Shown here piece after piece: positions 1-64,000 of a DNA stretch of 64,000 nucleotides. How positions within the stretch are numbered: the first letter of the stretch is position 1; every line of letters starts with the position of its first letter. The position numbers and the translations under genes are program-made. The stretch is taken from assembly GCA_964509835.1 (NCBI GenBank), contig CAZDZC010000008.1, positions 2,136 through 66,135 of the forward strand. The letters are read 5' to 3'. Below the pieces are notes generated by a model. It saw nothing but the letters and a program-made list of their open reading frames with translations. It had not been told where the DNA came from and ran no database searches. Origin of the DNA: an uncultured Acidobacteriota bacterium (GTDB lineage: Bacteria; Acidobacteriota; G020349885; CAZDZC01).

Positions 1-147
1 AACAGTGCCCTCAGTGTTCGCGAGCATGATCATAGCCTGCGACCTGATGATTCTTGACAGCGCCTGCCTGCAGGAATCCGTCGTCTCGATTGAAAAGCCT
101 TCGGGAAGGCTGGTTTTTGTGAAAGTATTGAATGATTTTGCTGTCAT
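1..147 (-). CDS. N-terminal fragment of a protein that runs off the window edge; weak resemblance to the start of a CHAD (polyphosphate-associated) domain
   Basis: Not in the ORF track because it is open at the window edge. A minus-strand ATG at 147 opens a frame that stays open for 49 codons to position 1 (MTAKSFNTFTKTSLPEGFSIETTDSCRQALSRIIRSQAMIMLANTEGTV). A 27-codon mini-ORF (227..144) ends in an ATGA overlap with this start. The CHAD resemblance is from memory only. Confidence 0.3.
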   Translation of the reverse strand, partial: MTAKSFNTFTKTSLPEGFSIETTDSCRQALSRIIRSQAMIMLANTEGTV

Positions 148-246
148 TGTTTACATCCGGATTTGTAAAACAGGGGATAATCCTTTTTTTCCGCTTGATT
201 CATATTCTGTTTATGTTCCTGAAACATCGTCAATTTTTCTGTCAAG

Positions 247-279
247 TGTTATTCTAATACAGAATCCGGAATTAACCAA
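247..279 (-). promoter_or_regulatory. 33-bp promoter-like element, copy A (minus strand TTGGTT-17 nt-TAGAAT)
   Basis: 31 of 33 nt are identical to 1956..1988. On the minus strand it reads TTGGTTAATTCCGGATTCTGTATTAGAATAACA, with the -35 at 279..274 and the -10 at 256..251. It lies about 100 nt upstream of the fragment CDS at 147. Confidence 0.45.
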
Positions 280-352
280 AGGGTTTCGGAAAGGTTAGGG
301 GAAGAAAATAACCTAAAGTGTCAGAGCAAGGGGAAATGTTTGCGGTTACAGG

Positions 353-1939
353 TCATAATACCTTGATAGAATTGATTTTCAAACGGATGTCCCTGCAGAA
401 AACCTTTCTGAATAACTGGGATTTTTTTCTGAGACTCCACTGTTCAATCAGCATATCACCCGTTCCTTTAAGAAAGAGCGTAACCGTAGCTTCTGATAAC
501 TTGGCACGGACACTGTGGACATTCTGGATATGCTCCCTGTCAAGAGCATCAATAAGTCTCAGAATGGCAGAAAGTTTCCGGACGCGAGCCTGATCATTAT
601 TCGGAAGAAGAGCGAACAGTTCGTGATTGTTCTCAGGGTCTCCCTTGCGGTGGTATCTGGCGATCTGCGCAATCATTATCATTTCGGATTCATTGAACCC
701 GGGAAGTTGTGAATTTGATATGATATAGCACGAATGTTTATGATGTCCCGAAAAGGAAATGTATTTTCCTATATCATGGAGGACAGCCGAAGCTGACAGG
801 ATCATTCTGTCCTTATCCCCGAGTCCGTGAATTCGCGATGTCTGGTCGAAGAAAGACATGCTCATTTCCGCTACATGCAGAGCGTGTCGCTCGTCAAACA
901 TATATTTCCGTCCGAGGCTGACGGCAGCGGTTATTATCTGGCTGCTTCTGCGGTTCTCATAATCCCTGTCTGACAAAAGATTGTCAATTATATCCCTCAC
1001 CAGGCCTTCTTTTACCCCGACGAAAGGAACATAGATTTCCTCCATCCCAGCTGCTTCAGCAATCCTCTGATATACAAGCGCTGCCGGCAGGACAACATCA
1101 GCGCGGTCCTCCTTCAGCCCAAGCTCCTTAACCCTGTCAAGGTAGGAAAGTCGGGACAACGCCCCGATTATTGATGCCAGCCTTTTCAGACTGAGCCTGC
1201 ATAAAGAGTTCTGAGGCAATTTAATATTATCCAGTTTTGTAATCGCTTCAATATTTCCCCCGGTTGCTATCAGACCGGCAGGTTTTCTGTCGAGGACAGC
1301 CTTAGGGATGTTCAGAATTGATATGTATTCAGAGACCAGTTTGTGGAACCTTCCGGGTTCTTCGTCATTTATGACTGAAAGCTCTTCGAGAAGCCTCACA
1401 CTCCCCATTGTGTGCGATTCACTCCAAAGAACGCCTGAATTATCGACGAGAGCCACTTCAACGCTTCCTCCGCCGAGATCAATCAGCAGCCACGGCTTTT
1501 TACCCATCTGGATTTCAGAACGGACAGCGACATGAGCGAGACGAACTTCCTCGGAACCTGTGATCACTTCGACATCCAGCCCGGTAGAATTTTGGATTCT
1601 AGAAAGAAAATCCTTTCCGTTCCTGCTTTCTCTGACAGCGCTTGTTGCTACAGTCCTTATATTTGTGATATTGAGCTCACGCAATCTGGCGGCCAGCAAG
1701 GACAGTTCATTTAATGCCTTTCCCATAAGGTCCTCAGGAAGCATACCTGTCATGAAAACGCTGTGGCCTAGCCTAACCGGAATCCTTACGGAATCAAGCA
1801 CTATCATGTTTTGCCTGTCCTGAAAAGAAACGGCCAACATCCTGATGGCATTGGATCCTATCTCAATGCATCCGGCGGATATAGGAAACACAGGCCCGGC
1901 ATTTTTTTTCGCGTTTTGTTTCTTGTCAGGATAAGTCAT
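353..1939 (-). CDS. ppx: Ppx/GppA-family exopolyphosphatase with C-terminal HD domain
   Basis: 528-aa ORF. It has the Ppx/GppA actin-like ATPase motifs (IEIGSNAIRMLAV, LIDLGGGSVEVALV) and a C-terminal HD motif (LHDIGKYISFSGHHKHSCYII). A GGGAGA RBS lies 3 nt upstream of the ATG. Confidence 0.9.
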   Translation of the reverse strand: MTYPDKKQNAKKNAGPVFPISAGCIEIGSNAIRMLAVSFQDRQNMIVLDSVRIPVRLGHSVFMTGMLPEDLMGKALNELSLLAARLRELNITNIRTVATSAVRESRNGKDFLSRIQNSTGLDVEVITGSEEVRLAHVAVRSEIQMGKKPWLLIDLGGGSVEVALVDNSGVLWSESHTMGSVRLLEELSVINDEEPGRFHKLVSEYISILNIPKAVLDRKPAGLIATGGNIEAITKLDNIKLPQNSLCRLSLKRLASIIGALSRLSYLDRVKELGLKEDRADVVLPAALVYQRIAEAAGMEEIYVPFVGVKEGLVRDIIDNLLSDRDYENRRSSQIITAAVSLGRKYMFDERHALHVAEMSMSFFDQTSRIHGLGDKDRMILSASAVLHDIGKYISFSGHHKHSCYIISNSQLPGFNESEMIMIAQIARYHRKGDPENNHELFALLPNNDQARVRKLSAILRLIDALDREHIQNVHSVRAKLSEATVTLFLKGTGDMLIEQWSLRKKSQLFRKVFCRDIRLKINSIKVL

Positions 1940-1955
1940 AAGTCTCCCAGTTAAA

Positions 1956-1988
1956 TGTTATTCTAATACAGAATCCGTGATTAACCAA
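1956..1988 (-). promoter_or_regulatory. 33-bp promoter-like element, copy B, directly upstream of ppx
   Basis: Minus strand TTGGTT (1988..1983)-17 nt-TAGAAT (1965..1960), 20 nt upstream of the ppx ATG at 1939. Near-identical to 247..279. Confidence 0.5.
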
Positions 1989-2110
1989 GAATTTTAGGCA
2001 AATGAAGGTCTGACAGGCTGAATAGTGTTAGAAAGACGACATTTCAACTTTACTCTTGTTCAATCCGGCTTTTCTGGTAGAATGATATCTTTTTATCGTA
2101 GCGGAATGAG

Positions 2111-3088
2111 ATGAGAATTTCGGAAATTGTCAAAGGTTTTAAAGGCAAAAGGATTGTTGTTTTCGGCGATCTCGTGGCAGATTGCTATGTTTTCGGCGAC
2201 ATCGAGCGCGTTTCCCGAGAGGCTCCGGTTCTTATAATTCGTCAGTCGGGTGAAATAATTATTCCCGGAAGTGCCGGGAACACGGTTATGAACATCAAAG
2301 CCCTGGGAGGGGAACCTGTACCTGTAGGTTTCCTCGGGAAAGACAGTTCCGGTGACAAGCTTTCTGATATCTTTTCTTCAAATGATATTGATACCTCATT
2401 TATTTTGCGGGATGCTGCTTTGGAAACGGTAACAAAGAGCCGTATCCTTGCCGGGGTGCACAATGTGGCGAAACAGCAGGTTGTCCGAATTGATTCCGGC
2501 AGGGGGTATTTTGACGGGAGCAGATCCAACATCCGGAAGATGCTTTTGAGCGCCCTGAAGTCAGCTGACGGCTACATAATTTCAGATTATGCCGGCGGAA
2601 CTGTTGATCCTGAAACAGCGCATGGGGAAAAGTGCGGAATAACGCTGGTTGACTCGAGATACAGGCTGACTTCTTTTACGGGCGTGACTTCAGCAACACC
2701 TAACGAATCCGAAGCTGAAGAAGCGGTAGGATATTCGATTGATACTGATGAATGCCTTGATAAAGCGGGGTTTGAGCTGCTGGCGAAAATAAAAGCAGAG
2801 GCTGTTGTAATTACACGCGGGAAAAGGGGGATGAGCGTTTTCAGAAAAGGTTTGTGCCGCGTGGATATTCCCATTTTCGGTTCAGAGGATATTGCGGATG
2901 TGACGGGCGCGGGTGACACCGTAATTTCGGCATATTGTCTTGCGCTTACGGCGGGAACTGGCCATTTAGGCGCCGCGAAGCTTGCGAATATTGCGGGAGG
3001 ATTGGTGGTCATGAAAAAAGGTACTGCGGTGGTGACTTCAGATGAGATTGTTTCAATGAGCAATAATTCAGATATGGGAGATGATTGA
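2111..3088 (+). CDS. PfkB-family carbohydrate kinase, RfaE/HldE domain-I-like (heptose-7-phosphate kinase-like)
   Basis: 325 aa. PfkB signature DVTGAGDTVISAY near the C-terminus. The N-terminal VFGDLVADCYVFGDIERVSREAPV is typical of HldE kinase domains. No adenylyltransferase domain is present. Confidence 0.75.
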   Translation: MRISEIVKGFKGKRIVVFGDLVADCYVFGDIERVSREAPVLIIRQSGEIIIPGSAGNTVMNIKALGGEPVPVGFLGKDSSGDKLSDIFSSNDIDTSFILRDAALETVTKSRILAGVHNVAKQQVVRIDSGRGYFDGSRSNIRKMLLSALKSADGYIISDYAGGTVDPETAHGEKCGITLVDSRYRLTSFTGVTSATPNESEAEEAVGYSIDTDECLDKAGFELLAKIKAEAVVITRGKRGMSVFRKGLCRVDIPIFGSEDIADVTGAGDTVISAYCLALTAGTGHLGAAKLANIAGGLVVMKKGTAVVTSDEIVSMSNNSDMGDD

Positions 3089-4158
3089 ATATGAGAAAGG
3101 AAAGCCTTGTTTTTCTGGAAAAACTTTTGAATACCCCGAGTCCTTCAGGTTTTGAAGAGACTGCCCAGAAACTCTGGTGCAGATATGTTTCGGATTTTGC
3201 CGAATCGGTCAGGATGGATGTCCACGGAAACGCGATTGCCTGCATAAATGGAAATGGCAGGCCCAGAATAATGCTTGCAGGCCATATTGATGAAATAGGT
3301 CTGATGATAAATCACATAACTGATGACGGTTTTCTCCATTTTATGGCAGTGGGCGGCGTCAGAACAACTGTTCTACCAGGTCAATGGGTTCGCATTATGC
3401 ACGGGGATAAAGAGGTCAGAGGGATAATCGGCAAGAATATCTTCTGGCTGGACGAAGAAAAGGCCAAAGCTCTTCCCAAGATGAATGATTTGACTATTGA
3501 TATCGGCGCAAAAGATAAGAAATCAGCCCTCAAACTTGTTTCTCCGGGAGATCCGGTGGTAATAGACAATAAACCGGGTTATCTGAACAGTGATCTTCTT
3601 GTTGCGAGAGGGCTGGATGACAGGATAGGAGCCTTTGTGGTTGCCGAAGTACTTAGAAATCTTTCCGGTAAAAAAATAGAGGCATCCGTTTTCGCCGTGT
3701 CAACTGTTCAGGAGGAGATCGGGTGCAAGGGCGCCATCACCAGTTCCTTTTCAATCGAGCCTGATGCCGCTATTGCGATAGATGTGACTCCTGCAACAGA
3801 CTCTCCCCAGATGGACAAGAGGGATCTTGCTGATATTGCACTGGGGAAGGGAGCGGTTATAAACAGAGGAGCTCCTGCCAACAGGATGCTCGAGAATAGT
3901 TTACGCGCTGTTGCCGAAAAAGAGAAAATCCCGTATCAGCTTGAAGCAGCGCCGATGCGCTCAGGGACTGATGCCGATTTCATACAGATATCCCGCAGTG
4001 GAGTCGCCACGGAAATTGTAAGTCTTCCGTGCAGATATCTTCATACTCCGACAGAAGTTATCTCGCTCAAAGACTGCGATAATGTGATAAAGCTTCTCAC
4101 CCGGTTTATTTCAGGGCTGAAAAAGAATCAGAAATATTCTGTTGACTGGAAGAAATAG
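3085..4158 (+). CDS. M42-family metallo-aminopeptidase (FrvX/YsdC/PepA-like)
   Basis: 357 aa. Motifs: PSPSGFE, MLAGHIDEIGLMI, ARGLDDRIG, VQEEIGCKGA. There is a 4-nt overlap with the upstream kinase gene. Confidence 0.85.
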   Translation: MNMRKESLVFLEKLLNTPSPSGFEETAQKLWCRYVSDFAESVRMDVHGNAIACINGNGRPRIMLAGHIDEIGLMINHITDDGFLHFMAVGGVRTTVLPGQWVRIMHGDKEVRGIIGKNIFWLDEEKAKALPKMNDLTIDIGAKDKKSALKLVSPGDPVVIDNKPGYLNSDLLVARGLDDRIGAFVVAEVLRNLSGKKIEASVFAVSTVQEEIGCKGAITSSFSIEPDAAIAIDVTPATDSPQMDKRDLADIALGKGAVINRGAPANRMLENSLRAVAEKEKIPYQLEAAPMRSGTDADFIQISRSGVATEIVSLPCRYLHTPTEVISLKDCDNVIKLLTRFISGLKKNQKYSVDWKK

Positions 4159-5532
4159 ATGATTCTCAGAAAAAATGCTTTTTCCGCATTGATGTTTATT
4201 TGGATTGTTCTGTCTTTTGGCATTGCGACAGCGGAAGGGGGCAATCCGGGGAAAAAGCCTAATTTTCTGCTTATTACAATAGACACGCTGAGAGCAGACC
4301 ATCTTTCCTGCTACGGCTATCATCGTAAAACATCCCCGAATATTGACAAACTGGCGGATGAGGGTGTCCTTTTTGAACGGTGCTCTTCGAATATCCCGCT
4401 TACAGGACCGTCTCACTGCACAATGCTGACTTCTCTTTATCCTCACGAGCACGGCTCCATCAGGAACGGTGTTCCTGTGAATGAGGACGCGCTGAGTATT
4501 GCAACCATCCTGCAACAATCCGGTTACAATACAGCAGCGTTTGTGAGCAGCTGGACACTCAAGGCCGATTTAACAGGGGCCTTCAAGGGGTTTTCCGTAT
4601 ATGACGACAAGGTTGACAGTCAATATTCTCTGATAAACAATGAAAGGATTGCAGAAAATACAACTGCGCTTGTTCTTGACTGGATGAATAAAGCGTCAGG
4701 TGAGCCCTTTTTCCTTTGGGTGCATCTTTTTGATCCGCACGACCCGTACAATGCTCATGAAGGGTTCGCCAACCTCCCGAGGAATGAAAATGCTGATTCC
4801 TCAAAGGGTCAGGTCGTCCACCTGAACCGGAAAAAGCAGGAGCTTTACGATCAGGAGATTGCCTACACCGACAAACATATTGGGATGATTCTGGAAAAAC
4901 TTGAAAGCAAAGGGGTTACTGACAACACTTATGTTATTCTTACGGCTGACCACGGTGAAAGTTTCGGTGAGCATAGTTACACAGGACACGGAAGAAAGGT
5001 ATATGAAGCAGGGATACATGTCCCTCTTGTAATCAGAGGGAATGGCATAAAAGAGGGTGGAATACTTGGAAACAGGGTCCAGCTCCTTGATATAGCGCCG
5101 ACAGTGGCTTCTCTTGCCGGAATAGAAGTACCGGCTGAATTCGGGGGGATTGACCTGAGCCCTCTGGTTAAGGGGAAAGGGGAAATACCTGAAAGGGATA
5201 TTTATTTCATGACCTATCCCGGCGCAGTAGGGCATCTCCCAAAATGGCTCAAATCAATTATTGTTTCCAACAAACCGAGCCAGCCGCTAAAGCTGGGTGT
5301 CAAGAAAAAAGGAATGAAATACATACTTACTCCGGACACCAGAGATCTTGAAGTATATGATCTGATATTGGACAGGTTTGAAGTAAAAAATCTTTCATCC
5401 GGCAAACCTGAATACCGTAAATTGAAAAGTGAGCTTCTGGACTGGTTCCGCGAATCCAGAAAGACCACCGGTAAAAGTAAAATGGGCAAAGAGGACAAGG
5501 AAATGCTTAAAAGTCTCGGATATATAAACTGA
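4159..5532 (+). CDS. Exported sulfatase / alkaline-phosphatase-superfamily hydrolase
   Basis: 457 aa. It has a hydrophobic signal peptide, the motif NFLLITIDTLRADHLSCYGY, the segment IPLTGPSHCTMLTSLYP, and TADHGESFGEH. Confidence 0.8.
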   Translation: MILRKNAFSALMFIWIVLSFGIATAEGGNPGKKPNFLLITIDTLRADHLSCYGYHRKTSPNIDKLADEGVLFERCSSNIPLTGPSHCTMLTSLYPHEHGSIRNGVPVNEDALSIATILQQSGYNTAAFVSSWTLKADLTGAFKGFSVYDDKVDSQYSLINNERIAENTTALVLDWMNKASGEPFFLWVHLFDPHDPYNAHEGFANLPRNENADSSKGQVVHLNRKKQELYDQEIAYTDKHIGMILEKLESKGVTDNTYVILTADHGESFGEHSYTGHGRKVYEAGIHVPLVIRGNGIKEGGILGNRVQLLDIAPTVASLAGIEVPAEFGGIDLSPLVKGKGEIPERDIYFMTYPGAVGHLPKWLKSIIVSNKPSQPLKLGVKKKGMKYILTPDTRDLEVYDLILDRFEVKNLSSGKPEYRKLKSELLDWFRESRKTTGKSKMGKEDKEMLKSLGYIN

Positions 5533-5539
5533 CAAATAT

Positions 5540-6634
5540 ATGCTGGAACTGGAACTCGTTTCAAAAAGCTACAGCAGGGGTCAGGAAGCGCTCAGAGATG
5601 TCAGCCTGTCAATCAGGAGAGGGCAGACCATTGTTCTGCTTGGCGAGAAAGGGTCGGGCAAAAGCACCCTGCTTAAAATCCTCGCGGGGTTGATTAAACC
5701 ATCATCAGGAACGATAAAGAGCGACACGAGTTACCTGAATCTTAAAAGAGGTTATGTGACAGCCAAGGGAGGCCTGATCTCTCACATAACAGTAGAGCGA
5801 AACCTTTCTGTAATGGCTGGTTTCAAAGGGTGGAAGAAAACCGAAGTCAACAGACAGATATTGTCATCGCTTGAACTTGTAGGCCTGGATCCCGCTTTTG
5901 TCGCGCAAAAAAAACCTGTTCAGTTATCTCAAAGGGAGATCATTCAGGTCGCTCTTGCACGGGCAATTGCATTCAGGCCTGAGATCGTGCTTCTTGACGA
6001 ACCTTTTGACGAATTGCCTCTTCCGGATCGCGACTTTTTAAGACGCGAGTTCCTTCGGGTCAGAACCCTTCTTAAATCAATGACCTTCATTTATGCCACA
6101 AGGGATCCTGTTGAAGCAGTAAAGGTGGGTGACGCGATTGCCGTGATGAGAGATGCCGAAATGCTGAAGGTGGGGACTCCTCAGTCAATTGTTTCAGGAA
6201 CGAAGGACCAGTACATAGACAAACTTTTCAGGAATCACAGTTTCCAGATAAAGCTGGAAGCTGTTAATTTAAGCGAGCTGATGATCAGCAATCCTGTCCA
6301 TATAACGACAACACAGCTTAAACTGCCTGCGTCGCGCGCTGTCTATCTGATGAAAAGATACCGGATAGGCAGTCTTGTAGTCACCACGCCCGCGTATGAG
6401 TTTGCCGGTATAGTGAGGCTGGAGGATATTATTGACTGGGGCAGCGAAAAGAAGGTCAGTGATGTTCTCAAAACCGATATTCAGCCTCTGCGCACTACGG
6501 ATTCATTTTCAGACGCGCTGAGTTATTTCATGAAGAATGAAGCAGAATTTCTGCCCCTGCTGGACGAACATAACAAGCTGAAAGGTCTGATTACAAGAAA
6601 GGGCATTTCTAAAATTTTGGAAAGGCTTCTTTAA
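5540..6634 (+). CDS. ABC-transporter nucleotide-binding protein with C-terminal CBS pair (OpuA/OpuC-ATPase-like), catalytic motifs degenerate
   Basis: 364 aa. Walker A (GEKGSGKST) and Walker B (VLLDEPF) are present. The Q-loop Gln is absent (GYVTAKGG), the signature LSGGQ is replaced by LSQRE, and the H-loop His is replaced by Arg (ATRD). The C-terminal half is CBS-like. Confidence 0.8.
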   Translation: MLELELVSKSYSRGQEALRDVSLSIRRGQTIVLLGEKGSGKSTLLKILAGLIKPSSGTIKSDTSYLNLKRGYVTAKGGLISHITVERNLSVMAGFKGWKKTEVNRQILSSLELVGLDPAFVAQKKPVQLSQREIIQVALARAIAFRPEIVLLDEPFDELPLPDRDFLRREFLRVRTLLKSMTFIYATRDPVEAVKVGDAIAVMRDAEMLKVGTPQSIVSGTKDQYIDKLFRNHSFQIKLEAVNLSELMISNPVHITTTQLKLPASRAVYLMKRYRIGSLVVTTPAYEFAGIVRLEDIIDWGSEKKVSDVLKTDIQPLRTTDSFSDALSYFMKNEAEFLPLLDEHNKLKGLITRKGISKILERLL

Positions 6635-7281
6635 TGACAGATTTTATAAACCATTTCAGCAATGTTGACTGGCCCGTGATTTTGAGCATGACAGCGGAAC
6701 ATCTGTTTCTTTGTTATTATGCTCTCGTAACTGGCCTGACTATAGGCATAATTGCAGGAATTGCGCTTTCGTTCTCGGATTCTGCCTCAAATGTTGTAAA
6801 AGGGCTTGACCGAATGGTAATGACTGTTCCTGCGCTTGCGGTGGGAGGTATCGCTTATTCAATCTCATCAAGCATTTGTGTATCGGTACTGATGTTTCTT
6901 TCGATATATACTGCGGTGCCGGTTATGAGAGGATGCTATAATGGTGCCAGGTCCTCCGACCATGCCGCTCTTGAAAGTTGCCGCGCAATGGGCATGCCGT
7001 TAATTGACCAGTTTCTTCTTATACTTGCTCCGGCATTTCTTCCCTCGTTCATAACTGGATTGAGAAGGGCTGTTAATCTTGTTTTGGGCGCTGCCGCACT
7101 CAGTGCGGTGATCATGCCGGCGGGATTGGGTGTCAGTCTTGTCAACATGAAAGTTTCAGGAATGGAGACTGTTTTAATAGTCTCTTTGATTCTTATAGCC
7201 CTCGCAATGGTTCTTGACCTTATTTTCGGAGGAATATTGTTTCTGATTGAAAAGAACAATATAGGTTTTAAAAAGATATAG
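6634..7281 (+). CDS. ABC transporter permease (BPD_transp_1 type, OpuB/OpuC-permease-like)
   Basis: 215 aa and multi-TM, with an EAA-like loop (ALESCRAMGMPLIDQFLLILAPAFLPSFITGLR). Its start overlaps the stop of the ATPase gene. Confidence 0.8.
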   Translation: MTDFINHFSNVDWPVILSMTAEHLFLCYYALVTGLTIGIIAGIALSFSDSASNVVKGLDRMVMTVPALAVGGIAYSISSSICVSVLMFLSIYTAVPVMRGCYNGARSSDHAALESCRAMGMPLIDQFLLILAPAFLPSFITGLRRAVNLVLGAAALSAVIMPAGLGVSLVNMKVSGMETVLIVSLILIALAMVLDLIFGGILFLIEKNNIGFKKI

Positions 7282-7297
7282 TTCAGTTGAATTTTAC

Positions 7298-7325
7298 TTG
7301 ACTATGATTTGGCAGGTTGTATACT
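7298..7325 (+). promoter_or_regulatory. Putative sigma70-type promoter upstream of sdhC (TTGACT-16 nt-TATACT)
   Basis: TTGACT at 7298..7303 and TATACT at 7320..7325, with TG immediately upstream of the -10. It lies about 170 nt upstream of the sdhC start. Confidence 0.35.
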
Positions 7326-7494
7326 TTTCACTTCGTTCTTCCGGGCGCAAAATGAATTCACGAAGGGCCCGTGTTGTGGATGTAACAATCAAAATAAAAA
7401 TTTGACAGGATGTGTAAGGATGGTTTTTACAGAATTTTTATTCCGGTGCATTTTTTATATCAATTTATGTTTAAAGCAACAAAGGAGATGTTAA

Positions 7495-7863
7495 ATGTTG
7501 ATTGAGTTGTTAAAATACCGATGGCACTCAGGCAGTTTCGCATGGATCATCCACCGGCTTACCGGATTGGCGCTTACTGTGTATTTGACCATGCATATCA
7601 TGGTAATCAGCACACTTTCAGAACCCGAAAGGTTCAGCGCAGCCATGGGCATATTAGGGCATCCCGTTTTCAAGATACTTGAGATCGGACTTCTCGGCTG
7701 TATTCTTTTCCACGCCTTGAACGGCATCAGGATACTTATCGTGGATTTCGGAAACGGTGCCCGTTATCATAAACTCCTTTACTGGCTGATGCTGGTTGCG
7801 GTCATCGTACTGACAGCCCTTGGCGGAGTTCCTTTTGTGATGGAGGCAATGCATAATGCTTAA
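7495..7863 (+). CDS. sdhC: Succinate dehydrogenase cytochrome b subunit
   Basis: 122 aa with three hydrophobic helices and His residues in the helices. It is the first gene of the sdhCDAB order. Confidence 0.8.
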   Translation: MLIELLKYRWHSGSFAWIIHRLTGLALTVYLTMHIMVISTLSEPERFSAAMGILGHPVFKILEIGLLGCILFHALNGIRILIVDFGNGARYHKLLYWLMLVAVIVLTALGGVPFVMEAMHNA

Positions 7864-8227
7864 ACTCAGAACGACCGGATCAAAATCTGCCGGCTCTTTG
7901 CCGTGGTTCATACAGCGTGTCAGCGGTATTGTGCTTGTAATCCTGCTGATTCTGCATTTTGCCCTGATGCATTATCCTCTGCCAGGGGATTCCGACGGTT
8001 ACAAAATCGAAAATGTTATTAACAGGCTTGACAGCCCTTACTGGAAAGCATTTGATATATTTTTTCTGGTCTTTGCCATATATCACGGAATGAACGGGCT
8101 TTGGCAGGTTTTACAGGATTATAAAATGAAACAGGGCTTCAGGCTTGTTCTTTACGGGGCTATTTTTTCGGTGGGAATATTTTTCCTTACCCTCGGGACA
8201 ATCACAATAATCAACTTCAAGGGGTAG
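7856..8227 (+). CDS. sdhD: Succinate dehydrogenase hydrophobic membrane anchor subunit
   Basis: 123 aa with three TM helices. It overlaps sdhC by 8 nt and lies immediately upstream of sdhA. Confidence 0.75.
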   Translation: MLKLRTTGSKSAGSLPWFIQRVSGIVLVILLILHFALMHYPLPGDSDGYKIENVINRLDSPYWKAFDIFFLVFAIYHGMNGLWQVLQDYKMKQGFRLVLYGAIFSVGIFFLTLGTITIINFKG

Positions 8228-8236
8228 GAGGAGAAA

Positions 8237-9961
8237 ATGGAACATATATATGATGTAGTAGTTGTGGGTGCCGGTCTTGCAGGACTGAGAGGGGCTCTTG
8301 AAGTTTCAAAAGTGGGGGAGACAGCTGTATTAAGCAAGCTCTTTCCATCAAGGTCTCATTCGGGTGCTGCTCAGGGCGGAATTGCCGCCTCTCTGGGCAA
8401 TGTTGAAGAGGACAGCTGGGAATGGCATATGTTTGATACTGTCAAAGGCAGTGATTACCTTGGTGATCAGGATGCCATAGAGTTCATGTGCAAGGAGGCG
8501 CCGAACACAGTATATGAAATGGAGCACCTCGGATGTCCGTTCAGCAGGACCCCTGAAGGGAAAATTCACCAGCGTCCTTTCGGCGGACATACAAGAAATT
8601 TCGGTGAAAAAGCCGTTAAAAGAGCATGCTTTGCAGCAGACAGAACCGGTCATGTTCTGCTTCACACCCTTTATGAGGAATGTGTAAAGAATCATGTGAG
8701 GTTCCATCCCGAGTTTCAGGTTTTCGATATAGTTCTGGAAGATAATATTTGCAGAGCTGTAGTCGCACTTGAAGTAAAAACAGGCATACTTCACACCTTC
8801 AGAGCTAAAGCTTTTCTTTTCGCGACAGGGGGATATGGCCGTACTTTCAAAATAACATCCAACGCTTACGCGAATACAGGGGACGGCTTGGGGGTGTGCC
8901 TTAACAGAGGTATTCCCCTTGAGGATATGGAATTTGTTCAGTTTCATCCTACGGGTCTTTATAGGCTTGGTATTCTTGTCACTGAAGGTGCAAGAGGAGA
9001 AGGCGGATATCTTTTCAATAAGGACGGAAAGCGCTTTATGGAAGATTATGCTCCCTCAAAAATGGAGCTTGCACCCAGAGATGTTGTTTCCAGAGCAATT
9101 CAATCCGAGCTGGATGCCGGCAGGGGAATAAACGGTGAGAAGTATGTTCATTTGGATCTGACTCATCTTGGCGCTGATCTTATAAACGACAGACTTCCCG
9201 ATATAACCAGTTTCTGCAAAACATATATTGGTGTAGACCCGATTAAACAGCCTATTCCCATTCAGCCCACCGGTCATTATTCGATGGGAGGGATCCCGAC
9301 TGATAATGGAGGCAATGTGGTTATTGACACGAAAGGAACAAAGGTTACAGGTCTTTTTGCTGCCGGTGAGTGCGCGTGTGTATCGGTGCACGGAGCAAAC
9401 AGACTTGGAACGAATTCCCTTCTGGATGCTACCCATCACGGAAAATTTACCGGCAAAACGATAGCTCGGTTTCTGAAAGATGCTGAATTGCATCCGGTGC
9501 CTGCTGATCCTCAAGCTTATGTGAGAGAGAAAGCAGATTCCTTTAAAAATGGCAAAGGAAAGGAAAAGGTAGCAACCATAAGGAAGGAGCTCCAAGAAAA
9601 TATGACGGAAAATTTTGGAGTTTTCCGAACAAAGGAGTCTATTGAGAAGGCTCTGGAAGTTGTTAAGAACCTGCAGGAAAGGTTTAAGCATATCTCTCTG
9701 GATGATAAAGGTTCGAAATTTAATACAGAACTTACTGAAGCATTTGAGCTCAGCCATATTTTGCAGTTTGCGGAAGTAATGACAAGAGGGGGGCTCGCCA
9801 GAGAGGAGAGCCGTGGTGCACACTCAAGGAAGGATTTCCCGAAAAGGGACGACAAGAACTGGGGCAAACACACCTTCGCGAAGAAAACAGACAAAGGGCT
9901 GGAGTTGAGTTATAAAGATGTTGTTATTACAAGATTTGAACCTCAGGAAAGGAAGTATTAA
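8237..9961 (+). CDS. sdhA: Succinate dehydrogenase / fumarate reductase flavoprotein subunit
   Basis: 574 aa. Motifs: [16 protein letters not shown] fold, the covalent-FAD His context [16 protein letters not shown], and EGARGEGG. Confidence 0.95.
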
Positions 9962-9963
9962 GA

Positions 9964-10668
9964 ATGAGAGAAATTACTTTTAAAATTCAACGCTTTAATC
10001 CTGAAGTTGATAAAAAACCTTATTTTAAGGAATACAAACTCAAGTGTGTTGAGACGGACAGGATACTTGACTGTCTCGATCGGATTAAGGCGGAACACGA
10101 CGGGACGCTGACCTACCGTAAATCTTGTTCTCATGGAGTTTGCGGCTCTGACGCGATGAGGATTAACGGGAAAAATGCCCTTGCATGCCAGGTGCTGGTG
10201 CAGGACATTAAGAAGTGCACGATAAAAATTGAGCCACTCCTCGCGCTTCCCCTGATAAAGGACCTGGTGGTGGATTTCGACACTTTCTTTGATAAACTGG
10301 AAGTGACTAAACCGTATTTTATAAACAATGATCCCCCTCCGGTTAAAGAGAGATACCAATCGGTTGAGGACAGAGAGATCATTGATGAAGCGACCCAGTG
10401 CATCCTTTGCGGAGCGTGTTCCGCTTCATGCCCGTCTTCATGGGCTGACGAGGAATTTTTGGGTCCGGCCGCCCTTCTTAAAGCCTACAGATTCATTTTT
10501 GATTCACGGGACCATGGCGCAGATGAAAGACTGGACGCGATTGACAGGAGGAGCGGAATTTGGAGATGTCATACTATTTTCAACTGTGTGGAAGCCTGTC
10601 CCAGGGAAATCAATCTTACATGGCATATTTCGCAGCTGAAGAAAAAACTTGTGGCAAGAGAACTTTAG
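9964..10668 (+). CDS. sdhB: Succinate dehydrogenase iron-sulfur subunit
   Basis: 234 aa with three Cys clusters: CSHGVCGSDAMRINGKNALAC, CILCGACSASCP and CHTIFNCVEACP. Confidence 0.95.
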   Translation: MREITFKIQRFNPEVDKKPYFKEYKLKCVETDRILDCLDRIKAEHDGTLTYRKSCSHGVCGSDAMRINGKNALACQVLVQDIKKCTIKIEPLLALPLIKDLVVDFDTFFDKLEVTKPYFINNDPPPVKERYQSVEDREIIDEATQCILCGACSASCPSSWADEEFLGPAALLKAYRFIFDSRDHGADERLDAIDRRSGIWRCHTIFNCVEACPREINLTWHISQLKKKLVAREL

Positions 10669-10700
10669 GTAATCAGAGCGTTTAAAAGCATCTTGCAGTA

Positions 10701-10729
10701 TTGACAGGCTGAAATCCTTATGTTATACC
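10701..10729 (+). promoter_or_regulatory. Putative sigma70-type promoter upstream of sucC (TTGACA-17 nt-TATACC with TGT extended -10)
   Basis: TTGACA at 10701..10706, TGT at 10721..10723 and TATACC at 10724..10729. An AAGGAGA RBS precedes the GTG start at 10794. Confidence 0.45.
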
Positions 10730-10793
10730 GTAAAGTTTTTAATTAATAGTTGTTTTTATTGAAGATACATCAATTTTCTAAGGAGACAGTTTC

Positions 10794-11960
10794 GTGAATA
10801 TACACGAATATCAGGCAAAAGACATACTCGCGGAATATGAAGTCCCTGTTCCCAAGAGCAGGCTCATTGACAACCCTGATCAGGTCGCAGGAGCGTTCGA
10901 CAAACTCGGCGGAACAAAGGTTGTCATTAAAGCCCAGATTCATGCCGGAGGCAGAGGAAAAGGCGGCGGAGTAAAGGTTGTCGAGACACTTAAAGAGGCA
11001 AGGCTTTTTGTTGAAGGGCTGATCGGAAAACCTCTGGTGACCCCGCAGACGGGTCCTGAAGGCAAGATAGTAAGAAAACTGCTTGTTGAAAAAGCGGTTG
11101 ATATCGCTCAGGAACTCTATTTAAGCATAACCCTTGACAGAAAAGCAGGCTGCCCGGTCATGATAGCCAGTCTTTCCGGCGGAATGTCAATCGAGGAGGT
11201 CGCGCAAAAGACCCCTGGAGCTATTTTTAAGGAACACATTGACCCTCTTCTCGGTATCAGACCCTATCAGGTGAGGAGACTGAGCTATAAACTCGGGTTC
11301 AACCCGGTTCAGATTAAAAAGGCTTCAGCCCTTTTCAATGCCCTGTTCAGGATATATGTTGAAAAGGACTGCTCCCTCGTCGAGATTAATCCTCTCGTTG
11401 TTACGACGGCAGGCGATCTGATTGCGCTGGACGCCAAAATCAATTTTGATGACAGCGGATTGTTCAGGCATCCGGATATCAGAGAGCTGAGGGATTACGA
11501 AGAGGAAGAGCCTCTTGAAGTGGAAGCTTCCAAATACGATCTGAATTACATCAAACTTGACGGCAATGTCGGGTGCATGGTTAACGGTGCCGGGCTTGCG
11601 ATGGCAACAATGGACATAATCAAGCATTCGGGCGGAGAGCCGGCTAACTTTCTTGATGTGGGCGGCGGCGCGAGTGCCGAGCAGATTGAAAACGCTTTCA
11701 AGATCCTCTTATCCGATAAAAGCGTGAAGGCTGTTCTTATAAACATATTCGGGGGGATCCTGAGATGCGATATGCTGGCTGAAGGCGTTGTCGCGGCAGC
11801 CAGGAAGATGAACATAAGTGTTCCCATCGTCGTGAGAATGGAAGGAACGAATGTGGACAAAGGGAAGAGCATATTAAGCAATTCCGGGCTGGACTTCACC
11901 GTTGCAGAAGGACTGAAAGATGCGGCTGAAAAGGTTGTCAGCCTTTTACCGAATAAATAA
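10794..11960 (+). CDS. sucC: Succinyl-CoA synthetase (ADP-forming) beta subunit
   Basis: 388 aa. Characteristic N-terminus MNIHEYQAKDIL and an ATP-grasp region (VIKAQIHAGGRGKGGGV). GTG start. Confidence 0.95.
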   Translation: MNIHEYQAKDILAEYEVPVPKSRLIDNPDQVAGAFDKLGGTKVVIKAQIHAGGRGKGGGVKVVETLKEARLFVEGLIGKPLVTPQTGPEGKIVRKLLVEKAVDIAQELYLSITLDRKAGCPVMIASLSGGMSIEEVAQKTPGAIFKEHIDPLLGIRPYQVRRLSYKLGFNPVQIKKASALFNALFRIYVEKDCSLVEINPLVVTTAGDLIALDAKINFDDSGLFRHPDIRELRDYEEEEPLEVEASKYDLNYIKLDGNVGCMVNGAGLAMATMDIIKHSGGEPANFLDVGGGASAEQIENAFKILLSDKSVKAVLINIFGGILRCDMLAEGVVAAARKMNISVPIVVRMEGTNVDKGKSILSNSGLDFTVAEGLKDAAEKVVSLLPNK

Positions 11961-11988
11961 TTAACCGCCTTATAACGGAGGACAGGTT

Positions 11989-12867
11989 TTGAGCATTCTC
12001 GTAGATAAAAACACAAGGCTGGTGGTGCAGGGCATTACCGGTAATGAGGGAAAATTTCACACAGACAAATGCGTGGAATATGGGACAAAGGTTGTAGCCG
12101 GTGTTACACCGGGTAAAGGCGGAACAAAGATTGACGGCATTCCCGTTTTCAATACAGTGAAGGAAGCTGTTGAAAACGAAGGAGCAAACGCTTCGGTGGT
12201 GTTCGTTCCGCCGCCGTTCGCTGCCGATGCGGTGATGGAGGCTGCTGACGCGTCTATTCCGTTTACGGTATGCATAACGGAAGGCATCCCTCCCAGGGAC
12301 ATGCTGGAGGCTTACATACTTATCAAGAAACTTGGGAACAAAACAAGGCTTCTGGGCCCCAATTGCCCGGGAATTATTTCACCCGGAAAATGCAAGGTGG
12401 GAATCATGCCCGGGCATATCCACAAGGAAGGTTCAGTCGGGGTCATCTCAAGAAGCGGTACGCTGACCTATGAAGCAGTTGCCCAACTTACGGCACGCGG
12501 TATCGGACAGTCCACATGCATCGGACTCGGCGGAGATCCCGTTATCGGCACCAGTTTTATTGATGCCCTGAAGCTTTTTAACGACGATAAAGAGACAGAG
12601 GCGGTCGTTATGATCGGCGAAATCGGTGGATCAGCCGAGGAGGAAGCCGCCGCGTACATCAAATCTGAATTTAAAAAGCCGGTTGTCGCCTTTATCGCAG
12701 GCCAGACAGCGCCTCCCGGACGGCGGATGGGTCATGCAGGAGCTATTATATCCGGAGGCAAGGGGACCGCGGCCGCGAAAATGGAAGCACTTGAAGCGGC
12801 TGGAATTGCTGTTGTAAAGAGTCCTGCAGATATCGGGCAGACCCTTGAAGCTGTTTTAAAAAAATAG
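11989..12867 (+). CDS. sucD: Succinyl-CoA synthetase alpha subunit
   Basis: 292 aa. N-terminus [18 protein letters not shown] and the phosphohistidine loop [16 protein letters not shown] start. Confidence 0.95.
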
Positions 12868-12893
12868 GGAATTTTCCAGAGAGGAAGTGAATA

Positions 12894-13178
12894 ATGTCCA
12901 TTGAACACTCCGCAGAAAGCGACAGCCGAAGAACACTCGATTCGCACGGGGATGAGGGTCTTGTCAGTTGTGAAAATCAAACCGCCCGCATAATTGTGTC
13001 GTTGAAATGGTGCAAAGGATGCGGCATCTGCATAGAATACTGCCCCAAAAAGGTCCTTGAATTCAAGGACGGAAAGGTTTTTGTGGCCAGAATTAGCGAT
13101 TGCATCACCTGCCTCCTGTGCGAGAATATGTGTCCAGACTTCGCTATAACCGTAGATAAGCTTGAAGAGAAAAACTGA
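12894..13178 (+). CDS. korD: 2-oxoglutarate:ferredoxin oxidoreductase delta subunit (2x[4Fe-4S] ferredoxin)
   Basis: 94 aa with two CxxCxxCxxxCP motifs (CKGCGICIEYCP, CITCLLCENMCP). It lies directly upstream of the alpha, beta and gamma subunits. Confidence 0.8.
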   Translation: MSIEHSAESDSRRTLDSHGDEGLVSCENQTARIIVSLKWCKGCGICIEYCPKKVLEFKDGKVFVARISDCITCLLCENMCPDFAITVDKLEEKN

Positions 13179-13179
13179 T

Positions 13180-14319
13180 ATGGCAAACAGAATAAAATTA
13201 CTTCAGGGGAATGAGGCATGCGCAGAAGGAGCGATAGCGGCCGGATGTAAATTTTTTGCCGGATATCCGATAACACCGTCAACCGAAATACTTGAATCAA
13301 TGGCAAAACTTCTGCCTCAGGTAGGCGGGCGATTCATCCAGATGGAGGACGAAATCGCGTCCATGGCGGCAGTGATAGGAGCTTCTATCATGGGTGTTAA
13401 ATCAATGACTGGAACAAGCGGTCCCGGTTTTTCACTGAAGCAGGAACTTATAGGCTACGCCGCCATTACCCAGATACCCTGCGTCATCGTCAATGATGTC
13501 AGGGGAGGCCCCAGCACCGGATTCCCGACAGGACCGTCTCAGGGGGATGTGATGCAGGCAAAGTGGGGAACACACGGGGATCATCCTATTATTGTGCTGG
13601 CTGCAAGTACGGTTCCCGAAGCATTTTTTAAAACAGTCAGAGCCTTTAATCTTGCAGAGAAATACATGACCCCTGTCATTCTGCTGATGGACGAAATAAT
13701 CGCCCACATGAGGGAGCGGGTGGACATACCCGAGCCGTCCGAACTGGAAGTGTTTGACAGAATTTATCCTGTTAACCCCGGAAAAGATTATCTTCCTTAC
13801 GCGGTAAACGAAAAATATATACCCGGACTTGTCCCCCTAGGCCGCGGACAGCGGTATCATGTGACTGGTCTTAATTATGACGAGACAGGCCTCCCGAACC
13901 TTAAACCTGAGAACATAGGCAGACAGACTGAACAGCTTATGAGGAAAATCGAGATGAATGTGGATGATATCGTAGAGTATGAAGAATACATGACCGAGGA
14001 CGCTGACATCATCCTTTTTGTTTACGGATCCCCGGCAAGATCGGCCAGAAATGTCATCCCGATGCTCCGGGAAAAAGGAATAAAAGTGGGGCTTTTCAAG
14101 GCTGAAACACTTTTCCCGACTCCCGACAAAAGGCTTCGCGAACTTTCACAACAGGCCAAGTGTTTTGTCGTTCCGGAGATGAACTGGGGACAGATGGTGC
14201 TTGAAGTTGAACGGATTGTTGGTAAGAATGCCGATGTTCAGGGCTTCAACAGAGTGGACACTCTTCCGATAACGCCTCAGCAAATAGCTGACAAGATTGA
14301 AGAGGTGGCAGGCAAATGA
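13180..14319 (+). CDS. korA: 2-oxoacid:ferredoxin oxidoreductase alpha subunit
   Basis: The track ORF starts at 13162. I prefer the ATG at 13180, 1 nt after the korD stop, giving MANRIKLLQGNEACAEGAIAAGCKFFAGYPITPSTEI, which is typical of KorA/PorA. Confidence 0.9.
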   Translation: MANRIKLLQGNEACAEGAIAAGCKFFAGYPITPSTEILESMAKLLPQVGGRFIQMEDEIASMAAVIGASIMGVKSMTGTSGPGFSLKQELIGYAAITQIPCVIVNDVRGGPSTGFPTGPSQGDVMQAKWGTHGDHPIIVLAASTVPEAFFKTVRAFNLAEKYMTPVILLMDEIIAHMRERVDIPEPSELEVFDRIYPVNPGKDYLPYAVNEKYIPGLVPLGRGQRYHVTGLNYDETGLPNLKPENIGRQTEQLMRKIEMNVDDIVEYEEYMTEDADIILFVYGSPARSARNVIPMLREKGIKVGLFKAETLFPTPDKRLRELSQQAKCFVVPEMNWGQMVLEVERIVGKNADVQGFNRVDTLPITPQQIADKIEEVAGK

Positions 14320-15155
14320 GACCTTTGGAAATTGCAAAAAAATACGAGACCTATGTAAGAAGAAAAAGAATGATGCCCCACATCTGGTGCGCCGGATGCG
14401 GGCACGGAACGGCCATGAAGACAATACTTCAGGCTTGCGGCGAACTGGACCTTGAGAAGGATAATGTTGTCATGGTGTCAGGCATTGGATGCTCGAGCAG
14501 GATGCCCGGATCATGTGATTTCAACACGGTGCATACTGCGCACGGTAGAGCTCTGGCTTTTGCAACAGGCATAAAGATGGCGTGTCCCGAAAAACATGTC
14601 ATTGTAATCTCCGGCGACGGAGACGCGCTTGCGATAGGAGGCAACCACTTTATCCACACCTGCCGCAGGAACATTGACATCACCCTTTGCGTGCTGAACA
14701 ACTATATATACGGCATGACCGGAGGGCAGTATTCCCCGACAACCAACAGAGGCGGTTTCGCGAAAACAGCCCCTTACAGCAACATAGATTATCCCTTTGA
14801 TGTATGCAAAGTTGCTGAAGCCTGCGGGGCAACCTATGTCGCGAGAGGAACGACGACCAAGGTTCGGCCTCTCCCCAAGCTCATCAAAGAGGCAATCGAA
14901 AATAAGGGTTTTTCCGTTGTGGACATTTTTTCTCAGTGCCCGACATACTACGGAAGAATGAATAAAAAAGGCAGGACTCTCGACCTCATGAAATATCTGG
15001 ATGAGATCACCTTACCGAAAAAGAAATGGGAAGAACTACCTGAAGAGGAAAAATTCGTCAAATACCCGACAGGGCTTTTGTATAAAAGTGAAAGGCCCGA
15101 ATATGTCGAGCAGTACGACAGTATTATTGTTAAAAATGCCCGGAGGGATTTGTAA
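14316..15155 (+). CDS. korB: 2-oxoacid:ferredoxin oxidoreductase beta subunit (TPP-binding)
   Basis: 279 aa. Motifs: WCAGCGHG, GIGCSSR, and the TPP motif ISGDGDALAIGGNH. There is a 4-nt overlap with korA. Confidence 0.9.
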   Translation: MRPLEIAKKYETYVRRKRMMPHIWCAGCGHGTAMKTILQACGELDLEKDNVVMVSGIGCSSRMPGSCDFNTVHTAHGRALAFATGIKMACPEKHVIVISGDGDALAIGGNHFIHTCRRNIDITLCVLNNYIYGMTGGQYSPTTNRGGFAKTAPYSNIDYPFDVCKVAEACGATYVARGTTTKVRPLPKLIKEAIENKGFSVVDIFSQCPTYYGRMNKKGRTLDLMKYLDEITLPKKKWEELPEEEKFVKYPTGLLYKSERPEYVEQYDSIIVKNARRDL

Positions 15156-15706
15156 TGGCTAAAAGATACGAGATCAGACTGGGAGGTTCCGGCGGCCAGG
15201 GAATAATCCTCGGCGGGGTCATTCTTGCCGAAGCCGCGGCCATCTATGACGGCAAACATGCCACCCAGAGCCAGGCGTACGGGCCTGAATCCAGAGGCGG
15301 CGCCAGCAAGGCGGAAGTCATCATCTCCGATTCGGAGATAGACTACCCCAAAGCGATAAGCATTGATTTTCTGCTTTCCATGACAGCCGAATCGTGCCAG
15401 AAACACAGCGTGGATCTGAAAAAGGGCGGTATTCTTCTTGTGGATTCCGATGAAGTGAAAGACATTCCCGGCGGAGACTTCATTGTCTATAAAGCCCCCA
15501 TCACAAGGATCGCGATGGAAAAGGTGGGAAAAGCCATAGCCGCGAACATCGTTGCGGTCGGGATGGTCACGGAGCTTTCAGGCGCGGTTTCAAAAGAAGC
15601 CGTCGAGCAGGCAGTCCTTGCCAGAGTCCCCAAGGGGACGGAGGAAGTGAACAGGAAAGCCCTGCAGGCAGGCTATGATGAAGCCAGAAAACTGAAAGGG
15701 GAATAA
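15155..15706 (+). CDS. korC: 2-oxoacid:ferredoxin oxidoreductase gamma subunit
   Basis: 183 aa. The motif GGSGGQGIILGG...YGPESRGG is typical of Kor/Por gamma subunits. Its start overlaps the korB stop. Confidence 0.9.
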   Translation: MAKRYEIRLGGSGGQGIILGGVILAEAAAIYDGKHATQSQAYGPESRGGASKAEVIISDSEIDYPKAISIDFLLSMTAESCQKHSVDLKKGGILLVDSDEVKDIPGGDFIVYKAPITRIAMEKVGKAIAANIVAVGMVTELSGAVSKEAVEQAVLARVPKGTEEVNRKALQAGYDEARKLKGE

Positions 15707-15710
15707 AAAA

Positions 15711-16127
15711 TTGGAAAGAACGCTCGCGATAATAAAACCTGATGCTGTTTCCAAAAAAGCGGAAGGAAAGATAATAGACAAAATTCTTGAAAGCGGCTTC
15801 AGCATAAAAGCCATGAGAAGGGAACTTCTCACAGTGGAACAGGCGCGGGGGTTCTACGCTGTCCACAAAGAAAGGTCTTTCTTTAACGACCTTGTCCGAT
15901 TTATGACATCCGGGCCGGTCGTGTTGATTGTCCTCGAACAGGACGGCGCGATAAAAAAATGGCGCGACCTGATGGGGCCGACAGACTCCACGAAAGCCCC
16001 CGCGAACACGATCCGCGGCACCTTCGGTACCAACATCGAGAAAAACGCGTGCCACGGCTCAGATGCCTTGGAAACGGCCGCGTTCGAGATCGGATGGTTT
16101 TTCAGAGGATTCGAGACACAATTCTGA
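15711..16127 (+). CDS. ndk: Nucleoside diphosphate kinase
   Basis: 138 aa. Motifs: ERTLAIIKPD and the active-site motif NACHGSD. TTG start. Confidence 0.95.
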   Translation: MERTLAIIKPDAVSKKAEGKIIDKILESGFSIKAMRRELLTVEQARGFYAVHKERSFFNDLVRFMTSGPVVLIVLEQDGAIKKWRDLMGPTDSTKAPANTIRGTFGTNIEKNACHGSDALETAAFEIGWFFRGFETQF

Positions 16128-16146
16128 GCGCTTTACTTAAAAAACA

Positions 16147-16175
16147 ACGCCCTTCGCGAGAGGGGCGTTTTTTTT
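16147..16175 (+). terminator. Rho-independent terminator after ndk
   Basis: ACGCCC-TTCGCGAGA-GGGGCGT hairpin followed by a run of 8 T, 20 nt after the ndk stop. Confidence 0.8.
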
Positions 16176-16279
16176 GCCTATGAATCATATGGAACGGGGA
16201 CATCCTCTCTGCAAAGACGGAGGGAGTTGGGGATCAGCCTCAGTGCAGGGGGACAGGGAAAACCCTGCAATTCGAATTC

Positions 16280-16308
16280 TTGCTACTAAAACGGAAGTAT
16301 GTTATAAC
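16280..16308 (+). promoter_or_regulatory. Putative sigma70-type promoter (TTGCTA-17 nt-TATAAC with TGT extended -10)
   Basis: TTGCTA at 16280..16285, TGT at 16300..16302 and TATAAC at 16303..16308. It lies about 45 nt upstream of the ATG at 16351. Confidence 0.4.
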
Positions 16309-16350
16309 AAATTTTCTTAAATTTGAATGATATTATTTCACGGAGGTAAA

Positions 16351-16899
16351 ATGCGTTGTATTGTTTGCATTTCAACTTTTCTTATCTTCCTCGGTTTCTC
16401 TGCGACTACCCAGGAAAGTTCCAGCTACAAGCTGAAGGAATCAACCCTCAACAACGGAGGGAACCCTGATGACGGAATTATTCTCTCCTCCCCAAGCTAC
16501 AATGTTACACTGGATGCTTTGGGAGATACAGTCGTACAGCCGGTGACCTTGACTTCCGGTTCCTTCAACTCGGAAGCAGGATTTGTTCAGGCTTATCCGC
16601 CACCGAAGGAAGTTGTAACCTTAAACTTTAATGATAAGGACACTTTCAGCTGGTCAATCGAGAAGTCTGTCGGCGGATACAATGTTTTCAGAGGAATGCT
16701 GGCCGATCTTCCTCTTAATGACTACGGAGCCTGTCTTTATGACAGACTGAGCGTGAGAACTGCTGATGATGTCGAGATCCCCTCAGCGGGAACTGGATTT
16801 TTTTATTTAGTCAACGCAGAGAACAGGATCGATGAACAGGGTTCAACCGGCTCAACATCTGTTCCCGCAGAACGACCTTTAACGGCAAACTGTCCATAG
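16351..16899 (+). CDS. Exported hypothetical protein (partner of the tail-fibre-like giant protein)
   Basis: The track ORF starts at 16327. The ATG at 16351 has a GGAGG RBS 4 nt upstream and gives MRCIVCISTFLIFLGFSATTQ, a signal peptide. The C-terminal half is beta-rich (FSWSIEKSVGGYNVFRG...GFFYLVNAEN). No family was recognised. Confidence 0.6.
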   Translation: MRCIVCISTFLIFLGFSATTQESSSYKLKESTLNNGGNPDDGIILSSPSYNVTLDALGDTVVQPVTLTSGSFNSEAGFVQAYPPPKEVVTLNFNDKDTFSWSIEKSVGGYNVFRGMLADLPLNDYGACLYDRLSVRTADDVEIPSAGTGFFYLVNAENRIDEQGSTGSTSVPAERPLTANCP

Positions 16900-16912
16900 G
16901 AGAACGGCTACT

Positions 16913-19900
16913 ATGAAGAAAACATTACTTACTCTTTTGATCTCGATATTTATACTGACAACACCCTTTGCTGTTTCCCCACCGGAACAGATCAATTATC
17001 AGGGGGTCCTCAGGGACAATAATGATGAACCGCTGACAGGTTCATACGATATGGTGTTCAGACTGTATGATGATCCCGCAGCCGGAAACCTGCTTCTGAC
17101 AGACTCCCATCTCGCTTCCGGAACAGGTTATGTGGCTGTAACCGGAGGTTTGTTCAATGTGGCAATCGGAAGCGGAGCGATAACAACTGGAACAGAATCG
17201 ACTCTTTCCAATGTATTTGCCAATAATACTGCCGTTTATCTTGAAGTTCAGATAGGAGCGGAAACGCTGAACTCGAGAATTCAAGTTATTTCCTCTGCAT
17301 CCGCTTTGAACGCCAATAATCTTGATGGTCTTGATTCTACAGCTTTCTCCCTTGATGGTCACGACCACAACACTCTATATTATACAGAAACAGAGCTTCA
17401 GGGTGACGGTTCATCATTTGTCCACTGGAATAACCTTACTAATGTTCCTATGGGATTGGGGGATGGAGATACTTTGGACCAATTGACCTGTTCAGATGGT
17501 CAGATGGCCAAGTGGAGCAATGTGTTTTCAGCATGGGAATGTGCACCAGATGTAGATACGGATACAACATACACAGCAAGCACCGGCATAACTCTTATAG
17601 GCAGTGAATTTCAACATGAAGATACATCTACCCAATCAAATGTTTTTAACTCTAATGGGACTGTAGTCGAGGATGTTGCTTTTGACGGGTTTGGACATGT
17701 GACAGGAGTGACTTCATATAACCTCGACGGCCGTTATTTCACAGAAACAGAACTTAGCACTGATACTTTTGCACAAGTCCATTGGAACAATCTGAGCAAT
17801 ATTCCTGCAGATATAGCTGACGGTGGAGATGCTGATACGCTTGACGGTTACAATTCAACAGCTTTTATGTCATCTTCTGCAGACAGCTGGGTGGATGAAA
17901 CCGGGGATACGATGACAGGGAATTTATATCTGAATGGGGGTTCGATAGGTGTAGGAGTTTCCCCTGTTTCCAGTTACGGTGTCTACAGTAAAGGCTTTGA
18001 CAGGGCAGGCGTGTTTAACGGTAACAGATGGGGACTGGATGTTGATGTTGATGCTAATACCACATCATCAATAAATGGCATTGAAGTAACCGCAAAGAAC
18101 AGTGTTTCAAGCAGTACTCCTATAATTTACGGGGTTTTCTCATCTGCCCAGGACGGCGGCACTTCGAATAACGGTTATGTCTGCGGTATATGGTCTTCCG
18201 CAACCGGCAGTTCAAGCGGTTCAAGCACTCTTTACGGTTTGAGAGCTTCAGCAGGAGGCAGTAGCGGGACATCATACGGTGTTTACGGTATCGGCACCAG
18301 TAATAATCCATCCTTCCCCGCATATGGTGTATACGGCGAAATATCCGGAACCGGCAACAATACTGCTGTATACGGGAGTGCCTTTGATCTGACAACGAGC
18401 GGAGAACACACAGCAGTGAGGGGAGAAGCTACAGGGCTTGGAACAAATTACGGTGGAAGGTTCTCTGCAAGCGGAGGAACTACGAACTGGGGTATATATG
18501 TGACCGGGAACGGCTACATCAGCGGATTGCTGGATTTCGGGAGTGGTTCAGACGATGACCTGAAAGCGTCTGATGTTAGCACTCTAACGGGTGGGGGCAG
18601 TGCTGACGGACTTCATGATCACAACTGGATCGGGGGATTGCCTTACACCAGTTTTCTCAGAAGTGATGCTGATGACACTGCAAGCGGTATTATAACTTTT
18701 ACTGCAGGAACTACAGATATCAGGGGATCAATTGTCGATAATGATTTATCTGACACGAATGTAAACATAGGGGAAAATCTTTATGTTGAAGGAGAAAATT
18801 TAGGAATAAATACTGCTCCTGTTTCAAATAGGGCCATTACTACATCCGGCTCAACAGTATACGGAGGCTATTTAATAGGCTCTCAATATGGATCGTACAA
18901 CTGGGCTACTAACAATGCCAGTTGGGATATGTATGGCAGTTACTGCGTAGCTCAGAACAATAACTTCCTGAGTGGAACAACATATGGACTTTATGCTGAG
19001 GCCTCAGGAGGTCTTGAATCCTGGGGAATTTATACTCCCGATGACGCTTCTGTTAACGGGACTCTCAGGACATCTCTCATATCAGACTATAACAATTCCG
19101 TATATTATCTTGACCCATCTTCGTCAACAACATCGGCAAGACTTGCAGGTGACCTTCAGATTGGTTATGGAGATACTGCTGATGATGATTATCTATATTT
19201 TGACCAGAGTGCCGAGTACTTTGTTTGGCAGAATTCATTGTCGCGTTTCTTTCTAAGCGATGATTTGCAGGTCTCCCTTAACCTGCTGGTTGACGGAAAT
19301 GCAAAACTGGGTGTTGCAACTGATGATACTCATACATTCTGGGGAACACTTACATCAGGTTCAGCGAGTGATTCTCACAGAATTTTACCAAATACCAGTA
19401 ACTATGGTTATATAGGAACTTCATTAAACTACTGGTACTTTATATACGCTTCCGGTCTGAGATATAAGTCTATTGCTACTTTTGATGACTATCCTGATTT
19501 GGATCTTATCGATGCCATGGATGTTGAATACACTAATGACATTAAAACAGGAGAAAGGTACATGACCTTTGTCCAGGATGCCATACCGGATATTATCAAA
19601 GGTACACCAACACCCGATGATCCTCATGCCGATCAGTTCATTGATGTAGCAAAAGCAGACGGTCTTCTTTTCGGTGCTGTAAAACAGCTTCGGCAGGAAG
19701 GAAGGGACAGAGAAACATCGCTGAGAGAAGAACTTGATCTCCGCACTCCCGATGAAGAGACAGGTATTCAGGAAATGAACGGTAATCTCCAGCTGGTGCT
19801 TGACAGGGATGCAAACGAATCATCCAGAATGTCAGTATTCAGGAACGGCGAGACCGGAATCTCTGAAGAACTTATGAGACTTGATGAAGAAGGCAACCTT

Positions 19901-20428
19901 CATATAAAAGGAGCACTGAAGCCCAATGCACTTGATCTTGCAGAATATCATCCGGTAAACGGCGAATTTGAAATCGGCGATGTGCTTGTCATGGATCCTT
20001 ATCAGGAAGGAAGACTGACCAGATGTAACTTGGAAGCCGATCCGATGGTTTTCGGCATTGTCTCTGGATCTCCCGGTGTTGCTCTCGGTTCTGGACTTGA
20101 CAGGATCGCGGAACTGGAGCCAGACCTTGCAATGAAGATCAACGAGGCAAGATACATCAATGACACTGCTGCCGAAGAGGAAGCGTGGCTGGAATTGCAG
20201 ACACGGTTTGAAACATCCCATGCTGCCGTTGCTCTTTCCGGAGTTGTTCCCTGCAAGGTTGATGCGTCGTATGGCAGTATTCAGAGAGGTGACCTGCTTG
20301 TCGCATCACCCAATCCCGGCTATGCAATGAGAGCGGACAGCCCTGTTCCCGGCACGATTATTGGCAAAGCGGTCCAGAAACTTGAAGACGGAGAAGGCGT
20401 GATAAATGTGCTTGTGATGCTGAGGTGA
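16913..20428 (+). CDS. Large exported tail-fibre-like / surface fibre protein with an endosialidase-chaperone (S74)-like region and a C-terminal beta domain
   Basis: 1171 aa with a signal peptide. The N-terminal INYQGVLRD...GLFNVAIG module is followed by the duplicated module Y(Y/F)TETEL..VHWNNL(T/S)N(V/I)P..DG(D/G)D(T/A)LD and LDG(L/Y)(D/N)STAF motifs. A Gly/Ser/Tyr-rich repeat core (YGVYS, YGVYGIG, YGVYGEISG) follows. The segment DLDLIDAMDVEY..FVQDAIPDII..GLLFGAVKQLRQE resembles intramolecular-chaperone domains. The C-terminus reads GTIIGKAVQKLEDGEGVINVLVML. Confidence 0.6.
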   Translation: MKKTLLTLLISIFILTTPFAVSPPEQINYQGVLRDNNDEPLTGSYDMVFRLYDDPAAGNLLLTDSHLASGTGYVAVTGGLFNVAIGSGAITTGTESTLSNVFANNTAVYLEVQIGAETLNSRIQVISSASALNANNLDGLDSTAFSLDGHDHNTLYYTETELQGDGSSFVHWNNLTNVPMGLGDGDTLDQLTCSDGQMAKWSNVFSAWECAPDVDTDTTYTASTGITLIGSEFQHEDTSTQSNVFNSNGTVVEDVAFDGFGHVTGVTSYNLDGRYFTETELSTDTFAQVHWNNLSNIPADIADGGDADTLDGYNSTAFMSSSADSWVDETGDTMTGNLYLNGGSIGVGVSPVSSYGVYSKGFDRAGVFNGNRWGLDVDVDANTTSSINGIEVTAKNSVSSSTPIIYGVFSSAQDGGTSNNGYVCGIWSSATGSSSGSSTLYGLRASAGGSSGTSYGVYGIGTSNNPSFPAYGVYGEISGTGNNTAVYGSAFDLTTSGEHTAVRGEATGLGTNYGGRFSASGGTTNWGIYVTGNGYISGLLDFGSGSDDDLKASDVSTLTGGGSADGLHDHNWIGGLPYTSFLRSDADDTASGIITFTAGTTDIRGSIVDNDLSDTNVNIGENLYVEGENLGINTAPVSNRAITTSGSTVYGGYLIGSQYGSYNWATNNASWDMYGSYCVAQNNNFLSGTTYGLYAEASGGLESWGIYTPDDASVNGTLRTSLISDYNNSVYYLDPSSSTTSARLAGDLQIGYGDTADDDYLYFDQSAEYFVWQNSLSRFFLSDDLQVSLNLLVDGNAKLGVATDDTHTFWGTLTSGSASDSHRILPNTSNYGYIGTSLNYWYFIYASGLRYKSIATFDDYPDLDLIDAMDVEYTNDIKTGERYMTFVQDAIPDIIKGTPTPDDPHADQFIDVAKADGLLFGAVKQLRQEGRDRETSLREELDLRTPDEETGIQEMNGNLQLVLDRDANESSRMSVFRNGETGISEELMRLDEEGNLHIKGALKPNALDLAEYHPVNGEFEIGDVLVMDPYQEGRLTRCNLEADPMVFGIVSGSPGVALGSGLDRIAELEPDLAMKINEARYINDTAAEEEAWLELQTRFETSHAAVALSGVVPCKVDASYGSIQRGDLLVASPNPGYAMRADSPVPGTIIGKAVQKLEDGEGVINVLVMLR

Positions 20429-20496
20429 TTTCTCCCGCAGCGCACCCAGGAAAATCAGGGGCATAACATATCAAAATCATAAGAGTGTGCTCAAAG

Positions 20497-20525
20497 TTGA
20501 CAAATCTAACATTGAATGTTATTAT
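20497..20525 (+). promoter_or_regulatory. Putative sigma70-type promoter (TTGACA-17 nt-TATTAT with TGT extended -10) containing a 6+1+6 palindrome
   Basis: TTGACA at 20497..20502 and TATTAT at 20520..20525. The palindrome AACATTgAATGTT (20508..20520) sits in the spacer and looks operator-like. Confidence 0.45.
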
Positions 20526-20550
20526 AGGCATAGATTAACAGGAGTCTTTG

Positions 20551-21723
20551 ATGTATATCAAAAGAATACTCAGTTCAACATTCATTAAAGCAGTTTCAGG
20601 AATGCCTGCTGTATTAGTGACAGGGCCAAGACAGTCCGGAAAAACGACTTTCCTTAAAAACGAAACCCCTGAAGGCTTTGAGTATGTTTCCTTTGATGAT
20701 CCCCTCAACCGTCAAACAGCTATGGCTGACCCGGCAGGGTTTCTGAAACAATTGCAGCAGGAAAGGGTTGTTCTTGATGAGATACAGTATGTGCCGGAGC
20801 TTTTTCCTTACATAAAAATGGCAATAGACAGCGCTCCTGGTAAAAACGGCAGGTGGATAATGACAGGTTCCCAGCAGTTTTCTGTCATGAAAAATATATC
20901 CGAATCCCTTGCGGGAAGGGTCGCGATTCTCAACCTTTTGCCGTTCCATACGCTTGAGAGAATAAATGGCGGGGAATCCCTGGAGAACCTTATCTGGAAC
21001 GGAGGATATCCGGGCATCATAACCGGAAAGGACATCAGAGATATATGGCTGCCATCCTACATATCCACATACATTGAAAGAGATGTCAGGCAGATAATAA
21101 ATGTGCAGGACATAAACCAGTTCCAGACATTCACATCCCTGTGCGCAGCATCGCATGGACAGGAGCTCAACATGGCATCACTTTCAAGGTCGTGCGGACT
21201 CTCACAGCCCACATGCAAACGGTGGATATCCATATTGAGCTCATCATTCATCATAATGCTTGTCAAACCGTATTTCAAAAATCTGGGGAAGCGGCAGATA
21301 AAAGCACCGAAACTGTATTTTCTCGACAGCGCAATCGCAAACCATCTCACACGGCAGCCTTCAAAAGACGCTGCTCTTGCAGGTTCGATGGGCGGGGCTT
21401 TTTTTGAGGGATTCGTGATAACCGAGACCCACAAAATACTCACTTCAGTTAACAGGCAGCATGATATTTTTTTCTGGCGGTCGCACGGAGGGTTGGAGGT
21501 TGATATGATCCTTATAAAAGACGGTATAACCCACGCTGTCGAAATAAAGAAAACCTCAACTCCGAAATTGAGACACGGAGACAATCTGGTGAAATTTGCC
21601 GAACTTTCAGGTATTCAGGATCTGCGAATGTGGCTGGTGACAAACAGCGAAAGAAGGCTGACCCTTCCATCCGGAGTGGAGGTTCTTCCATGGAACGATT
21701 ACCTGGAAATGCTGGCGGACTAA
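20551..21723 (+). CDS. AAA-type ATPase with DUF4143 C-terminal domain (AAA_14/DUF4143 family)
   Basis: About 390 aa. Walker A GPRQSGKTT and Walker B VVLDEIQ are present. The later YISTYIERDV and KLYFLDSAI motifs are typical of the DUF4143 family. The ATG at 20551 has an AGGAG RBS 7 nt upstream. Confidence 0.8.
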   Translation: MYIKRILSSTFIKAVSGMPAVLVTGPRQSGKTTFLKNETPEGFEYVSFDDPLNRQTAMADPAGFLKQLQQERVVLDEIQYVPELFPYIKMAIDSAPGKNGRWIMTGSQQFSVMKNISESLAGRVAILNLLPFHTLERINGGESLENLIWNGGYPGIITGKDIRDIWLPSYISTYIERDVRQIINVQDINQFQTFTSLCAASHGQELNMASLSRSCGLSQPTCKRWISILSSSFIIMLVKPYFKNLGKRQIKAPKLYFLDSAIANHLTRQPSKDAALAGSMGGAFFEGFVITETHKILTSVNRQHDIFFWRSHGGLEVDMILIKDGITHAVEIKKTSTPKLRHGDNLVKFAELSGIQDLRMWLVTNSERRLTLPSGVEVLPWNDYLEMLAD

Positions 21724-21850
21724 ATTTCATATGGCGGTTTACCCCGTGTTGGAATGCCTTGTTGAACCGCCCCCCTTGCCATAAATCAATGTTCAGTATA
21801 GAATACAGCTTCATGATTTGACGGAAGATTTTCATTCAGAGGAGGAAGAC

Positions 21851-22528
21851 ATGAAGATAAACAGCTATATACAGACTATAAGTCAGATCAAATCTGACAT
21901 ACTTAAAAGCAGGTCCCTTGTTTCAAAGATAGCGAACAGAGAATTGCTGGCATTATATTTTAGAGTAGGTTCAATAATATCCGATAAAGTGACCAGAGAG
22001 AAATGGGGCAGCAGAACTATCGAGAATTTATCCGCAGACCTTCAAAAGGAGCTCAAAGGCCTGAGAGGTTTTTCATTTACGAATTTAAAAAGGATGAGGC
22101 AGTTTTATGAAGAATGGAAACCTTATTTGCGGAATCGATCGGATATTCCGGGTTTAATAAGCCCGTTGTCAACGGTCCAATTGAATCTGCCTGCGAATGT
22201 AATTAGCCCGTTGCTAACGGGCCAATTAATGGAACTCTTTGTTAATCTTACATTTACTGCGCATTGTGAGATAATGGCCAAGGCTAAAACTATTGATGCC
22301 AAAGTGTTTTATATTGCTAAAGCTGCGTCTGAGTTCTGGAATATTGAAACATTAAAAAGAAACTTAAAAAGCAGACTTTTTGAAAAAACAGGCAAACTGC
22401 CTAATAATTTCGAGGAGACCCTTCCCGAAAAAAGCAGGGGGAATGTGCTTGCGGCTTTCAGAGATCAGTATCTGCTGGATTTTGTAAGAATATCGGATGA
22501 AAAAACGCTAAAGAAACTTATGGATTGA
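21851..22528 (+). CDS. DUF1016/YhcG-family protein, N-terminal part only (C-terminal PD-(D/E)XK nuclease core missing)
   Basis: The ATG at 21851 has a GGAGG RBS. LLALYFRVGSIISDKV..WGSRTIENLSADLQKELKGLRGFSFTNLKRMRQFYEEW matches the YhcG N-domain. The ORF stops right after FRDQYLLDFV, where the nuclease domain normally begins. Confidence 0.6.
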   Translation: MKINSYIQTISQIKSDILKSRSLVSKIANRELLALYFRVGSIISDKVTREKWGSRTIENLSADLQKELKGLRGFSFTNLKRMRQFYEEWKPYLRNRSDIPGLISPLSTVQLNLPANVISPLLTGQLMELFVNLTFTAHCEIMAKAKTIDAKVFYIAKAASEFWNIETLKRNLKSRLFEKTGKLPNNFEETLPEKSRGNVLAAFRDQYLLDFVRISDEKTLKKLMD

Positions 22529-22696
22529 CGGTTTAAAAGACAATGAAAAAACTGCAACATGCTGAGCGGGAAAGCTTGGATCCCGCAAAATACTTTCGGC
22601 CTTGCCCTTATCCCCTGCTCCGGTCTATAATGTTCCTTCTCATATTCACGGAGGAAAATTTGGATCACCGCCCCGCAGAATGATTTTTCTCCGAAG

Positions 22697-22750
22697 CAGA
22701 AAAAAATCCTGCCGGAGTTCAGCGGTAGGGGGAAATGTGTGGCAGGATTT
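22697..22750 (-). terminator. Possible minus-strand terminator-like hairpin in a 700-bp non-coding gap
   Basis: The 10-bp arms AAATCCTGCC (22704..22713) and GGCAGGATTT (22741..22750) are followed, on the minus strand, by a T-run. The 27-nt loop is unusually large. Confidence 0.3.
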
Positions 22751-22883
22751 CAGTCATGATGGGTTCTTCTAAAGGTTAAGAACATACTGTACTGCAATCC
22801 ATTTTTCTTCAACATCTTGAGGGGATTCTTTAATTTCAAATCGCTAATTTGACAATCCCGAAATATTGTAATAACATTTAATC

Positions 22884-22985
22884 GTCAGAGTAATAGCGCT
22901 AATGCGGCGATTCAAAAATTGCAGGCATTTTTTGACCAAGCCAAATGGGTCTTGGAAGCATTGCCGTATTAGCTGTTACTCTGAC
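22884..22985. other. Long imperfect hairpin (14 bp + 2-nt bulge + 9 bp stem enclosing about 54 nt): candidate structured RNA or inverted-repeat relic
   Basis: GTCAGAGTAATAGC[GC]TAATGCGGC (22884..22908) pairs with GCCGTATTAGCTGTTACTCTGAC (22963..22985), including two G-U pairs. An inner helix CCAAG/CTTGG is present. TGCAGGCA (22920..22927) can alternatively pair with TGCCTGCA (22995..23002). Confidence 0.35.
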
Positions 22986-23232
22986 AAGAAACAGTGCCTG
23001 CATTCTTCCTTGACCCTTTCTTTATGGTCTTCGGAAGAATTAATTGAAACCCCTTTCTTTCGGAGGCACAATGAAAAACGAATTAATCTTTCCGCAATAA
23101 ACAGAATTGGCAGAATGCAAGCATAACAAACTTGTAGCAAATTAGGAGCGTTATGGAGCTGAGAGTTGAAAGGTAAAAGATTTTCTGTTACCTAAAGGTC
23201 ATTGTTGATTTTTTTCAAAGAGGAGCAATGGA

Positions 23233-25677
23233 ATGAAAAAGCTAGTGCTGTTTTGGGGTGTTTTTCTGATCGTTTCAATATTCCCGATGTGCAATTTTGC
23301 TGATATCAACGAGCCAGAAGATATAAATTGCTATTTGTTAAATGGAGTTAGCAACAACATACCGTCCAATTGGCTATATTCATGCCAAGAAAAATGGAAT
23401 CAATCATTGGAACCAATTGTAATCAGAGAATCACATGAGATTACTTCTGACACAAATGGCAAGTTTATTCTTGAAATATGGGAAACCCTTGAGAATTTTG
23501 GCTTTAAAGAAATAACTGAAATCTTTGTCTATAACGCAATCACCGACGAAGACATAGTTTCTTCAAATAGCCATGCTTTGTGGGTTTTGCAGGCATCTTC
23601 ACCGCAATCCGTAGCGAGACTCAGTTGTTACTTCGAGAACAATGGGAATGTCTATCGTTTTAGATATCTTGTTACAGACGCTGGCAAAGGATTGCAGCAA
23701 TTTATGAATCTTACATCCAAAGTAATGTTGACAAACAATATCCCGTCACATTTTCTAGACATACCTAAAGAAATACTTGAAATTATCGCAAATGGAGGGT
23801 TAGAACCAACGGGTGAGACATGTTGTTCTTATTATAGCTCTGGAAATTGCTATCCTTGTTGCTCTGCTGGGAATTGCACTTGGTGGTGCAGATACAAAAG
23901 AACAGATATTGCTAACTGCGGATGGGGTAATGCAAAAGAATGGATTGCAAGTGCACAAAGCGCAGGTTTTCCAACCGGTTCAACACCTTTGGTTGGATCT
24001 ATAATGGTTATGGACGCCTATGAATGCTATGCTGCTTCCTATGGTCATGTGGCGTATGTTGAAAGCGTGAACGGCTCCAATATAACAGTATCTGAAATGG
24101 GTTGCGAGTCTTGGTATTGCGCGAGAACCAATGTTGTTTCTTCTTCTTGTGGAAGTCTTCAATACATATATACCAAAACAGGCGGAGGCTGCAATATTTT
24201 AAACTGGGAATTCAGTGGAAGCGACTACACTGAAACAGACGGCTGGACGACGAACTCGCATATGCAGATAATGAATGTCTCGGATGGTGTTATTGACCTG
24301 GATCCCAAGAACTGCCCTGATTTATGCGATCCGATGTTTCTAAGCCCTTCAGGTCTTTGTGTCTCAGCGGCAACTTATCCAAGGCTTGAAATCAGAATGA
24401 AAAGCAGCACCTACACAAGCGCAGGGGATATTTTCTTTCAAAGGTCTGTTGATTCCGATTTCAGCACGGCCAGAAGAATAATTATGGATTTTGATATTTC
24501 AGGGGCTTACACATACTATAACATCAATATGGCGGCCAATTCCAATTGGAACGGCACAATATCCCGTCTCCGTATTGATCCGCCCAGCGGCGACACAGAC
24601 GGTTCATGGGATCACCATATGATTGATTATATCAGGTTCAGTAACTGCTGTATGAAAGACAACTGGCAGTGGAACACTTATGGTGATAAAGAAGGATGGA
24701 CAGCGGTAAACTGCACCATACCAGGCACACAACCTGTAGATGGTCATTACCTGCTTTATCCCAGCACCAACGACCCGCAGTTTATAAGTCCGAGGCTTTG
24801 CGAATCAACTAATGATTTTGATGGCATTAGACTTGGGATAGCAGCGCAAACCTCGTCCAACAAGGTTCAAATATTCTTCTCGACTGATACAGAGACTTTC
24901 TTTTCAGAGGATAAATCGAAAACTATCTATGTAACAAATGATGGAGGCTGGTACTCCTACGAAGTAGAACTTGGCGACAATCCAAAATGGACGGGAATTA
25001 TAAGAAAGCTCCGCATTGATCCCCCGAATGGTCCTAACATCATGGGTTTTGATTATGTGGAACTGATTGATGGTACTTATCTGCCCCCTGCGGATACCGA
25101 TCCGCCTGTCTGGGACACAACAACCGGAATACAGGCTGTAACCGATCCCATGAATTGCGATGGCATTCTCAGCTTATCGTGGAATACTGCCAGCGACTTA
25201 ACAACACCGGTAACATACAACATATATCGTGATATTTTGACCGGGTTCACGCCTGATGCCATTACCTATGTAAATAGCACAACTGGGACATCTTATGAAG
25301 ATTTATACTTAACGCCTGGACAGACTTACTACTATGTGGTTCGAGCCCAGGACGCTGCTGATCCGGCAAATGAAGATGACAATATCGTTGAGCTGTCAGG
25401 TACTGCAACAGATTCTGAAAATGCACTGGCGCCTGTCACAGGGCTGATGATGGACACAGCGGGAAACATGGAATGGGTAGATTCCGGTGCTCTTGAGGTG
25501 AAATATAATATCTACAGAAGCACAAATGCTGATTACACAACAGGCGTAACAATGCTTGGCGAAACGGTAGATGGCAATACAACAACTTTTGTTTCAGCTG
25601 AGAACCCTGCAAATCCCGGAGATTGCTGGTTCTATAAAGTAAAAGCGGTTGATGAGTGCGGGCAGGAGATGGACTGA
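23233..25677 (+). CDS. Large exported CHAP-domain (cysteine/histidine amidohydrolase-peptidase) protein with repeated beta domains and FN3-like C-terminal modules
   Basis: 814 aa with a signal peptide. The CHAP core is NCTWWCRYKR..WGNAKEWIASAQSAGFPTGSTPLVGSIMVMD..YGHVAYVESVNGSNITVSEMG. Two copies of a module end in (S/R)(R/K)LRIDPP. FN3-like segments follow (LSWNTASD..YNIYRD, YYYVVRAQD, YNIYRS..FYKVKAVD). Confidence 0.75.
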   Translation: MKKLVLFWGVFLIVSIFPMCNFADINEPEDINCYLLNGVSNNIPSNWLYSCQEKWNQSLEPIVIRESHEITSDTNGKFILEIWETLENFGFKEITEIFVYNAITDEDIVSSNSHALWVLQASSPQSVARLSCYFENNGNVYRFRYLVTDAGKGLQQFMNLTSKVMLTNNIPSHFLDIPKEILEIIANGGLEPTGETCCSYYSSGNCYPCCSAGNCTWWCRYKRTDIANCGWGNAKEWIASAQSAGFPTGSTPLVGSIMVMDAYECYAASYGHVAYVESVNGSNITVSEMGCESWYCARTNVVSSSCGSLQYIYTKTGGGCNILNWEFSGSDYTETDGWTTNSHMQIMNVSDGVIDLDPKNCPDLCDPMFLSPSGLCVSAATYPRLEIRMKSSTYTSAGDIFFQRSVDSDFSTARRIIMDFDISGAYTYYNINMAANSNWNGTISRLRIDPPSGDTDGSWDHHMIDYIRFSNCCMKDNWQWNTYGDKEGWTAVNCTIPGTQPVDGHYLLYPSTNDPQFISPRLCESTNDFDGIRLGIAAQTSSNKVQIFFSTDTETFFSEDKSKTIYVTNDGGWYSYEVELGDNPKWTGIIRKLRIDPPNGPNIMGFDYVELIDGTYLPPADTDPPVWDTTTGIQAVTDPMNCDGILSLSWNTASDLTTPVTYNIYRDILTGFTPDAITYVNSTTGTSYEDLYLTPGQTYYYVVRAQDAADPANEDDNIVELSGTATDSENALAPVTGLMMDTAGNMEWVDSGALEVKYNIYRSTNADYTTGVTMLGETVDGNTTTFVSAENPANPGDCWFYKVKAVDECGQEMD

Positions 25678-25755
25678 TAAGGTTCCACTGGTATTTAAAG
25701 GAGTGGCGAATGGCCAAATATATGTGATTTAGAGGATAGCCACAAAATGTAGCTG

Positions 25756-25783
25756 GTGGACGGTGGGAATACCCACCGTCCAC
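25756..25783 (+). terminator. Perfect 12-bp stem / 4-nt loop hairpin after the CHAP gene (no T-tract)
   Basis: GTGGACGGTGGG-AATA-CCCACCGTCCAC. It lies 79 nt after the stop at 25677 and 20 nt before the next start. Confidence 0.4.
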
Positions 25784-25802
25784 ATTCAGAGAGAGGTTTT
25801 AA

Positions 25803-26531
25803 ATGAATTGTTTTATTAAGATAACTGTCCTAATTTCTATACTGTCGGTTATTCTCAGTTGTTCTGCCGTAAATAAGATCGGACAAAAAATGGTCAACGC
25901 TTCTGACCGTGAAAAGGGTTCAGAGAATAATGACGAAGCAACAAACGAAGAAAATAACAAACCAGGCACCAAAGCTAAAAAAGCAGAAAAGCAAAAAACA
26001 GAAGATTATGGTTTTATTTCCGTACAAAATCTTACAGCCCGAGAAATTGATATGCTTTGGCAGGTAGCCATAGATAAGTGCTTTGAGATGGCTTATATGG
26101 TGACATTCAGCGATAAGAATACTGGAAACATTGCTGCTGAAACTAAAGGTGCAGATGGCGCCAGTTCTTCAATCAGGGTCAATTTTTCAAGTCAAGGCAT
26201 AAAGATAGATGTAAAAGCCAACGACCTTGTTTATGCTTTTGCAGGTGGTTTAGATAGAAAAAGAATGCACGCAGCGCTTGAAGCGAAATTGAAGGAGATG
26301 AACAGAATTACTTCAACACAAGAAACACAGTCTGTAGAGGCAGTCGGCAGTCTATCAATTTTTGAGGTTCAAAAAATTCTTGCTTCCGCAGGATATAATC
26401 CTGGACCCATTGACGGAAAGATGGGACCCAAGACAAGAGCCGCTATTGCCCAGTTCCAAAAGGATAAAGGATTACAAGGAACAGGCAACCTGGATACTGA
26501 AACACAGGCTAAACTCAAAAACTTACAGTAA
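25803..26531 (+). CDS. Lipoprotein with C-terminal peptidoglycan-binding domain (PG_binding_1)
   Basis: 242 aa. Lipobox-like LSVILSC, a Lys/Glu-rich linker, and the C-terminal VQKILASAGYNPGPIDGKMGPKTRAAIAQFQKDKGLQGTGNLD. Confidence 0.75.
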   Translation: MNCFIKITVLISILSVILSCSAVNKIGQKMVNASDREKGSENNDEATNEENNKPGTKAKKAEKQKTEDYGFISVQNLTAREIDMLWQVAIDKCFEMAYMVTFSDKNTGNIAAETKGADGASSSIRVNFSSQGIKIDVKANDLVYAFAGGLDRKRMHAALEAKLKEMNRITSTQETQSVEAVGSLSIFEVQKILASAGYNPGPIDGKMGPKTRAAIAQFQKDKGLQGTGNLDTETQAKLKNLQ

Positions 26532-26710
26532 TTTATCTACACAACCCTTTACATAGAATATGTTTTAAGTAAACTACCGGGAAAAAGGGATTGAAAAGCC
26601 TTTCTGCTTTAGGTCTTACCTCCGAAAGTCGAGCTTGTTTATGGTCAGTTGAAGGCATTACATCACAAAATTCGGCCCAAAATCACACAAAACATCATAT
26701 ATGATTTTTG

Positions 26711-27004
26711 GAAAATCATATAATCGCGCCAGAAAATCATATCCGGCAATCAGGAAATCATATTCCGGAGTTTAGAAATCATATTCCGGCATCCAGAAAT
26801 CATATCCGGGAGTTTAGAAATCATATCCGGCGAACAGGAAGTCATATCCAGGCACGAAGAAATCATATTCCGGAGTTTAGAAGTCATATCCCGGCGCATA
26901 GAAATCATACTTCGGAGTTTAGAAATCATAATCGGCGACTAAGAAATCATATCCGGCAGCATAGATGTCATATATTGGCACGCGGAAATCATACTTTTCG
27001 GAAC
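26711..27004 (+). repeat. Tandem array of 14 phased 21-bp repeats (consensus AGAAATCATATCCGG + 6-7 variable nt)
   Basis: Unit starts are 26711, 26731, 26752, 26774, 26795, 26816, 26836, 26858, 26879, 26900, 26921, 26942, 26963 and 26984, a spacing of 20-22 nt with a mode of 21. Degenerate copies occur upstream from about 26660. Inverted-orientation ATATGAT-type copies occur downstream at 27071, 27092 and 27113 on the same 21-bp register. Confidence 0.9.
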
Positions 27005-27173
27005 TGAGGTTATAAACTGGAGAAAAAAGATGATGTTTCGGCGGATAAACATCACATATTTTGTGAAATATATGATGTTCGCGCAAAAATATATGACGAA
27101 TTGCCTGAATTATGTGATGTGTGGCGGATGGCTGGCGGCCAGGACAACCGTAGATATTGATATCTGGGGGATT

Positions 27174-28586
27174 TTATTCCATAAATTCATCAAGTGTCTG
27201 TTTGACTACTGAGAGCTGTTTCTTTTCCGCTTTTTTGTATTCAACGAGGGGTTGGATGTCCTGAACGATGCTGTCAAATAGTTCCTGCTGTCCGACATGG
27301 TTGAGGAATTTCTGCTGGTCTTCGGTAAGGTTTTGCCGGTTCATGATATCTTCCGGTGGGAGTTTCAGTTCCTCCGCGATTGCTGCTTGAAGGGTTTTAA
27401 GCAGTTCTGTTATTTCCCGCGAAAGTGGGGATTGTTTATTTGTAAGCCCGATGCATAGCTGAACTGTTTTCTGAAGGAATCCTGGTTTGTTTTTTATGCT
27501 TGCGCCTGTTATGTCGCGATAACCGTAATCGGTGGCGAGATCGAGAAGGGGAGGGGCTGTTATAAGCTTTCCGTCCACCCTGTCCGCGTTCAGACGGTTG
27601 AAGGCGAAACCGCTGAAGATGAGCAGGTCGAATACGGCTTTCAGTTCGTCTTCCGTCATTGCGCTGAATGTCTTCATATCGGGTTTGAGAAGAACGCCTC
27701 CTCCGAAGAGCGACGGCCCTCCTTCCGATGATGTCTTTGTCCCGTCGGGCAGCTTGAGATAAACGGCGTGTCCGTAGGCTGATGCGATTGAAGCTGTTGG
27801 GTTGAGGATAGTCAGGTCAACGGGATAGGGGTGAAGTCTCAGGTCCTCCATCATGATGGAAGGGCATTTGTCTGCTTCGGCTTTTTTCAGGGAGGATATG
27901 ATTGAATAGACAACGCCGAGATTCTTCTGCGGGGAGCTGTCCCAGTCGTGGGTAATGAGAAGATCCGCTTTTTTCAGGTCTTTAAGTGCGCAGAATACGG
28001 GCGCGTCGGGGCTGTCCGCGGGGACATTCATTTTCAGCTCCAGTTCGATGGTTGTTTCCCCTTTTTTGAATGAATACTGGGACCGTATCCATTCGGCGTT
28101 CGGGATATGCTTTTCAAACTCCGCGACTACCTTGAAGAACCGTTCCGTTCCGTATGCAGCGACCCAGAATCCGGATTTGAGTTCGCTGTAGATTTTCTGC
28201 TCTGCGGTGTAGTTGAGAAAGCGGTCAATCTCAACGACGGTGGCTTTGTCTATGTCCGTGAATGTGTAGGAAAAATGCCTAATGGTTCCCGGTTCCTCAA
28301 TGAAAACCAGCGGCGCAATATGCGAGCCTGACCCGATGTAGAGAATATCAACGGATTGCTGTGCCACGCCGGAAGACCGCCAGAGTTCCTTCATTGTCTC
28401 ATGGCCTCTGAGGTCGTGAAGCCTTCTGTAGAGCTGTTCAATTTTCTGAATGTCCGGTTCCGGCGACTTGAGTTCCTTTTCAACTTCTTTCGTAAACTTC
28501 TTTTCAAGTTTTGCAAAACCTTCCGAACAGAAGGCGGGGGATAGCAGAAGGAAAAATAAAAAAACGGTTAAGATTTTGTTCTTCAT
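27174..28586 (-). CDS. Exported hypothetical protein, co-transcribed downstream of the TonB-dependent receptor
   Basis: 470 aa with signal peptide MKNKILTVFLFFLLLSPAFC. There is a 4-nt overlap with the receptor gene. No family was recognised. Confidence 0.6.
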   Translation of the reverse strand: MKNKILTVFLFFLLLSPAFCSEGFAKLEKKFTKEVEKELKSPEPDIQKIEQLYRRLHDLRGHETMKELWRSSGVAQQSVDILYIGSGSHIAPLVFIEEPGTIRHFSYTFTDIDKATVVEIDRFLNYTAEQKIYSELKSGFWVAAYGTERFFKVVAEFEKHIPNAEWIRSQYSFKKGETTIELELKMNVPADSPDAPVFCALKDLKKADLLITHDWDSSPQKNLGVVYSIISSLKKAEADKCPSIMMEDLRLHPYPVDLTILNPTASIASAYGHAVYLKLPDGTKTSSEGGPSLFGGGVLLKPDMKTFSAMTEDELKAVFDLLIFSGFAFNRLNADRVDGKLITAPPLLDLATDYGYRDITGASIKNKPGFLQKTVQLCIGLTNKQSPLSREITELLKTLQAAIAEELKLPPEDIMNRQNLTEDQQKFLNHVGQQELFDSIVQDIQPLVEYKKAEKKQLSVVKQTLDEFME

Positions 28587-30577
28587 TTCTCGTTCCAGTC
28601 ATATCTGAATGACAGGGTAACATTCCTTCCTTCCGAAGGAACCGCTGATTCATCCGCTGAAGCCCAGTAGAATTGGTCGCCTGCGTTTGATATCTTCAGG
28701 GTGCCCTTGAAGGCGTCCGTGAACCTGCAGGCGCACCCTATGTTAACGACAGCCCAGGAGCCCCGTTCCAGTTCCGATGGTCCCGGATGGGATTTGTCGT
28801 CAGCAAGCTGAATGTTCAGGAACGGTTCAAACCTTCCCGCGGAAGGGGTGAATGTAGCTGTGAACTTCGCGGGAGGGATGTCGTCAATATCATCGCCCGT
28901 CTCCCGGTCATAACCTTTCGCGAACGACGCGGCCACGGAAAGCCATTTCCCGTCAGCGCTGAAGGAGATGTCATAGACTCTTACATCCTGGATGTTCCTG
29001 TATGTGTAAACGCCCCCGGCTGTTTTTATTCTCTCGATATAGTCGTCAACATCCTGAATGCTGCCTCTTATGCCGGCTGTGCAAATGCTGTTTGTTCTTG
29101 ACCACGACAGCGACATCCCTCTGCCTTTTTCCGGGGAAAGATCGGGGTTGGCTTCAATATATCCTCTCGCGGTAAGTCCTGAATAGAGAAGTTCGTCGAG
29201 GGACGGGAATCTGTAAGTGGTGTAAAGCTGGAGAGCGAATACACCCGCTTTTGAGGAAGCTGACAGTTCCGCGGAACCGTTGGCAATATCGTCATCGAAA
29301 GACATCCCTTTGTTTGATGCCCTGAAATACTGGTATCTTGCGTTTCCGCTGAAGGTGAAGAACCTTCCAAAAGGTTTCCGGTATGACACTATCGGAGAAA
29401 TCTCCCACCGCTTGCCGTCTTCGATGGGTTTTGATATCCCGCTGTCAAGAAAAACAGTAGAGTCCACATTCTGCCTTGTGTAAATATCCAGCCCAGCCCG
29501 CCATCCCCTGAAATGATACATACCGGTCCCATGAAAATTCCAGGATGTGACTTCACTGGATTCTCCGGCCTTGTAAGTGAAAAGCTCCTGATAGATGACA
29601 GCGGCCTGAAAATCTGTTCTTTTTCCGAAAGATCTGATTCCGGTGAATGCGAGAATATCGTCGGGATAAACTGTAGGAGAGGAAGATGTTGACGGTTTGC
29701 CGATGTCGTTTCCTTCGCTGTAGAATGCGTCAATCAGGGTAAACCTGCCAATTGCGGGTTTCCAGGCTGTGTGAAGGTTGGTCCGTGAATAGAACCCTTC
29801 CTGTTTGTTGTCTTCGCCGTCCTCATATCTGCCCGCGTCTTCGAAGGCTGCTGAAACAACGAAAGAAGGGAGCGCGGCTGAAAGAAAAGCAAGGCCCCTG
29901 TTATTGTTTTCGCTGAATTCAGAAAGAAAGGAAAAGTGCTTCCCGCCGTCCGGCGCGGCGAGTCCGATATCAAGCGCTCCTCCTATTGCTTCCGAACCAA
30001 GCGCGGATCCCGAGGAACCCCGGTAAACCCCGGCCCTGTCAGCCATGGAAGGTATCAGGGTGCCGAGATCGCTTCCCGCTCTCCTGTCTGCGGAGACCCT
30101 GAACCCGTTCACGGTGGTCTGTATTCTGTGCTTCGCGAAACCGCCTATAGAAACAGTGGACAATGCCCCGCCTATCCCCGCTGTGTGGATATCAGCCTCT
30201 TTGGAAAGCATATCGCTCAGCCCTGAACCGGTGGACTTTTGAATATCTTCAACAGTGTTCACCGTGCCGGAAGAAGTCATTCTTCCGATAACCGTGACGG
30301 AAGCCGTTTTCAGAGTGATAATATTTGGTTTTTCCGCCTGGAAGAGAACATCATAGGGGATATCGAATATCTCGATGGTATATCTTCCGGGAGCAAGTTC
30401 AACGCTGAACACGCCGTTTTCATCGGTAACGGCGGAAAGATTTTTACTGCTTACCGTTACATAAACTTCCGGGAGAGGGGTTCCGGTGTTGTCGAGAACC
30501 GTTCCGCTGACAGCCGCAAGGATCGCGGGACAGATAAGCGCAACGGTCAAAAGCGCGTATGAGAAGCGGAAGTTCAT
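28583..30577 (-). CDS. TonB-dependent outer-membrane receptor with N-terminal carboxypeptidase-regulatory-like domain
   Basis: 664 aa with a signal peptide. It has a CarboxypepD_reg-like segment (SGTVLDNTGTPLPEVYVTV..GRYTIEIF) and a plug region (..SIGGFAKHRIQTTVNGFRV..), followed by alternating beta-strand sequence to the C-terminus. Confidence 0.8.
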   Translation of the reverse strand: MNFRFSYALLTVALICPAILAAVSGTVLDNTGTPLPEVYVTVSSKNLSAVTDENGVFSVELAPGRYTIEIFDIPYDVLFQAEKPNIITLKTASVTVIGRMTSSGTVNTVEDIQKSTGSGLSDMLSKEADIHTAGIGGALSTVSIGGFAKHRIQTTVNGFRVSADRRAGSDLGTLIPSMADRAGVYRGSSGSALGSEAIGGALDIGLAAPDGGKHFSFLSEFSENNNRGLAFLSAALPSFVVSAAFEDAGRYEDGEDNKQEGFYSRTNLHTAWKPAIGRFTLIDAFYSEGNDIGKPSTSSSPTVYPDDILAFTGIRSFGKRTDFQAAVIYQELFTYKAGESSEVTSWNFHGTGMYHFRGWRAGLDIYTRQNVDSTVFLDSGISKPIEDGKRWEISPIVSYRKPFGRFFTFSGNARYQYFRASNKGMSFDDDIANGSAELSASSKAGVFALQLYTTYRFPSLDELLYSGLTARGYIEANPDLSPEKGRGMSLSWSRTNSICTAGIRGSIQDVDDYIERIKTAGGVYTYRNIQDVRVYDISFSADGKWLSVAASFAKGYDRETGDDIDDIPPAKFTATFTPSAGRFEPFLNIQLADDKSHPGPSELERGSWAVVNIGCACRFTDAFKGTLKISNAGDQFYWASADESAVPSEGRNVTLSFRYDWNEK

Positions 30578-30732
30578 TAATTGTTCTTGTTACATATCAC
30601 AAGAGCTGCAATCACGCCCGGAACCCAGCCGATTATTGTCAGCAGCGCGACCAGAAGAACCGAACCGCATCCCTTGTCAAGAACGGCAAGAGGGGGAAGA
30701 AGAATGCACACAATGGCTCGTAAAAGGCTCAT
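30577..30732 (-). CDS. Pmp3/YqaE (UPF0057) family small membrane protein, absent from the supplied ORF track
   Basis: My own translation gives MSLLRAIVCILLPPLAVLDKGCGSVLLVALLTIIGWVPGVIAALVICNKNN (51 aa). It resembles E. coli YqaE (ILPPLGVLL.KG...LT.LGYIPG.IHA). Its TAA stop overlaps the receptor ATG by 1 nt. Confidence 0.7.
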   Translation of the reverse strand: MSLLRAIVCILLPPLAVLDKGCGSVLLVALLTIIGWVPGVIAALVICNKNN

Positions 30733-30941
30733 AACCACTCCTCGTTTCAAAGGACTGAAGTATAAAACATATAACAGTCACTGACAAGGTTTTTTTGTTC
30801 CCGGAGAATTCTTCCTTCAAAAAAGTAGTTTGAGAACGGAGGAATCTATGTTATCCTGCCGATGTGATTGATGTTGATATGAGGTTTTTGAATTTTGTTG
30901 CGCAGTAATGTATCAAGCGCTTTTTTGCGGGGAGTCGGCAT

Positions 30942-31181
30942 ATGGACGCGGCTTCAAAGGAACATACGGATATGGGTCGCATTTTAATCACAGTTTCTAT
31001 TGTTCTGATGGTCTCAGCCATCATTGTGTTTCTGCTTTTTGATCTTAAATCAGTCGCGGTGGGGCTGCTCATTGCTTCAGTTATTTTGAGCATCACGGGC
31101 GGGATCATCAGGTTCAGAAATATGATGAAGGCACGGAAATCAAAATCCGACGGGCCGGATACACCTATCAGCATAGATTAG
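30942..31181 (+). CDS. Small two-TM membrane protein (hypothetical)
   Basis: 79 aa with two hydrophobic helices and a basic, polar tail. It is followed by a bidirectional terminator. The antisense ORF 30851..31174 looks less protein-like. Confidence 0.5.
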   Translation: MDAASKEHTDMGRILITVSIVLMVSAIIVFLLFDLKSVAVGLLIASVILSITGGIIRFRNMMKARKSKSDGPDTPISID

Positions 31182-31200
31182 ATCAGTTGAAAACAGAATA

Positions 31201-31231
31201 AAAGGCCCCGCTTTCACGGAGCAGGGCCTTT
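31201..31231. terminator. Bidirectional rho-independent terminator between convergent genes
   Basis: AAAGGCCCCGCT-TTCACGG-AGCAGGGCCTTT, with one mismatch and A/T runs on both flanks. It lies between 30942..31181 (+) and 31264..32451 (-). Confidence 0.7.
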
Positions 31232-31263
31232 CAGAGGAGGGTTTGGATTACCGATTTGCTGCG

Positions 31264-32451
31264 TTAAATGTCTTCCTTATCTTCCTTGTCAACCTTCACA
31301 ATGCATTTCTTCTTCTGTATAGTCTTCAGATCGCCGTCGTCGCTCAGGTCTATATCAATGTCAATGTCTTTAAGTGCTTCCAGACCTTCAAGGCCTTCAA
31401 GACCTTCCAGTTCGTCCAGGCCCTTAATGATGATGCTTATGACGCCTTCCGGCTTTTCTGTCACATTGATATCGAATTTTTCGAGCCCTTCTATCTCTTT
31501 CAGTTCCTTCAGCTCTTCGAGTTCCTTGAGTTCCTTTTCCAGCCCTTCAATATCCTCCAGGCCTGATATGACTATTCTGAACTGGCCGTCTTTTTTACCT
31601 GATTTCCCCGTTTTTTTCACGGTGTACGCCTTATAATCGCATTCTTTTTTTTCAGGAAGGTCAGCGGTCACGGTTTTCTTTTTTCCATCCCTGACGATTT
31701 TAATTTCAACGGGACCCGCTTCAAGTCCGCGCACCGCGTTTGAGGCGTCGCTAATGGAAATAATTTCCTTTTTTCCTATTGCGGTGACGATATCGTCTGC
31801 TGTCAGTCCAGCTTTTTCTGCGGGTGAACCTTGAATTACCTTTGAAATGATAACGCCCTTGTTTTTGTTTTCAGTCTCGTCATTAGATGCCATTATTATA
31901 CCGAGACGGGGTTTGCTGTCCGCGAACCAGATTTGTTTATCAATATCGGCGCTTCCGTCCGAGTCTTTCAAAATATATTTTTCGCCGCTGCCGCTTTTCC
32001 ACTCGAAATCAATATCTTCCGGGCTGAAAAGGGTTTTCTTCTCTCCGAGAGTGACTGTGAAGTCCTTTTCATAACCGTCCCTTATAACAACGAGTTTCAC
32101 ATTTCTGTCGGCAGGGGAGTCGCTCACGAGTCTTTTAAGGTGTTTGGAACTTTCGACGAATGTCCTGTTCCATTTAATGACAACATCGTTTTTCAACAAA
32201 CCTGCTTTATAGGCAGGACTGTCCTTAACCACATCGGTAACAAGCGCGCCGCTTTCCATATCAAGCTTGAGTTCCGCGGCCTTGTCCGCATCAAGCTCAT
32301 CAAGGGTCACACCGAGAAAGCTCCGTCCCCCTGCTTCCTTCATCATGATAATTTTTTCAATTTCCCTGTCTTCCTGCGCGTTCACGGCAAGGAGAAACCC
32401 GGCGCAAACAAGGACCGAAACAGTTATCAGCAACATAGTTTTTCTTTTCAT
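31264..32451 (-). CDS. Exported double-PDZ-domain protein with acidic GLE/ELK repeat tail
   Basis: The track ORF extends to 32526. The ATG at 32451 has a GGAGG RBS and gives signal peptide MKRKTMLLITVSVLVCAGFLLAVNA. PDZ motifs are GALVTDVVKDSPAYKAGLLKNDVV and GVIISKVIQGSPAEKAGLTADDIV. The tail reads LEELKELKEIEGLEK..GLDELEGLEGLEGLEALKDIDIDIDL. Confidence 0.75.
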   Translation of the reverse strand: MKRKTMLLITVSVLVCAGFLLAVNAQEDREIEKIIMMKEAGGRSFLGVTLDELDADKAAELKLDMESGALVTDVVKDSPAYKAGLLKNDVVIKWNRTFVESSKHLKRLVSDSPADRNVKLVVIRDGYEKDFTVTLGEKKTLFSPEDIDFEWKSGSGEKYILKDSDGSADIDKQIWFADSKPRLGIIMASNDETENKNKGVIISKVIQGSPAEKAGLTADDIVTAIGKKEIISISDASNAVRGLEAGPVEIKIVRDGKKKTVTADLPEKKECDYKAYTVKKTGKSGKKDGQFRIVISGLEDIEGLEKELKELEELKELKEIEGLEKFDINVTEKPEGVISIIIKGLDELEGLEGLEGLEALKDIDIDIDLSDDGDLKTIQKKKCIVKVDKEDKEDI

Positions 32452-32553
32452 ATTAACCTCCTGGTAAACAGAAAAAATTATGTTCTTCAGAAGATATAAT
32501 ACGGAGAAACCACAAAATGGTTCCATGAAAATTGACGGGTTCTTAATATGTGT

Positions 32554-33111
32554 TTACGGATTTCCAGACTTTGAGCATTTGTCTTTTTCGAATAGAGAGG
32601 CTGAGATTTTCCGGGCAGCCTTTTCCAGTTCAATTTCAAAACCTGCGGTGCTTGCCGTAAGTTTCACAAGATAACTTTCCTGATGAAAAATAGCATGGTT
32701 CGGGCCCGAATAACATCCATCACCTATTTTTTCGTCAACGGTTTTGGAGAGTGTTTCCTGCTTGAATATACGCGCGGCGTTTTCTGACGAGTTGAACATA
32801 TAAAGGTCTGCCTGAAGAAACTGATCATCATCGTTCGTGTATTCCCAGCAGCAAAGCTTCAGGAAGCCGTTCCGGATATAGCGGTCGGCACCGCCGTTTA
32901 TGTACTCATGAAGGTTTTCAGGATTGTATTCACGGACAGGTTCTGTTTCCAGCCATCTTTCAATTTCAGGGAATCCTGATGTGGCGAGAACCGGAACATT
33001 CAGCAACGACCCGGGAAAAATCACGCTGAGAATGAAGACCGGGATGGTCCATAACCTACCCGGCAAGGGCTGCTTCTTTGTATTCATCTTTGATAGCGTT
33101 AAGAAGATCAT
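32554..33111 (-). CDS. Exported hypothetical protein
   Basis: 185 aa with a hydrophobic N-terminal segment. An alternative start lies at 33087. It overlaps the 3' end of the upstream oxidoreductase gene. No family was confidently recognised. Confidence 0.5.
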   Translation of the reverse strand: MIFLTLSKMNTKKQPLPGRLWTIPVFILSVIFPGSLLNVPVLATSGFPEIERWLETEPVREYNPENLHEYINGGADRYIRNGFLKLCCWEYTNDDDQFLQADLYMFNSSENAARIFKQETLSKTVDEKIGDGCYSGPNHAIFHQESYLVKLTASTAGFEIELEKAARKISASLFEKDKCSKSGNP

Positions 33112-34162
33112 GGACGGAAATTATTCTGTCAACCTTATATGCGTTGGCACCCGCGAATGGGAATCCTGAATCGAACTTTCCGTTCTGAGCGCTGGTGAGA
33201 GCGTCTGCAATGCAGTATTGAGCATCCTCGATATCACAGCTTTTCAGGCATTTCCACGGGCAATGGAATTTCTTTTTAACACCATTCTTTGTATCTTCAA
33301 GAAATTTGTTATTTATGGCTCTTCCGGGAAGACCGACAGGACTGTCAATAATGACGATGTCCTCTTTCTTTGCTTTGATATAGGCATCCTTGAAGGCCTG
33401 CGAGGCGTCGCATTCATGCGTCGCGACAAATCTCGTAGCCATCTGGACGCCATCCGCGCCAAGTTTCATGAAATCATAAATATCCGCGCCTGTATAAACG
33501 CCTCCCGCAGCTATCACGGGGATTTTTTTTCCGGCTTTTTCCTCAAATGATTTCACTTCTTTTATTACATTGACGACAAGATTTTCCAATCTGTATTCAG
33601 GATCGTCTATCTGAGCCTTGCTGAACCCAAGATGTCCCCCTGCAAGCGGACCTTCCACCACAACCGCATCCGGCAGGAAATCGTATCGTTTCTCCCACTG
33701 CCTGAAGATAAGGTTTGCGGCTTTTGATGATGAAACGATAGGCACAAATTTAGTTTTCAGCGAACCCAAGTCTTTCAGCGGGAGACCTTCGGGAAGCTTG
33801 AGCGGAAGACCGGCGCCCATGAGGACAAGATCAGCGTGTTCTTCTATCGCGCCAAGAACAAGTTCATCGAAATCAGTCAGCGCAACCATTATGTTGACGC
33901 CTATAACACCTCCGTTTGAAATCTCTTTGGCTTTAGTGATTGAATTTCTCAAGGCCCTTCTGTTGGCCTCTTTGTAATTTGATCGTATGTCAGGCTCAAA
34001 CTGACCAATTCCAACTGAAGCTATAACACCTACAGCGCCTTCCGCCGCCACCGCTCCCGCGAGTCCGGCGAGCGAGATACCAACACCCATTCCGCCCTGA
34101 ATTATCGGAACCGGGATATCAAGATCCCCGATCCTGAGTCCGGGCATCGTTCCTGATTTCAT
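33056..34162 (-). CDS. NPD-family FMN oxidoreductase (nitronate monooxygenase / FabK-like enoyl-ACP reductase II family)
   Basis: 368 aa. Motifs: PIIQGGMGVGIS, AAGGVYTGADIYDFMKLGADGVQMATRF, and a TIM-barrel FMN pattern. Confidence 0.8.
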   Translation of the reverse strand: MKSGTMPGLRIGDLDIPVPIIQGGMGVGISLAGLAGAVAAEGAVGVIASVGIGQFEPDIRSNYKEANRRALRNSITKAKEISNGGVIGVNIMVALTDFDELVLGAIEEHADLVLMGAGLPLKLPEGLPLKDLGSLKTKFVPIVSSSKAANLIFRQWEKRYDFLPDAVVVEGPLAGGHLGFSKAQIDDPEYRLENLVVNVIKEVKSFEEKAGKKIPVIAAGGVYTGADIYDFMKLGADGVQMATRFVATHECDASQAFKDAYIKAKKEDIVIIDSPVGLPGRAINNKFLEDTKNGVKKKFHCPWKCLKSCDIEDAQYCIADALTSAQNGKFDSGFPFAGANAYKVDRIISVHDLLNAIKDEYKEAALAG

Positions 34163-34310
34163 TCGATTAAATCCTTATCAGATGCACGCCACTGCCGCGT
34201 TATTCCCGCAGCAGAGAATAAAAATAAACAGCACAATCCTATAAAACAGAAGATCAAATTTCCACTTCTCATCAAATGGTCGAATATTATACTTCTAAAA
34301 ATGATTATAA

Positions 34311-34350
34311 GCAAAATAAAAAGGGCTGTTAAAACAAACAGCCCTTTTTT
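34311..34350 (-). terminator. Rho-independent (bidirectional-looking) terminator immediately after the flotillin gene
   Basis: The stem 34318..34330 / 34337..34349 (AAAAAGGGCTGTT / AACAGCCCTTTTT) has a 6-nt loop. On the minus strand it is followed by TTTTTATTTT. It lies 11 nt after the stop at 34361. Confidence 0.7.
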
Positions 34351-34360
34351 GTAAATCAAC

Positions 34361-35962
34361 TTATTTTACCGGTTTTGGCGGAACAGGCTTCTTGTCTGTA
34401 CTAGTAAGCGGAGAAGATCCCTTCAGATTGCTGTGACCTGTTTTGTCGTCAGCCATCTTTCCGAGATAGTCCGGCAGTTCAACGCCCGCCATTGACGCTA
34501 TGTCCTGAAGCGGCGGAAGGCTTTTTATCAGACTGGACGCAAAATTGGCAGTCGAGGAACCTTTCCCTTCTCCCGAAGCTGAATCCCAGACTGTTATCTT
34601 GTCTATTCTGAGGTTCTTTATCGCTTCAACCTGTGTTTTAACGATCTCCTCGAGTTTTTCAATCATAAGCAGGGTGGCCGTGGATTTTGCGTCCCCGTTG
34701 CAGCTTCTTACCAACTCAAGGTATCCCAAGGCTTTCCCTTCAAGCACTTTTTTCACGCCTTCCGCTTCAGCGAGGTATTTCGCGAGTATGCCGTCAGCCT
34801 CGCCCTTCGCTATCCTTCTTATTCTTTCGGCTTCAGCCTCGGCGTCAATCTCCACCTTTTTCTTTTCAATTTCCCGCTTGACCACATCCGCTGCTATAAG
34901 CCTCTGCTGTTCAGCATAATATTCCGCTTTCTGGATCTCGACCTGTGCCATTCTCTTGGCGACTTCTCCCTTTTCAAGGGCCGCAGCCTGTTTCACAGCG
35001 AGTTCGGCGTTGTAATCAGCTATTTTTGCTTCAGCTATATTCTCACCTTCGACTGCAATTGATTCCTGATCATTTACATAAACACGCCTGTCAGCTTCAG
35101 CTTTCTTTTTACCCTTTTCAGACTCCGCTATCGTTTCTGCAACCCCTATTTCCTTTGTCTTGTCAGCTTCTGCTTCCCCGACTGTGGCTGAAGTTTCCTG
35201 CTGCCTGACATAAATGCGCCTGTCTGCTTCTGCCGTCTTTTCACCTTTCTCGGCACCCGCAAGGTTCTCAGCAACACGGACTCTTTTTTCCCGAACTGCT
35301 TCAGCCTCACCTATGGATCCCATTTTGTCCTGTTCAGCGACATCAACCTTTGCTTTGTTTACGGCTTCAGCAGCGGCTCTTTTTCCGATGCTTACAATAT
35401 AGTCTGATTCATCGTTAATGTCGGTGATATTGACATTTATCAGATAAAGGCCGATTTTATTGAGTTCCGGTTCCACATTTTTTCTGATGGCATCAAGGAA
35501 GCTCTCGCGATCCTGATTGATCTGTTCAATGGTAAGGGAAGCGACTGTGAGACGGAGCTGGCCGAAGATTATCTCTCTTCCCATATCCTCGATGGATACC
35601 GGTTTGAGTCCGAGAAGCCTTTCCGCGGCGTTGTTCATTATGGCTGGATTTGTGCTTATACCGACAGTGAAGGTACTGGGGACATCAATCCTGATATTCT
35701 GAAACGAAAGGGCACTTCTGAGAGGGATGTTGATTGTCATAGGGGTGAGGCTCAGGAACGCGTAGTCCTGAATGAGCGGCCACACAAAAGCTCCCCCTCC
35801 GTGCATGCATTTTGCAGACTTATTATCTCCTCTGACCTTTCCGTAAACCACCAGTATCCTGTCCGAAGGGCATCGTTTGTAACGCGCCGCAAGGAACAGC
35901 ATCGTAGAAACGATTATTACTACAAGAGCTCCTATTCCGAGAACAACAAAATCAGGCTGCAT
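34361..35962 (-). CDS. Flotillin-like SPFH/Band-7 domain protein (YqiK-like)
   Basis: 533 aa. An N-terminal TM helix and SPFH domain are followed by a long Ala/Glu/Lys-rich coiled-coil (EAEA...KAEADRR repeats). It pairs with an upstream NfeD-like gene. Confidence 0.85.
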   Translation of the reverse strand: MQPDFVVLGIGALVVIIVSTMLFLAARYKRCPSDRILVVYGKVRGDNKSAKCMHGGGAFVWPLIQDYAFLSLTPMTINIPLRSALSFQNIRIDVPSTFTVGISTNPAIMNNAAERLLGLKPVSIEDMGREIIFGQLRLTVASLTIEQINQDRESFLDAIRKNVEPELNKIGLYLINVNITDINDESDYIVSIGKRAAAEAVNKAKVDVAEQDKMGSIGEAEAVREKRVRVAENLAGAEKGEKTAEADRRIYVRQQETSATVGEAEADKTKEIGVAETIAESEKGKKKAEADRRVYVNDQESIAVEGENIAEAKIADYNAELAVKQAAALEKGEVAKRMAQVEIQKAEYYAEQQRLIAADVVKREIEKKKVEIDAEAEAERIRRIAKGEADGILAKYLAEAEGVKKVLEGKALGYLELVRSCNGDAKSTATLLMIEKLEEIVKTQVEAIKNLRIDKITVWDSASGEGKGSSTANFASSLIKSLPPLQDIASMAGVELPDYLGKMADDKTGHSNLKGSSPLTSTDKKPVPPKPVK

Positions 35963-35980
35963 GAAAAACTCCTTTCAGTA

Positions 35981-36565
35981 TCATATTTTTTCAACGACCA
36001 GTGTGTCGCCTCCGATCACCTGTGTCACTTTCACACGCTCGTCAGTTTTTATTTCCTCTCCATCCGCGGAAACAGCTTCGAGAATCATAAGCCTTCCCTG
36101 GAATTCCACCTGCACCTTTCCTCTGCTTCCTGCTTTAATGGTGAGATAGATGATGCCTTCCTTTCCGATCGCATTATTCATTTTCACCGTCCCGTCCGAC
36201 TGGAGTTTCATCATTGACCTGAAAATGAAAGCTATGATCCAGACGGTTATGCTTCCTGCAATCAGCGCTCCTATAACGGATATGACTGCATTTATCTTAA
36301 ACTGATATGAAAGCGCGAGCCCGGTAAGCCCGAACATCATGAAAAATCCGGTTATGCCCTGCAGAGAAAGCAGTTTGAAACTTATATCGGAATCCCCGCC
36401 GTGGCTGATGTCCAGATCCCCGTCCATCGCCACATCCGCGTCAACATCGCCTATGCCTCCTATGAACATGAAAAAAGTTCTTACCACGAACATTATCCCG
36501 CCCAGAATAGCACAGACGGCAAAAAACTTCTGAAGATAGGTTAAGGTGCTGAAAAATTCGGCCAT
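35981..36565 (-). CDS. NfeD/YqiJ-like membrane protein (partner of flotillin)
   Basis: 194 aa with multiple TM helices and a C-terminal soluble beta (OB-like) segment, GKVQVEFQGRLMILEAVS..VKVTQVIGGDTLVVEK. It lies 18 nt upstream of the flotillin gene. Confidence 0.7.
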   Translation of the reverse strand: MAEFFSTLTYLQKFFAVCAILGGIMFVVRTFFMFIGGIGDVDADVAMDGDLDISHGGDSDISFKLLSLQGITGFFMMFGLTGLALSYQFKINAVISVIGALIAGSITVWIIAFIFRSMMKLQSDGTVKMNNAIGKEGIIYLTIKAGSRGKVQVEFQGRLMILEAVSADGEEIKTDERVKVTQVIGGDTLVVEKI

Positions 36566-36697
36566 GTTTGAACCCCGTTTCGCTTCGTTTGGTTTAGCCT
36601 TTTCATTGTATTACAATACGACTGAAAAGCGGATTATCAATTTTTTCCGCTTAAATGTCAAGTTTAGTATTGAAATTTGTGTTTGCGGTAAAGGGTT

Positions 36698-38020
36698 GTG
36701 AAAAGAACTTTTAAAAACATTCTATTATCGCTTACGGTGGCAGCCTTATGTTTGGCCGGAGCGGAAGTTTATATCAGGTGCAGTGAATCGGGAAGCTGTC
36801 TTTATATTGAGGACAGTTTAACAGACTTCAGACTGAATCCCGGTTACAAGGGTGAATATCCCGAAGTAAATTCCCTCGGGTTTCATGACCATGAATTTGA
36901 CAGGGGAAAATCCGCCGGGATAAAGAGAATAATGGCGCTGGGGGATTCCACAACCTTCGGTCGGACTTCTCTGGAGGAATCGTATCCTGAACAGCTTGAA
37001 CAGATCCTCAACAGGGACGGGAAGAAATATCTGGTAATAAATGCGGGATTCGGAGGTTATTCCACAAGAAATGAAATGAACTTTCTCAAATATTACGGGA
37101 TGGATGTGAAGCCGGACACGGTCATCCTCGGATTTTTCACAGGGAACGACATTTTCGGGAATACTGACAAGCAGTATCTTTTCGCCAGGAACGGAGTTGT
37201 TTTTCCTGTGTCCTTCAAAAATGCTGAAGAAAACATGAATTATTTAAGGGTGCTCTCAAGGAAATCACGATTATTTTCGAGACTTGATGAACTGATCAAT
37301 CCTGTTGAAAAACTGGAAAGGGCGATGGGGAAGCATATCGTCAGGATGATGATTGACAGTATTATCAAAGCCAGAAAGCTCGGGTTGATTGACGATTCGG
37401 GTTTTGTGTCGAATATGCAGGATTTCTACCGGACAGTTTCATCCTATTCCTGCTCAGTCGAAGAAATCAGAGAGACACAGGTGCACGATGAGCTGACTGC
37501 CCTTTTGAACGAATACATCCTGTCCGATGGAAACAGACCCGAAACCATCTCGAGAATACTGAAACACTATATCTCAAAAGTGGGGATGGATGAAACAGCA
37601 GCGGATCTGGACGGAAGGCTTAAATTTCTTAATATCCAGCTGCGCAGGAGCGATATTTACTATCCTGATTATCTTCCGGCAAACTGGAGCAATACCGGGG
37701 AATATCTTAAGGAAATTGCAATGATATGCGAAGAAAAAGGGATTGATTTGAGAGTGCTGATCATTCCAGACAGGACGCAGGTTTCCCCGTGGCTGCAAGC
37801 GGAGTGCGCCAGATATCATCTTCCGAGAGGGAAGTCTCCGGATTTCAATCTTCCAAACATCAGGCTTGCAGAGATGCTGGAAAAGCTCGGGATCCGATAT
37901 GCCGATGCGCTGCCTTATTTCATCGAAAGAGGTGACTCTTTATTCGGAACATACGACACCCACTGCAATAAAGAAGGTAACGCTGTTCTTGCTTCCGCTG
38001 CTTATGAACTGCTGAATTAA
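36698..38020 (+). CDS. SGNH/GDSL-family hydrolase (membrane-anchored)
   Basis: 440 aa. N-terminal TM helix, block I IMALGDSTTFG, GFGGYST, and the C-terminal DTHCN (DxxH) block. GTG start. Confidence 0.7.
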   Translation: MKRTFKNILLSLTVAALCLAGAEVYIRCSESGSCLYIEDSLTDFRLNPGYKGEYPEVNSLGFHDHEFDRGKSAGIKRIMALGDSTTFGRTSLEESYPEQLEQILNRDGKKYLVINAGFGGYSTRNEMNFLKYYGMDVKPDTVILGFFTGNDIFGNTDKQYLFARNGVVFPVSFKNAEENMNYLRVLSRKSRLFSRLDELINPVEKLERAMGKHIVRMMIDSIIKARKLGLIDDSGFVSNMQDFYRTVSSYSCSVEEIRETQVHDELTALLNEYILSDGNRPETISRILKHYISKVGMDETAADLDGRLKFLNIQLRRSDIYYPDYLPANWSNTGEYLKEIAMICEEKGIDLRVLIIPDRTQVSPWLQAECARYHLPRGKSPDFNLPNIRLAEMLEKLGIRYADALPYFIERGDSLFGTYDTHCNKEGNAVLASAAYELLN

Positions 38021-38146
38021 TCAGTAGTTATTGAATCTCAGAAACTTAATCTGCTTCTGTCGAAACCGTTCGGGATTTTTCCCGTATATCCACAATACGG
38101 TATCGGGCAGATATGCCTGACAATAAAGATTAAAAAGTGAATTTAT

Positions 38147-38848
38147 ATGATCAGATTGACAAACATCAACAAATCATACGGTTCCGGGAAAAACAGGATG
38201 CATGTCCTGAAAGGCATTGACCTTGAGATTAAAGACGGAGAGCTTGTTTCAATCATGGGGCCATCCGGCTCCGGCAAGTCAACCATGCTGAATATAATAG
38301 GGATACTTGATAATTACGATTCAGGTCAATATTACATCAATGACATCCTGATTGAAAACATGAATGAGACAAAAGCTGCGGTTTTCAGGAACAGGCATAT
38401 CGGTTTCGTGTTCCAGTCATTCAATCTGATCTCGTTTAAAAACGCGATGGAAAATGTGGCTTTGCCGCTTTATTACCAGAAAATCAGCCGCCGCAGACGC
38501 AACAGGACAGCGATGGAATATCTTGAAAGAGTGGGGCTTGCAGACTGGGCGGAACACATGCCTTATGAACTGTCAAACGGCCAGCAGCAGCGTGTTGCTC
38601 TGGCAAGGGCTCTTGCTTCAAACCCTGAACTTATCCTTGCTGACGAGCCGACGGGCGCGCTTGACAGCAAAACATCCTATGAGGTCATGGATATTTTCAG
38701 CGATATTAATAAATCCGGGATTACTGTGGTCATTATCACGCATGAACATGATATTGCCGGGATGACCGACAGGATATTGAAGCTAAATGACGGAGTGATA
38801 GAAAAAGACATTGACAACAGGGAACGGACATATTCGCATGAAATCTGA
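38147..38848 (+). CDS. ABC transporter ATP-binding protein (MacB/LolD type)
   Basis: 233 aa. Motifs: [39 protein letters not shown]. Confidence 0.9.
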   Translation: MIRLTNINKSYGSGKNRMHVLKGIDLEIKDGELVSIMGPSGSGKSTMLNIIGILDNYDSGQYYINDILIENMNETKAAVFRNRHIGFVFQSFNLISFKNAMENVALPLYYQKISRRRRNRTAMEYLERVGLADWAEHMPYELSNGQQQRVALARALASNPELILADEPTGALDSKTSYEVMDIFSDINKSGITVVIITHEHDIAGMTDRILKLNDGVIEKDIDNRERTYSHEI

Positions 38849-38859
38849 CCGGGGGCGTA

Positions 38860-40089
38860 ATGATTGATATTGACAAGTGGCAGGAGATTTTTGACACCCT
38901 CGGGAAAAATAAGCTCAGGACATTTCTCACCGGGTTCAGCGTGGCATGGGGGATTTTTATGCTTATTGTTCTTCTCGGAATGGGAGAAGGACTCCGCAAC
39001 GGTGTGCATGAAGAGTTTGCCAATGACGCGATAAATTCAATATGGTTTGGCGGAGGGAGGACAAGCATTCCCTACAAGGGGTTCAAACCGGACAGGAATG
39101 TTGAGCTCACGAACGATGATTACCGGGACATAAAGAGTAACATTGACGGAGCTGAAAATGTTTCCGCGAGGCTGAATGTCTGGGCCGGCTCGGTGAATTA
39201 TGAACGGGAGTCCGGGGATTACGATCTGAAAGCGGTGCATCCTGAACACAGGGAAATCGAGAAGGTGGCAATTATGAGCGGAAGGTTCATAAACAATCTC
39301 GATATTTCAGACTGCAGAAAAGTGGCGGTGATCGGCAGACTTGTCATGGAAGAGCTTTTCAAGGGTGCTGATCCGATGGGAAAGTATATCAGAATAAACG
39401 GAATAAACTTTCTTATTACCGGTGTTTTTGATGACAGGGAGGAACGGGAATTAAGGCGCATCTACCTTCCTGTTTCAATTGTCCAGAAGGTTTTCACGGG
39501 GAATGACAACATCGGCGCGCTTACGCTCACTACAGGGGATATCCCGTTTGAAGAGACGGTCGCCATGGCTGACGGCATCAGGAACAGAATAGCGGATAAG
39601 CACTTGTTTGATCCCGCCGACAGGAGAGCAATGTGGCTTTTCAACAGAAGTGAAGAGTATCAGCGCTTCATGAGTTTGTTTAACGGGATAGAGGTATTCC
39701 ACTGGGTTGTCGGGATAGGGACACTGATAGCGGGAATTGTTGGTGTTAGCAACATCATGTTCGTAGTTGTAAAGGACAGGACCAGAGAGATCGGCATCAG
39801 AAAAGCAATTGGAGCAACTCCGTGGTCAATAACAAGCCTTATTGTTCAGGAGGCAGTGCTGATAACCACCTTTGCGGGATATTTCGGTCTCGTTGCCGGA
39901 ATAGGGGCGCTGGAGCTGACTTCAAGATATTTCGCAGCCGCCATCCCTTTTTTCGCTGACCCCGGAGTTAATCTCGCTGCCGCGGTGAGCGCGACCCTGA
40001 TTCTGATTGCTTCAGGAGCCCTCGCGGGATATTTTCCGGCAAGAAAGGCAGCGTCAATCAGGCCGATAGAATCGTTGAGAGAGGACTAA
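38860..40089 (+). CDS. ABC transporter permease (MacB_PCD + FtsX domains)
   Basis: 409 aa. An N-terminal TM helix and large periplasmic domain are followed by a C-terminal FtsX 3-TM bundle (RTREIGIRKAIGA..). Confidence 0.85.
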   Translation: MIDIDKWQEIFDTLGKNKLRTFLTGFSVAWGIFMLIVLLGMGEGLRNGVHEEFANDAINSIWFGGGRTSIPYKGFKPDRNVELTNDDYRDIKSNIDGAENVSARLNVWAGSVNYERESGDYDLKAVHPEHREIEKVAIMSGRFINNLDISDCRKVAVIGRLVMEELFKGADPMGKYIRINGINFLITGVFDDREERELRRIYLPVSIVQKVFTGNDNIGALTLTTGDIPFEETVAMADGIRNRIADKHLFDPADRRAMWLFNRSEEYQRFMSLFNGIEVFHWVVGIGTLIAGIVGVSNIMFVVVKDRTREIGIRKAIGATPWSITSLIVQEAVLITTFAGYFGLVAGIGALELTSRYFAAAIPFFADPGVNLAAAVSATLILIASGALAGYFPARKAASIRPIESLRED

Positions 40090-41342
40090 TGCTGGACTTC
40101 GATCAGTGGCATGAAATATTCAGCGTTCTCAAAAAGAACAAAACGAGAACTGCGCTGACAGCCTTTGGGGTGTTCTGGGGAATTTTTCTTCTCATCATAT
40201 TGCTTGGAAGCGGAACGGGCCTCCGGAACGGCACGGAGAGAAATTTTGGCGATCTGGCAACAAACAGTGTTTTCATATGGCCGGAAAGAACAACAATTGC
40301 CTATAAAGGTTTTCCGAAGGGAAGAGGGTTCTGGTTTACCAATGAAGATCTTATTTCCCTGAAGGGTTCAATCCCCGAACTGGAAGCCATTTCACCTATG
40401 CTTCACGGCTGGGGAGGGGATGGAGACAACAATGCTTCGAGAGGTGCTAAAACAGGTTCGTTCACTGTGGAAGGGCACAGCCCCGAGATGATGAAAATCA
40501 GCCCGTGCAGGGTGCTTGAAGGAAGATTCCTTAATGAGCTCGATGTATCGAGAAATAGAAAAGTAGCGCTGATAGGAACAAGGGTGAGGGACATACTGTT
40601 CGAACCCGGGGAAAATCCGGCAGGAGAATATATCAGGCTGAAAGGGGTTTATTTCAAGGTTATCGGAGTGATTGAACCCTTGACCATGAGGGAGAATGAT
40701 GTAAGGGAGCTTGAAAAAATCGTGCTTCCCTATACTACTCTTCAGAAAATTTACGGGTATGGAAATGTTGTTGGAACCATTGTCATGACATCTGTAAAAA
40801 ATGTCCCTGCATCGGTGGTTGAAGAAAAAGCCAAGAAGCTCCTTGCCGCTCGCTTATCAATCTCGCCTGAAGATGACCGCGCTATTGGAGGTTTTAACCT
40901 CGAGAATGAATACATGAAAATTCAGAAGCTCTTTATCAGCATCAGCGTGCTGGTTTGGATAATAGGTGCCGGGACGCTGGTTTCCGGCGTGATAGGGGTA
41001 AGCAATATAATGCTGATAACCGTGAAAGAAAGAACAAAGGAATTCGGTATTAAGAGGGCGATCGGCGCCACGCCGTTAAATATTATAACCCAGGTGATAC
41101 TGGAGTCGGTATCATTGACGGCCCTGACGGGTTTTCTCGGCATTGCCGCCGGAGTATGGGCATTGGAGGGGATATCCTCGCTCATTGCGGGGATGAACAC
41201 CGGGATGTTCAAAAATCCGGGCGTTGACCTCTCGGTGACACTGAAAGCCCTTTCTGTTCTGATAATTTTTGGCACGCTGGCCGGGCTTATTCCGGCCCGC
41301 GGAGCTGTGAGCGTTAAACCTATTGATGCAATAAGGAAATAA
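40089..41342 (+). CDS. ABC transporter permease (MacB_PCD + FtsX domains), paralogue of the preceding gene
   Basis: 417 aa with the same architecture (RTKEFGIKRAIGA..). Its start overlaps the previous stop. Confidence 0.85.
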   Translation: MLDFDQWHEIFSVLKKNKTRTALTAFGVFWGIFLLIILLGSGTGLRNGTERNFGDLATNSVFIWPERTTIAYKGFPKGRGFWFTNEDLISLKGSIPELEAISPMLHGWGGDGDNNASRGAKTGSFTVEGHSPEMMKISPCRVLEGRFLNELDVSRNRKVALIGTRVRDILFEPGENPAGEYIRLKGVYFKVIGVIEPLTMRENDVRELEKIVLPYTTLQKIYGYGNVVGTIVMTSVKNVPASVVEEKAKKLLAARLSISPEDDRAIGGFNLENEYMKIQKLFISISVLVWIIGAGTLVSGVIGVSNIMLITVKERTKEFGIKRAIGATPLNIITQVILESVSLTALTGFLGIAAGVWALEGISSLIAGMNTGMFKNPGVDLSVTLKALSVLIIFGTLAGLIPARGAVSVKPIDAIRK

Positions 41343-41346
41343 AACA

Positions 41347-42438
41347 TTGAAAAAAATCATTAAAAGAGCCATTCAGATTACGATTCTCGCGGCGGTACTC
41401 GCATTGTTCGCCTGGACATTGTTTTTCCTGTACGGGAAATCGAAGGAAAAACCGATTATATACGAAACGGCGTCTCCGGTAATTACCGATATTGTCAGGA
41501 AAACAGTCGCGACCGGGTCGGTGATCCCGAGAAAGGAGGTTGCGATCAGGCCGAAGGTGTCGGGCATAATAAAAGAGATTTACATCGAAGCTGGTGAAAT
41601 TGTAAAAAAGGATGACAACATAGCCAGGGTCCAGGTTGTGCCTGATATGGTCCAGCTCAGCTCCGCGGAGTCAAGGGTCAAAATGGCGGAAATTAATTTT
41701 ATAAGCGCGGAAAAAACATTTGAAAAACAAAGGGAACTTTATCAGAAAAAACTTGTGGCTGAAACGGATTATATAGATAAAAAGGCATCCTTTGACATGA
41801 TCAGCGAAGAACTTGAAGCCGCGCGAGACAACCTTCAGCTGATCAGGGACGGTCTCACAAAACGGAAAGGCTCCGTTACGAACACGGTGATAAAATCAAC
41901 CATAGACGGAATGGTCCTGAGCGTTAATGTAGAGGAAGGCAGTTCGGTCATCGAAAGCAACACCTTCAATGAAGGTACAAACATAGCCGGCATTGCTGAT
42001 ATGGGCGAAATGATATTCAAGGGCCAGGTGGATGAAGCTGAAGTCGGGAACATAAAGGAGGGCATGGAGCTGCTGCTTACTATCGGCGCTCTGGAGGATG
42101 TGCAGTTCAGGGCAGTGCTTGAGTATATCTCACCCAAGGGGGTGGAGGAGCAGGGGGCTATTCAGTTTGAGATAAAAGCTGCTGTCGTGCTTGACGAGCA
42201 ATATTTTATCCGAGCAGGCTACAGCGCGACAGCCGACATAGTCCTTGAACGGAGAGAATCGGTACTTGCGGTAAGTGAAAATCTGCTTCAGTTTGACGGG
42301 GACAGAACCTTCGTTGAAATTGAGAAGGCGTCCCAGCAGTTTGAGAAAAGATATATCGAAACAGGACTTTCCGACGGGATGATTATTGAGGCAGTGTCCG
42401 GATTGAAGGAAACAGACAAGATAAAGATTCCGAAATAA
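41347..42438 (+). CDS. Efflux periplasmic adaptor (MacA/HlyD/RND-MFP family)
   Basis: 363 aa. An N-terminal TM helix is followed by lipoyl-like, coiled-coil hairpin and beta-barrel segments (GSVIPRKEVAIRPKVSGIIKEIYIEAGEIVKKDD). TTG start. Confidence 0.8.
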   Translation: MKKIIKRAIQITILAAVLALFAWTLFFLYGKSKEKPIIYETASPVITDIVRKTVATGSVIPRKEVAIRPKVSGIIKEIYIEAGEIVKKDDNIARVQVVPDMVQLSSAESRVKMAEINFISAEKTFEKQRELYQKKLVAETDYIDKKASFDMISEELEAARDNLQLIRDGLTKRKGSVTNTVIKSTIDGMVLSVNVEEGSSVIESNTFNEGTNIAGIADMGEMIFKGQVDEAEVGNIKEGMELLLTIGALEDVQFRAVLEYISPKGVEEQGAIQFEIKAAVVLDEQYFIRAGYSATADIVLERRESVLAVSENLLQFDGDRTFVEIEKASQQFEKRYIETGLSDGMIIEAVSGLKETDKIKIPK

Positions 42439-42451
42439 CCCCGCGGAATTG

Positions 42452-43339
42452 TCAGCGGAATGCCGCCAGCGCTTCTCTGAAAGCCATGATATGATCGGGT
42501 GTCGTGCCGCAGCAGCCGCCTATCACAGACACTCCCGCGTCTATCAGTTTTTTTGCTTTACCGGCCATGAATTCCGGCGTTTCTGAATACTCCGCTTTTC
42601 CGTTTATCAATTTCGGGAGCCCCGCGTTGGATTGGATTATTATCGGGACGGAACTGTGCTTTCTGAATTCCTCCGCGATTTTTATCATTTTCTCAATCCC
42701 GTTGCCGCAGTTGGAGCCTGTTATGTCCGCACCCTCTCCGATAAGTTCCTCCGCTGCCTTTTTGACATCTGTTCCCATTATCGTGAAAAATCCCCTCGAG
42801 GTCTCATCAAATGTCATTGATGCGATGACAGGGATTTTGGGAGACAGGTCTTTTGCAGCCCTGATCGCAATTTTTGCTTCTTCAGGGTCGGTCATTGTCT
42901 CGATACATATCAGATCAGCCCCCGCAGATAGAACTGCTTCAATCTGAACCCTGAACGATTGGTACATCTCTTCGGCTCCGGTATCTCCGTAAGGTCTCAG
43001 CATTTTTCCGCACGGGCCGATTGAAGCCGCGATCATAACATTGTCCCCCGCGCCTCTTCTGGCAGCCTTCACGGCCGCAATGTTTATTTCCGAAGTCCTG
43101 TCGCACAGTCCGTAAGCCTTAAGTTTTAACGCCGAACCGCCGAAGGTGCATGACTGAACGATATCCGCCCCTGCTTCCGCGTACATCCGGGCGATATCCT
43201 CAAGAATTTCAGGATGGCCGAACCCGAATTCCTCTGGGCAGTCGCCGCATTTCAGTCCTTTCGAGATAAGGATGGAACCCATCGCTCCGTCCGCGAGGAG
43301 AACCTCTCCATCTCTGATCCTTTTAAGAATTCCTGCCAT
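42452..43339 (-). CDS. Homocysteine S-methyltransferase-domain protein (MetH N-terminal Hcy-binding-module-like, Zn site GGCCGT)
   Basis: 295 aa. Motifs: LLADGAMGS, GSNCGNG and the C-terminal IGGCCGTTPDHI Zn-Cys motifs. Confidence 0.8.
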   Translation of the reverse strand: MAGILKRIRDGEVLLADGAMGSILISKGLKCGDCPEEFGFGHPEILEDIARMYAEAGADIVQSCTFGGSALKLKAYGLCDRTSEINIAAVKAARRGAGDNVMIAASIGPCGKMLRPYGDTGAEEMYQSFRVQIEAVLSAGADLICIETMTDPEEAKIAIRAAKDLSPKIPVIASMTFDETSRGFFTIMGTDVKKAAEELIGEGADITGSNCGNGIEKMIKIAEEFRKHSSVPIIIQSNAGLPKLINGKAEYSETPEFMAGKAKKLIDAGVSVIGGCCGTTPDHIMAFREALAAFR

Positions 43340-43345
43340 CCCTGT

Positions 43346-43981
43346 TTATCCCTTAAGCAGTCTGGAAACTGTTTGAACTGCATTCGCGGCGTCGTAACAG
43401 TATGCCGACGCTCCTATCTCTTCAGCGTATTCATTTGACAGAGGAGCGCCGCCGACAACCACCCTGACTTTATCAGCAAGGCCCTCAGCTTTAAGCATAT
43501 CAACAACATCTTTCATCACAGGCATCGTTGTCGTAAGAAGCGCCGACATGCCCACTATCTGTGCGTTGTGTTCCCTGACCGCACTGATGAACTTCTCCGG
43601 CGCGACATCGCTTCCGAGATCAATAATTTCATATCCCGCGCCTTTCAGCATAATCCCGACAAGGTTCTTCCCGATGTCATGAAGGTCTCCCTTCACAGAA
43701 CCGATCACCACCTTTCCCTTCGAAGGAATCCCGTCTTTTGCAAGAAGCGGCTTCAGTATATCCAACCCCGCGTACATAGCCTTCGCGGACATCAGGACAT
43801 CCGGAAGGAATATTTCATGGTCTCGGAATTTCGCCCCGATCACATCCATTCCCGAAAGAAGGCCTTTGTTTAGAATATCTTCAGCACTAATTCCTTCTTC
43901 AATAGCTTTTATGGTCAGTTCCGCCGTCTTTTCGTCATCACCGAGCCGGAGCTGTTCCGAAATCTGTTCAATTATCATCAT
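43346..43981 (-). CDS. Corrinoid (B12)-binding protein
   Basis: 211 aa. An N-terminal helical B12-cap is followed by a Rossmann domain with the DxHxxG motif (GDLHDIGKNLV) and GMSALLTTT. Confidence 0.9.
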   Translation of the reverse strand: MMIIEQISEQLRLGDDEKTAELTIKAIEEGISAEDILNKGLLSGMDVIGAKFRDHEIFLPDVLMSAKAMYAGLDILKPLLAKDGIPSKGKVVIGSVKGDLHDIGKNLVGIMLKGAGYEIIDLGSDVAPEKFISAVREHNAQIVGMSALLTTTMPVMKDVVDMLKAEGLADKVRVVVGGAPLSNEYAEEIGASAYCYDAANAVQTVSRLLKG

Positions 43982-43990
43982 GATCTCCTA

Positions 43991-44668
43991 CTAATTCATT
44001 CGTTCAATACAGGATCTGTTTTTACAGCCTTCGCAGAAATCAAAGCCCGGACTGAACCGGTGAATCTCTTTATTTCCAGTTATAAGAACGCCTGATATTG
44101 ATTTAAGCGGAATCATCAGGCAGCTTTCATTCAGAGTAATTCCAATCTCTTCCGGTTTCAGCACATTAAAAATTTTTTTTTGAGCTGTAATATGCCATCC
44201 ACAATAGCCTGGACTATAGAGAAGGGTTTTGCTGTTCTCATAACCTTCAGTTCTGTTCCGTTCCTTTTCAGCCAGAAGGGAGGCATTATATGCTCCGCAG
44301 GATGCAACAGCATCAATGATAGATGCCAGAGCAGGCTCATTATCGTTGAAAAGATTTTCTATTCTCTCACTGATCTTCTGCCCCAGAGTGAAAGTGAAAA
44401 GAGCAAGGCAGTCCGCCTCTGGAAAGACTTTCGCGAGAGGAGCATCTGCATTGTTATTTCCTTCTCCTTCAAAAACGGTTCGGAAGTCTTCCTTTGAGAT
44501 ATCCATTAAAATCCCCGTTGGACAAGCAAGTTTTCTGAACTCAGCAAATGCTCTGTTATAAAGAATAGAAGCCTTTTCGGACAGGTCATTTTCCGATCTC
44601 ATTCCCTGTGACTCAAGTACCATCTGCCTGGAGGGTGATATTTCATGAATAGAAAGATCAATTATCAT
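43991..44668 (-). CDS. Vitamin-B12-dependent methionine synthase activation-domain-like protein
   Basis: 225 aa. LYSPGYCGWHITAQKKIFNVL..LNESCLMIPLKSISGVLITG resembles the Met_synt_B12 family, with a Cys-rich C-terminus (FCEGCKNRSC). There is a 4-nt overlap with the upstream mttB-family gene. Confidence 0.65.
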   Translation of the reverse strand: MIIDLSIHEISPSRQMVLESQGMRSENDLSEKASILYNRAFAEFRKLACPTGILMDISKEDFRTVFEGEGNNNADAPLAKVFPEADCLALFTFTLGQKISERIENLFNDNEPALASIIDAVASCGAYNASLLAEKERNRTEGYENSKTLLYSPGYCGWHITAQKKIFNVLKPEEIGITLNESCLMIPLKSISGVLITGNKEIHRFSPGFDFCEGCKNRSCIERMN

Positions 44669-46131
44669 TCAGGCCTTTCGGGAAGCCTGTCCATGCCGAA
44701 TTTACAGGCTTCGGCAGCCATAAGTCTTGCAAGTTCCGCCCTGATGTCTGCGGAAATGGCTGAGGGCTCATATTTTTCAAGATGCTTCTTAACTTCAGAC
44801 TTTGCTCTTTCAAACAGGGTTTCGGAACCTTCCTCGTTCCATCGTGAAAGATTTGCCCTGTCTATTACCCTGCCGGGGAAGTAATGCTCGCTTTTAAGAT
44901 GCTTTCTGGTATGCTTTGATATAAGAAGATGCTTATCCTTCAACAGTTCTTCAAACCTTTCGAGGGCGGGGAAATCATCTTTCGGTTCAATTCCCTTTGC
45001 CATTCTCAAGGTCATTCCGCAGATTTCATTATCCACAACAAGCTTTTCAAGGCTCTGGCAGTTTTCAAAATCCAGCATCCCCGGTCCTGAAATGTTATTT
45101 ATCCCTGCCAGCACCGCAAGAGTCGCTCCCATTGAAGTTTCAAGCCCAGCCTGAGCGTCAAGCATCTTGGAATCACTGAGACCGATATAAGCCTGGGTCG
45201 GGATTCCCAGATATTTGCCTATTTCGTTGTAGGCACAGTCCATCATCTGGGTCTCAACCGCGCCCATCGGAGTTGTTTCATATCTGATATCGAACGCGGC
45301 GGGAGAACCGCCGTAAAGCATTGGTGTTCCAGGGGAAGCGCACTGGCTGATGACGATGCCGCTCAGCGTCTCTGCCGTATGGGCGACAAGAGAACCCACC
45401 AGCGTCACGGGGGCCATGAAACCCAGAAGAGGCATTGCGATATATTCGACGGGAATACCGTATCTCGCACAGTCAATTAAATTCTGAGAAGTCACGCTGC
45501 TCCATTTTAAAGGGGAGGTTGGACAGCAGGAGAAAATACACAGCGGCTTATCCTTCAGCTCCTTTTCCGAACCCCTGACTGCAAGCTGGAGGTTAAGCAT
45601 GATCCTGAATGCCTCAATCGTGAACGCCCCGGTGACAACCGGCTTCTCACAATAAAGAAGGTTCAGGAATAAGCGGTAGCTGTCGGAAATCTTCTCCGGG
45701 ACATCGGAAGGGATGAACGCTGTGCTCTGGGACTGAATGAAGTCAAGCCCTTTGAGAAGCTTGGCGTATTTAACATAATCCGCCGTAACCGGCTTTCTTA
45801 TCTTCACTGTATCCGGATCAAGGATGTTTATCGCCGCAGAACCCGGTGTGAAATAGCAGTTGAAACCCGAAAAATCATGTGTCTCGCAACCCAGAGTGTT
45901 ATATAGTTTGAATGATGAGGGTGACGACTTTAGAGCTTTGTCTATTATGTCATTGTTGTAGAAGACATGTTCTTTAGTCATATCGACTGAGGCGCCGTGC
46001 TCCCCGAGAAGCTCAAGAATCTCTCTGTTACGAACAGTTGTTCCGAGTCTGCAGAGAATATCCCGTGCTTCAGAGATGATCCTCTCAATAAGATTCCTTG
46101 ACAGAAATTCCACTCTCGGTCTTACATTCAT
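44665..46131 (-). CDS. MttB-superfamily methyltransferase, non-pyrrolysine type (quaternary-amine such as glycine-betaine:corrinoid methyltransferase-like)
   Basis: 488 aa, with an uninterrupted frame and no in-frame TAG. The MttB-family length and layout is followed by a corrinoid protein gene. Confidence 0.75.
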   Translation of the reverse strand: MNVRPRVEFLSRNLIERIISEARDILCRLGTTVRNREILELLGEHGASVDMTKEHVFYNNDIIDKALKSSPSSFKLYNTLGCETHDFSGFNCYFTPGSAAINILDPDTVKIRKPVTADYVKYAKLLKGLDFIQSQSTAFIPSDVPEKISDSYRLFLNLLYCEKPVVTGAFTIEAFRIMLNLQLAVRGSEKELKDKPLCIFSCCPTSPLKWSSVTSQNLIDCARYGIPVEYIAMPLLGFMAPVTLVGSLVAHTAETLSGIVISQCASPGTPMLYGGSPAAFDIRYETTPMGAVETQMMDCAYNEIGKYLGIPTQAYIGLSDSKMLDAQAGLETSMGATLAVLAGINNISGPGMLDFENCQSLEKLVVDNEICGMTLRMAKGIEPKDDFPALERFEELLKDKHLLISKHTRKHLKSEHYFPGRVIDRANLSRWNEEGSETLFERAKSEVKKHLEKYEPSAISADIRAELARLMAAEACKFGMDRLPERPE

Positions 46132-46520
46132 ATCATATCTCCTCGTGCATAGATCCGGCTTTCTCCCCTACGGAAGATTTTCAAAATCATCAAGGGCATA
46201 ATTTCTTAATTCTTTCGTTCAGCTTTCATCGAAATTATTATGGCTCCAGTCTGATGATGCTTTAAAAAACAATCCTGTTCACGAACAAATCCGCTGAAAA
46301 GAAACAAAACACACGGCTTATTATATGCTATTTTTCTATTATGTGCAAACGCGTGAAAGCTTTGTCCTATGGCTGTTTATTAGGAAATTACTGCTTGATT
46401 TCCCGGATTGAGAAATATGAAAACAAATTCTCCCTGAAGTCAGCAAAGCATGACTATGATAATGATAATGGCAATTATGACAAGGAGGAGTTTCATTATT
46501 GTCTCCTTTTCCCGTTCCGC

Positions 46521-46552
46521 CTATTCATACTTCAGCCTATTCATACTTCAGC
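46521..46552. repeat. Perfect 16-bp tandem duplication spanning the 3' end (stop plus last 4 codons) of the permease gene
   Basis: CTATTCATACTTCAGC occurs at 46521..46536 and again at 46537..46552. The second copy contains the real stop of the 811-aa ORF. Confidence 0.9.
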
Positions 46553-48972
46553 GCCTTGATCGGATCGTCAATTGCGGCACGGACAGCCTGAACCGAAACA
46601 GTTGAAAATGCAATTGTCGCTGCCAGCACGGACGGGAGGATAAATGACCAGATGCTCAGTCCGGCGTGAAATTTAAAGCTTTCCATCCATGCGGACATCA
46701 TCCAGTAAGCTGTTCCCCATGCAAGAATATTTGAAAGAAGCACTATCCCCGTTAGTTCTTTTACAAGAAGGATAACAGCTCCGGTGATGGACGCGCCCAG
46801 TGTTTTGCGTATCGCAATTTCCTTCCTTCTCTGTTCGGCTGCATAGGATACCAGTCCGAAAAGCCCGAGACAGGCAATGAACACAGCAAGAATCGCAAAG
46901 GAGAGTATTATCTCCGCAAGCCTGTAATCTGAAGCGTATAGAGTGTTGATATCATCTTCCAGGAAGCTGTACTGAAATTCATACCCCGGAAGCGTGTTTT
47001 CCCAGCCCGATTTCAGAAAACGAATGGTTTCCTCCGTGTCTGTTCCTGTGATGCTCAAAGCGATATTGAAATAAATACCGGGGTTCATTGTGAAAAGCAT
47101 CGGGAATGTACATCTTTTAAGCGGCTCATAGTTCATGTCTTCAATGACGCCTACTATCTCACCCCTTCTTTCGTTCTCCGCTGCCTCGCCGCCGATGCCA
47201 TACCTCATGATCAGCCTTCTTCCAACCGGGGATTCAAGTCCGAGAGCCTTCGCAGCTGTCTCGTTAATTATGAAAGCGTTTTCGTTGTCGGTTGAAAAGT
47301 CCGGAGAGAAGAACCTTCCTTCCTTCAGCTTTATCCCGAGGGATTTCAGGTAATCACAGTCAACCGATACTTCGGCGATTGACGCTCCGCCTTTCCCGGG
47401 ATCATCTTCCACAAAAACAGTAGTGACATTTCTGAGCTGTCCGGGAAGGCTGGAAGCCCTTGTAACAGCCAGAATATTCTTATTGCCCGAATAAGTGTTT
47501 TTAAGTATCTCAAGTTTGGCTTCCCTAAAACCGTCACCGTCCGGGAGCATTGCCGGGATTACAATCACATTGGTTTTTGAAAATCCGAGATCCTTTGTGT
47601 TTATGAAGTCCAGTTGTCTCAGGATCACGGCGATGCATATCATAAGAGCAATCGAGATGCTGAACTGAACGAAGACAAGGATTTTTCTGAACCCTGCTCC
47701 TCCTCCCGACAGCCTCATTCTTCCCGAGAGAACGCCTATCGGCTCGAATGATGACAGATAGAATGAAGTGTAGCTTCCCGAGAAAATCCCGACCACTGCC
47801 GTGAAACACACAAGTCCGAGGATGTAGTTAATATCGGTAAAGAAATGTGCTGCCGAGAGATTTTTTCCGGAGAGACTGTTAAACAGCGGAAGAAGCAGTT
47901 CGCAGATCCCCAGGGCTATCGGAAGCGAAATGAATGAGATAAGTATTGATTCGGCAAGGAACTGGGCAATGATCTGGTTTCTTGACGCTCCGATGCTTTT
48001 TCTAAGGCCTATCTCCTTTGCTCTCTTCGAAGACCTCGCGGTTGCGAGGTTCATGAAGTTCATGCAGGCAATAAAAAGGGTAAGGAATGCTATCGCGCTG
48101 AAAATGTAAACATGGTTTATGCTTCCGTTGGGTTTTATTTCAGCCAGAAGCTGGGAATGGAGATGTATGGATGTCAATGGCTGAAGATAAAGTCCCTTGA
48201 GCCATTTCTTTCCTTCTGCGTCAACATATTTTTCTATGAGGCCGGGGAAAGCGCTTTCCAGTTCGGTTTCCGCTCTGCTGTCCTTGAGAAGAAGATAGGT
48301 ATAGCAAATATTTGCGACCCACATCCTGAAAAAGTCCGTGTTCGTTTCGTTTTCCATCCCTTCCAGAGAGATGAGCATATCGAATTCCATGTGGGAATTT
48401 GCAGGCACATCCCTGATTACCCCCGTGATTTCAACATCCGGAATCTGCATGTTCTCGATCCTGATGATTTTTCTGACTGCGTCTTTTTTCCCGAAAAATT
48501 TGACCGCGCTGCTTTCAGTCAGGACAGCAGAACCTGCCTTTGACAGAGCAGTGTCAGCGTTTCCTGCTATGAACTGATGATCAAAAATCTTGAAAAAACC
48601 CGGGTCAACTGTGAATTTTTTGTCGCCTCTGAATTTCTTCTGATCAATTGTGACCGTCGCAGCGCTCGCATCGAACATCCTAACGGCTTCTTCCACTTTA
48701 TCCGGGAATTCGGACTTGACGGCCGGGCCTATTCCGGGGCCGATCACAGGGTAGTGTGTCGGATCAGTCCCATTGTAAAGGACCTGCTCCGCTATCCTGA
48801 ATATCCTGTCCGACCTGGTGTGCGACTTGTCAAAGGACAGTTCATCGGCTACCCACATCAGGATAAGCAAACAGCAAGCCATCCCGATTGAAAGGCCGAT
48901 TATGTTGATTATGGAATAAAGCTTCTGTCTGAGAATATTTCTGAAAGCGGTTTTGATATAATTAATAAGCAT
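46537..48972 (-). CDS. ABC transporter permease, roughly 800-aa double MacB_PCD/FtsX type
   Basis: 811 aa. N-terminus MLINYIKTAFRNILRQKLYSIINIIGLSIGMA, and two FtsX modules (KRAKEIGLRKSIGA; RRKEIAIRKTLGA). Confidence 0.85.
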   Translation of the reverse strand: MLINYIKTAFRNILRQKLYSIINIIGLSIGMACCLLILMWVADELSFDKSHTRSDRIFRIAEQVLYNGTDPTHYPVIGPGIGPAVKSEFPDKVEEAVRMFDASAATVTIDQKKFRGDKKFTVDPGFFKIFDHQFIAGNADTALSKAGSAVLTESSAVKFFGKKDAVRKIIRIENMQIPDVEITGVIRDVPANSHMEFDMLISLEGMENETNTDFFRMWVANICYTYLLLKDSRAETELESAFPGLIEKYVDAEGKKWLKGLYLQPLTSIHLHSQLLAEIKPNGSINHVYIFSAIAFLTLFIACMNFMNLATARSSKRAKEIGLRKSIGASRNQIIAQFLAESILISFISLPIALGICELLLPLFNSLSGKNLSAAHFFTDINYILGLVCFTAVVGIFSGSYTSFYLSSFEPIGVLSGRMRLSGGGAGFRKILVFVQFSISIALMICIAVILRQLDFINTKDLGFSKTNVIVIPAMLPDGDGFREAKLEILKNTYSGNKNILAVTRASSLPGQLRNVTTVFVEDDPGKGGASIAEVSVDCDYLKSLGIKLKEGRFFSPDFSTDNENAFIINETAAKALGLESPVGRRLIMRYGIGGEAAENERRGEIVGVIEDMNYEPLKRCTFPMLFTMNPGIYFNIALSITGTDTEETIRFLKSGWENTLPGYEFQYSFLEDDINTLYASDYRLAEIILSFAILAVFIACLGLFGLVSYAAEQRRKEIAIRKTLGASITGAVILLVKELTGIVLLSNILAWGTAYWMMSAWMESFKFHAGLSIWSFILPSVLAATIAFSTVSVQAVRAAIDDPIKALKYE

Positions 48973-48980
48973 TTTTCAAC

Positions 48981-51395
48981 TCACTGACATCTGATTGCTT
49001 CAACAGGGTTTGTCAGGGCTGATCTTACAGCCTGATAACCTACGGTCAGAAGGGCCACCAGAAGCGAAATCAACCCTGCGAAAACAAACACCCTTATTTC
49101 CGGCTCCACCCGGTAGGAAAAGCTTTCAAGCCATTTCTGAACGGCATAGTACGCAAGCGGACATGCAATGATACAGGCCAGAAAGACCAGTTTGATGAAG
49201 TTCCCGGTCATACAGGAAAGAATATCAGCCATCGAAGCCCCGAGGACTTTCCGGATTCCGATCTCCCTTGTCCTCTGCTCTGCCATGAAGGAAGACAGGC
49301 CTAGAAGCCCCAGGCATGATATCAGGATGCAGAATCCCGCGAAAATACTGAATATGGTCGCCAGTTTCTGCTCTACCCGGTAATGCTCGCTGAGATTATC
49401 GTCAAGCCATGTGTAGTCCAGCGGATGGGAAGGAACAAATTCCTTCCATGTTTTCTCAATTCCCGAAAGCACATCCTCATTGCCTCCGCCTTCCAGCCTT
49501 ATATGGACAAGCCGCACATGATCCTCCGATAGCATTACCACTATCGGTCCTATTTCGTTGTGCAGGGATGCGTGATGGAAATCCTTCACTACTCCGATGA
49601 CCCTTCCGTCACGGTCCGCTTTGCCATCAAGGCCTATTCCGAACTGCATTCTTTTCCCGACAGGATTATTTCCCCAGCCCAGTTTTTTCGCGGCAGCCTG
49701 ATTGATGATGAACGCTTCCTTTCCGTCAGCGCCCATATCCCTGTCAAATCCCCTGCCTTCAATGATCTTCATACCCATCAGGTCCAGATAATCGTAATCC
49801 GCAAAGAACCAGTCAAGCGCCTGTTCTCTTAAACCGGTTTCTCCATCAACACGGAAAACCACTTTTGAATATTCTCCTCCCGGTGATGATGAAGATGAAG
49901 CTGCCGCCTTAACCCCGGGGATTTTTTTCAGCTCTGTAATCAGCGAGGAGATATTTTCCATTGCACCCTCTCCTCTTAGCGGGGCGACAATGACATTATC
50001 CCTGACAAAACCGAGGTCTTTGTTCTTCATATATCTGAACTGCTGGAGCACGGTCAGAGTAACTATTATCATAAAGACTGAAATGACAAACTGAAAGACA
50101 ACCAGTGTTTTTCTGAATCCTCCCGAACCTGAACGGATGCTTCCCTTTAGGACATTCACCGGCATAAACGAAGAGAGATAAAATGACGGATAGCTTCCCG
50201 AAACAATCCCGATGACAAGCACCAGCGCGAGTATTTCGAGAAACAGGACGGGGGTCAGGAAAATGCTGAAATCATATTCTTTGCCGGCCAGTTCGTTGAA
50301 AACAGGGAAGAATAGTTCAATCAGCAAAAGAGCGAACAAAAATGAGATAAACGCTATTATCATTGACTCTGCGAGGAACTGCTTTACGAGCAGTCCACGG
50401 TTCGCGCCGAGAGCCTTTCTTATTCCGACTTCCTTGGCTCTTTTTGCTGACCTTGCGGTCGCGAGGTTCATATAGTTTATGCTTGCGATGATTACAATGA
50501 ACACCGCTATCAGCGAAAAGATATAAACAAATCTGATATTCCCGACGGGAAGATCCCAGAACAGTTTTGATTTGAGATGAATATCAGCGAGAGGGGTCAG
50601 CATCAGACTGAAACCGCCCTTGATCTGATCTCCAATCTCCGCCATGTATTTTTTGTAGAACTGCCCGGATCTTCCAAGGATAATTCCCCTGCTTTCAGCC
50701 CTGTCCAGAAGCAGATAAGTGAAAAGCTGAACATTCCAGAAATTTCCGGGTTCGGCGGCGTTGAATCGTTCCGCGCCGGCTAACTGTTCGAGGGTTTTCA
50801 TTGAATACAACACATTGAATATAAGGTGAGAGTTGAGGGGAACATTATCCACAACCCCTGTGATTTTCAGTTGGGTTCCTGAACCCGTTGTCACGGTTTT
50901 ACCGATCGGGTCCTCCTCTCCGAAGATAATTCCAGCAGTTTTTTCGGTGATGACCATTGTGTTGGGTTCAGTAAGCGCGGAATCCGGGGAACCCTTTATG
51001 AACCCGTGATCAAATACACTGAAAACTGAAGCGTCTGCAAAAAAGATCCTGTCAATATAGATTTCTTTTTCGCCGTATTTAAAAAGCGTTTTATCTGCCG
51101 GCTGGAAACGCACAAAATCCAGGACCTCTTCGTATTCTGACGCAAGCGTGGGGCCGAGCGGGATTGATGTCGGAGCGGCATACTCCTCCTGCCCCTCGAA
51201 CGAGAAGTGTGATTCGGCCCTTACGATCCTGTCGTGATTTGAATGATGTCTGTCATAGGAAAGTTCATCCTGCACATAGAGCATGATAAAGACAGCACAC
51301 GCAATTCCAACCGCAAGACCTGTTATGTTGATGGCGCTGTAGCCCTTATTCCGGAGAAGATTCCTCAAACCGACCTTGAAATAATTTGTCAGCAT
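48981..51395 (-). CDS. ABC transporter permease, roughly 800-aa double MacB_PCD/FtsX type (paralogue)
   Basis: 804 aa. N-terminus MLTNYFKVGLRNLLRNKGYSAINITGLAVGIA, and two FtsX modules (KRAKEVGIRKALGA; RTREIGIRKVLGA). Confidence 0.85.
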   Translation of the reverse strand: MLTNYFKVGLRNLLRNKGYSAINITGLAVGIACAVFIMLYVQDELSYDRHHSNHDRIVRAESHFSFEGQEEYAAPTSIPLGPTLASEYEEVLDFVRFQPADKTLFKYGEKEIYIDRIFFADASVFSVFDHGFIKGSPDSALTEPNTMVITEKTAGIIFGEEDPIGKTVTTGSGTQLKITGVVDNVPLNSHLIFNVLYSMKTLEQLAGAERFNAAEPGNFWNVQLFTYLLLDRAESRGIILGRSGQFYKKYMAEIGDQIKGGFSLMLTPLADIHLKSKLFWDLPVGNIRFVYIFSLIAVFIVIIASINYMNLATARSAKRAKEVGIRKALGANRGLLVKQFLAESMIIAFISFLFALLLIELFFPVFNELAGKEYDFSIFLTPVLFLEILALVLVIGIVSGSYPSFYLSSFMPVNVLKGSIRSGSGGFRKTLVVFQFVISVFMIIVTLTVLQQFRYMKNKDLGFVRDNVIVAPLRGEGAMENISSLITELKKIPGVKAAASSSSSPGGEYSKVVFRVDGETGLREQALDWFFADYDYLDLMGMKIIEGRGFDRDMGADGKEAFIINQAAAKKLGWGNNPVGKRMQFGIGLDGKADRDGRVIGVVKDFHHASLHNEIGPIVVMLSEDHVRLVHIRLEGGGNEDVLSGIEKTWKEFVPSHPLDYTWLDDNLSEHYRVEQKLATIFSIFAGFCILISCLGLLGLSSFMAEQRTREIGIRKVLGASMADILSCMTGNFIKLVFLACIIACPLAYYAVQKWLESFSYRVEPEIRVFVFAGLISLLVALLTVGYQAVRSALTNPVEAIRCQ

Positions 51396-51407
51396 GACAT
51401 TAACCTT

Positions 51408-52103
51408 TTACAGTGTTGAAACTGCCGTCTTACCCATATTTTCAGCCACGATATGCCCGTCAAACAAGTGGATGACCCTCTGGCTGTATTCCGCGTAAAC
51501 CTGGGAATGGGTGACCATTACAATGGTCGCACCTCTTTCATGAAGTCCGGATATCAATCCCATGACCTCGTCTCCGTTCACGGAATCAAGGTTGCCGGTA
51601 GGTTCATCCGCGAGGATAAGTTTGGGATCGCCCACAATAGCCCTCGCCACGGCAACCCTCTGCTGCTGTCCTCCTGACAACTGCTGCGGGAAATGGTTCT
51701 TTCGCGGGACAAGCTTCATCTGCTCCATGATATCCAGTACTTTCTTTTTCCTATCAGACGCTGGCGTTTTCTGATAGAGGAGAGGAAGTTCAATGTTTTC
51801 ATATACCGTAAGTTCGTCAATCAGGTTGAAACTCTGGAAGATGAACCCGATATTCGCTTTCCTCAGATTTGCGCGCTGTCTTTCTGAATAACCCGCGACA
51901 TTCTCTCCCAGAAAGATATGCTCCCCCTCGCTCGGATTGTCCAGAAGGCCCAGAATGTTCAGAAGGGTTGATTTTCCGCATCCTGAAGGACCCATGATCG
52001 CAACGAATTCCCCGTCTTTTATATTCAGGTTTACATTGTTGAGAGCAGTAGTTTCGACCTCCTCGGTCAGATAGACTTTTTTAAGATTCTTGGTGGAAAT
52101 CAT
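51408..52103 (-). CDS. ABC transporter ATP-binding protein (MacB/LolD type)
   Basis: 231 aa. Motifs: [39 protein letters not shown]. Confidence 0.9.
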
Positions 52104-52119
52104 GTTTACTCCTTCGGGG

Positions 52120-53376
52120 TTACTTTATTTTCAGAATTTCTGCACTGCCGTAATTATCATAGTTAGAGATGATGACCCTGTCTCCTGGCACCAGCCCTTC
52201 AAGAACTTCAAAATACTGCGGGTTGTAACGGCCAAGCCGGATATTCCTTCTGACGGCCCTTTTACTGTCTTTGTTCAGCACAAAGGCCCAGTTCCCGCCG
52301 GTAGCCTGATAAAACCCTCCCCTCTCAAGGAGGACTGCGTCAACTGTGTCGCCAAGTTCAAGCTTGATCTGAATGCTCTGGCCTCTTCTGATTCCTTCAG
52401 GGGAGGCACCGTCAAACAGAAAATCGGTTTCGAATTTTCCGTTGCTGACCTCGGGATAAACCTTTGAAACCCTAAGGCAGTAAGATTTTCCCGCAAGGTC
52501 AAATGTTCCGGTATTCCCGGATGCTATCTTCGAAATGTAATGCTCGTCAATTTCCGCCCTGATCTTGAAGCCTTCTTCCTCGTCAATCTGACCAAGCCTT
52601 TCTCCTGGGGATTTTGATTCCCCGAGATCGGCGTTCAGCGAGGTCAATTGTCCGGAGACCGGCGCCTTGATGGTAAGGTTTTCCTGCTTCTGCTTGACCA
52701 CTTCCAGATTTTCCCTCATCCTCTCGAGAGAGGCCTCAAGCTGAAGCACCTGCTGTTCCTGATAGGAGAGTTCCTTCTCCCTCGATTCAACCGTGATGGC
52801 ATGTTTTTTTTCTATGTATCTGAAATCGTCCTCAGCGGATTCAAACTCCTCAAGGGATATCAGCCCTTTGTCATAAAGATTTCCGGAGCGTTCAAAATGC
52901 TTCGAGGCTTTATCCAGAAGATATTCCGACTCGGTAACGGAGCGGTTTAACTGAAGCCTGTTCTGCTCCATCGCGAGCCTTGTGTTTCTGAGGTTGTTGC
53001 TCTGCTGGAAGAGTTCAGCCTCCCTGTACATTATGTCCAGCAGAAGATTTGTGTTTGAAAGCCTCAGAATCATGTCGCCTTTCTTAACGCGCGTTCCGGC
53101 GTCTATGAAAATTTCTTCGACCCGTCCGCCCTCCACGGCATCAAGATAGATGGTATTCTGCGGCATTACCCTTCCCATGACCGGGATATAATCCTGAAAC
53201 CTCCCCGAAACGACTTCGGCAACCCTGATCCTGTTAAGGGCGATCTTCAGTCCGGAAATTGTGCAGGCTCTGCCTGAAACAAAGACTATCAGCAAAAAAC
53301 ACACGCAGAAAAATGAAAGCCAGAGTATCTTTCCCCTGGTCCACTTTTTTTTCTCGATTATTCTGTCCATTGTCAT
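52120..53376 (-). CDS. HlyD-family efflux periplasmic adaptor
   Basis: 418 aa. An N-terminal TM helix is followed by a lipoyl-like segment (VEGGRVEEIFIDAGTRVKKGD), a long coiled-coil and a beta-barrel. Confidence 0.8.
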   Translation of the reverse strand: MTMDRIIEKKKWTRGKILWLSFFCVCFLLIVFVSGRACTISGLKIALNRIRVAEVVSGRFQDYIPVMGRVMPQNTIYLDAVEGGRVEEIFIDAGTRVKKGDMILRLSNTNLLLDIMYREAELFQQSNNLRNTRLAMEQNRLQLNRSVTESEYLLDKASKHFERSGNLYDKGLISLEEFESAEDDFRYIEKKHAITVESREKELSYQEQQVLQLEASLERMRENLEVVKQKQENLTIKAPVSGQLTSLNADLGESKSPGERLGQIDEEEGFKIRAEIDEHYISKIASGNTGTFDLAGKSYCLRVSKVYPEVSNGKFETDFLFDGASPEGIRRGQSIQIKLELGDTVDAVLLERGGFYQATGGNWAFVLNKDSKRAVRRNIRLGRYNPQYFEVLEGLVPGDRVIISNYDNYGSAEILKIK

Positions 53377-53623
53377 AAGCGTATCTCCAAATTAAATATA
53401 AGCAATCATTGTGCCATGTTAGAATATGCCTTCTTACCGGGTATTTTCAAGAAAATAATTCATTCAGACTGTCCGTATTGGAACACAGGTGTTCGTAAAT
53501 GAACAATCCATGGCGTTTCATCTGACTATTGATTATGGATGCCTTATGAAGTAGTCTCTAATTTCAGTGCGATTTTCTGATTAAGAGTTTTTTCAGAAGC
53601 AGAATGGAAGCAGGATAATCATC

Positions 53624-54163
53624 GTGGAAGATCAAGTTTGTTTTCTGAGACCGGGGGAAGATAGGAAAGGAGAATCTGTATTCATAAGGCCTCCTGAACC
53701 TGATGAGATGCAATGGATAAGAAAACTCTGGGCGGATACTCGCACAATGAAGGAAGTAGGCGGCACGATCCTGCTGGATGAGAATGAGAGTGAATCATGG
53801 TACCGCCGGATGGTATTTCCCGGCAACGGAACGAACTGTTATTGTCTTATATTCACTAACAGCGGAACACCGGTCGGAGAAGTTAGTTTCCACAGATGGA
53901 ACTGGAAGAAGCGGTCAGCCGATTTCAACATTAAGATAGAGGCCTCCCTGCGCGGGAAAGGTTACGGACGCGATGCCATACTTCTCCTGCTCAGGTATTT
54001 CTTCTGCGAAGCCGGAGGCAGCCTTATCGTGGATGATGTCGCGAAAGGCAACATTCCCGGTCAGAAAGCGCTTCTTAATTTCGGATTTGTTCACGATCCG
54101 TCATGCGGAGAGCATTTTCCGCTCAAAATGGACAGAAAAAGGTTCCTGGAACTGTATGGATAA
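53624..54163 (+). CDS. GNAT-family N-acetyltransferase
   Basis: 179 aa with a GTG start. FIRPPEPDEMQWIRKLW.. matches the RimJ/RimL-like N-terminus, and the acetyl-CoA motif is LRGKGYGRDAILLLLRYFF. Confidence 0.75.
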   Translation: MEDQVCFLRPGEDRKGESVFIRPPEPDEMQWIRKLWADTRTMKEVGGTILLDENESESWYRRMVFPGNGTNCYCLIFTNSGTPVGEVSFHRWNWKKRSADFNIKIEASLRGKGYGRDAILLLLRYFFCEAGGSLIVDDVAKGNIPGQKALLNFGFVHDPSCGEHFPLKMDRKRFLELYG

Positions 54164-54557
54164 TGATATTTTCTATGTGGATATTGAAGATGTCCAGCCC
54201 AGCCAGCTTTATGTCTGCAAAGAAAAGCTTGACAAGGTTAGGGAAGCGGTCGCCTTTTCAAGGCCGTCCGAACTTAAAGCCCTGCCGGTAAAGATGATAT
54301 CCGGGTGCCTTGTCCTGACGGACGGGCATACCCGGGCACTGGCAGCCTGCCTCGCGGGGTTCAGAAGACTCAAGGTTAAATGGGATACTGACGAAGAGGA
54401 CTGGGAGGAATACGAAACCTGCGTCAGGTGGTGCAAAGAGGAAAATATCGTCCTGATCTCGGACCTGGCGCTTCGCGTGATCGGGGAGGATGAATACCGG
54501 AAACTGTGGCTGGACCGCTGCGCGGTGATGCACAGAAAACAAGCGCAGAAACTTTGA
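54156..54557 (+). CDS. Small ParB/sulfiredoxin-fold N-terminal-domain-like protein
   Basis: The ATG at 54156 lies inside track ORF 53973..54557 and overlaps the GNAT stop by 8 nt (ATGGATAA). The sequence is MDNDIFYVDIEDVQPSQLYV..LVLTDGHTRALAA. The I.P.Q and DGHHR-like motifs are characteristic of ParB N-domains. Confidence 0.55.
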   Translation: MDNDIFYVDIEDVQPSQLYVCKEKLDKVREAVAFSRPSELKALPVKMISGCLVLTDGHTRALAACLAGFRRLKVKWDTDEEDWEEYETCVRWCKEENIVLISDLALRVIGEDEYRKLWLDRCAVMHRKQAQKL

Positions 54558-54702
54558 CAAATTTTTTTTTTCGTATATAATAAGTCCGGTAAGTTATTCT
54601 CATGATAATATTTACAGGTCTTCGGAAATGACGGCTGAAACAAGAGCAAATACAGGAAAACAGAGCGATTCCTTCAGGTTCGCATTTTAAGGAGGTGCAA
54701 TC

Positions 54703-55137
54703 ATGCCGATAAAAAAAGGGAACATTGAGGAAAGAATTTCACTCACCGTAAACGAGGTCAGGTTGTGCGAAAAAATATCCGCGACGCGGAGAGGCCTTGA
54801 TTCAAAAAGGGCCAAAGCCCTGATTGCCGTCAGTAATGGCGCAACCAACGCGGAAGCTTCAAAGTCAAGCGGGCTGGCTCACGGTCAGGTGCGGTATCTG
54901 CTGACTATTTTCAGAGATAAGCGGGCCGGGATTTTCGGGGACGAGAATTCGCAGCGCGTAAGAAAAACCGTGAAGGTGAAACAGTTAAAAGAAAAAGCTC
55001 CCGAGCCTGAGAAGAAAAAGAAAAGAGACGGTAAGAAGAAAAAGAAAGATAAATCGGGCAAAAAGGAAAAAAAGGAAAAGAAAAACAGGAAAAAGTCCAA
55101 AAAGGGCAAGAAATCAAAAAAATCAGGGAAGAAATAA
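54703..55137 (+). CDS. HTH-like protein with an extreme poly-lysine C-terminal tail (histone-H1-like / nucleoid-associated candidate)
   Basis: 144 aa with a strong AAGGAGG RBS. The N-terminal ~90 aa contain an HTH-like stretch (ALIAVSNGATNAEASKSSGLAHGQVRYLL). The C-terminal ~45 aa are mostly Lys (KKKKRDGKKKKKDKSGKKEKKEKKNRKKSKKGKKSKKSGKK). Confidence 0.6.
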   Translation: MPIKKGNIEERISLTVNEVRLCEKISATRRGLDSKRAKALIAVSNGATNAEASKSSGLAHGQVRYLLTIFRDKRAGIFGDENSQRVRKTVKVKQLKEKAPEPEKKKKRDGKKKKKDKSGKKEKKEKKNRKKSKKGKKSKKSGKK

Positions 55138-55200
55138 CTTCCTATCTCGGACTTGACAGTTTATATGTTTCGCTTTTAGATTCAATTGGGATTATTTAGT

Positions 55201-55228
55201 TTTTTGGCAGTTGTTGTTATGCCAAAAA
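55201..55228. promoter_or_regulatory. Perfect 9-bp inverted repeat (TTTTTGGCA-N10-TGCCAAAAA) upstream of the toxin-antitoxin pair: candidate operator
   Basis: The arms are at 55201..55209 and 55220..55228. TTGACA at 55153..55158 lies upstream. Confidence 0.35.
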
Positions 55229-55284
55229 GCATAGAATGTATGTTTGGTGACATGCATAGGTTTTGGTTTTTACGGATCTGATTG

Positions 55285-55614
55285 ATGGGATGTAATGCTT
55301 TGGAATTTCTAGATTTAATCCGGAAAAGAGCGTCTGAAAGGATATTGTTCTTGCCTCATGCATTAAGCCAAATGCTCCGCCCTGACAGGATGATTCTTGC
55401 TTCCGATGTTCGATATGTTGTTGAAAATGGTGAGATTATTGAAGATTACCCGAATGATCCCAGGGGGCATAGCTGTCTTATGTTATGTAAAGATTTAACC
55501 GACAGACCGATTCATGTCGTGTGTTCACCGAAAGACGAGTTTCTTGCAATAATAACAGCCTATATTCCGGATAACGGACAGTGGTCTGATGACTACAGAA
55601 GGAGGATTGAGTAG
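55285..55614 (+). CDS. DUF4258-family toxin-like protein
   Basis: About 109 aa. ILFLPHALSQMLRPDRMI..VVENGEIIEDYPNDPRGHSCLMLC..RPIHVVCSP..LAIITAYIPD matches the DUF4258 pattern as I recall it. Confidence 0.7.
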   Translation: MGCNALEFLDLIRKRASERILFLPHALSQMLRPDRMILASDVRYVVENGEIIEDYPNDPRGHSCLMLCKDLTDRPIHVVCSPKDEFLAIITAYIPDNGQWSDDYRRRIE

Positions 55615-55826
55615 TGAAATGTATTTATTGTAAAGGCAATATGGTAAGGGGCAATGCGCCATTTCATATTGACCGTAAAGATGTGCATATCAGCCTTGAT
55701 AATGTTCCTGCATGGGTCTGCAGTCAATGTGGCGAAGTATATTTTGAGGAATCTGAAGTTGACACAATTCAGGACATTATAAAAGCCGTTGATGAACAAA
55801 CACATAAACTGGCTGACACAGCTTAG
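55614..55826 (+). CDS. YgiT-type zinc-finger protein (MqsA-N-terminal-like antitoxin)
   Basis: 70 aa. CIYCKG...VPAWVCSQCGEVYFEE is a CxxC...CxxC zinc ribbon. The GTG start overlaps the toxin stop by 1 nt. Confidence 0.7.
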   Translation: MKCIYCKGNMVRGNAPFHIDRKDVHISLDNVPAWVCSQCGEVYFEESEVDTIQDIIKAVDEQTHKLADTA

Positions 55827-55857
55827 AAATTAATTGGAAAACTAAGCTTCCCCCTGC

Positions 55858-57921
55858 TTATCCGTGCAGTTCCTTTAAATAGTTTTGGAACTCGTTCTGG
55901 CTCGCTGTTTTCTTCCGGGCTGAAACAGCACGGTAGCGGTTGTCCTGTTCCGCGTTATGGATTCGTGCCTTCTTGGCGTCGTCCCACTGGATCTGAAGGA
56001 AGTCCCGGATTTCTTTCTTCAGGCTTTCATCATACACCGGACAGGTGACCTCAACCCGGTGGTCAAGGTTCCTTGTCATCCAGTCGGCTGATGAGATGAA
56101 CATTTTTTCGTTTCCGCCGTTGCAGAATACAAAAATCCGTGTATGTTCCAGGTATTTGTCAACAATGCTTATCCCCTCGATGTTCTCGCTGAACCCTTTC
56201 ACTCCGGGGATAAGCGAACAGATCCCTCTGACAATAAGCTTTATTTTTACCCCTTTCATGCCCGCATCGTAAAGCTTTTTTATCATAACCCTGTCCACAA
56301 GGCTGTTCATCTTAAGAAAGATATACGCTTCCTTGCCCTTTGCCACCGCTTCCATTTCATTATTGATATACTTGATCATTTTCTTTCTCATGGTGAACGG
56401 CGAGACAATGAGATGCTTGTAAGTGTATGTTTTATAATTGGTTTCCAGGAATTCGAACACCCTGTCCACCTCCCTTGTGATCCTTTTGTCGGCCGTAAGA
56501 AGGATGACATCGCTGAAAACCCCCATTGTGTCCTCGTTGAAATTGCCCGTTCCGACCCCGGCGAAATAATCGGTTTTATCTTTTCCCTCTCTTTCAATAA
56601 GGATGATCTTCGAGTGCATCTTCAGACCCGGTATGCCGAAGACAAGTTTTATCCCCTCTCTCTGAAGGATATTGGACCAGCGGATATTCGCCTCCTCATC
56701 AAACCTCGCCCTCAGCTCGACAACGACCGTCACGCTCTTCCCGTTTCTTGCCGCATTTACCAGGGCATTAATGACCCGCGATTTTTTGGCCACCCTGTAT
56801 AGCGCAATCTTTATTGATTTTACCTTGGGGTCAATCGCGGCTTCCCTCAGCAGATCAATCAGATGGCTGTGAGGCTGATAAGGAAAATGAAGCAGGAGGT
56901 CTTTCGAGGCCATCACATCAAGAGTGCTGCCGTAAGGGTTCAAAAGCTTGTGCCTGACGGGCTCCACCTTCCGGTATTCAAGCGACTTCGAACCAATGTT
57001 CGGAAAAGACATGAAATCCTTGAAATTGTGATATCTCCCGCCATGAATTATATTGTCGCCCCTTGAAAGCTCAAGACTGTCAACGAGAAATTCAAGCAGG
57101 TCGTCCGGGATGGAAGCGTCCGAAACAAACCGGAGAGGTTCGCCCCGCTCCCTGTCCTTCACGCTTTTGGATATCTGCTCCAGAAAACTCTTGGAGACAT
57201 CATTGTCAATATCAAGCTCCGCGTCCCTGGTGAACTTCACGGCGTAGGCCTCCGCCTTCTCGTACCGGATAAAATGAAAAATATCGTGCAGGCAGAACCT
57301 GATTACATCATCAAGCAGGATCAGAAATTTCCGCGGTCCTCTCTTCGGAAGCTCAATGAACCTCGGCAGGACATCCGTCGGTATCTCTATAAGCGCGTAC
57401 TCACTGCCGTCCTTCTGTCTGAGATTGTAAAACTTGACCGCGAGATAAAGCGATTTATCGTTCAGAGACGGGAACTTCTTGTTCTTGCTCAGCATAAGCG
57501 GAACCAGGACGGGCCTCACATTTGACAGAAAGTAATTCTTGACAAAAATCCCCTGCTCCTCGCTGAGCTTATTCTCATCAACAAGAAACACATTCTTCTT
57601 TTCCAACTGCCGGATGATATCCTCATATATATGCTGGAACTCCTCCTGCTGTTTTGAGATTATCTTATAGATCTCCTTGAGAACCTTGGAAGGGCTTTTA
57701 CCGATAATTGCCTTGGCTTTTTTCCCGAGGTTCGCCATCCTTCTCAGCGTAGCGACCCTTACCTTGTAAAATTCATCCTGATTATTTGAGAAAATTCCGA
57801 GGAACCGCATCCTGTTGACGAGCGGAACGGACGGATCGGCGGCCTCCTGCAGAACCCTCGAGTTAAAGGCCAGCCAGCTTATTTCGCGGTTAACAAACAT
57901 CTCTTTCTTTGCCATTGTCAA
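55858..57921 (-). CDS. ppk: Polyphosphate kinase 1
   Basis: 687 aa. Motifs: FVNREISWLAFNSRVLQEA, FLGIFSNNQDEFYKVRV, and two PLD-like HKD-type modules (MHSKIILIE.., LEHTRIFVF). Confidence 0.95.
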   Translation of the reverse strand: MTMAKKEMFVNREISWLAFNSRVLQEAADPSVPLVNRMRFLGIFSNNQDEFYKVRVATLRRMANLGKKAKAIIGKSPSKVLKEIYKIISKQQEEFQHIYEDIIRQLEKKNVFLVDENKLSEEQGIFVKNYFLSNVRPVLVPLMLSKNKKFPSLNDKSLYLAVKFYNLRQKDGSEYALIEIPTDVLPRFIELPKRGPRKFLILLDDVIRFCLHDIFHFIRYEKAEAYAVKFTRDAELDIDNDVSKSFLEQISKSVKDRERGEPLRFVSDASIPDDLLEFLVDSLELSRGDNIIHGGRYHNFKDFMSFPNIGSKSLEYRKVEPVRHKLLNPYGSTLDVMASKDLLLHFPYQPHSHLIDLLREAAIDPKVKSIKIALYRVAKKSRVINALVNAARNGKSVTVVVELRARFDEEANIRWSNILQREGIKLVFGIPGLKMHSKIILIEREGKDKTDYFAGVGTGNFNEDTMGVFSDVILLTADKRITREVDRVFEFLETNYKTYTYKHLIVSPFTMRKKMIKYINNEMEAVAKGKEAYIFLKMNSLVDRVMIKKLYDAGMKGVKIKLIVRGICSLIPGVKGFSENIEGISIVDKYLEHTRIFVFCNGGNEKMFISSADWMTRNLDHRVEVTCPVYDESLKKEIRDFLQIQWDDAKKARIHNAEQDNRYRAVSARKKTASQNEFQNYLKELHG

Positions 57922-58160
57922 TCCTGATTAAAAGAAACAACAGCGTATTATATAACAACCCAAAACGCAAATGTGTGAGAAAATTGTCAGGAAATAAACC
58001 TTATTCAAGCTCCGCAATCCGGAGGAGGGAGGACCCGTGTCAGGGTGGGCGTTTATGCAGAAGGGCACGGCATCAACCCCCAAGGGGCGGGATGGTGACA
58101 AACGGCGGGAATTTGCATAAAAGGCTCACCTTATATATTCCAGACCCCGGTTAAAAATGA

Positions 58161-58191
58161 TTTTGCGCTATGAATTTTTGTGATATAATGC
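58161..58191 (+). promoter_or_regulatory. Extended -10 promoter (TGTGATATAATGC) 6 nt upstream of the ATG: probable leaderless transcript
   Basis: TATAAT lies at 58184..58189 and the ATG at 58196, with no SD sequence between them. The 13-mer TGTGATATAATGC (58179..58191) recurs at 59386..59398. Confidence 0.5.
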
Positions 58192-58195
58192 GACC

Positions 58196-58873
58196 ATGAA
58201 GAAAGAAATCGGAAATAACGAACTGCTGGAAGAAGTTAAACGCCACATGGGCGTTCTGGAGGAGAGCTTTGAGAGCAAGCTCAACGCCGTTATTGATGTT
58301 GTTCAGCATAACAGCGAAAAACTTGACCTGCATATAGAGAAAAGCGAAGAGCAGTTTGGCAAGCTTGAAAACCAGATCATGCTTGTGGATGTCAAGCTGT
58401 CAAAAAAAATAGATGCTGTTGATGACAAACTGAGTAAAAGAATAGATGCCGTTGATGACAAACTGAGTAAAAGAATAGATGCCGTTGATGAGAAACTGAG
58501 CAAGAGAATAGATGCTGTGGGTAACAGGGTTGGCTCTCTTGAAAAGAACTTCAATTCTTTGGACAAGAAAGTCGGCTCGCTGGATAAGAAAGTTGATTCG
58601 CTGGACAAGAAAGTCGGCTCGCTGGATAAGAAGGTTGATTCGCTGGACAAGAAAGTCGGCTCACTGGATAAGAAAGTTGATTCTCTGGACAAAAAAGTCG
58701 GCTCTTTGGATACAAAGGTTGGTTTTCTGGATAAGAAGGTTGACAGCAACCATAAAGAAGTGATGGCTGCCATAAAATTCTCGTATGCCGAACTTAATGA
58801 CCGTATTGTGGGGATGGAAAAGAAGATTATGGATCTTGACGAAAGGCTTCTAAGACTGGAGAACGCGGGATAA
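58196..58873 (+). CDS. Coiled-coil protein built from 11-residue and 7-residue tandem repeats
   Basis: 225 aa with no signal peptide. It contains about 3.3 copies of KRIDAVDDKLS, then 9 copies of LDKKV(G/D)S heptads. Confidence 0.7.
   Translation: MKKEIGNNELLEEVKRHMGVLEESFESKLNAVIDVVQHNSEKLDLHIEKSEEQFGKLENQIMLVDVKLSKKIDAVDDKLSKRIDAVDDKLSKRIDAVDEKLSKRIDAVGNRVGSLEKNFNSLDKKVGSLDKKVDSLDKKVGSLDKKVDSLDKKVGSLDKKVDSLDKKVGSLDTKVGFLDKKVDSNHKEVMAAIKFSYAELNDRIVGMEKKIMDLDERLLRLENAG
58407..58747 (+). repeat. In-gene tandem repeats: about 3.3 copies of 33 bp (58407..58515), then 9 copies of 21 bp (58559..58747, alternating as a 42-bp unit)
   Basis: Read directly from the sequence: AGAATAGATGCCGTTGATGACAAACTGAGTAAA units, then alternating CTGGATAAGAAAGTTGATTCG and CTGGACAAGAAAGTCGGCTCG units. 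Confidence 0.9.
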
Positions 58874-58926
58874 ATAATTGTTCACCGAAAGATCACATTG
58901 TGCCCCCGCTGCAAATCCGAATATAG

Positions 58927-58953
58927 AAGGTCCTCACTTGAGGGCCTTTTTTA
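58927..58953 (+). terminator. Rho-independent terminator after the coiled-coil gene
   Basis: AAGGTCCTC-ACTT-GAGGGCCTT (one G-U pair) followed by TTTT. Confidence 0.65.
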
Positions 58954-58978
58954 TTGGATATTGAAGGAAATATGTATT

Positions 58979-59326
58979 ATGGAAGATGTTGAAATTGTGG
59001 AATTGCAAAGAAGAGAAGGCTATACTGCAAGATCAATTACAGCAGGCAACTATAGTATGAGACTGGGCTCTCTTTTCAAGGATTCTCCACGCAAATCGGG
59101 AATTATCGGCAGTGATAAGCTGGGAGAAGATGGTTCATTAAGCGACTGTTTATGTATTATGGTCATTGAATCTAATCGAGATCCTCGCGACATTATTTCC
59201 AGCTGTAACTTCGACAAAGAATGTGAAAGACCAAATTCAGACTGCAGAGTCCTCCGGAAAAAAACAATCTGCCTTGACCTTTCAGCGGAGGAACTGGAAG
59301 CCAAGCTGAGAGAATGCGAGGAGTGA
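58979..59326 (+). CDS. Hypothetical protein
   Basis: The track ORF 58898..59326 spans the terminator, so I prefer the ATG at 58979 (MEDVEIVELQRREGY.., 115 aa). No family was recognised. Confidence 0.4.
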   Translation: MEDVEIVELQRREGYTARSITAGNYSMRLGSLFKDSPRKSGIIGSDKLGEDGSLSDCLCIMVIESNRDPRDIISSCNFDKECERPNSDCRVLRKKTICLDLSAEELEAKLRECEE

Positions 59327-59368
59327 AGTGGAGAACAATATGGGAGGAAAACCTAGATTTTCTTCAAC

Positions 59369-59398
59369 TTGTTCAATCTGTTGACTGTGATATAATGC
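59369..59398 (+). promoter_or_regulatory. Sigma70-type promoter with extended -10 (TTGTTC-16 nt-TGATATAAT) upstream of the ATPase gene
   Basis: TATAAT lies at 59391..59396. The 13-mer TGTGATATAATGC (59386..59398) is identical to 58179..58191. Confidence 0.5.
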
Positions 59399-59435
59399 AC
59401 ATTGTTGTGAGAATGATCTCCAAAATGAGCAGGAC

Positions 59436-60557
59436 ATGAAAAAAGCACTTGATACCATAACAATTGAAGGTTACAAATCTTTCAGGAACCTGAAGGATTT
59501 CAAGCTGAACGAACTTAATGTTCTCATCGGAGCAAATGGCGCCGGCAAATCCAACTTCATTGACTTCTTCGAACTTCTTTACCATATTGTTTCCGGTGAT
59601 CTTCAACTGACCGTCGGTAAGGCTGGTGGTGCGGATTCTTTGCTGTATAACGGAAGAAAGACCACTGATGAGTTACATTTGGAACTTTGGTTTGAAGGAA
59701 AAGTGCTGGAATCCAAGAATGGATATGATGCTACATTGAATGCTACTCAAGATGATAAATTAATTTTTGGTTCTGAAACTGTTTATTTCTGGGATAAAAA
59801 GAGATATCCCCAAGAACCTTATAAAAACTCTCTGGGGCATGGGCATAACGAATCTTGCTTAGACGATCCGAGGGAGCAGGCTGCATCGAGATCCACAATT
59901 TATGTCCTTGATGCGATCAAAAGTTGGCGTGTCTATCACTTTCATGACACAAGTGATACGGCAAAGGTCAAACAATTAGGGAAAATAGATGACAACAGGT
60001 TTCTCAGGCCTGATGCTTCCAATCTTGCAGCCTGTTTATATCTGATGAAGAAAAAGAAAAAGGACCATTACGACAACATAGTTGATACAATAAAGATGGT
60101 TGCTCCCTTCTTCGATGACTTTATTCTTGAGCCATCTCCCCTTAATGAAGGGAGGATAAAACTTGAGTGGAAAGAAAAGGGCTCGGACGCTTACTTTGAC
60201 GGTAACTCCTTCTCCGATGGAACTCTAAGGTTCATCTGCCTTGCAACCCTGCTTATGCAGCCTGAAGTTCCCACAACAATACTCCTCGATGAACCTGAAC
60301 TTGGACTGCACCCCTATGCAATAACCGTTCTGGCAACCCTTCTCCGGGCAGCATCGCAGAAAACACAGGTCATTGTTTCCACACAGTCGGTCACTCTTGT
60401 TAATCAGTTCACTCCAGAGGATCTGATAATTGTGGAAAGGGAGGACGGGCAATCTGTGCTGAAAAGATTTACAGATCAGGAAATAGCCAGTTGGCTGGAT
60501 GATTACGGAATGGGGGACTTATGGGAAAAGAACATTATAGGCGGCAGACCTAAATGA
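59436..60557 (+). CDS. ABC-type (AAA_15/AAA_21-like, OLD/AriA/AbiLi-like) ATPase
   Basis: 373 aa. Walker A is GANGAGKSN (aa 32-40, K38), followed by a long insert. The C-terminal ILLDEPELGLHP is a Walker B/D-loop, followed by VSTQS (H-loop-like). Confidence 0.8.
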   Translation: MKKALDTITIEGYKSFRNLKDFKLNELNVLIGANGAGKSNFIDFFELLYHIVSGDLQLTVGKAGGADSLLYNGRKTTDELHLELWFEGKVLESKNGYDATLNATQDDKLIFGSETVYFWDKKRYPQEPYKNSLGHGHNESCLDDPREQAASRSTIYVLDAIKSWRVYHFHDTSDTAKVKQLGKIDDNRFLRPDASNLAACLYLMKKKKKDHYDNIVDTIKMVAPFFDDFILEPSPLNEGRIKLEWKEKGSDAYFDGNSFSDGTLRFICLATLLMQPEVPTTILLDEPELGLHPYAITVLATLLRAASQKTQVIVSTQSVTLVNQFTPEDLIIVEREDGQSVLKRFTDQEIASWLDDYGMGDLWEKNIIGGRPK

Positions 60558-61210
60558 AAAGAGTGCTGATCCTTGTTGAAGGCCAGACAGAGGAAACAGC
60601 TGTTCGTGACATAATACAACCTTGCCTCCTTGAAAAAGACATCTGCATCATACCTACCATCCTGACCACAAAGCGCGTGAAAGATGGAAAGGATTTCAAG
60701 GGGGGAGTGTCAAGATATGAAAAGATCAGAAAGGAACTTAAACTTCTGCTGGCTGACACGGACGCTCAAGCCATTACAACATTCCTTGACTACTATGGGC
60801 TCCCCGGTGATTTCCCGGGGAAAAAAGATCTGAGATCATCAGACTGTTTTGAAAGAGTTACATTTCTGGAAAGAGCTTTTAGTGAAGACATAGAGGATAA
60901 GAGATTCCTTCCCTTTCTTGCACTTCATGAATTTGAAGCATACCTTTTCTGTTCACCAGGAGAAATGGCCAAAGCTTTTCCCGACCAGACCCTGAAGGAT
61001 CAGTTCAATAACATCTGCAACCAATTTGATTCACCTGAAGAGATCAACCAGGGGAAAGACACTCATCCTTCAGCAAGAATAACCGGACTGGTAGCTGGAT
61101 ACGAAAAAGCGCACCACGGCCCGTTGATTGTCGGCAGGATAGGATTGGATAACATCCGTGAACAGTGCAGGCATTTCAACGAATGGATCTGCAAACTGGA
61201 ATCAATATAG
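60554..61210 (+). CDS. DUF4276-family protein (predicted Toprim-like effector partner of the ATPase)
   Basis: 218 aa. The ATGA overlap with the ATPase stop suggests translational coupling. Motifs: N-terminal ILVEGQTEE, LHEFEAYLF, and HPSARI. The DUF4276 assignment is from memory. Confidence 0.65.
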   Translation: MKRVLILVEGQTEETAVRDIIQPCLLEKDICIIPTILTTKRVKDGKDFKGGVSRYEKIRKELKLLLADTDAQAITTFLDYYGLPGDFPGKKDLRSSDCFERVTFLERAFSEDIEDKRFLPFLALHEFEAYLFCSPGEMAKAFPDQTLKDQFNNICNQFDSPEEINQGKDTHPSARITGLVAGYEKAHHGPLIVGRIGLDNIREQCRHFNEWICKLESI

Positions 61211-61230
61211 AAACCGACTTGAGATTTTCA

Positions 61231-61473
61231 ATGAACCTTAAATCATTACCACTCCTCACCATCCTTGTTGTTCTGATTGCATTTGCAATTCCCGCCGTTG
61301 CAGACATAGTAGATGAAAATGGTAAACAAGTTGGGATGGTGGTTAAAGATGAATACCTGGGAGATTCTTGGTTTGACATTGATCCTGAAGAGATCAAACT
61401 CTCAAAGTTCGACCTGAAGAACATCGGTCATATTGCGTCGAATGGGATGAAGAGGACAGACTTTCAGCAATAA
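61231..61473 (+). CDS. Small exported hypothetical protein whose 3' end runs into Rhs-derived sequence
   Basis: The ATG at 61231 gives MNLKSLPLLTILVVLIAFAIPAVA, a signal peptide. The last ~12 codons overlap, out of frame, the start of Rhs homology at about 61437. Confidence 0.4.
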   Translation: MNLKSLPLLTILVVLIAFAIPAVADIVDENGKQVGMVVKDEYLGDSWFDIDPEEIKLSKFDLKNIGHIASNGMKRTDFQQ

Positions 61474-61547
61474 AAGAGAACGGAACGGAAATAGCATCCT
61501 ACAAGTATTATATCAACGGGAACAGGTATGAAAAAACGGAAAACGGA

Positions 61548-62504
61548 GTGACAACCGGATATACATACAGCGGAAACTCGGTAATAAAAGAGGAAACTGC
61601 AACTTACACCCGCTATTACACGCACGGACAGGGAATAGACAATGTGATGGCACAGGACGACGGGACTTCAACAAACTATTACTACAAGAACCATCTCGGC
61701 TCTACATCCGTGATATCAAACGGAACATACACAGATGATTACGACTACACCTCCTGGGGCGAACCCGTAGCAAACGCAACGAACTTCCATAATCCGTACA
61801 TCTACACAGGCAGGGAAGCAGCGGAAAACGGGCTGTATTATTACCGGGCTAGGTTCTATGATCCGGGCATTGGAAGGTTCAACTCTGCTGATCCGATGGG
61901 ATTGGGTGCAGGGATTAATCATTTTGCTTATACTTTCAATAATCCTATCTTGTTATCAGATCCATCAGGGTCAGTTCCAAAAGGCAAGGCACTATTTGGA
62001 GTATGTTGTAGACCAGTAAATATTCCAGGAAATCCAGGATTTCAGCACTGCTATATAGCCATGAAAGCTGGAAAACAAGAAAAGACATGGAGCTTGAAAG
62101 GACCTGCATATATGATTGGGACAGGAACATCCATTAAGAATTGGAAAGAAGATGTAGTAAGTGATTCAGATTGCAAATGGGGTACATTTTGTAAGGAGGC
62201 TACAGAGAATTGCATTGATGCTGCACATGATAGCTGGCCAAGTAGAACAGCTTATTTTCCTTTTCCTCCATCATTTTCTGAGTTTTACACATGCAATAGT
62301 TATGCATCACACATTGCTTTTAAATGCGGGATTCCATTTAATCCATGGATTTCTAATAAAATAATTGCTCCTGGTTGGGGTAAAACATATCAGGCACCAG
62401 ATCCATATCCAACCTTTGGTGGTGATGTTGGTCCGGGTGCTGGTCCCTTATCAGGCTATAGGGGAACTCTTCCGTCCTTATCTACATCTCCATTATCGAT
62501 GTAA
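61548..62504 (+). CDS. Orphan (5'-truncated) Rhs/YD-repeat C-terminal module: RHS core end + variable C-terminal toxin domain
   Basis: YD-like sequence in this frame already begins at about 61437 (VEWDEEDRLSAIKENGTEIASYKYY), and the frame opens at 61389. The first start codon is the GTG at 61548. The core end is YYYRARFYDPGIGRFNSADPMGL..YTFNNPILLSDPSG, followed by a 177-aa unique C-terminal domain. Confidence 0.75.
   Translation: MTTGYTYSGNSVIKEETATYTRYYTHGQGIDNVMAQDDGTSTNYYYKNHLGSTSVISNGTYTDDYDYTSWGEPVANATNFHNPYIYTGREAAENGLYYYRARFYDPGIGRFNSADPMGLGAGINHFAYTFNNPILLSDPSGSVPKGKALFGVCCRPVNIPGNPGFQHCYIAMKAGKQEKTWSLKGPAYMIGTGTSIKNWKEDVVSDSDCKWGTFCKEATENCIDAAHDSWPSRTAYFPFPPSFSEFYTCNSYASHIAFKCGIPFNPWISNKIIAPGWGKTYQAPDPYPTFGGDVGPGAGPLSGYRGTLPSLSTSPLSM
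61604..61761 (+). repeat. 158-bp direct repeat, copy 1 (Rhs core segment)
   Basis: 155 of 158 nt are identical to 63709..63866, at an offset of 2105 bp. Confidence 0.95.
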
Positions 62505-62527
62505 TGTCATGTTAGGAGTGGAAAAAT

Positions 62528-63538
62528 ATGAAGATTAAAAGTGAATTTAGTACGTTGTTATTTTCGCTATCCTTATTTTTATTAATAACTGGATGCGTTA
62601 CTGATTCGACAATTGATGTTGATGATGTGACATTCCAAAACGATCTTTCGTCATGGACTATAGTTGCAAAGAGTTTTGATAGTAAGTTGAGTATTTGTAC
62701 TGCGAAGGAATTTGTGGACAAAGAATATAAGCCAATATTCCAGATGAAGGGTGTTGGATTGAATCTAATAAGGACTGCTTTCGTTTTACAGGATGAAAAC
62801 AATATTCTTGTGGAGGAGCCTAATGGAGCTTTTTTTCAAATTGACCGCGAAGGCAACATAACAAAGAATTCAATTCCTGAAATTCCTTCAGCAGCAAGTA
62901 TTTCATATCAACGGGAATTGAACCGACTTTCTTTTTTTAATTATAGAGTATTTAGTCTTCTTTATCTTGATTCTCTTGAATTGCATGAAGTTAGAAAAAT
63001 TACCTATCGTAAAGTCGAGGGATTAAGTTATTCATCATATTCGGACACAGTCCATAGCTGGTCCCCTGATTATAAAAATGTAGTGTACTGCATTGATGGA
63101 AAAGATTTGTATATTCACAATTTCGAATCAGGCAATAATAAATTTCTCGTTTCAGGTATAGAACCATTATGGATACCTGAAACAGCAAAGATAGTATATA
63201 GGTCAGATCCATCTAAAAAACCTCGTTCACGAGAATCAAAATATTACAATATATGCCAAATCAACTCTGATGGATCTAATAATGAGGTTCTAATTTCAGA
63301 AAAAGAATTAAAATCGTGGACAAGAGAAATCTTTACAATATATAGCTGGAGCGGTGTACTTACAAATCTCTTTTGCTCTCCTGATGGTAAGTATTTAGTG
63401 TTTGGTGTAATTACAGGGGAGGGACATAGTGGATATAATTATGTATTCTTTGATCTAGCAACGAGAAAATTTTATATAACAGGATCCGGATTTAACTATA
63501 AAATCTTGCAAACCTTAGCTCTGACGGAAGCTCCTTAA
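62528..63538 (+). CDS. Lipoprotein with TolB-like (PD40/WD40-like) beta-propeller repeats: candidate immunity protein
   Basis: 336 aa. Lipobox LLITGC and PD40-like motifs (WSPDYKNVVY, CSPDGKYLVFG). It lies 23 nt downstream of the Rhs toxin module in very AT-rich DNA. Confidence 0.6.
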   Translation: MKIKSEFSTLLFSLSLFLLITGCVTDSTIDVDDVTFQNDLSSWTIVAKSFDSKLSICTAKEFVDKEYKPIFQMKGVGLNLIRTAFVLQDENNILVEEPNGAFFQIDREGNITKNSIPEIPSAASISYQRELNRLSFFNYRVFSLLYLDSLELHEVRKITYRKVEGLSYSSYSDTVHSWSPDYKNVVYCIDGKDLYIHNFESGNNKFLVSGIEPLWIPETAKIVYRSDPSKKPRSRESKYYNICQINSDGSNNEVLISEKELKSWTREIFTIYSWSGVLTNLFCSPDGKYLVFGVITGEGHSGYNYVFFDLATRKFYITGSGFNYKILQTLALTEAP

Positions 63539-63592
63539 TTATAAACTATTGACAATTCGATCGTACTGAAAGAAAATTAGATCCATGAGAAA

Positions 63593-63946
63593 ATGAGTAA
63601 ACCCGCTGAAATAATGAAGACTACAAACGCAACACCCGTGAACTACAGCTATTATCAGAACGCCAGGAGCAGCAACTCCCAGCTCCTGCAATCAGACGGC
63701 GTCTGGAATTACACCCGCTATTACACGCATGGACAGGGAATAGACAATGTGATGGCAAAGGACGACGGGACTTCAACAAACTATTACTACAAGAACCATC
63801 TCGGCTCTACATCCGTGATATCAAACGGAACATACACAGATGATTACGATTACACCTCCTGGGGCGGGATTGTGACAGGCAGCTCAATGCCCGGGGAGGG
63901 GAATTCGACGGAGTTTATCCTGAGCCTGTCGAAGGGCTCAGCCTGA
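63593..63946 (+). pseudogene. Second Rhs core remnant, truncated before the DPxGL motif
   Basis: WNYTRYYTHGQGIDNVMAKDDGTSTNYYYKNHLGSTSVISNGTYTDDYDYTSWG is near-identical to 61548 ORF residues 18-71. It then diverges into unrelated sequence and stops. Confidence 0.7.
63709..63866 (+). repeat. 158-bp direct repeat, copy 2 (Rhs core segment)
   Basis: 155 of 158 nt are identical to 61604..61761. Confidence 0.95.
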
Positions 63947-64000
63947 CGGGGAATCATTGGTCAAACATCACATAATTTGCGCTGTTTATCATATAAACAT

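What the first reader, a model, noticed from the sequence alone, without database searches (positions are those of the whole stretch)
26660..27125. Array of 14 helically phased 21-bp repeats between two convergent genes, flanked by same-register degenerate and inverted copies
- The unit AGAAATCATATCCGG plus 6-7 variable nt recurs 14 times, with start-to-start spacing of 20-22 bp (mode 21).
- That spacing is two helical turns, so every conserved 15-mer lies on the same DNA face.
- Every second variable segment tends to be GAGTTT, giving a partial 42/43-bp super-repeat.
- The array begins at a palindrome, ATCATATATGAT (around 26695..26706).
- It continues downstream with weaker copies in inverted orientation (TATGATG at 27071, TATGACG at 27092, TGTGATG at 27113), still on the 21-bp register.
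- It lies at the 3' ends of both neighbouring genes, so it is not a simple promoter operator.
- The geometry is that of plasmid or phage iterons, or a ParR/ParG-type centromere (direct-repeat arrays bound cooperatively). No rep or par gene is adjacent.
- The repeat also creates a 99-codon His-rich ORF (26708..27007, NHI heptads), which may be an artefact of 21 being 7 codons.
Basis: seen in the sequence. Interest (0 to 1): 0.65.

Follow-up and report, generated by a model that had tools for sequence, protein, structure and literature searches.

The report
Dispersed repeat element with 21-bp array
The 14-unit, exactly 21-bp-spaced repeat array is real, but it is the body of a roughly 465-bp non-coding, multi-copy element with inverted ends (a MITE-like selfish repeat carrying a minisatellite), not a plasmid origin, centromere or His-rich gene.

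Summary
Window 26710-27003 is 14 head-to-tail units of exactly 21 bp, with a conserved core GAAATCATAT (TCATA invariant) and a variable spacer.

The array is not a private feature of this intergenic gap. The segment 26660-27124 is a discrete element:
- Contigs from the same sediment metagenomes match its edges, then run into unrelated sequence at 26659/26675 and at 27124.
- The same alternative right flank recurs in two other studies.
- A related end lies at 63945-64000.
- The element is bounded by a 13/14 inverted repeat (ACATCACAAAATTC / GAATTATGTGATGT).
- Its leader and tail carry seven more copies of the core motif, partly inverted and in the same 21-bp register.

No rep, par or transposase gene lies within 10 kb. 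The contig is chromosomal (sdhA, ppk, ppx). The 99-codon His-rich ORF has no homologue and no coding signature.

Best reading: a MITE-like dispersed repeat with an internal minisatellite. This is the same kind as BrickBuilt of Porphyromonas gingivalis, but a different family.

Transposition itself is unproven. I found no target duplication, no empty site and no autonomous partner.

Interest is modest.

The parts
26660..26709 (+). Leader of the element. It holds the left inverted repeat ACATCACAAAATTC (26660-26673), core-like motifs at 26661, 26681 and 26693 (+) and 26699 (-), and the palindrome ATCATATATGAT (26694-26705).
   Evidence: Inverted-repeat pair I3, 13/14 complementary. Motif hits. 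Other contigs match from 26659 or 26675 inward and are unrelated outward.
26710..27003 (+). Minisatellite body: 14 units of exactly 21 bp, consensus TAGAAATCATATCCGGGAGCT. The core GAAATCATAT is conserved and the spacer is variable. Higher-order periods of 63 and 105 bp are present.
   Evidence: Independent unitigs tile 26670-27079 with 0-2 differences each.
27004..27124 (+). Tail. It holds two degenerate units (27004-27045), an in-register plus-strand site at 27050, a hairpin at 27048-27079, inverted core copies at 27070, 27091 and 27112 spaced 21 bp apart, and the right inverted repeat GAATTATGTGATGT (27107-27120). The sequence shared with other copies ends at 27124.
   Evidence: (I3, I4, I8). 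The loose end TAGATGAGATGCTGTCCGG... follows 27124 in six runs.
63945..64000 (+). Start of a related multi-copy element, cut off by the window end. ACATCACATAATT at 63965 is identical to the right-end repeat of the first element, and TCATATA follows 21 bp later.
   Evidence: Summed contig depth is about 42-50, against 5-8 for flanking single-copy sequence. Several different upstream flanks appear at 63945 and 63952.
25803..26531 (+). Left neighbour (context only): a 242-aa PG_binding_1 protein, whose stop is 128 bp before the element.
27174..28586 (-). Right neighbour (context only): a 470-aa protein of unknown function, the last gene of a Pmp3-TonB-dependent-receptor operon. Its stop is 49 bp from the element.

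Best explanation
Window 26660-27124 is one copy of a lineage-specific, non-coding, dispersed repeat of the MITE type.

**Build.** It has a short leader and tail ending in inverted repeats (ACATCACAWAATT), around a minisatellite of 21-bp units.

**What is shown:**
- the array;
- the uneven core/spacer conservation;
- the inverted ends;
- further copies with other flanks, which coincide with those ends;
- no coding potential;
- no replicon genes nearby.

**What is inferred:**
- The element spread by transposition, using a transposase encoded elsewhere.
- The roughly 9-10-bp motif A(A/C)ATCA(T/C)A(T/C), which forms the ends, the subterminal sites and the array core, is that protein's binding site.
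- The body grew by slippage or unequal exchange of whole units and of 63-105-bp blocks. That process alone keeps the period at exactly 21 bp.

**Local effect.** At this locus the element most likely has no dedicated function. At most its hairpins and foldback ends act on the 3' ends of the two convergent transcripts.
For: - **Edges.** Contigs of runs X1-X4 match the element's edges, then continue into unrelated sequence at 26659, 26675 and 27124. Their depth is like the genome's (about 5), and depth inside the element is 2-6 times the flanks.
- **Other studies.** The same alternative right flank, TAGATGAGATGCTGTCCGG, follows 27124 in an aquaculture run and a soil run from other studies.
- **Other copies share the build.** One contig joins a variant of the leader palindrome directly to units matching from 26792 onward. 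Another holds diverged units in a different order (tables 5, 5c and 7).
- **Ends.** The inverted repeat, 13/14 complementary, sits at the independently mapped boundaries (I3).
- **Motif in leader and tail.** Seven motif copies lie in the 171 bp of leader plus tail, against 0.10 expected from the rest of the window.
- **Second end in the window.** The end at 63965 shares 13/13 nt plus a site at +21, and is itself high-copy.
- **Relative.** The nearest relative of the neighbouring operon (51% identity) has no array at the corresponding position.
- **Not coding.** The ORF has no homologue.
- **Precedent.** BrickBuilt in the Bacteroidota species P. gingivalis is a MITE built of a 23-nt minisatellite with leader, tail and small inverted ends. 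It is always intergenic, 49-591 nt from coding sequences (PMC4596501).
Against: - No target-site duplication is visible at this copy. The flanks are ...GGCATT and GTGGCGG....
- No allele lacking the element (a joint from 26659 to 27125) appears in four runs.
- No transposase, and no longer element with the same ends, was found.
- The shared sequence extends 4 nt beyond the inverted repeat on the right, and 14-20 nt beyond it at 63945-63964. The repeat is therefore subterminal rather than strictly terminal.
- The second locus is kept at about 97% identity across three studies. That fits an old, immobile copy as well as a mobile one.
- Other copies were seen only as short unitigs, and never as full sequences.
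Confidence: 0.55

Rival explanations
1. The element family is a host-kept, phased protein-binding platform. A dimeric or filament-forming DNA-binding protein would coat the 14 same-face cores and the inverted outlier sites, for example as a nucleoid, insulator or termination element between convergent operons. In this reading its spread is not due to an active transposase.
For: - The core is far better conserved than the spacer.
- The exact two-turn register continues outside the array to 26693 and 27050, and on the other strand at 27070, 27091 and 27112.
- A second locus is conserved across three studies.
- No target duplication or empty site was seen.
Against: - No candidate binding protein is nearby.
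- Whole-unit slippage alone keeps a 21-bp period.
- Block duplications of 63/105 bp mean that units are not independent samples, so the conservation test overstates the constraint.
- The motif is not enriched elsewhere in the window: roughly 33 of the 49 hits lie outside the element, against about 27 expected.
- The relative lacks the array.
Confidence: 0.2
2. It is a purely local minisatellite (VNTR) formed in place by slippage, with no element identity. In this reading the inverted ends are chance.
For: - Higher-order periods and variant unit orders in the runs show ordinary minisatellite dynamics.
- Many unrelated 21-bp arrays exist in other genomes.
Against: - Leader, array and tail recur with different flanks.
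- The boundaries coincide with the inverted repeat.
- Depth inside is several times that of the flanks.
Confidence: 0.1
3. It is an invertible DNA segment (inverton). The 14-nt inverted repeats would be recombination sites for a site-specific invertase that flips the 433-bp interior, as in Bacteroides families of invertible promoters that share one repeat consensus at many loci.
For: - Inverted repeats flank a 433-bp segment.
- Several loci share the same repeat.
Against: - The segment lies at the 3' ends of both neighbours, so a flipped promoter would have no gene to drive.
- No strand-changing joints were seen, although contigs drop rare variants.
- No invertase is nearby.
- A 14-unit internal array is not a feature of known invertons (own knowledge).
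Confidence: 0.04
4. It is an iteron array or a ParR/ParG-type centromere of a plasmid, phage or integrated replicon.
For: Direct repeats of 21 bp on one DNA face, with flanking inverted copies.
Against: - The context is chromosomal.
- No rep or par genes lie within 10 kb on either side.
- DnaA-box-like sites do not cluster beside the array.
- There is no similarity to 72,556 plasmids, and only a trivial 37-bp hit among 50,697 phages.
- It is a multi-copy, dispersed sequence.
Confidence: 0.03
5. The array encodes a real His-rich heptad-repeat protein (the ORF at 26708-27007).
For: One frame is open for 99 codons.
Against: - No protein with E <= 0.01 was found among 5.8 billion proteins. Not even a self-match appeared, so no such gene was called.
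- There is no Pfam match.
- Mismatches by codon position are 23/34/24, so there is no third-position excess.
- The start codon is TTG.
- A reverse-strand frame across part of the array (59 aa, 26750-26929) is also open.
Confidence: 0.01

Closest known systems
BrickBuilt MITE/minisatellite of Porphyromonas gingivalis and P. gulae (Klein et al. 2015, PMC4596501)
   Same: - Non-coding and always intergenic.
- Multi-copy.
- The body is a tandem array of units of about two helical turns, without spacers.
- Unit positions are conserved and non-conserved in the same mixed way.
- Distinct leader and tail segments end in small inverted repeats.
- Target duplications are absent or inconsistent.
- It lies tens to hundreds of bp from the flanking genes.
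   Different: - The unit is 23 nt, not 21.
- The inverted ends are GAGACCTTTGCA, IS5-type and matching ISPg1/ISPg9. Here they are ACATCACAWAATT, with no known partner.
- There is no sequence similarity.
- BrickBuilt's leader and tail are 285-318 nt at their longest and are non-repetitive. Here they are 50 and 121 nt and are themselves made of the array's core motif.
- Promoter activity was shown for BrickBuilt and was not tested here.
MITEPgRS/MITE464 of P. gingivalis (as described in PMC4596501)
   Same: A MITE with internal tandem direct repeats and repetitive flanking segments.
   Different: It has 41-nt units, IS5-type ends and no sequence similarity.
Transposon ends with multiple phased transposase-binding sites (Tn7 TnsB sites, Mu att sites, IS21 multiple terminal repeats; own knowledge)
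   Same: A short motif is repeated in direct orientation near each end and inverted between the ends. Site spacing is about 20-22 bp.
   Different: - Those ends carry 2-4 sites per end, not 14 or more.
- They belong to elements that encode their own transposase.
- Their terminal dinucleotides (TG...CA) are not seen here.
Plasmid iterons and ParR/ParG centromeres
   Same: Same-face direct repeats of about 20 bp.
   Different: This element has no adjacent initiator or partition gene, is chromosomal, and is dispersed in several copies with inverted ends.

Membership tests
MITE (non-autonomous DNA transposon) | Small (under about 1 kb) and non-coding | tested here: met
   The element is 465 bp. 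Its only long ORF has no homologue or Pfam match and no codon signature.
MITE (non-autonomous DNA transposon) | Terminal inverted repeats | tested here: met
   A 14-nt pair, 13/14 complementary, lies at 26660-26673 and 27107-27120. The same 13-mer is present at the second element's end, at 63965. The shared sequence runs 4-20 nt beyond the repeat, so the repeat is subterminal.
MITE (non-autonomous DNA transposon) | Several copies at different loci in one genome | tested here: met
   Alternative flanks appear at 26659, 26675 and 27124, at genome-like depth. A second end lies on the same contig.
MITE (non-autonomous DNA transposon) | Target-site duplication | tested here: not met
   The flanks ...AAGGCATT and GTGGCGGA... 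(or CGGATGG...) share no direct repeat at any plausible boundary. Only this one copy could be tested at both ends.
MITE (non-autonomous DNA transposon) | Autonomous partner element with the same ends and a transposase | not testable with these tools
   There is none in the 64-kb window. A scan of viral contigs with an end-derived pattern gave only chance hits in unrelated sequence.
MITE (non-autonomous DNA transposon) | Insertion polymorphism (empty sites) | tested here: inconclusive
   No joint from 26659 to 27125 appears in four runs. Assembled contigs drop rare variants. The only related genome is too distant (51% identity), and it lacks the array.
BrickBuilt family proper | 23-nt unit and IS5-type ends GAGACCTT(T/C)GCA | tested here: not met
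   Here the unit is 21 nt and the ends are ACATCACAWAATT, against Table 2 of PMC4596501.
Plasmid or phage iterons | Adjacent initiator (rep) gene, and a replicon context with DnaA boxes or an AT-rich unwinding element | tested here: not met
   No Rep domain lies within 10 kb on either side. The genes are chromosomal. DnaA-box-like sites do not cluster beside the array. There is no plasmid match.
ParR/ParG-type centromere | Lies immediately upstream of, or next to, its parMR or parFG operon | tested here: not met
   The neighbours are a PG-binding protein and the last gene of a TonB-receptor operon, both ending at the array.
VNTR / minisatellite | Tandem units whose number or order differs between copies or strains | tested here: inconclusive
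   Contigs with 'go back 84' and 'go back 120' joints and variant units exist. They may come from other copies of the element rather than from alleles of this locus.

The most novel reading that the evidence does not exclude
The element is not inert. Its roughly 23 copies of one 9-10-bp motif comprise 14 on one DNA face at exactly two helical turns, plus in-register direct and inverted outliers that also form its ends. Together they would make a self-amplified binding platform for the protein that moves or recognises the element. The platform would assemble a long nucleoprotein filament or loop between convergent operons, acting either as a transposase sink that regulates the family or as a domesticated insulator or terminator. 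That would make it a bacterial counterpart of the subterminal-repeat regions of eukaryotic CACTA/hAT transposons.
Probability: 0.15. Interest if true: 0.6.

Novelty: new member of a known kind. Interest (0 to 1): 0.33.

Why it matters
- It removes a false lead: this is not a cryptic replicon origin or centromere, and not a His-rich gene.
- It adds a minisatellite-bearing, MITE-like family to the few described in bacteria. It comes from an uncultured sediment lineage only distantly related to any sequenced genome.
- Such elements break short-read assemblies. Every independent contig stops inside it, so contig joins across it, including this window's convergent-gene arrangement, need long-read confirmation.
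- The array core and the inverted ends share one motif. That gives a concrete handle (ACATCACAWAATT / AAATCATAT) for finding the cognate protein once a complete genome is available.

Tried and rejected
1. **Whole-genome search and download.** Copy number, full copies and a partner transposase could not be obtained.
2. **Genome-contig scan for three AAATCATA cores at 21-bp spacing.** It gave more than 116 loci. Most are (CATAAAT)n heptamer microsatellites.
3. **Stricter AAATCATAT x3 pattern.** It gave 0 viral and 55 metagenome loci.
   - These arrays have unrelated spacers and none matches this family.
   - Some lie inside long ORFs.
   - Almost none have inverted core copies in their flanks: 4 of 48 flank hits.
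   - I therefore rejected the idea of a cross-phylum 'AAATCATAT array' family as a by-product of the query.
4. **End-derived pattern in viral contigs.** The seven hits are chance matches in unrelated sequence.
5. **BLAST against plasmids and phages.** Nothing meaningful.
6. **Rfam.** No hit in 20-34 kb.
7. **Exact-protein look-ups to reach the contig beyond the window end.** Not on record.
8. **Synteny check across the element.** The DUF4143 ATPases of the window and of relative L145 are only about 25% identical, so they do not support or refute the assembly join.
9. **RNA runs.** None are available.
10. **Promoter and terminator scans.** Not above the shuffled expectation.
11. **RNA folding.** The z-score is -5.2 on the minus strand. 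This is driven by the inverted ends and the tail hairpin, as expected for any foldback element, and is not evidence of a structured RNA.
12. **Earlier-findings index.** No look-alike stretch in other windows.

Full report
**1. The observation**

Reading 26400-27400 and printing it in a 21-bp register shows 14 consecutive units from 26710 to 27003.

- A search for AAATCATAT with at most one mismatch places the core at 26713, 26734 and so on to 26986, every step exactly 21 bp. The thirteenth unit, at 26965, has two mismatches (ATGTCATAT).
- Tandem Repeats Finder reports periods of 21, 63 and 105 bp. The 105-bp period has 82% matches. The array therefore grew partly by duplication of blocks of 3-5 units.
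The GAGTT spacers sit at units 3, 5, 8 and 10.
- Conservation within the unit is very uneven. TCATA is invariant. The best 10-nt window carries 9 of the 81 mismatches, against about 31 expected under even spread, and none of 20,000 simulations reached 9. Units copied as blocks are not independent, so this overstates the constraint. The contrast is still large.

**2. The array is the body of a discrete, multi-copy element**

I laid the assembled contigs of four sediment-metagenome runs of one study (X1-X4) on the region.

- Contigs match the edges of the stretch and then continue into unrelated sequence. Outward of 26659 one reads ...GTTAACGCTAA. Outward of 26675 another reads ...TTCTTAAACCA. 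Beyond 27124 four runs read TAGATGAGATGCTGTCCGG....
- These contigs have the same depth as the single-copy flanks (about 5). Summed depth inside the element is 2-6 times higher.
- One contig joins a variant of the leader palindrome directly to units matching from 26792 onward. Another holds diverged units in a different order. Other copies therefore share the leader-array build.
- The same alternative right flank follows 27124 in an aquaculture metagenome and a soil metagenome from two other studies, at about 97% identity.
- The mapped limits coincide with a 14-nt inverted repeat: ACATCACAAAATTC at 26660-26673 and GAATTATGTGATGT at 27107-27120, 13/14 complementary.
- The motif [AC]ATCA[CT]A[CTA] occurs four times in the 50-bp leader and three times in the 121-bp tail, against 0.10 expected from the rest of the window.
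- The plus-strand copies at 26693 and 27050 are in the array's register. The minus-strand copies at 27070, 27091 and 27112 are 21 bp apart.

*A second end in the window*

- At the window's end, ACATCACATAATT (63965) is identical to the right-end repeat, and TCATATA follows 21 bp later.
- That stretch is high-copy in the same runs: depth 42-50 against 5-8, with several different upstream flanks at 63945 and 63952.
- It is a related but more abundant sub-family. Its body lies beyond the window.

**3. What it is not**

*Not a gene*

- The 99-codon ORF found no protein at E <= 0.01 among 5.8 billion proteins, and it was not itself on record as a called gene.
- It has no Pfam match.
- Mismatches per codon position are 23/34/24.
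- A reverse-strand frame across part of the array (59 aa, 26750-26929) is also open.

*Not an origin or a centromere*

- The contig carries sdhA, ppk and ppx.
- The genes within 10 kb are a tail-fibre-like protein, a DUF4143 ATPase, a DUF1016 fragment, a CHAP protein, a PG-binding protein, the Pmp3-TonB-receptor-470-aa operon and a PDZ protein. None has a Rep, Par or transposase domain.
- DnaA-box-like sites do not cluster beside the array.
- Plasmid and phage collections give no meaningful match.

*Other checks*

- Rfam finds nothing.
- The closest relative of the neighbouring operon (51% identity, GCA_054039415.1) keeps Pmp3-receptor-472-aa. It has an unrelated 576-bp spacer and no tandem repeat there.

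**4. What it most likely is**

The build is a short leader and tail with inverted ends around a spacer-less array of units of about two helical turns. The element is strictly intergenic and present in several copies. This matches the published BrickBuilt element of P. gingivalis, which has:

- 23-nt units;
- 19 copies;
- a position always 49-591 nt from coding sequences;
- both conserved and variable unit positions;
- inconsistent target duplications;
- IS5-type ends (PMC4596501).

This element shares the kind but not the family. The unit length, the ends and the sequence all differ.

One difference seems notable. Here the array core, the subterminal sites and the inverted ends are variants of a single motif. 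This suggests that the body arose by amplification of the element's own protein-binding site.

Whole-unit slippage keeps a 21-bp period without any selection. The exact phasing is therefore not in itself evidence of function.

**5. What remains unproven**

- I found no target-site duplication at this copy.
- I found no empty-site allele.
- I found no autonomous partner.
- Other copies were seen only as short unitigs.
Copy number, full copies and a cognate transposase could not be determined.
- The shared sequence runs 4-20 nt beyond the inverted repeat.
- Conservation of a second locus across three studies fits an old, immobile copy as well as a mobile one.
- No independent contig spans the element. 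The convergent-gene arrangement depends on the source assembly's path through a multi-copy repeat, and the synteny check was uninformative.

**6. A lead that failed**

- Scans for three cores at 21-bp spacing returned many loci, largely from Bacteroidota. Most are (CATAAAT)n microsatellites.
- The true 21-bp arrays among them have unrelated spacers, are partly coding, and lack inverted flank copies.
- They are not one family with this element, and none matches it.

**7. Verdict**

- The iteron/centromere reading is not supported.
- The coding reading is rejected.
- The best explanation is a MITE-like dispersed repeat with an internal minisatellite, at confidence 0.55.
- The main rival is a host-kept, phased binding platform, at 0.2.
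- It is a new member of a known kind, and interest is modest.

Noticed in passing
window 63909-63941: A very high-copy short repeat. Summed contig depth is about 60, against 5-8 for its surroundings, and many different flanks are seen. It contains the hairpin CTGAGCC-TGTCGAAG-GGCTCAG and overlaps the 3' end of an Rhs-fragment ORF. It resembles the dispersed hairpin repeats that produce spurious '...LSLSKG...' peptides in many environmental genomes (own recollection, not tested).
   Followed up: partly
window 61548-62504 and 63593-63946: These are orphan Rhs pieces. One is an RHS repeat-associated core domain ORF. The other is a 117-aa YD-repeat-like fragment. They sit just upstream of the second repeat element, which suggests an Rhs toxin-tip cassette region.
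   Followed up: no
window 21800-27125 versus L145 9420-9996: The stretch between the DUF4143 ATPase gene and the 470-aa gene holds a DUF1016 fragment, a CHAP protein, a PG-binding protein and the element. Its G+C falls to 0.39. It has no counterpart in the nearest relative, where DUF4143 ATPase genes follow the operon after 576 bp. This is probably a variable island with the element at its edge.
   Followed up: partly
window 26660-27124 (assembly): Every independent unitig stops inside the element. At 26976 and 27039, all contigs of runs X1, X2 and X4 that cover the site carry a different base from the window. The window's exact array sequence and the join of its flanks should be treated as provisional.
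   Followed up: partly
loci L061, L091, L111 (genome contigs): An unrelated 21-bp array family, with unit GACAAATCATACTTGCCAACA, occurs at three loci with up to 24 units. L061 is Emticicia sp. In L091 the array is flanked on both sides by the direct repeat ACAGGATTTCAGGATGAACAGGAT.
   Followed up: no
loci L001-L116 (genome contigs): (CATAAAT)n heptamer microsatellites are common. They account for most of the more than 116 hits of the first pattern scan, which came largely from Bacteroidota genomes.
   Followed up: no
loci L032, L166, L176, L189: A 21-bp array with unit AAGAAATCRTATTGYAAGCCA recurs in a Saprospiraceae genome and in three metagenome contigs, with 4-14 units (the arrays in L166, L176 and L189 lie at or near a contig end). 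It may be another dispersed array family.
   Followed up: no

What the first reader, a model, noticed from the sequence alone, without database searches (positions are those of the whole stretch)
59369..61210. Translationally coupled ABC-type ATPase + DUF4276 pair: OLD/PARIS/AbiL-like two-gene module, candidate uncharacterised defence system
- The 373-aa protein has the split ABC layout: Walker A GANGAGKSN at aa 32-40, a long insert, then ILLDEPELGLHP. OLD, Gabija GajA, PARIS AriA, Septu PtuA and AbiLi use the same layout.
- Its TGA stop overlaps the ATG of a 218-aa protein in an ATGA overlap at 60554..60557.
- The second protein carries an N-terminal strand-plus-acidic motif ILVEGQTEE, plus LHEFEAYLF and HPSARI. 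I recognise these as the DUF4276 signature. An N-terminal hydrophobic-strand-E-G motif is what Toprim-type nucleases show.
- In the known systems the ATPase senses and a Toprim, HNH or DUF4435 partner executes. This pair has that logic but a different effector family.
- The module has its own strong extended -10 promoter.
- It sits among a toxin-antitoxin pair and Rhs toxin cassettes.
- I am not aware of experimental characterisation of an ATPase-DUF4276 pair, and I cannot verify that here.
Basis: partly seen in the sequence, partly recalled or inferred. Interest (0 to 1): 0.75.

Follow-up and report, generated by a model that had tools for sequence, protein, structure and literature searches.

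The report
Known candidate defence pair HEC-01
The two overlapping genes are real, but they are a divergent copy of an already catalogued candidate anti-phage module (PADLOC "HEC-01": an ABC-type ATPase plus a Toprim-fold nuclease), so this is a new member of a known kind whose mechanism is still unsolved.

Summary
Both match the PADLOC models HEC-01A (6.5e-153) and HEC-01B (9.1e-78) over their full length, so this is the catalogued candidate system HEC-01.

Structure models fit the expected roles. The ATPase is an SMC/OLD/PtuA-like ABC head. The DUF4276 protein's best matches are the Toprim catalytic region of class 2 OLD nucleases and an RloB-like phage protein.

The A-then-B arrangement holds in 78 of 78 informative loci from many phyla, and 54 of the 78 share the 4-nt overlap. 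At least four of 30 loci sit inside helicase/methylase defence systems (a fifth looks the same by gene layout); the rest, like this window, stand alone.

The literature already covers this pair:
- One HEC-01 representative gave no protection in E. coli.
- Another protected against at least one of T4, T5 and T7.
- Mad3-Mad4 of MADS is reported as a related ATPase-DUF4276 pair and is needed for that system's defence.

The "different effector family" and "uncharacterised" points are not. The most likely mechanism is an ATPase sensor that licenses a Toprim nuclease. Trigger and substrate are unknown.

The parts
59388..59396 (+). TGATATAAT, an extended -10-like match 40 nt upstream of the ATPase start. 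Function untested.
   Evidence: Read directly. The 9-mer occurs 6 times in the window against 1.5 expected. The two-hexamer scan does not call it, because the -35 TTGTTC at 59369-59374 matches 3 of 6.
59436..60557 (+). HEC-01A, a 373-aa ABC-type ATPase (AAA_21/AAA_15), the presumed sensor/regulator.
   Evidence: PADLOC HEC-01A PDLC04175 6.5e-153, aa 1-372 on model positions 1-362 of 363. Pfam AAA_21 2.7e-28. AF2 model pLDDT 92, pTM 0.89. Fold matches: SMC head 4i99 3.7e-13, TsOLD 6p74 1.9e-12, PtuA complexes. All ATPase motifs are invariant in 60 homologues.
59529..59555 (+). Walker A codons, GANGAGKSN (aa 32-40, K38).
   Evidence: Sequence. G32, N34, G35, G37, K38 and N40 are invariant.
60213..60230 (+). 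ABC signature motif codons, S260-D-G-T-L-R265.
   Evidence: All six residues are invariant in 60 homologues.
60279..60314 (+). Walker B / D-loop codons, ILLDEPELGLHP (aa 282-293, D285 and E286).
   Evidence: Sequence. D285 to P293 are invariant.
60519..60554 (+). Codons of the ATPase C-terminal tail (aa 362-373, LWEKNIIGGRPK). It is conserved but modelled as disordered, and may be a docking peptide.
   Evidence: L362, W363, K365, N366, G369, G370, R371 and P372 are invariant. pLDDT is below 50 for aa 362-373. The docking role is inference.
60554..60557 (+). ATGA stop/start overlap between the two genes.
   Evidence: Sequence. The same 4-nt overlap occurs in 54 of 78 homologous loci and a 1-nt overlap in 9. 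The remaining 15 have gaps of 0 to 13 nt.
60554..61210 (+). HEC-01B, a 218-aa DUF4276 protein with a Toprim-like fold, the presumed nuclease effector.
   Evidence: Pfam DUF4276 1.6e-50. PADLOC HEC-01B PDLC04188 9.1e-78. AF2 model pLDDT 89, pTM 0.85. The top four PDB matches are the C-terminal Toprim region of class 2 OLD nucleases (6nk8_A probability 1.00, TM 0.46/0.49). The best viral match is an RloB-like protein. Invariant residues: E13, E14, D79, Y81, H125, E126, E128, E162, K185. E9 is conserved at 90% or more.

Best explanation
The pair is a stand-alone, apparently intact copy of the two-gene module that PADLOC catalogues as HEC-01. It is a split relative of OLD-family nucleases. I think it most likely works as an anti-phage or anti-mobile-element system in four steps:
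1. The ABC ATPase (HEC-01A) forms an oligomer that holds or gates the Toprim-fold protein (HEC-01B).
2. A cue from infection changes the nucleotide state or conformation of the ATPase.
3. This releases or activates HEC-01B.
4. HEC-01B cuts nucleic acid, using its acidic cluster (E9, E13, E14, D79, E126, E128) to bind metal.

Shown here: family membership, fold, conserved residues, obligate pairing, patchy distribution across phyla, and occasional embedding in restriction-type systems.

Inferred by analogy with OLD, Gabija, PARIS and Septu: the physical A-B complex, ATP control of the nuclease, nuclease activity itself, the substrate, and the trigger.
For: Family membership. Both proteins match HEC-01A and HEC-01B over their full length, at 6.5e-153 and 9.1e-78.

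ATPase:
- Walker A, signature and Walker B residues are invariant in 60 homologues and present here.
- The model is an ABC head, closest to SMC, TsOLD and PtuA.
- The only solved relative detectable by sequence below E = 3e-4 is an OLD nuclease.

Partner protein:
- The confident model best matches the catalytic Toprim region of class 2 OLD nucleases and an RloB-like protein.
- It carries a conserved Glu after strand 1, an Asp after strand 3, and further invariant acids.
- Payne et al. report a conserved metal-binding site against BpOLD.

Pairing. An ATPase homologue lies directly upstream on the same strand in 78 of 78 loci where upstream sequence exists. In 63 of those 78 the genes overlap by 4 or 1 nt.

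Distribution. At least 537 loci occur in species-representative genomes of many phyla, and 13 plasmids carry the pair, including an 11-kb mobilisable plasmid where it sits beside vapBC.

Defence association:
- Among 120 nearest neighbours from 30 loci, 5 to 7 carry helicase domains and 6 carry a DNA methylase domain.
- PADLOC names these HmaB-like, BrxH/HmaA/DrmD-like and type III R-M.
- One close relative abuts a GmrSD_N gene.

Literature:
- One HEC-01 representative protected E. coli B against at least one of T4, T5 and T7.
- Deleting mad3 or mad4 reduces MADS defence.
Against: - A different HEC-01 representative gave no protection against any phage tested in E. coli K-12.
- The text of the positive report does not single out HEC-01 as a strong effect, and gives no mutants.
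- The Toprim match is borderline in numbers: Foldseek E = 1.6e-3 and TM 0.46-0.49. A sequence profile finds no solved structure at all.
- The literal Toprim DxD motif is absent; the family has D79-x-Y81.
- In this window the pair is not in a defence island. Most neighbours are housekeeping.
- Most homologous loci have no adjacent defence genes. Payne et al. state that most of their candidates are not enriched near other defences.
- No phage genome carries it.
- Nothing here shows that the two proteins bind each other or that either has activity.
Confidence: 0.6

Rival explanations
1. The module is not autonomous. It is an accessory restriction component of methylation-based systems, as Mad3-Mad4 are in MADS or as embedded genes are in Hma, DISARM-like or type III R-M loci. 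It would need a partner methylase/helicase to tell self from non-self. On this reading the copy in the window is an orphan with little or no activity.
For: - The pair is embedded between an HmaB-like methylase and a SNF2 helicase in L039 and L041, and between a DrmD-like helicase and a type III R-M system in L060 and L072.
- mad3 and mad4 are needed for MADS defence.
- A stand-alone HEC-01 clone gave no protection.
Against: - Most of the 30 loci sampled have no helicase or methylase among the two genes on either side, as in this window.
- Small plasmids carry the bare pair.
- All family-invariant residues are kept here, which argues for selection on the stand-alone form.
- One stand-alone representative was reported protective.
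- The ATPase scores 100.6 bits against the MAD3 model, whose cut-off is 420.
Confidence: 0.15
2. It is a selfish stabilisation or addiction-type module (toxic nuclease plus ATPase antidote/regulator). Its main effect would be to maintain plasmids or genomic islets rather than to stop phages.
For: - It occurs on 13 plasmids, including an 11-kb MOBQ plasmid where it sits beside vapBC.
- Its chromosomal contexts are highly variable.
- A toxin-antitoxin pair and Rhs tips lie nearby in the window.
- Pfam describes AAA_21 as 'putative AbiEii toxin, Type IV TA system'.
Against: - No post-segregational killing or toxicity data exist for this family.
- The architecture (large ABC ATPase first, nuclease second) matches sensor-effector defence systems, not known toxin-antitoxin pairs.
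- It recurs inside restriction-type loci.
Confidence: 0.1
3. It is a housekeeping DNA-repair or chromosome-maintenance ATPase/nuclease pair of the RecF/RecN/SbcCD/Rad50-Mre11 kind.
For: - The best Foldseek match of the ATPase is an SMC head (4i99), and Rad50 heads follow.
- Pfam SMC_N scores 1.1e-11.
Against: - NCBIfam recF scores 26 bits against a cut-off of 172, and SMC 23.6 bits against 729.
- The protein has 373 aa, and no coiled-coil insert appears in the model.
- The family is patchy, turns up in unrelated contexts and on plasmids, and shows no conserved synteny with replication or repair genes.
- The ppk locus of the nearest relative lacks it.
Confidence: 0.03

Closest known systems
PADLOC HEC-01 (Hma-embedded candidate 01; Payne et al., bioRxiv 10.1101/2024.01.29.577857)
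   Same: Both proteins match its HMMs over their full length. The gene order, sizes, ABC ATPase and Toprim-like partner are the same.
   Different: The window copy is not embedded in an Hma system. It is divergent: the nearest database relatives are 68% (A) and 57% (B) identical. It comes from a poorly sampled lineage.
Class 2 OLD nucleases (BpOLD 6NK8, XccOLD 6NJW) and class 1 TsOLD (6P74)
   Same: The Toprim catalytic region is the best structural match for HEC-01B. TsOLD is the best sequence match among solved structures and the third fold match for HEC-01A.
   Different: In OLD, the ATPase and Toprim are one polypeptide; here they are two genes. Sequence identity is 12-16%. D79-x-Y81 replaces the literal DxD.
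Mad3-Mad4 of MADS (Maestri et al.; bioRxiv 10.1101/2023.03.30.534895)
   Same: It is an AAA_15/21-type ABC ATPase followed by a DUF4276 homologue. Both genes are needed for that system's phage defence.
   Different: Mad3-Mad4 work inside an eight-gene methylation-associated operon. The window ATPase scores 100.6 bits against a cut-off of 420 for MAD3. HEC-01B hits no mad4 model even at E up to 10. No mad6-8 genes are present in the window.
PARIS (AriA/AriB) and AbiL (AbiLi/AbiLii)
   Same: They are split two-gene systems with an AAA_15/21 ABC ATPase plus a separate Toprim-superfamily nuclease. In PARIS the ATPase scaffold releases the nuclease on sensing a phage protein.
   Different: Their effector is DUF4435, not DUF4276 (Pfam finds only DUF4276 here). 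AriA and AbiLi models score 104 and 75 bits, against 507 for HEC-01A. The PARIS complex ranks only 39th among fold matches. PARIS is often encoded on viral genomes, whereas no phage record carries HEC-01B.
RloA/RloB-type pairs and Menshen NsnC effectors with a DUF4276 domain (PMC12065111)
   Same: An RloB-like protein is the best match in the viral structure library. DUF4276 and RloB are described together as new Toprim members used as effectors with ABC ATPases.
   Different: Menshen has three genes (NsnA/B/C), and its DUF4276 is a C-terminal domain of NsnC. The NsnB model scores 66.7 bits here.

Membership tests
PADLOC HEC-01 | Protein A matches a HEC-01A profile | tested here: met
   PDLC04175 6.5e-153, 507 bits, aa 1-372 on model positions 1-362 of 363. 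The next non-HEC family scores 105 bits.
PADLOC HEC-01 | Protein B matches a HEC-01B profile | tested here: met
   PDLC04188 9.1e-78, aa 1-217 on positions 12-225 of 230. No other PADLOC family hits, even at E up to 10.
PADLOC HEC-01 | The two genes are adjacent on one strand, A before B | tested here: met
   4-nt overlap in the window. The same order holds in 78 of 78 informative homologous loci.
PADLOC HEC-01 | Embedded in an Hma (helicase-methylase-ATPase) locus. This is how the family was discovered; it is not required for detection. | tested here: not met
   The window neighbours are ppk, a coiled-coil protein and Rhs tips, and no Hma model hits anywhere in the window. Some relatives are embedded.
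PADLOC HEC-01 | Confers phage resistance | not testable with these tools
   The literature is split: no protection and protection against at least one of T4, T5 and T7. Both tests used other representatives.
Toprim superfamily (for the 218-aa protein) | Three-layer alpha/beta fold with a four-stranded sheet and alternating helices | tested here: inconclusive
   The model has strands 2-8, 30-36 and 73-79 plus short strands near 118-123, with helices in between. The top four PDB matches are OLD Toprim regions at probability 0.98-1.00, but TM is 0.40-0.49 and E is 1.6e-3 to 4.8e-3. I could not superpose coordinates or check strand order.
Toprim superfamily (for the 218-aa protein) | Conserved Glu in the loop after strand 1 | tested here: met
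   E9 directly follows strand 2-8 and is conserved in at least 90% of 60 homologues. E13 and E14 are invariant.
Toprim superfamily (for the 218-aa protein) | DxD motif after strand 3 | tested here: not met
   After strand 73-79 the family has an invariant D79, a variable residue 80 and an invariant Y81. The next acid, D86, is conserved at 90% or more. PMC12065111 reports the motif for Menshen DUF4276 domains. In this subfamily only the first Asp is literal.
OLD-family nuclease | ABC ATPase and Toprim nuclease in one polypeptide | tested here: not met
   There are two separate ORFs with a stop codon at 60555-60557. The split is conserved in 78 loci. PADLOC Old scores 61 bits and GajA 50 bits.
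PARIS | AriB effector of the DUF4435 family | tested here: not met
   Pfam finds only DUF4276, and no AriB model hits at E up to 10.
MADS (Mad3-Mad4) | ATPase reaches the MAD3 equivalog cut-off, and mad6-8 genes are present | tested here: not met
   NF047739 scores 100.6 bits against a cut-off of 420. At E up to 1e-15, the only MADS model hit in the rest of the window is mad3, by two other proteins that I did not identify. No mad4 hit.
RecF/RecN/SMC housekeeping ATPases | Reaches the family cut-off; has a coiled-coil or RecF-type insert | tested here: not met
   recF scores 26.1 bits against 172, and SMC 23.6 bits against 729. The protein has 373 aa and the model has no long coiled coil.

The most novel reading that the evidence does not exclude
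Stand-alone HEC-01 may be an autonomous immune module that works differently from OLD, Gabija and PARIS. Three features point that way:
- Its Toprim-like protein has a non-canonical catalytic set: Glu9/13/14, Asp79 without the second Asp, and an invariant His125-Glu126-x-Glu128.
- It has a conserved basic loop (aa 39-51).
- The ATPase ends in an invariant but disordered 12-residue tail, and carries Thr-Gln-Ser where I expected the H-loop histidine.

On this reading, the tail would tether or inhibit the effector until a so far unknown trigger arrives. The effector's substrate could be something other than duplex DNA, for example a tRNA as in PARIS.
Probability: 0.2. Interest if true: 0.55.

Novelty: new member of a known kind. 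Interest (0 to 1): 0.25.

Why it matters
HEC-01 is widespread. It occurs at 537 or more loci among species-representative genomes, and a 2026 survey lists it among the most abundant candidate systems in cold-seep microbes. Yet nobody has shown its trigger, its substrate, or that its two proteins interact, and the two published phage tests disagree.

This copy adds little by itself. It is one more intact, divergent, stand-alone member from a poorly sampled lineage. The comparative data gathered here may still help whoever takes the family to the bench:
- strict A-then-B pairing with overlapping or near-abutting stop and start codons;
- the list of invariant residues;
- the missing second Asp of the Toprim motif;
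- the conserved disordered ATPase tail.

Tried and rejected
- **Sequence profile against solved structures.** A profile of 60 HEC-01B homologues found nothing in PDB sequences, even at E up to 10. The Toprim link therefore rests on the structure model and on the literature.
- **Phage genomes.** tblastn of HEC-01B against 50,697 phage records gave no match. I dropped the idea that the pair is phage- or satellite-borne like PARIS.
- **Source contig.** The look-up returned only a 932-bp Logan contig, so it gave no extra context or organism name.
- **Host placement.** The ppk search places the host only roughly, with best hits at 54-62% identity to Bacteroidota MAGs. The ppk locus of the nearest relative shares no synteny, so I could not define insertion boundaries.
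- **Mobile-element marks.** The window has no tRNA gene, and no integrase showed among the Pfam families listed. I have no evidence that the pair lies on a discrete mobile island. GC content is only slightly lower than in the flanks.
- **Membership elsewhere.** I considered and rejected membership in OLD, PARIS, AbiL, MADS, Menshen and RecF/SMC (see the membership table).
- **Enrichment statistics.** I did not compute a defence-enrichment statistic. The neighbour survey covers 30 loci and two genes on each side, uses crude ORF calls, and is descriptive only.
Full report
**1. Observation**

The two ORFs exist exactly as described. ORF 59436..60557 (+) encodes 373 aa and ORF 60554..61210 (+) encodes 218 aa. 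The ATG of the second overlaps the TGA of the first at 60554-60557.

- GANGAGKSN is at aa 32-40 and ILLDEPELGLHP at aa 282-293 of the first protein.
- ILVEGQTEE (E9), LHEFEAYLF (aa 124-132) and HPSARI (aa 171-176) are in the second.

Pfam gives AAA_21 2.7e-28, AAA_15 5.3e-14 and SMC_N 1.1e-11 for the first protein. It gives DUF4276 1.6e-50 over the whole model for the second.

**2. What it is**

PADLOC-DB names both proteins at once. The first matches HEC-01A (PDLC04175, 6.5e-153, 507 bits, full length). The second matches HEC-01B (PDLC04188, 9.1e-78, full length).

Other ATPase models score far lower:
- PDC-M07A 105 bits, AriA 104, mad3 92
- AbiLi 75, NsnB 67
- Old 61, GajA 50

The second protein hits nothing but HEC-01B models, even at E up to 10. 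NCBIfam has no model that either protein passes. The MAD3 model scores 100.6 bits against a cut-off of 420, and recF scores 26 bits against 172.

HEC-01 ("Hma-embedded candidate 01") was defined by Payne et al. (bioRxiv 10.1101/2024.01.29.577857) as an ABC ATPase plus a TOPRIM-like protein. It was found embedded in Hma systems and also elsewhere.

**3. The ATPase**

I aligned 60 homologues at 57-69% identity to the window protein. The following are invariant:
- Walker A residues G32, N34, G35, G37, K38, N40
- the signature S260-D-G-T-L-R265
- Walker B and the residues after it, D285-E-P-E-L-G-L-H-P293

T316-Q317-S318 is also invariant. It sits where I would expect the H-loop histidine, but I assigned that position by eye.

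The AlphaFold2 model is confident (pLDDT 92, pTM 0.89). It matches ABC heads:
- SMC head 4i99, 3.7e-13
- Thermus OLD 6p74, 1.9e-12
- PtuA from Septu and retron complexes, about 3e-12 to 1e-10
- Rad50

By sequence alone, 6p74 is the best solved match (E = 2.2e-4); two SMC3 head chains follow at 6e-4 and 8e-4. The protein has 373 aa and the model shows no coiled-coil insert. It is therefore a compact ABC head of the defence-associated AAA_15/21 kind, not an SMC, RecN or SbcC protein.

The last 12 residues (LWEKNIIGGRPK) are almost all invariant, yet they are modelled as disordered. I read this as a probable docking peptide. That is inference.

**4. The DUF4276 protein**

I aligned 60 homologues at 47-57% identity.
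- Invariant: G10, T12, E13, E14, G51, D79, Y81, P88, H125, E126, E128, E162, P172, K185, G197, C205, W211.
- Conserved at 90% or more: E9 and D86, among others.

The model is confident (pLDDT 89, pTM 0.85). It has alternating strands and helices. E9 sits at the end of strand 1, D79 at the end of strand 3, and H125-E126-x-E128 just after the last short strands.

The top four of 350,542 PDB chains are all the C-terminal Toprim catalytic region of class 2 OLD nucleases (6nk8, 6njw, 6njv, 6njx), at probability 0.98-1.00. The numbers are borderline, however: E = 1.6e-3 to 4.8e-3 and TM 0.40-0.49. The best match in the viral library is an RloB-like protein (probability 1.00, TM 0.47). A sequence profile finds no solved structure.

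Two papers agree independently:
- Payne et al. align HEC-01B to BpOLD and report a shared metal-binding site.
- The Menshen study (PMC12065111) calls DUF4276 and RloB new Toprim-superfamily members.

One caveat comes from my alignment. The literal DxD of Toprim is D79-x-Y81 in this subfamily.

The "different effector family" in the finding is thus a divergent Toprim, the same fold class as in OLD, Gabija, PARIS and AbiL.

**5. Pairing and distribution**

HEC-01B has 1,045 relatives at E ≤ 1e-5 in the 5.8-billion-protein set. The nearest non-self sequences are 57% and 68% identical.

A scan of species-representative genomes found at least 537 loci. They include Chloroflexota, Acidobacteriota, cyanobacteria, Verrucomicrobiota, Xenorhabdus, Pectobacterium, Acinetobacter, Aeromonas and Fictibacillus.

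In the 80 best loci:
- 78 have an ATPase homologue directly upstream on the same strand. The other two begin at a contig edge.
- The stop/start junction is a 4-nt overlap in 54 of the 78 and a 1-nt overlap in 9. The remaining 15 have gaps of 0 to 13 nt.

The pair is therefore an obligate, tightly packed two-gene unit. No phage record carries it. Thirteen plasmids do, including an 11-kb MOBQ Acinetobacter plasmid where it sits beside vapBC and tet(39), and a Piscirickettsia plasmid.

**6. Neighbourhoods**

I took the two nearest ORFs on each side in 30 independent loci, 120 proteins in all, from crude ORF calls.
- 7 of the 120 carry DEAD/ResIII/Helicase_C domains, 5 carry SNF2 and 6 carry N6_N4_Mtase.
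- The rest are mostly housekeeping enzymes, each seen once.

PADLOC names the flanking genes in the four loci I checked:
- An HmaB-like methylase upstream and a BrxH/HmaA-like SNF2 helicase downstream in L039 and L041.
- A DrmD-like helicase upstream and type III R-M genes downstream in L060 and L072 (both the methylase and the restriction enzyme confirmed in L060, the methylase in L072).

By gene layout, L054 resembles L039 and L041, but I did not check it. Other contexts are glycosyltransferase clusters or ordinary metabolic genes. One close relative abuts a GmrSD_N gene.

A minority of loci are thus embedded in restriction-type systems, as Payne et al. described. Most stand alone, as they also noted. 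I did not compute an enrichment statistic.

**7. The window itself**

Upstream of the pair lie:
- ppk (55858-57921, minus strand)
- a repeat-built coiled-coil protein (58196-58873)
- a 142-aa ORF with no family match (58898-59326)

A DUF4258 toxin with an MqsA/YokU-like antitoxin lies at 55282-55826.

Downstream, 61548-62504 carries an Rhs-associated core domain (TIGR03696, 4.8e-22). A second partial copy starts at 63593, and the two share a 158-nt repeat at 98% identity.

The remaining 50 kb is largely housekeeping: succinate dehydrogenase, succinyl-CoA ligase, MacB-type transporters, ppk/ppx and ndk. The only other PADLOC matches are PDC-S01 (20548-21723) and PDC-S02 (21818-22528), 37 kb away. 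No tRNA gene is present.

The window is not a dense defence island. The pair sits at the edge of a small variable patch.

The promoter claim reduces to a TGATATAAT match at 59388-59396 with a weak -35. The host's ppk is closest to Bacteroidota at only 54-62% identity, so sigma-70 rules may not apply.

**8. What is already known**

- Payne et al. expressed one HEC-01 representative in E. coli K-12 ΔRM and saw no protection against their phage set.
- A Nature Communications paper from 2026 (PMC12881386) lists HEC-01 among the most abundant candidate types in cold-seep genomes. It reports that one representative protected E. coli B against at least one of T4, T5 and T7. The text gives no fold-change and no mutants.
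- The PARIS paper (PMC11464382) places "MADS3-4" and AbiL among ABC ATPase plus TOPRIM systems, and uses DUF4276 as one of its domain annotations.
- In MADS, deleting mad3 or mad4 reduces defence.

The ATPase-DUF4276 combination is therefore neither unrecognised nor untested. Its mechanism is still open.

**9. Mechanism**

The best-supported reading is a split OLD-like system. The ATPase acts as sensor and regulator, and the Toprim-fold protein is a metal-dependent nuclease that the ATPase holds in check or activates.

This study shows:
- family membership
- folds
- conserved catalytic-type residues
- obligate pairing
- patchy distribution, with some copies plasmid-borne
- occasional embedding in restriction systems

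The following are inferred by analogy with OLD, Gabija, PARIS and Septu:
- complex formation
- ATP control
- nuclease activity
- the substrate
- the trigger

Rivals, in order of weight:
1. An accessory restriction component that needs a methylation-based partner.
2. A selfish stabilisation module.
3. Housekeeping repair, which the scores and the distribution make unlikely.

**10. Verdict**

This is a new, divergent, intact, stand-alone member of a known candidate family, and interest is low to moderate.

Four details may be worth a specialist's attention:
- the missing second Asp of the Toprim motif
- the invariant HExE motif
- the conserved disordered ATPase tail
- the Thr-Gln-Ser at the position where I expected the H-loop

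Noticed in passing
window 55282-55826 (+): Toxin-antitoxin pair: a 110-aa DUF4258 protein (1.7e-22) whose stop region abuts the start of a 70-aa zinc-ribbon protein. The second protein has weak YokU/MqsA-antitoxin matches (1e-4 to 2e-4).
   Followed up: partly
window 61548-62504 and 63593-63946 (+); repeat 61604-61761 = 63709-63866: Two Rhs tip cassettes with no full-length Rhs gene in the window. The first has an Rhs-associated core domain (TIGR03696, 4.8e-22, aa 67-141) followed by about 175 aa that match no family. The second repeats its N-terminal part, and a 158-nt stretch is 98% identical between them.
   Followed up: partly
window 62528-63538 (+): A 336-aa lipoprotein-like ORF between the two Rhs tips, in the lowest-GC stretch of the region (0.32-0.38). 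It has only faint PD40/TolB/DPPIV_N beta-propeller hits. It may be an immunity protein or unrelated cargo.
   Followed up: no
window 58196-58873 (+): A 225-aa coiled-coil protein built from in-frame tandem DNA repeats: four copies spaced 33 nt apart, and 21-nt units repeated at least seven times (DKKVGSL/DKKVDSL heptads). The same TGATATAAT 9-mer lies 7 nt before its ATG.
   Followed up: no
window 20548-21723 and 21818-22528 (+): Two PADLOC single-gene candidates side by side: PDC-S01 (5.1e-97), which may be the window's one DUF4143 Pfam hit, and PDC-S02 (9.2e-52, with a weak PD-DExK hit). In the cold-seep study, the tested representatives of these two types were not among those that protected.
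   Followed up: partly
window 6934, 24626(-), 48954, 58181, 59388, 61507(-): The pattern TGNTATAAT occurs 6 times against 1.5 expected (2 of 100 shuffles reach 6), and five of the six are the identical TGATATAAT. Three lie within the 3.4 kb around the pair, including one on the minus strand at 61507-61515 that points back toward the 3' end of the operon.
   Followed up: no
window 26708-27004 (+): A 99-aa ORF made almost wholly of a repeated 'NHI...R' peptide unit (ENHIRQSGNHIPEFRNHIPASRNHIREFRNHI...). It may be a tandem DNA repeat rather than a gene.
   Followed up: no
window 54703-55137 (+): A 144-aa ORF whose C-terminal third is almost pure lysine with Gly, Ser and Glu (KKKKRDGKKKKKDKSGKKEKKEKKNRKKSKKGKKSKKSGKK). 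It has no family match.
   Followed up: no
HEC-01B aa 39-51 (window 60668-60706): The basic loop TTKRVKDGKDFKGG is conserved across the family (T39, K40, G45, F48, G50, G51) but is the only low-confidence part of the model (pLDDT 42). It may contact nucleic acid or the partner protein.
   Followed up: no
L085 (Acinetobacter sp. TR11 plasmid pTR11_2, 10,958 bp): A small MOBQ mobilisable plasmid carries the bare ATPase-DUF4276 pair directly after vapBC and next to tetR and tet(39). This shows that the pair travels as a self-contained cassette.
   Followed up: partly
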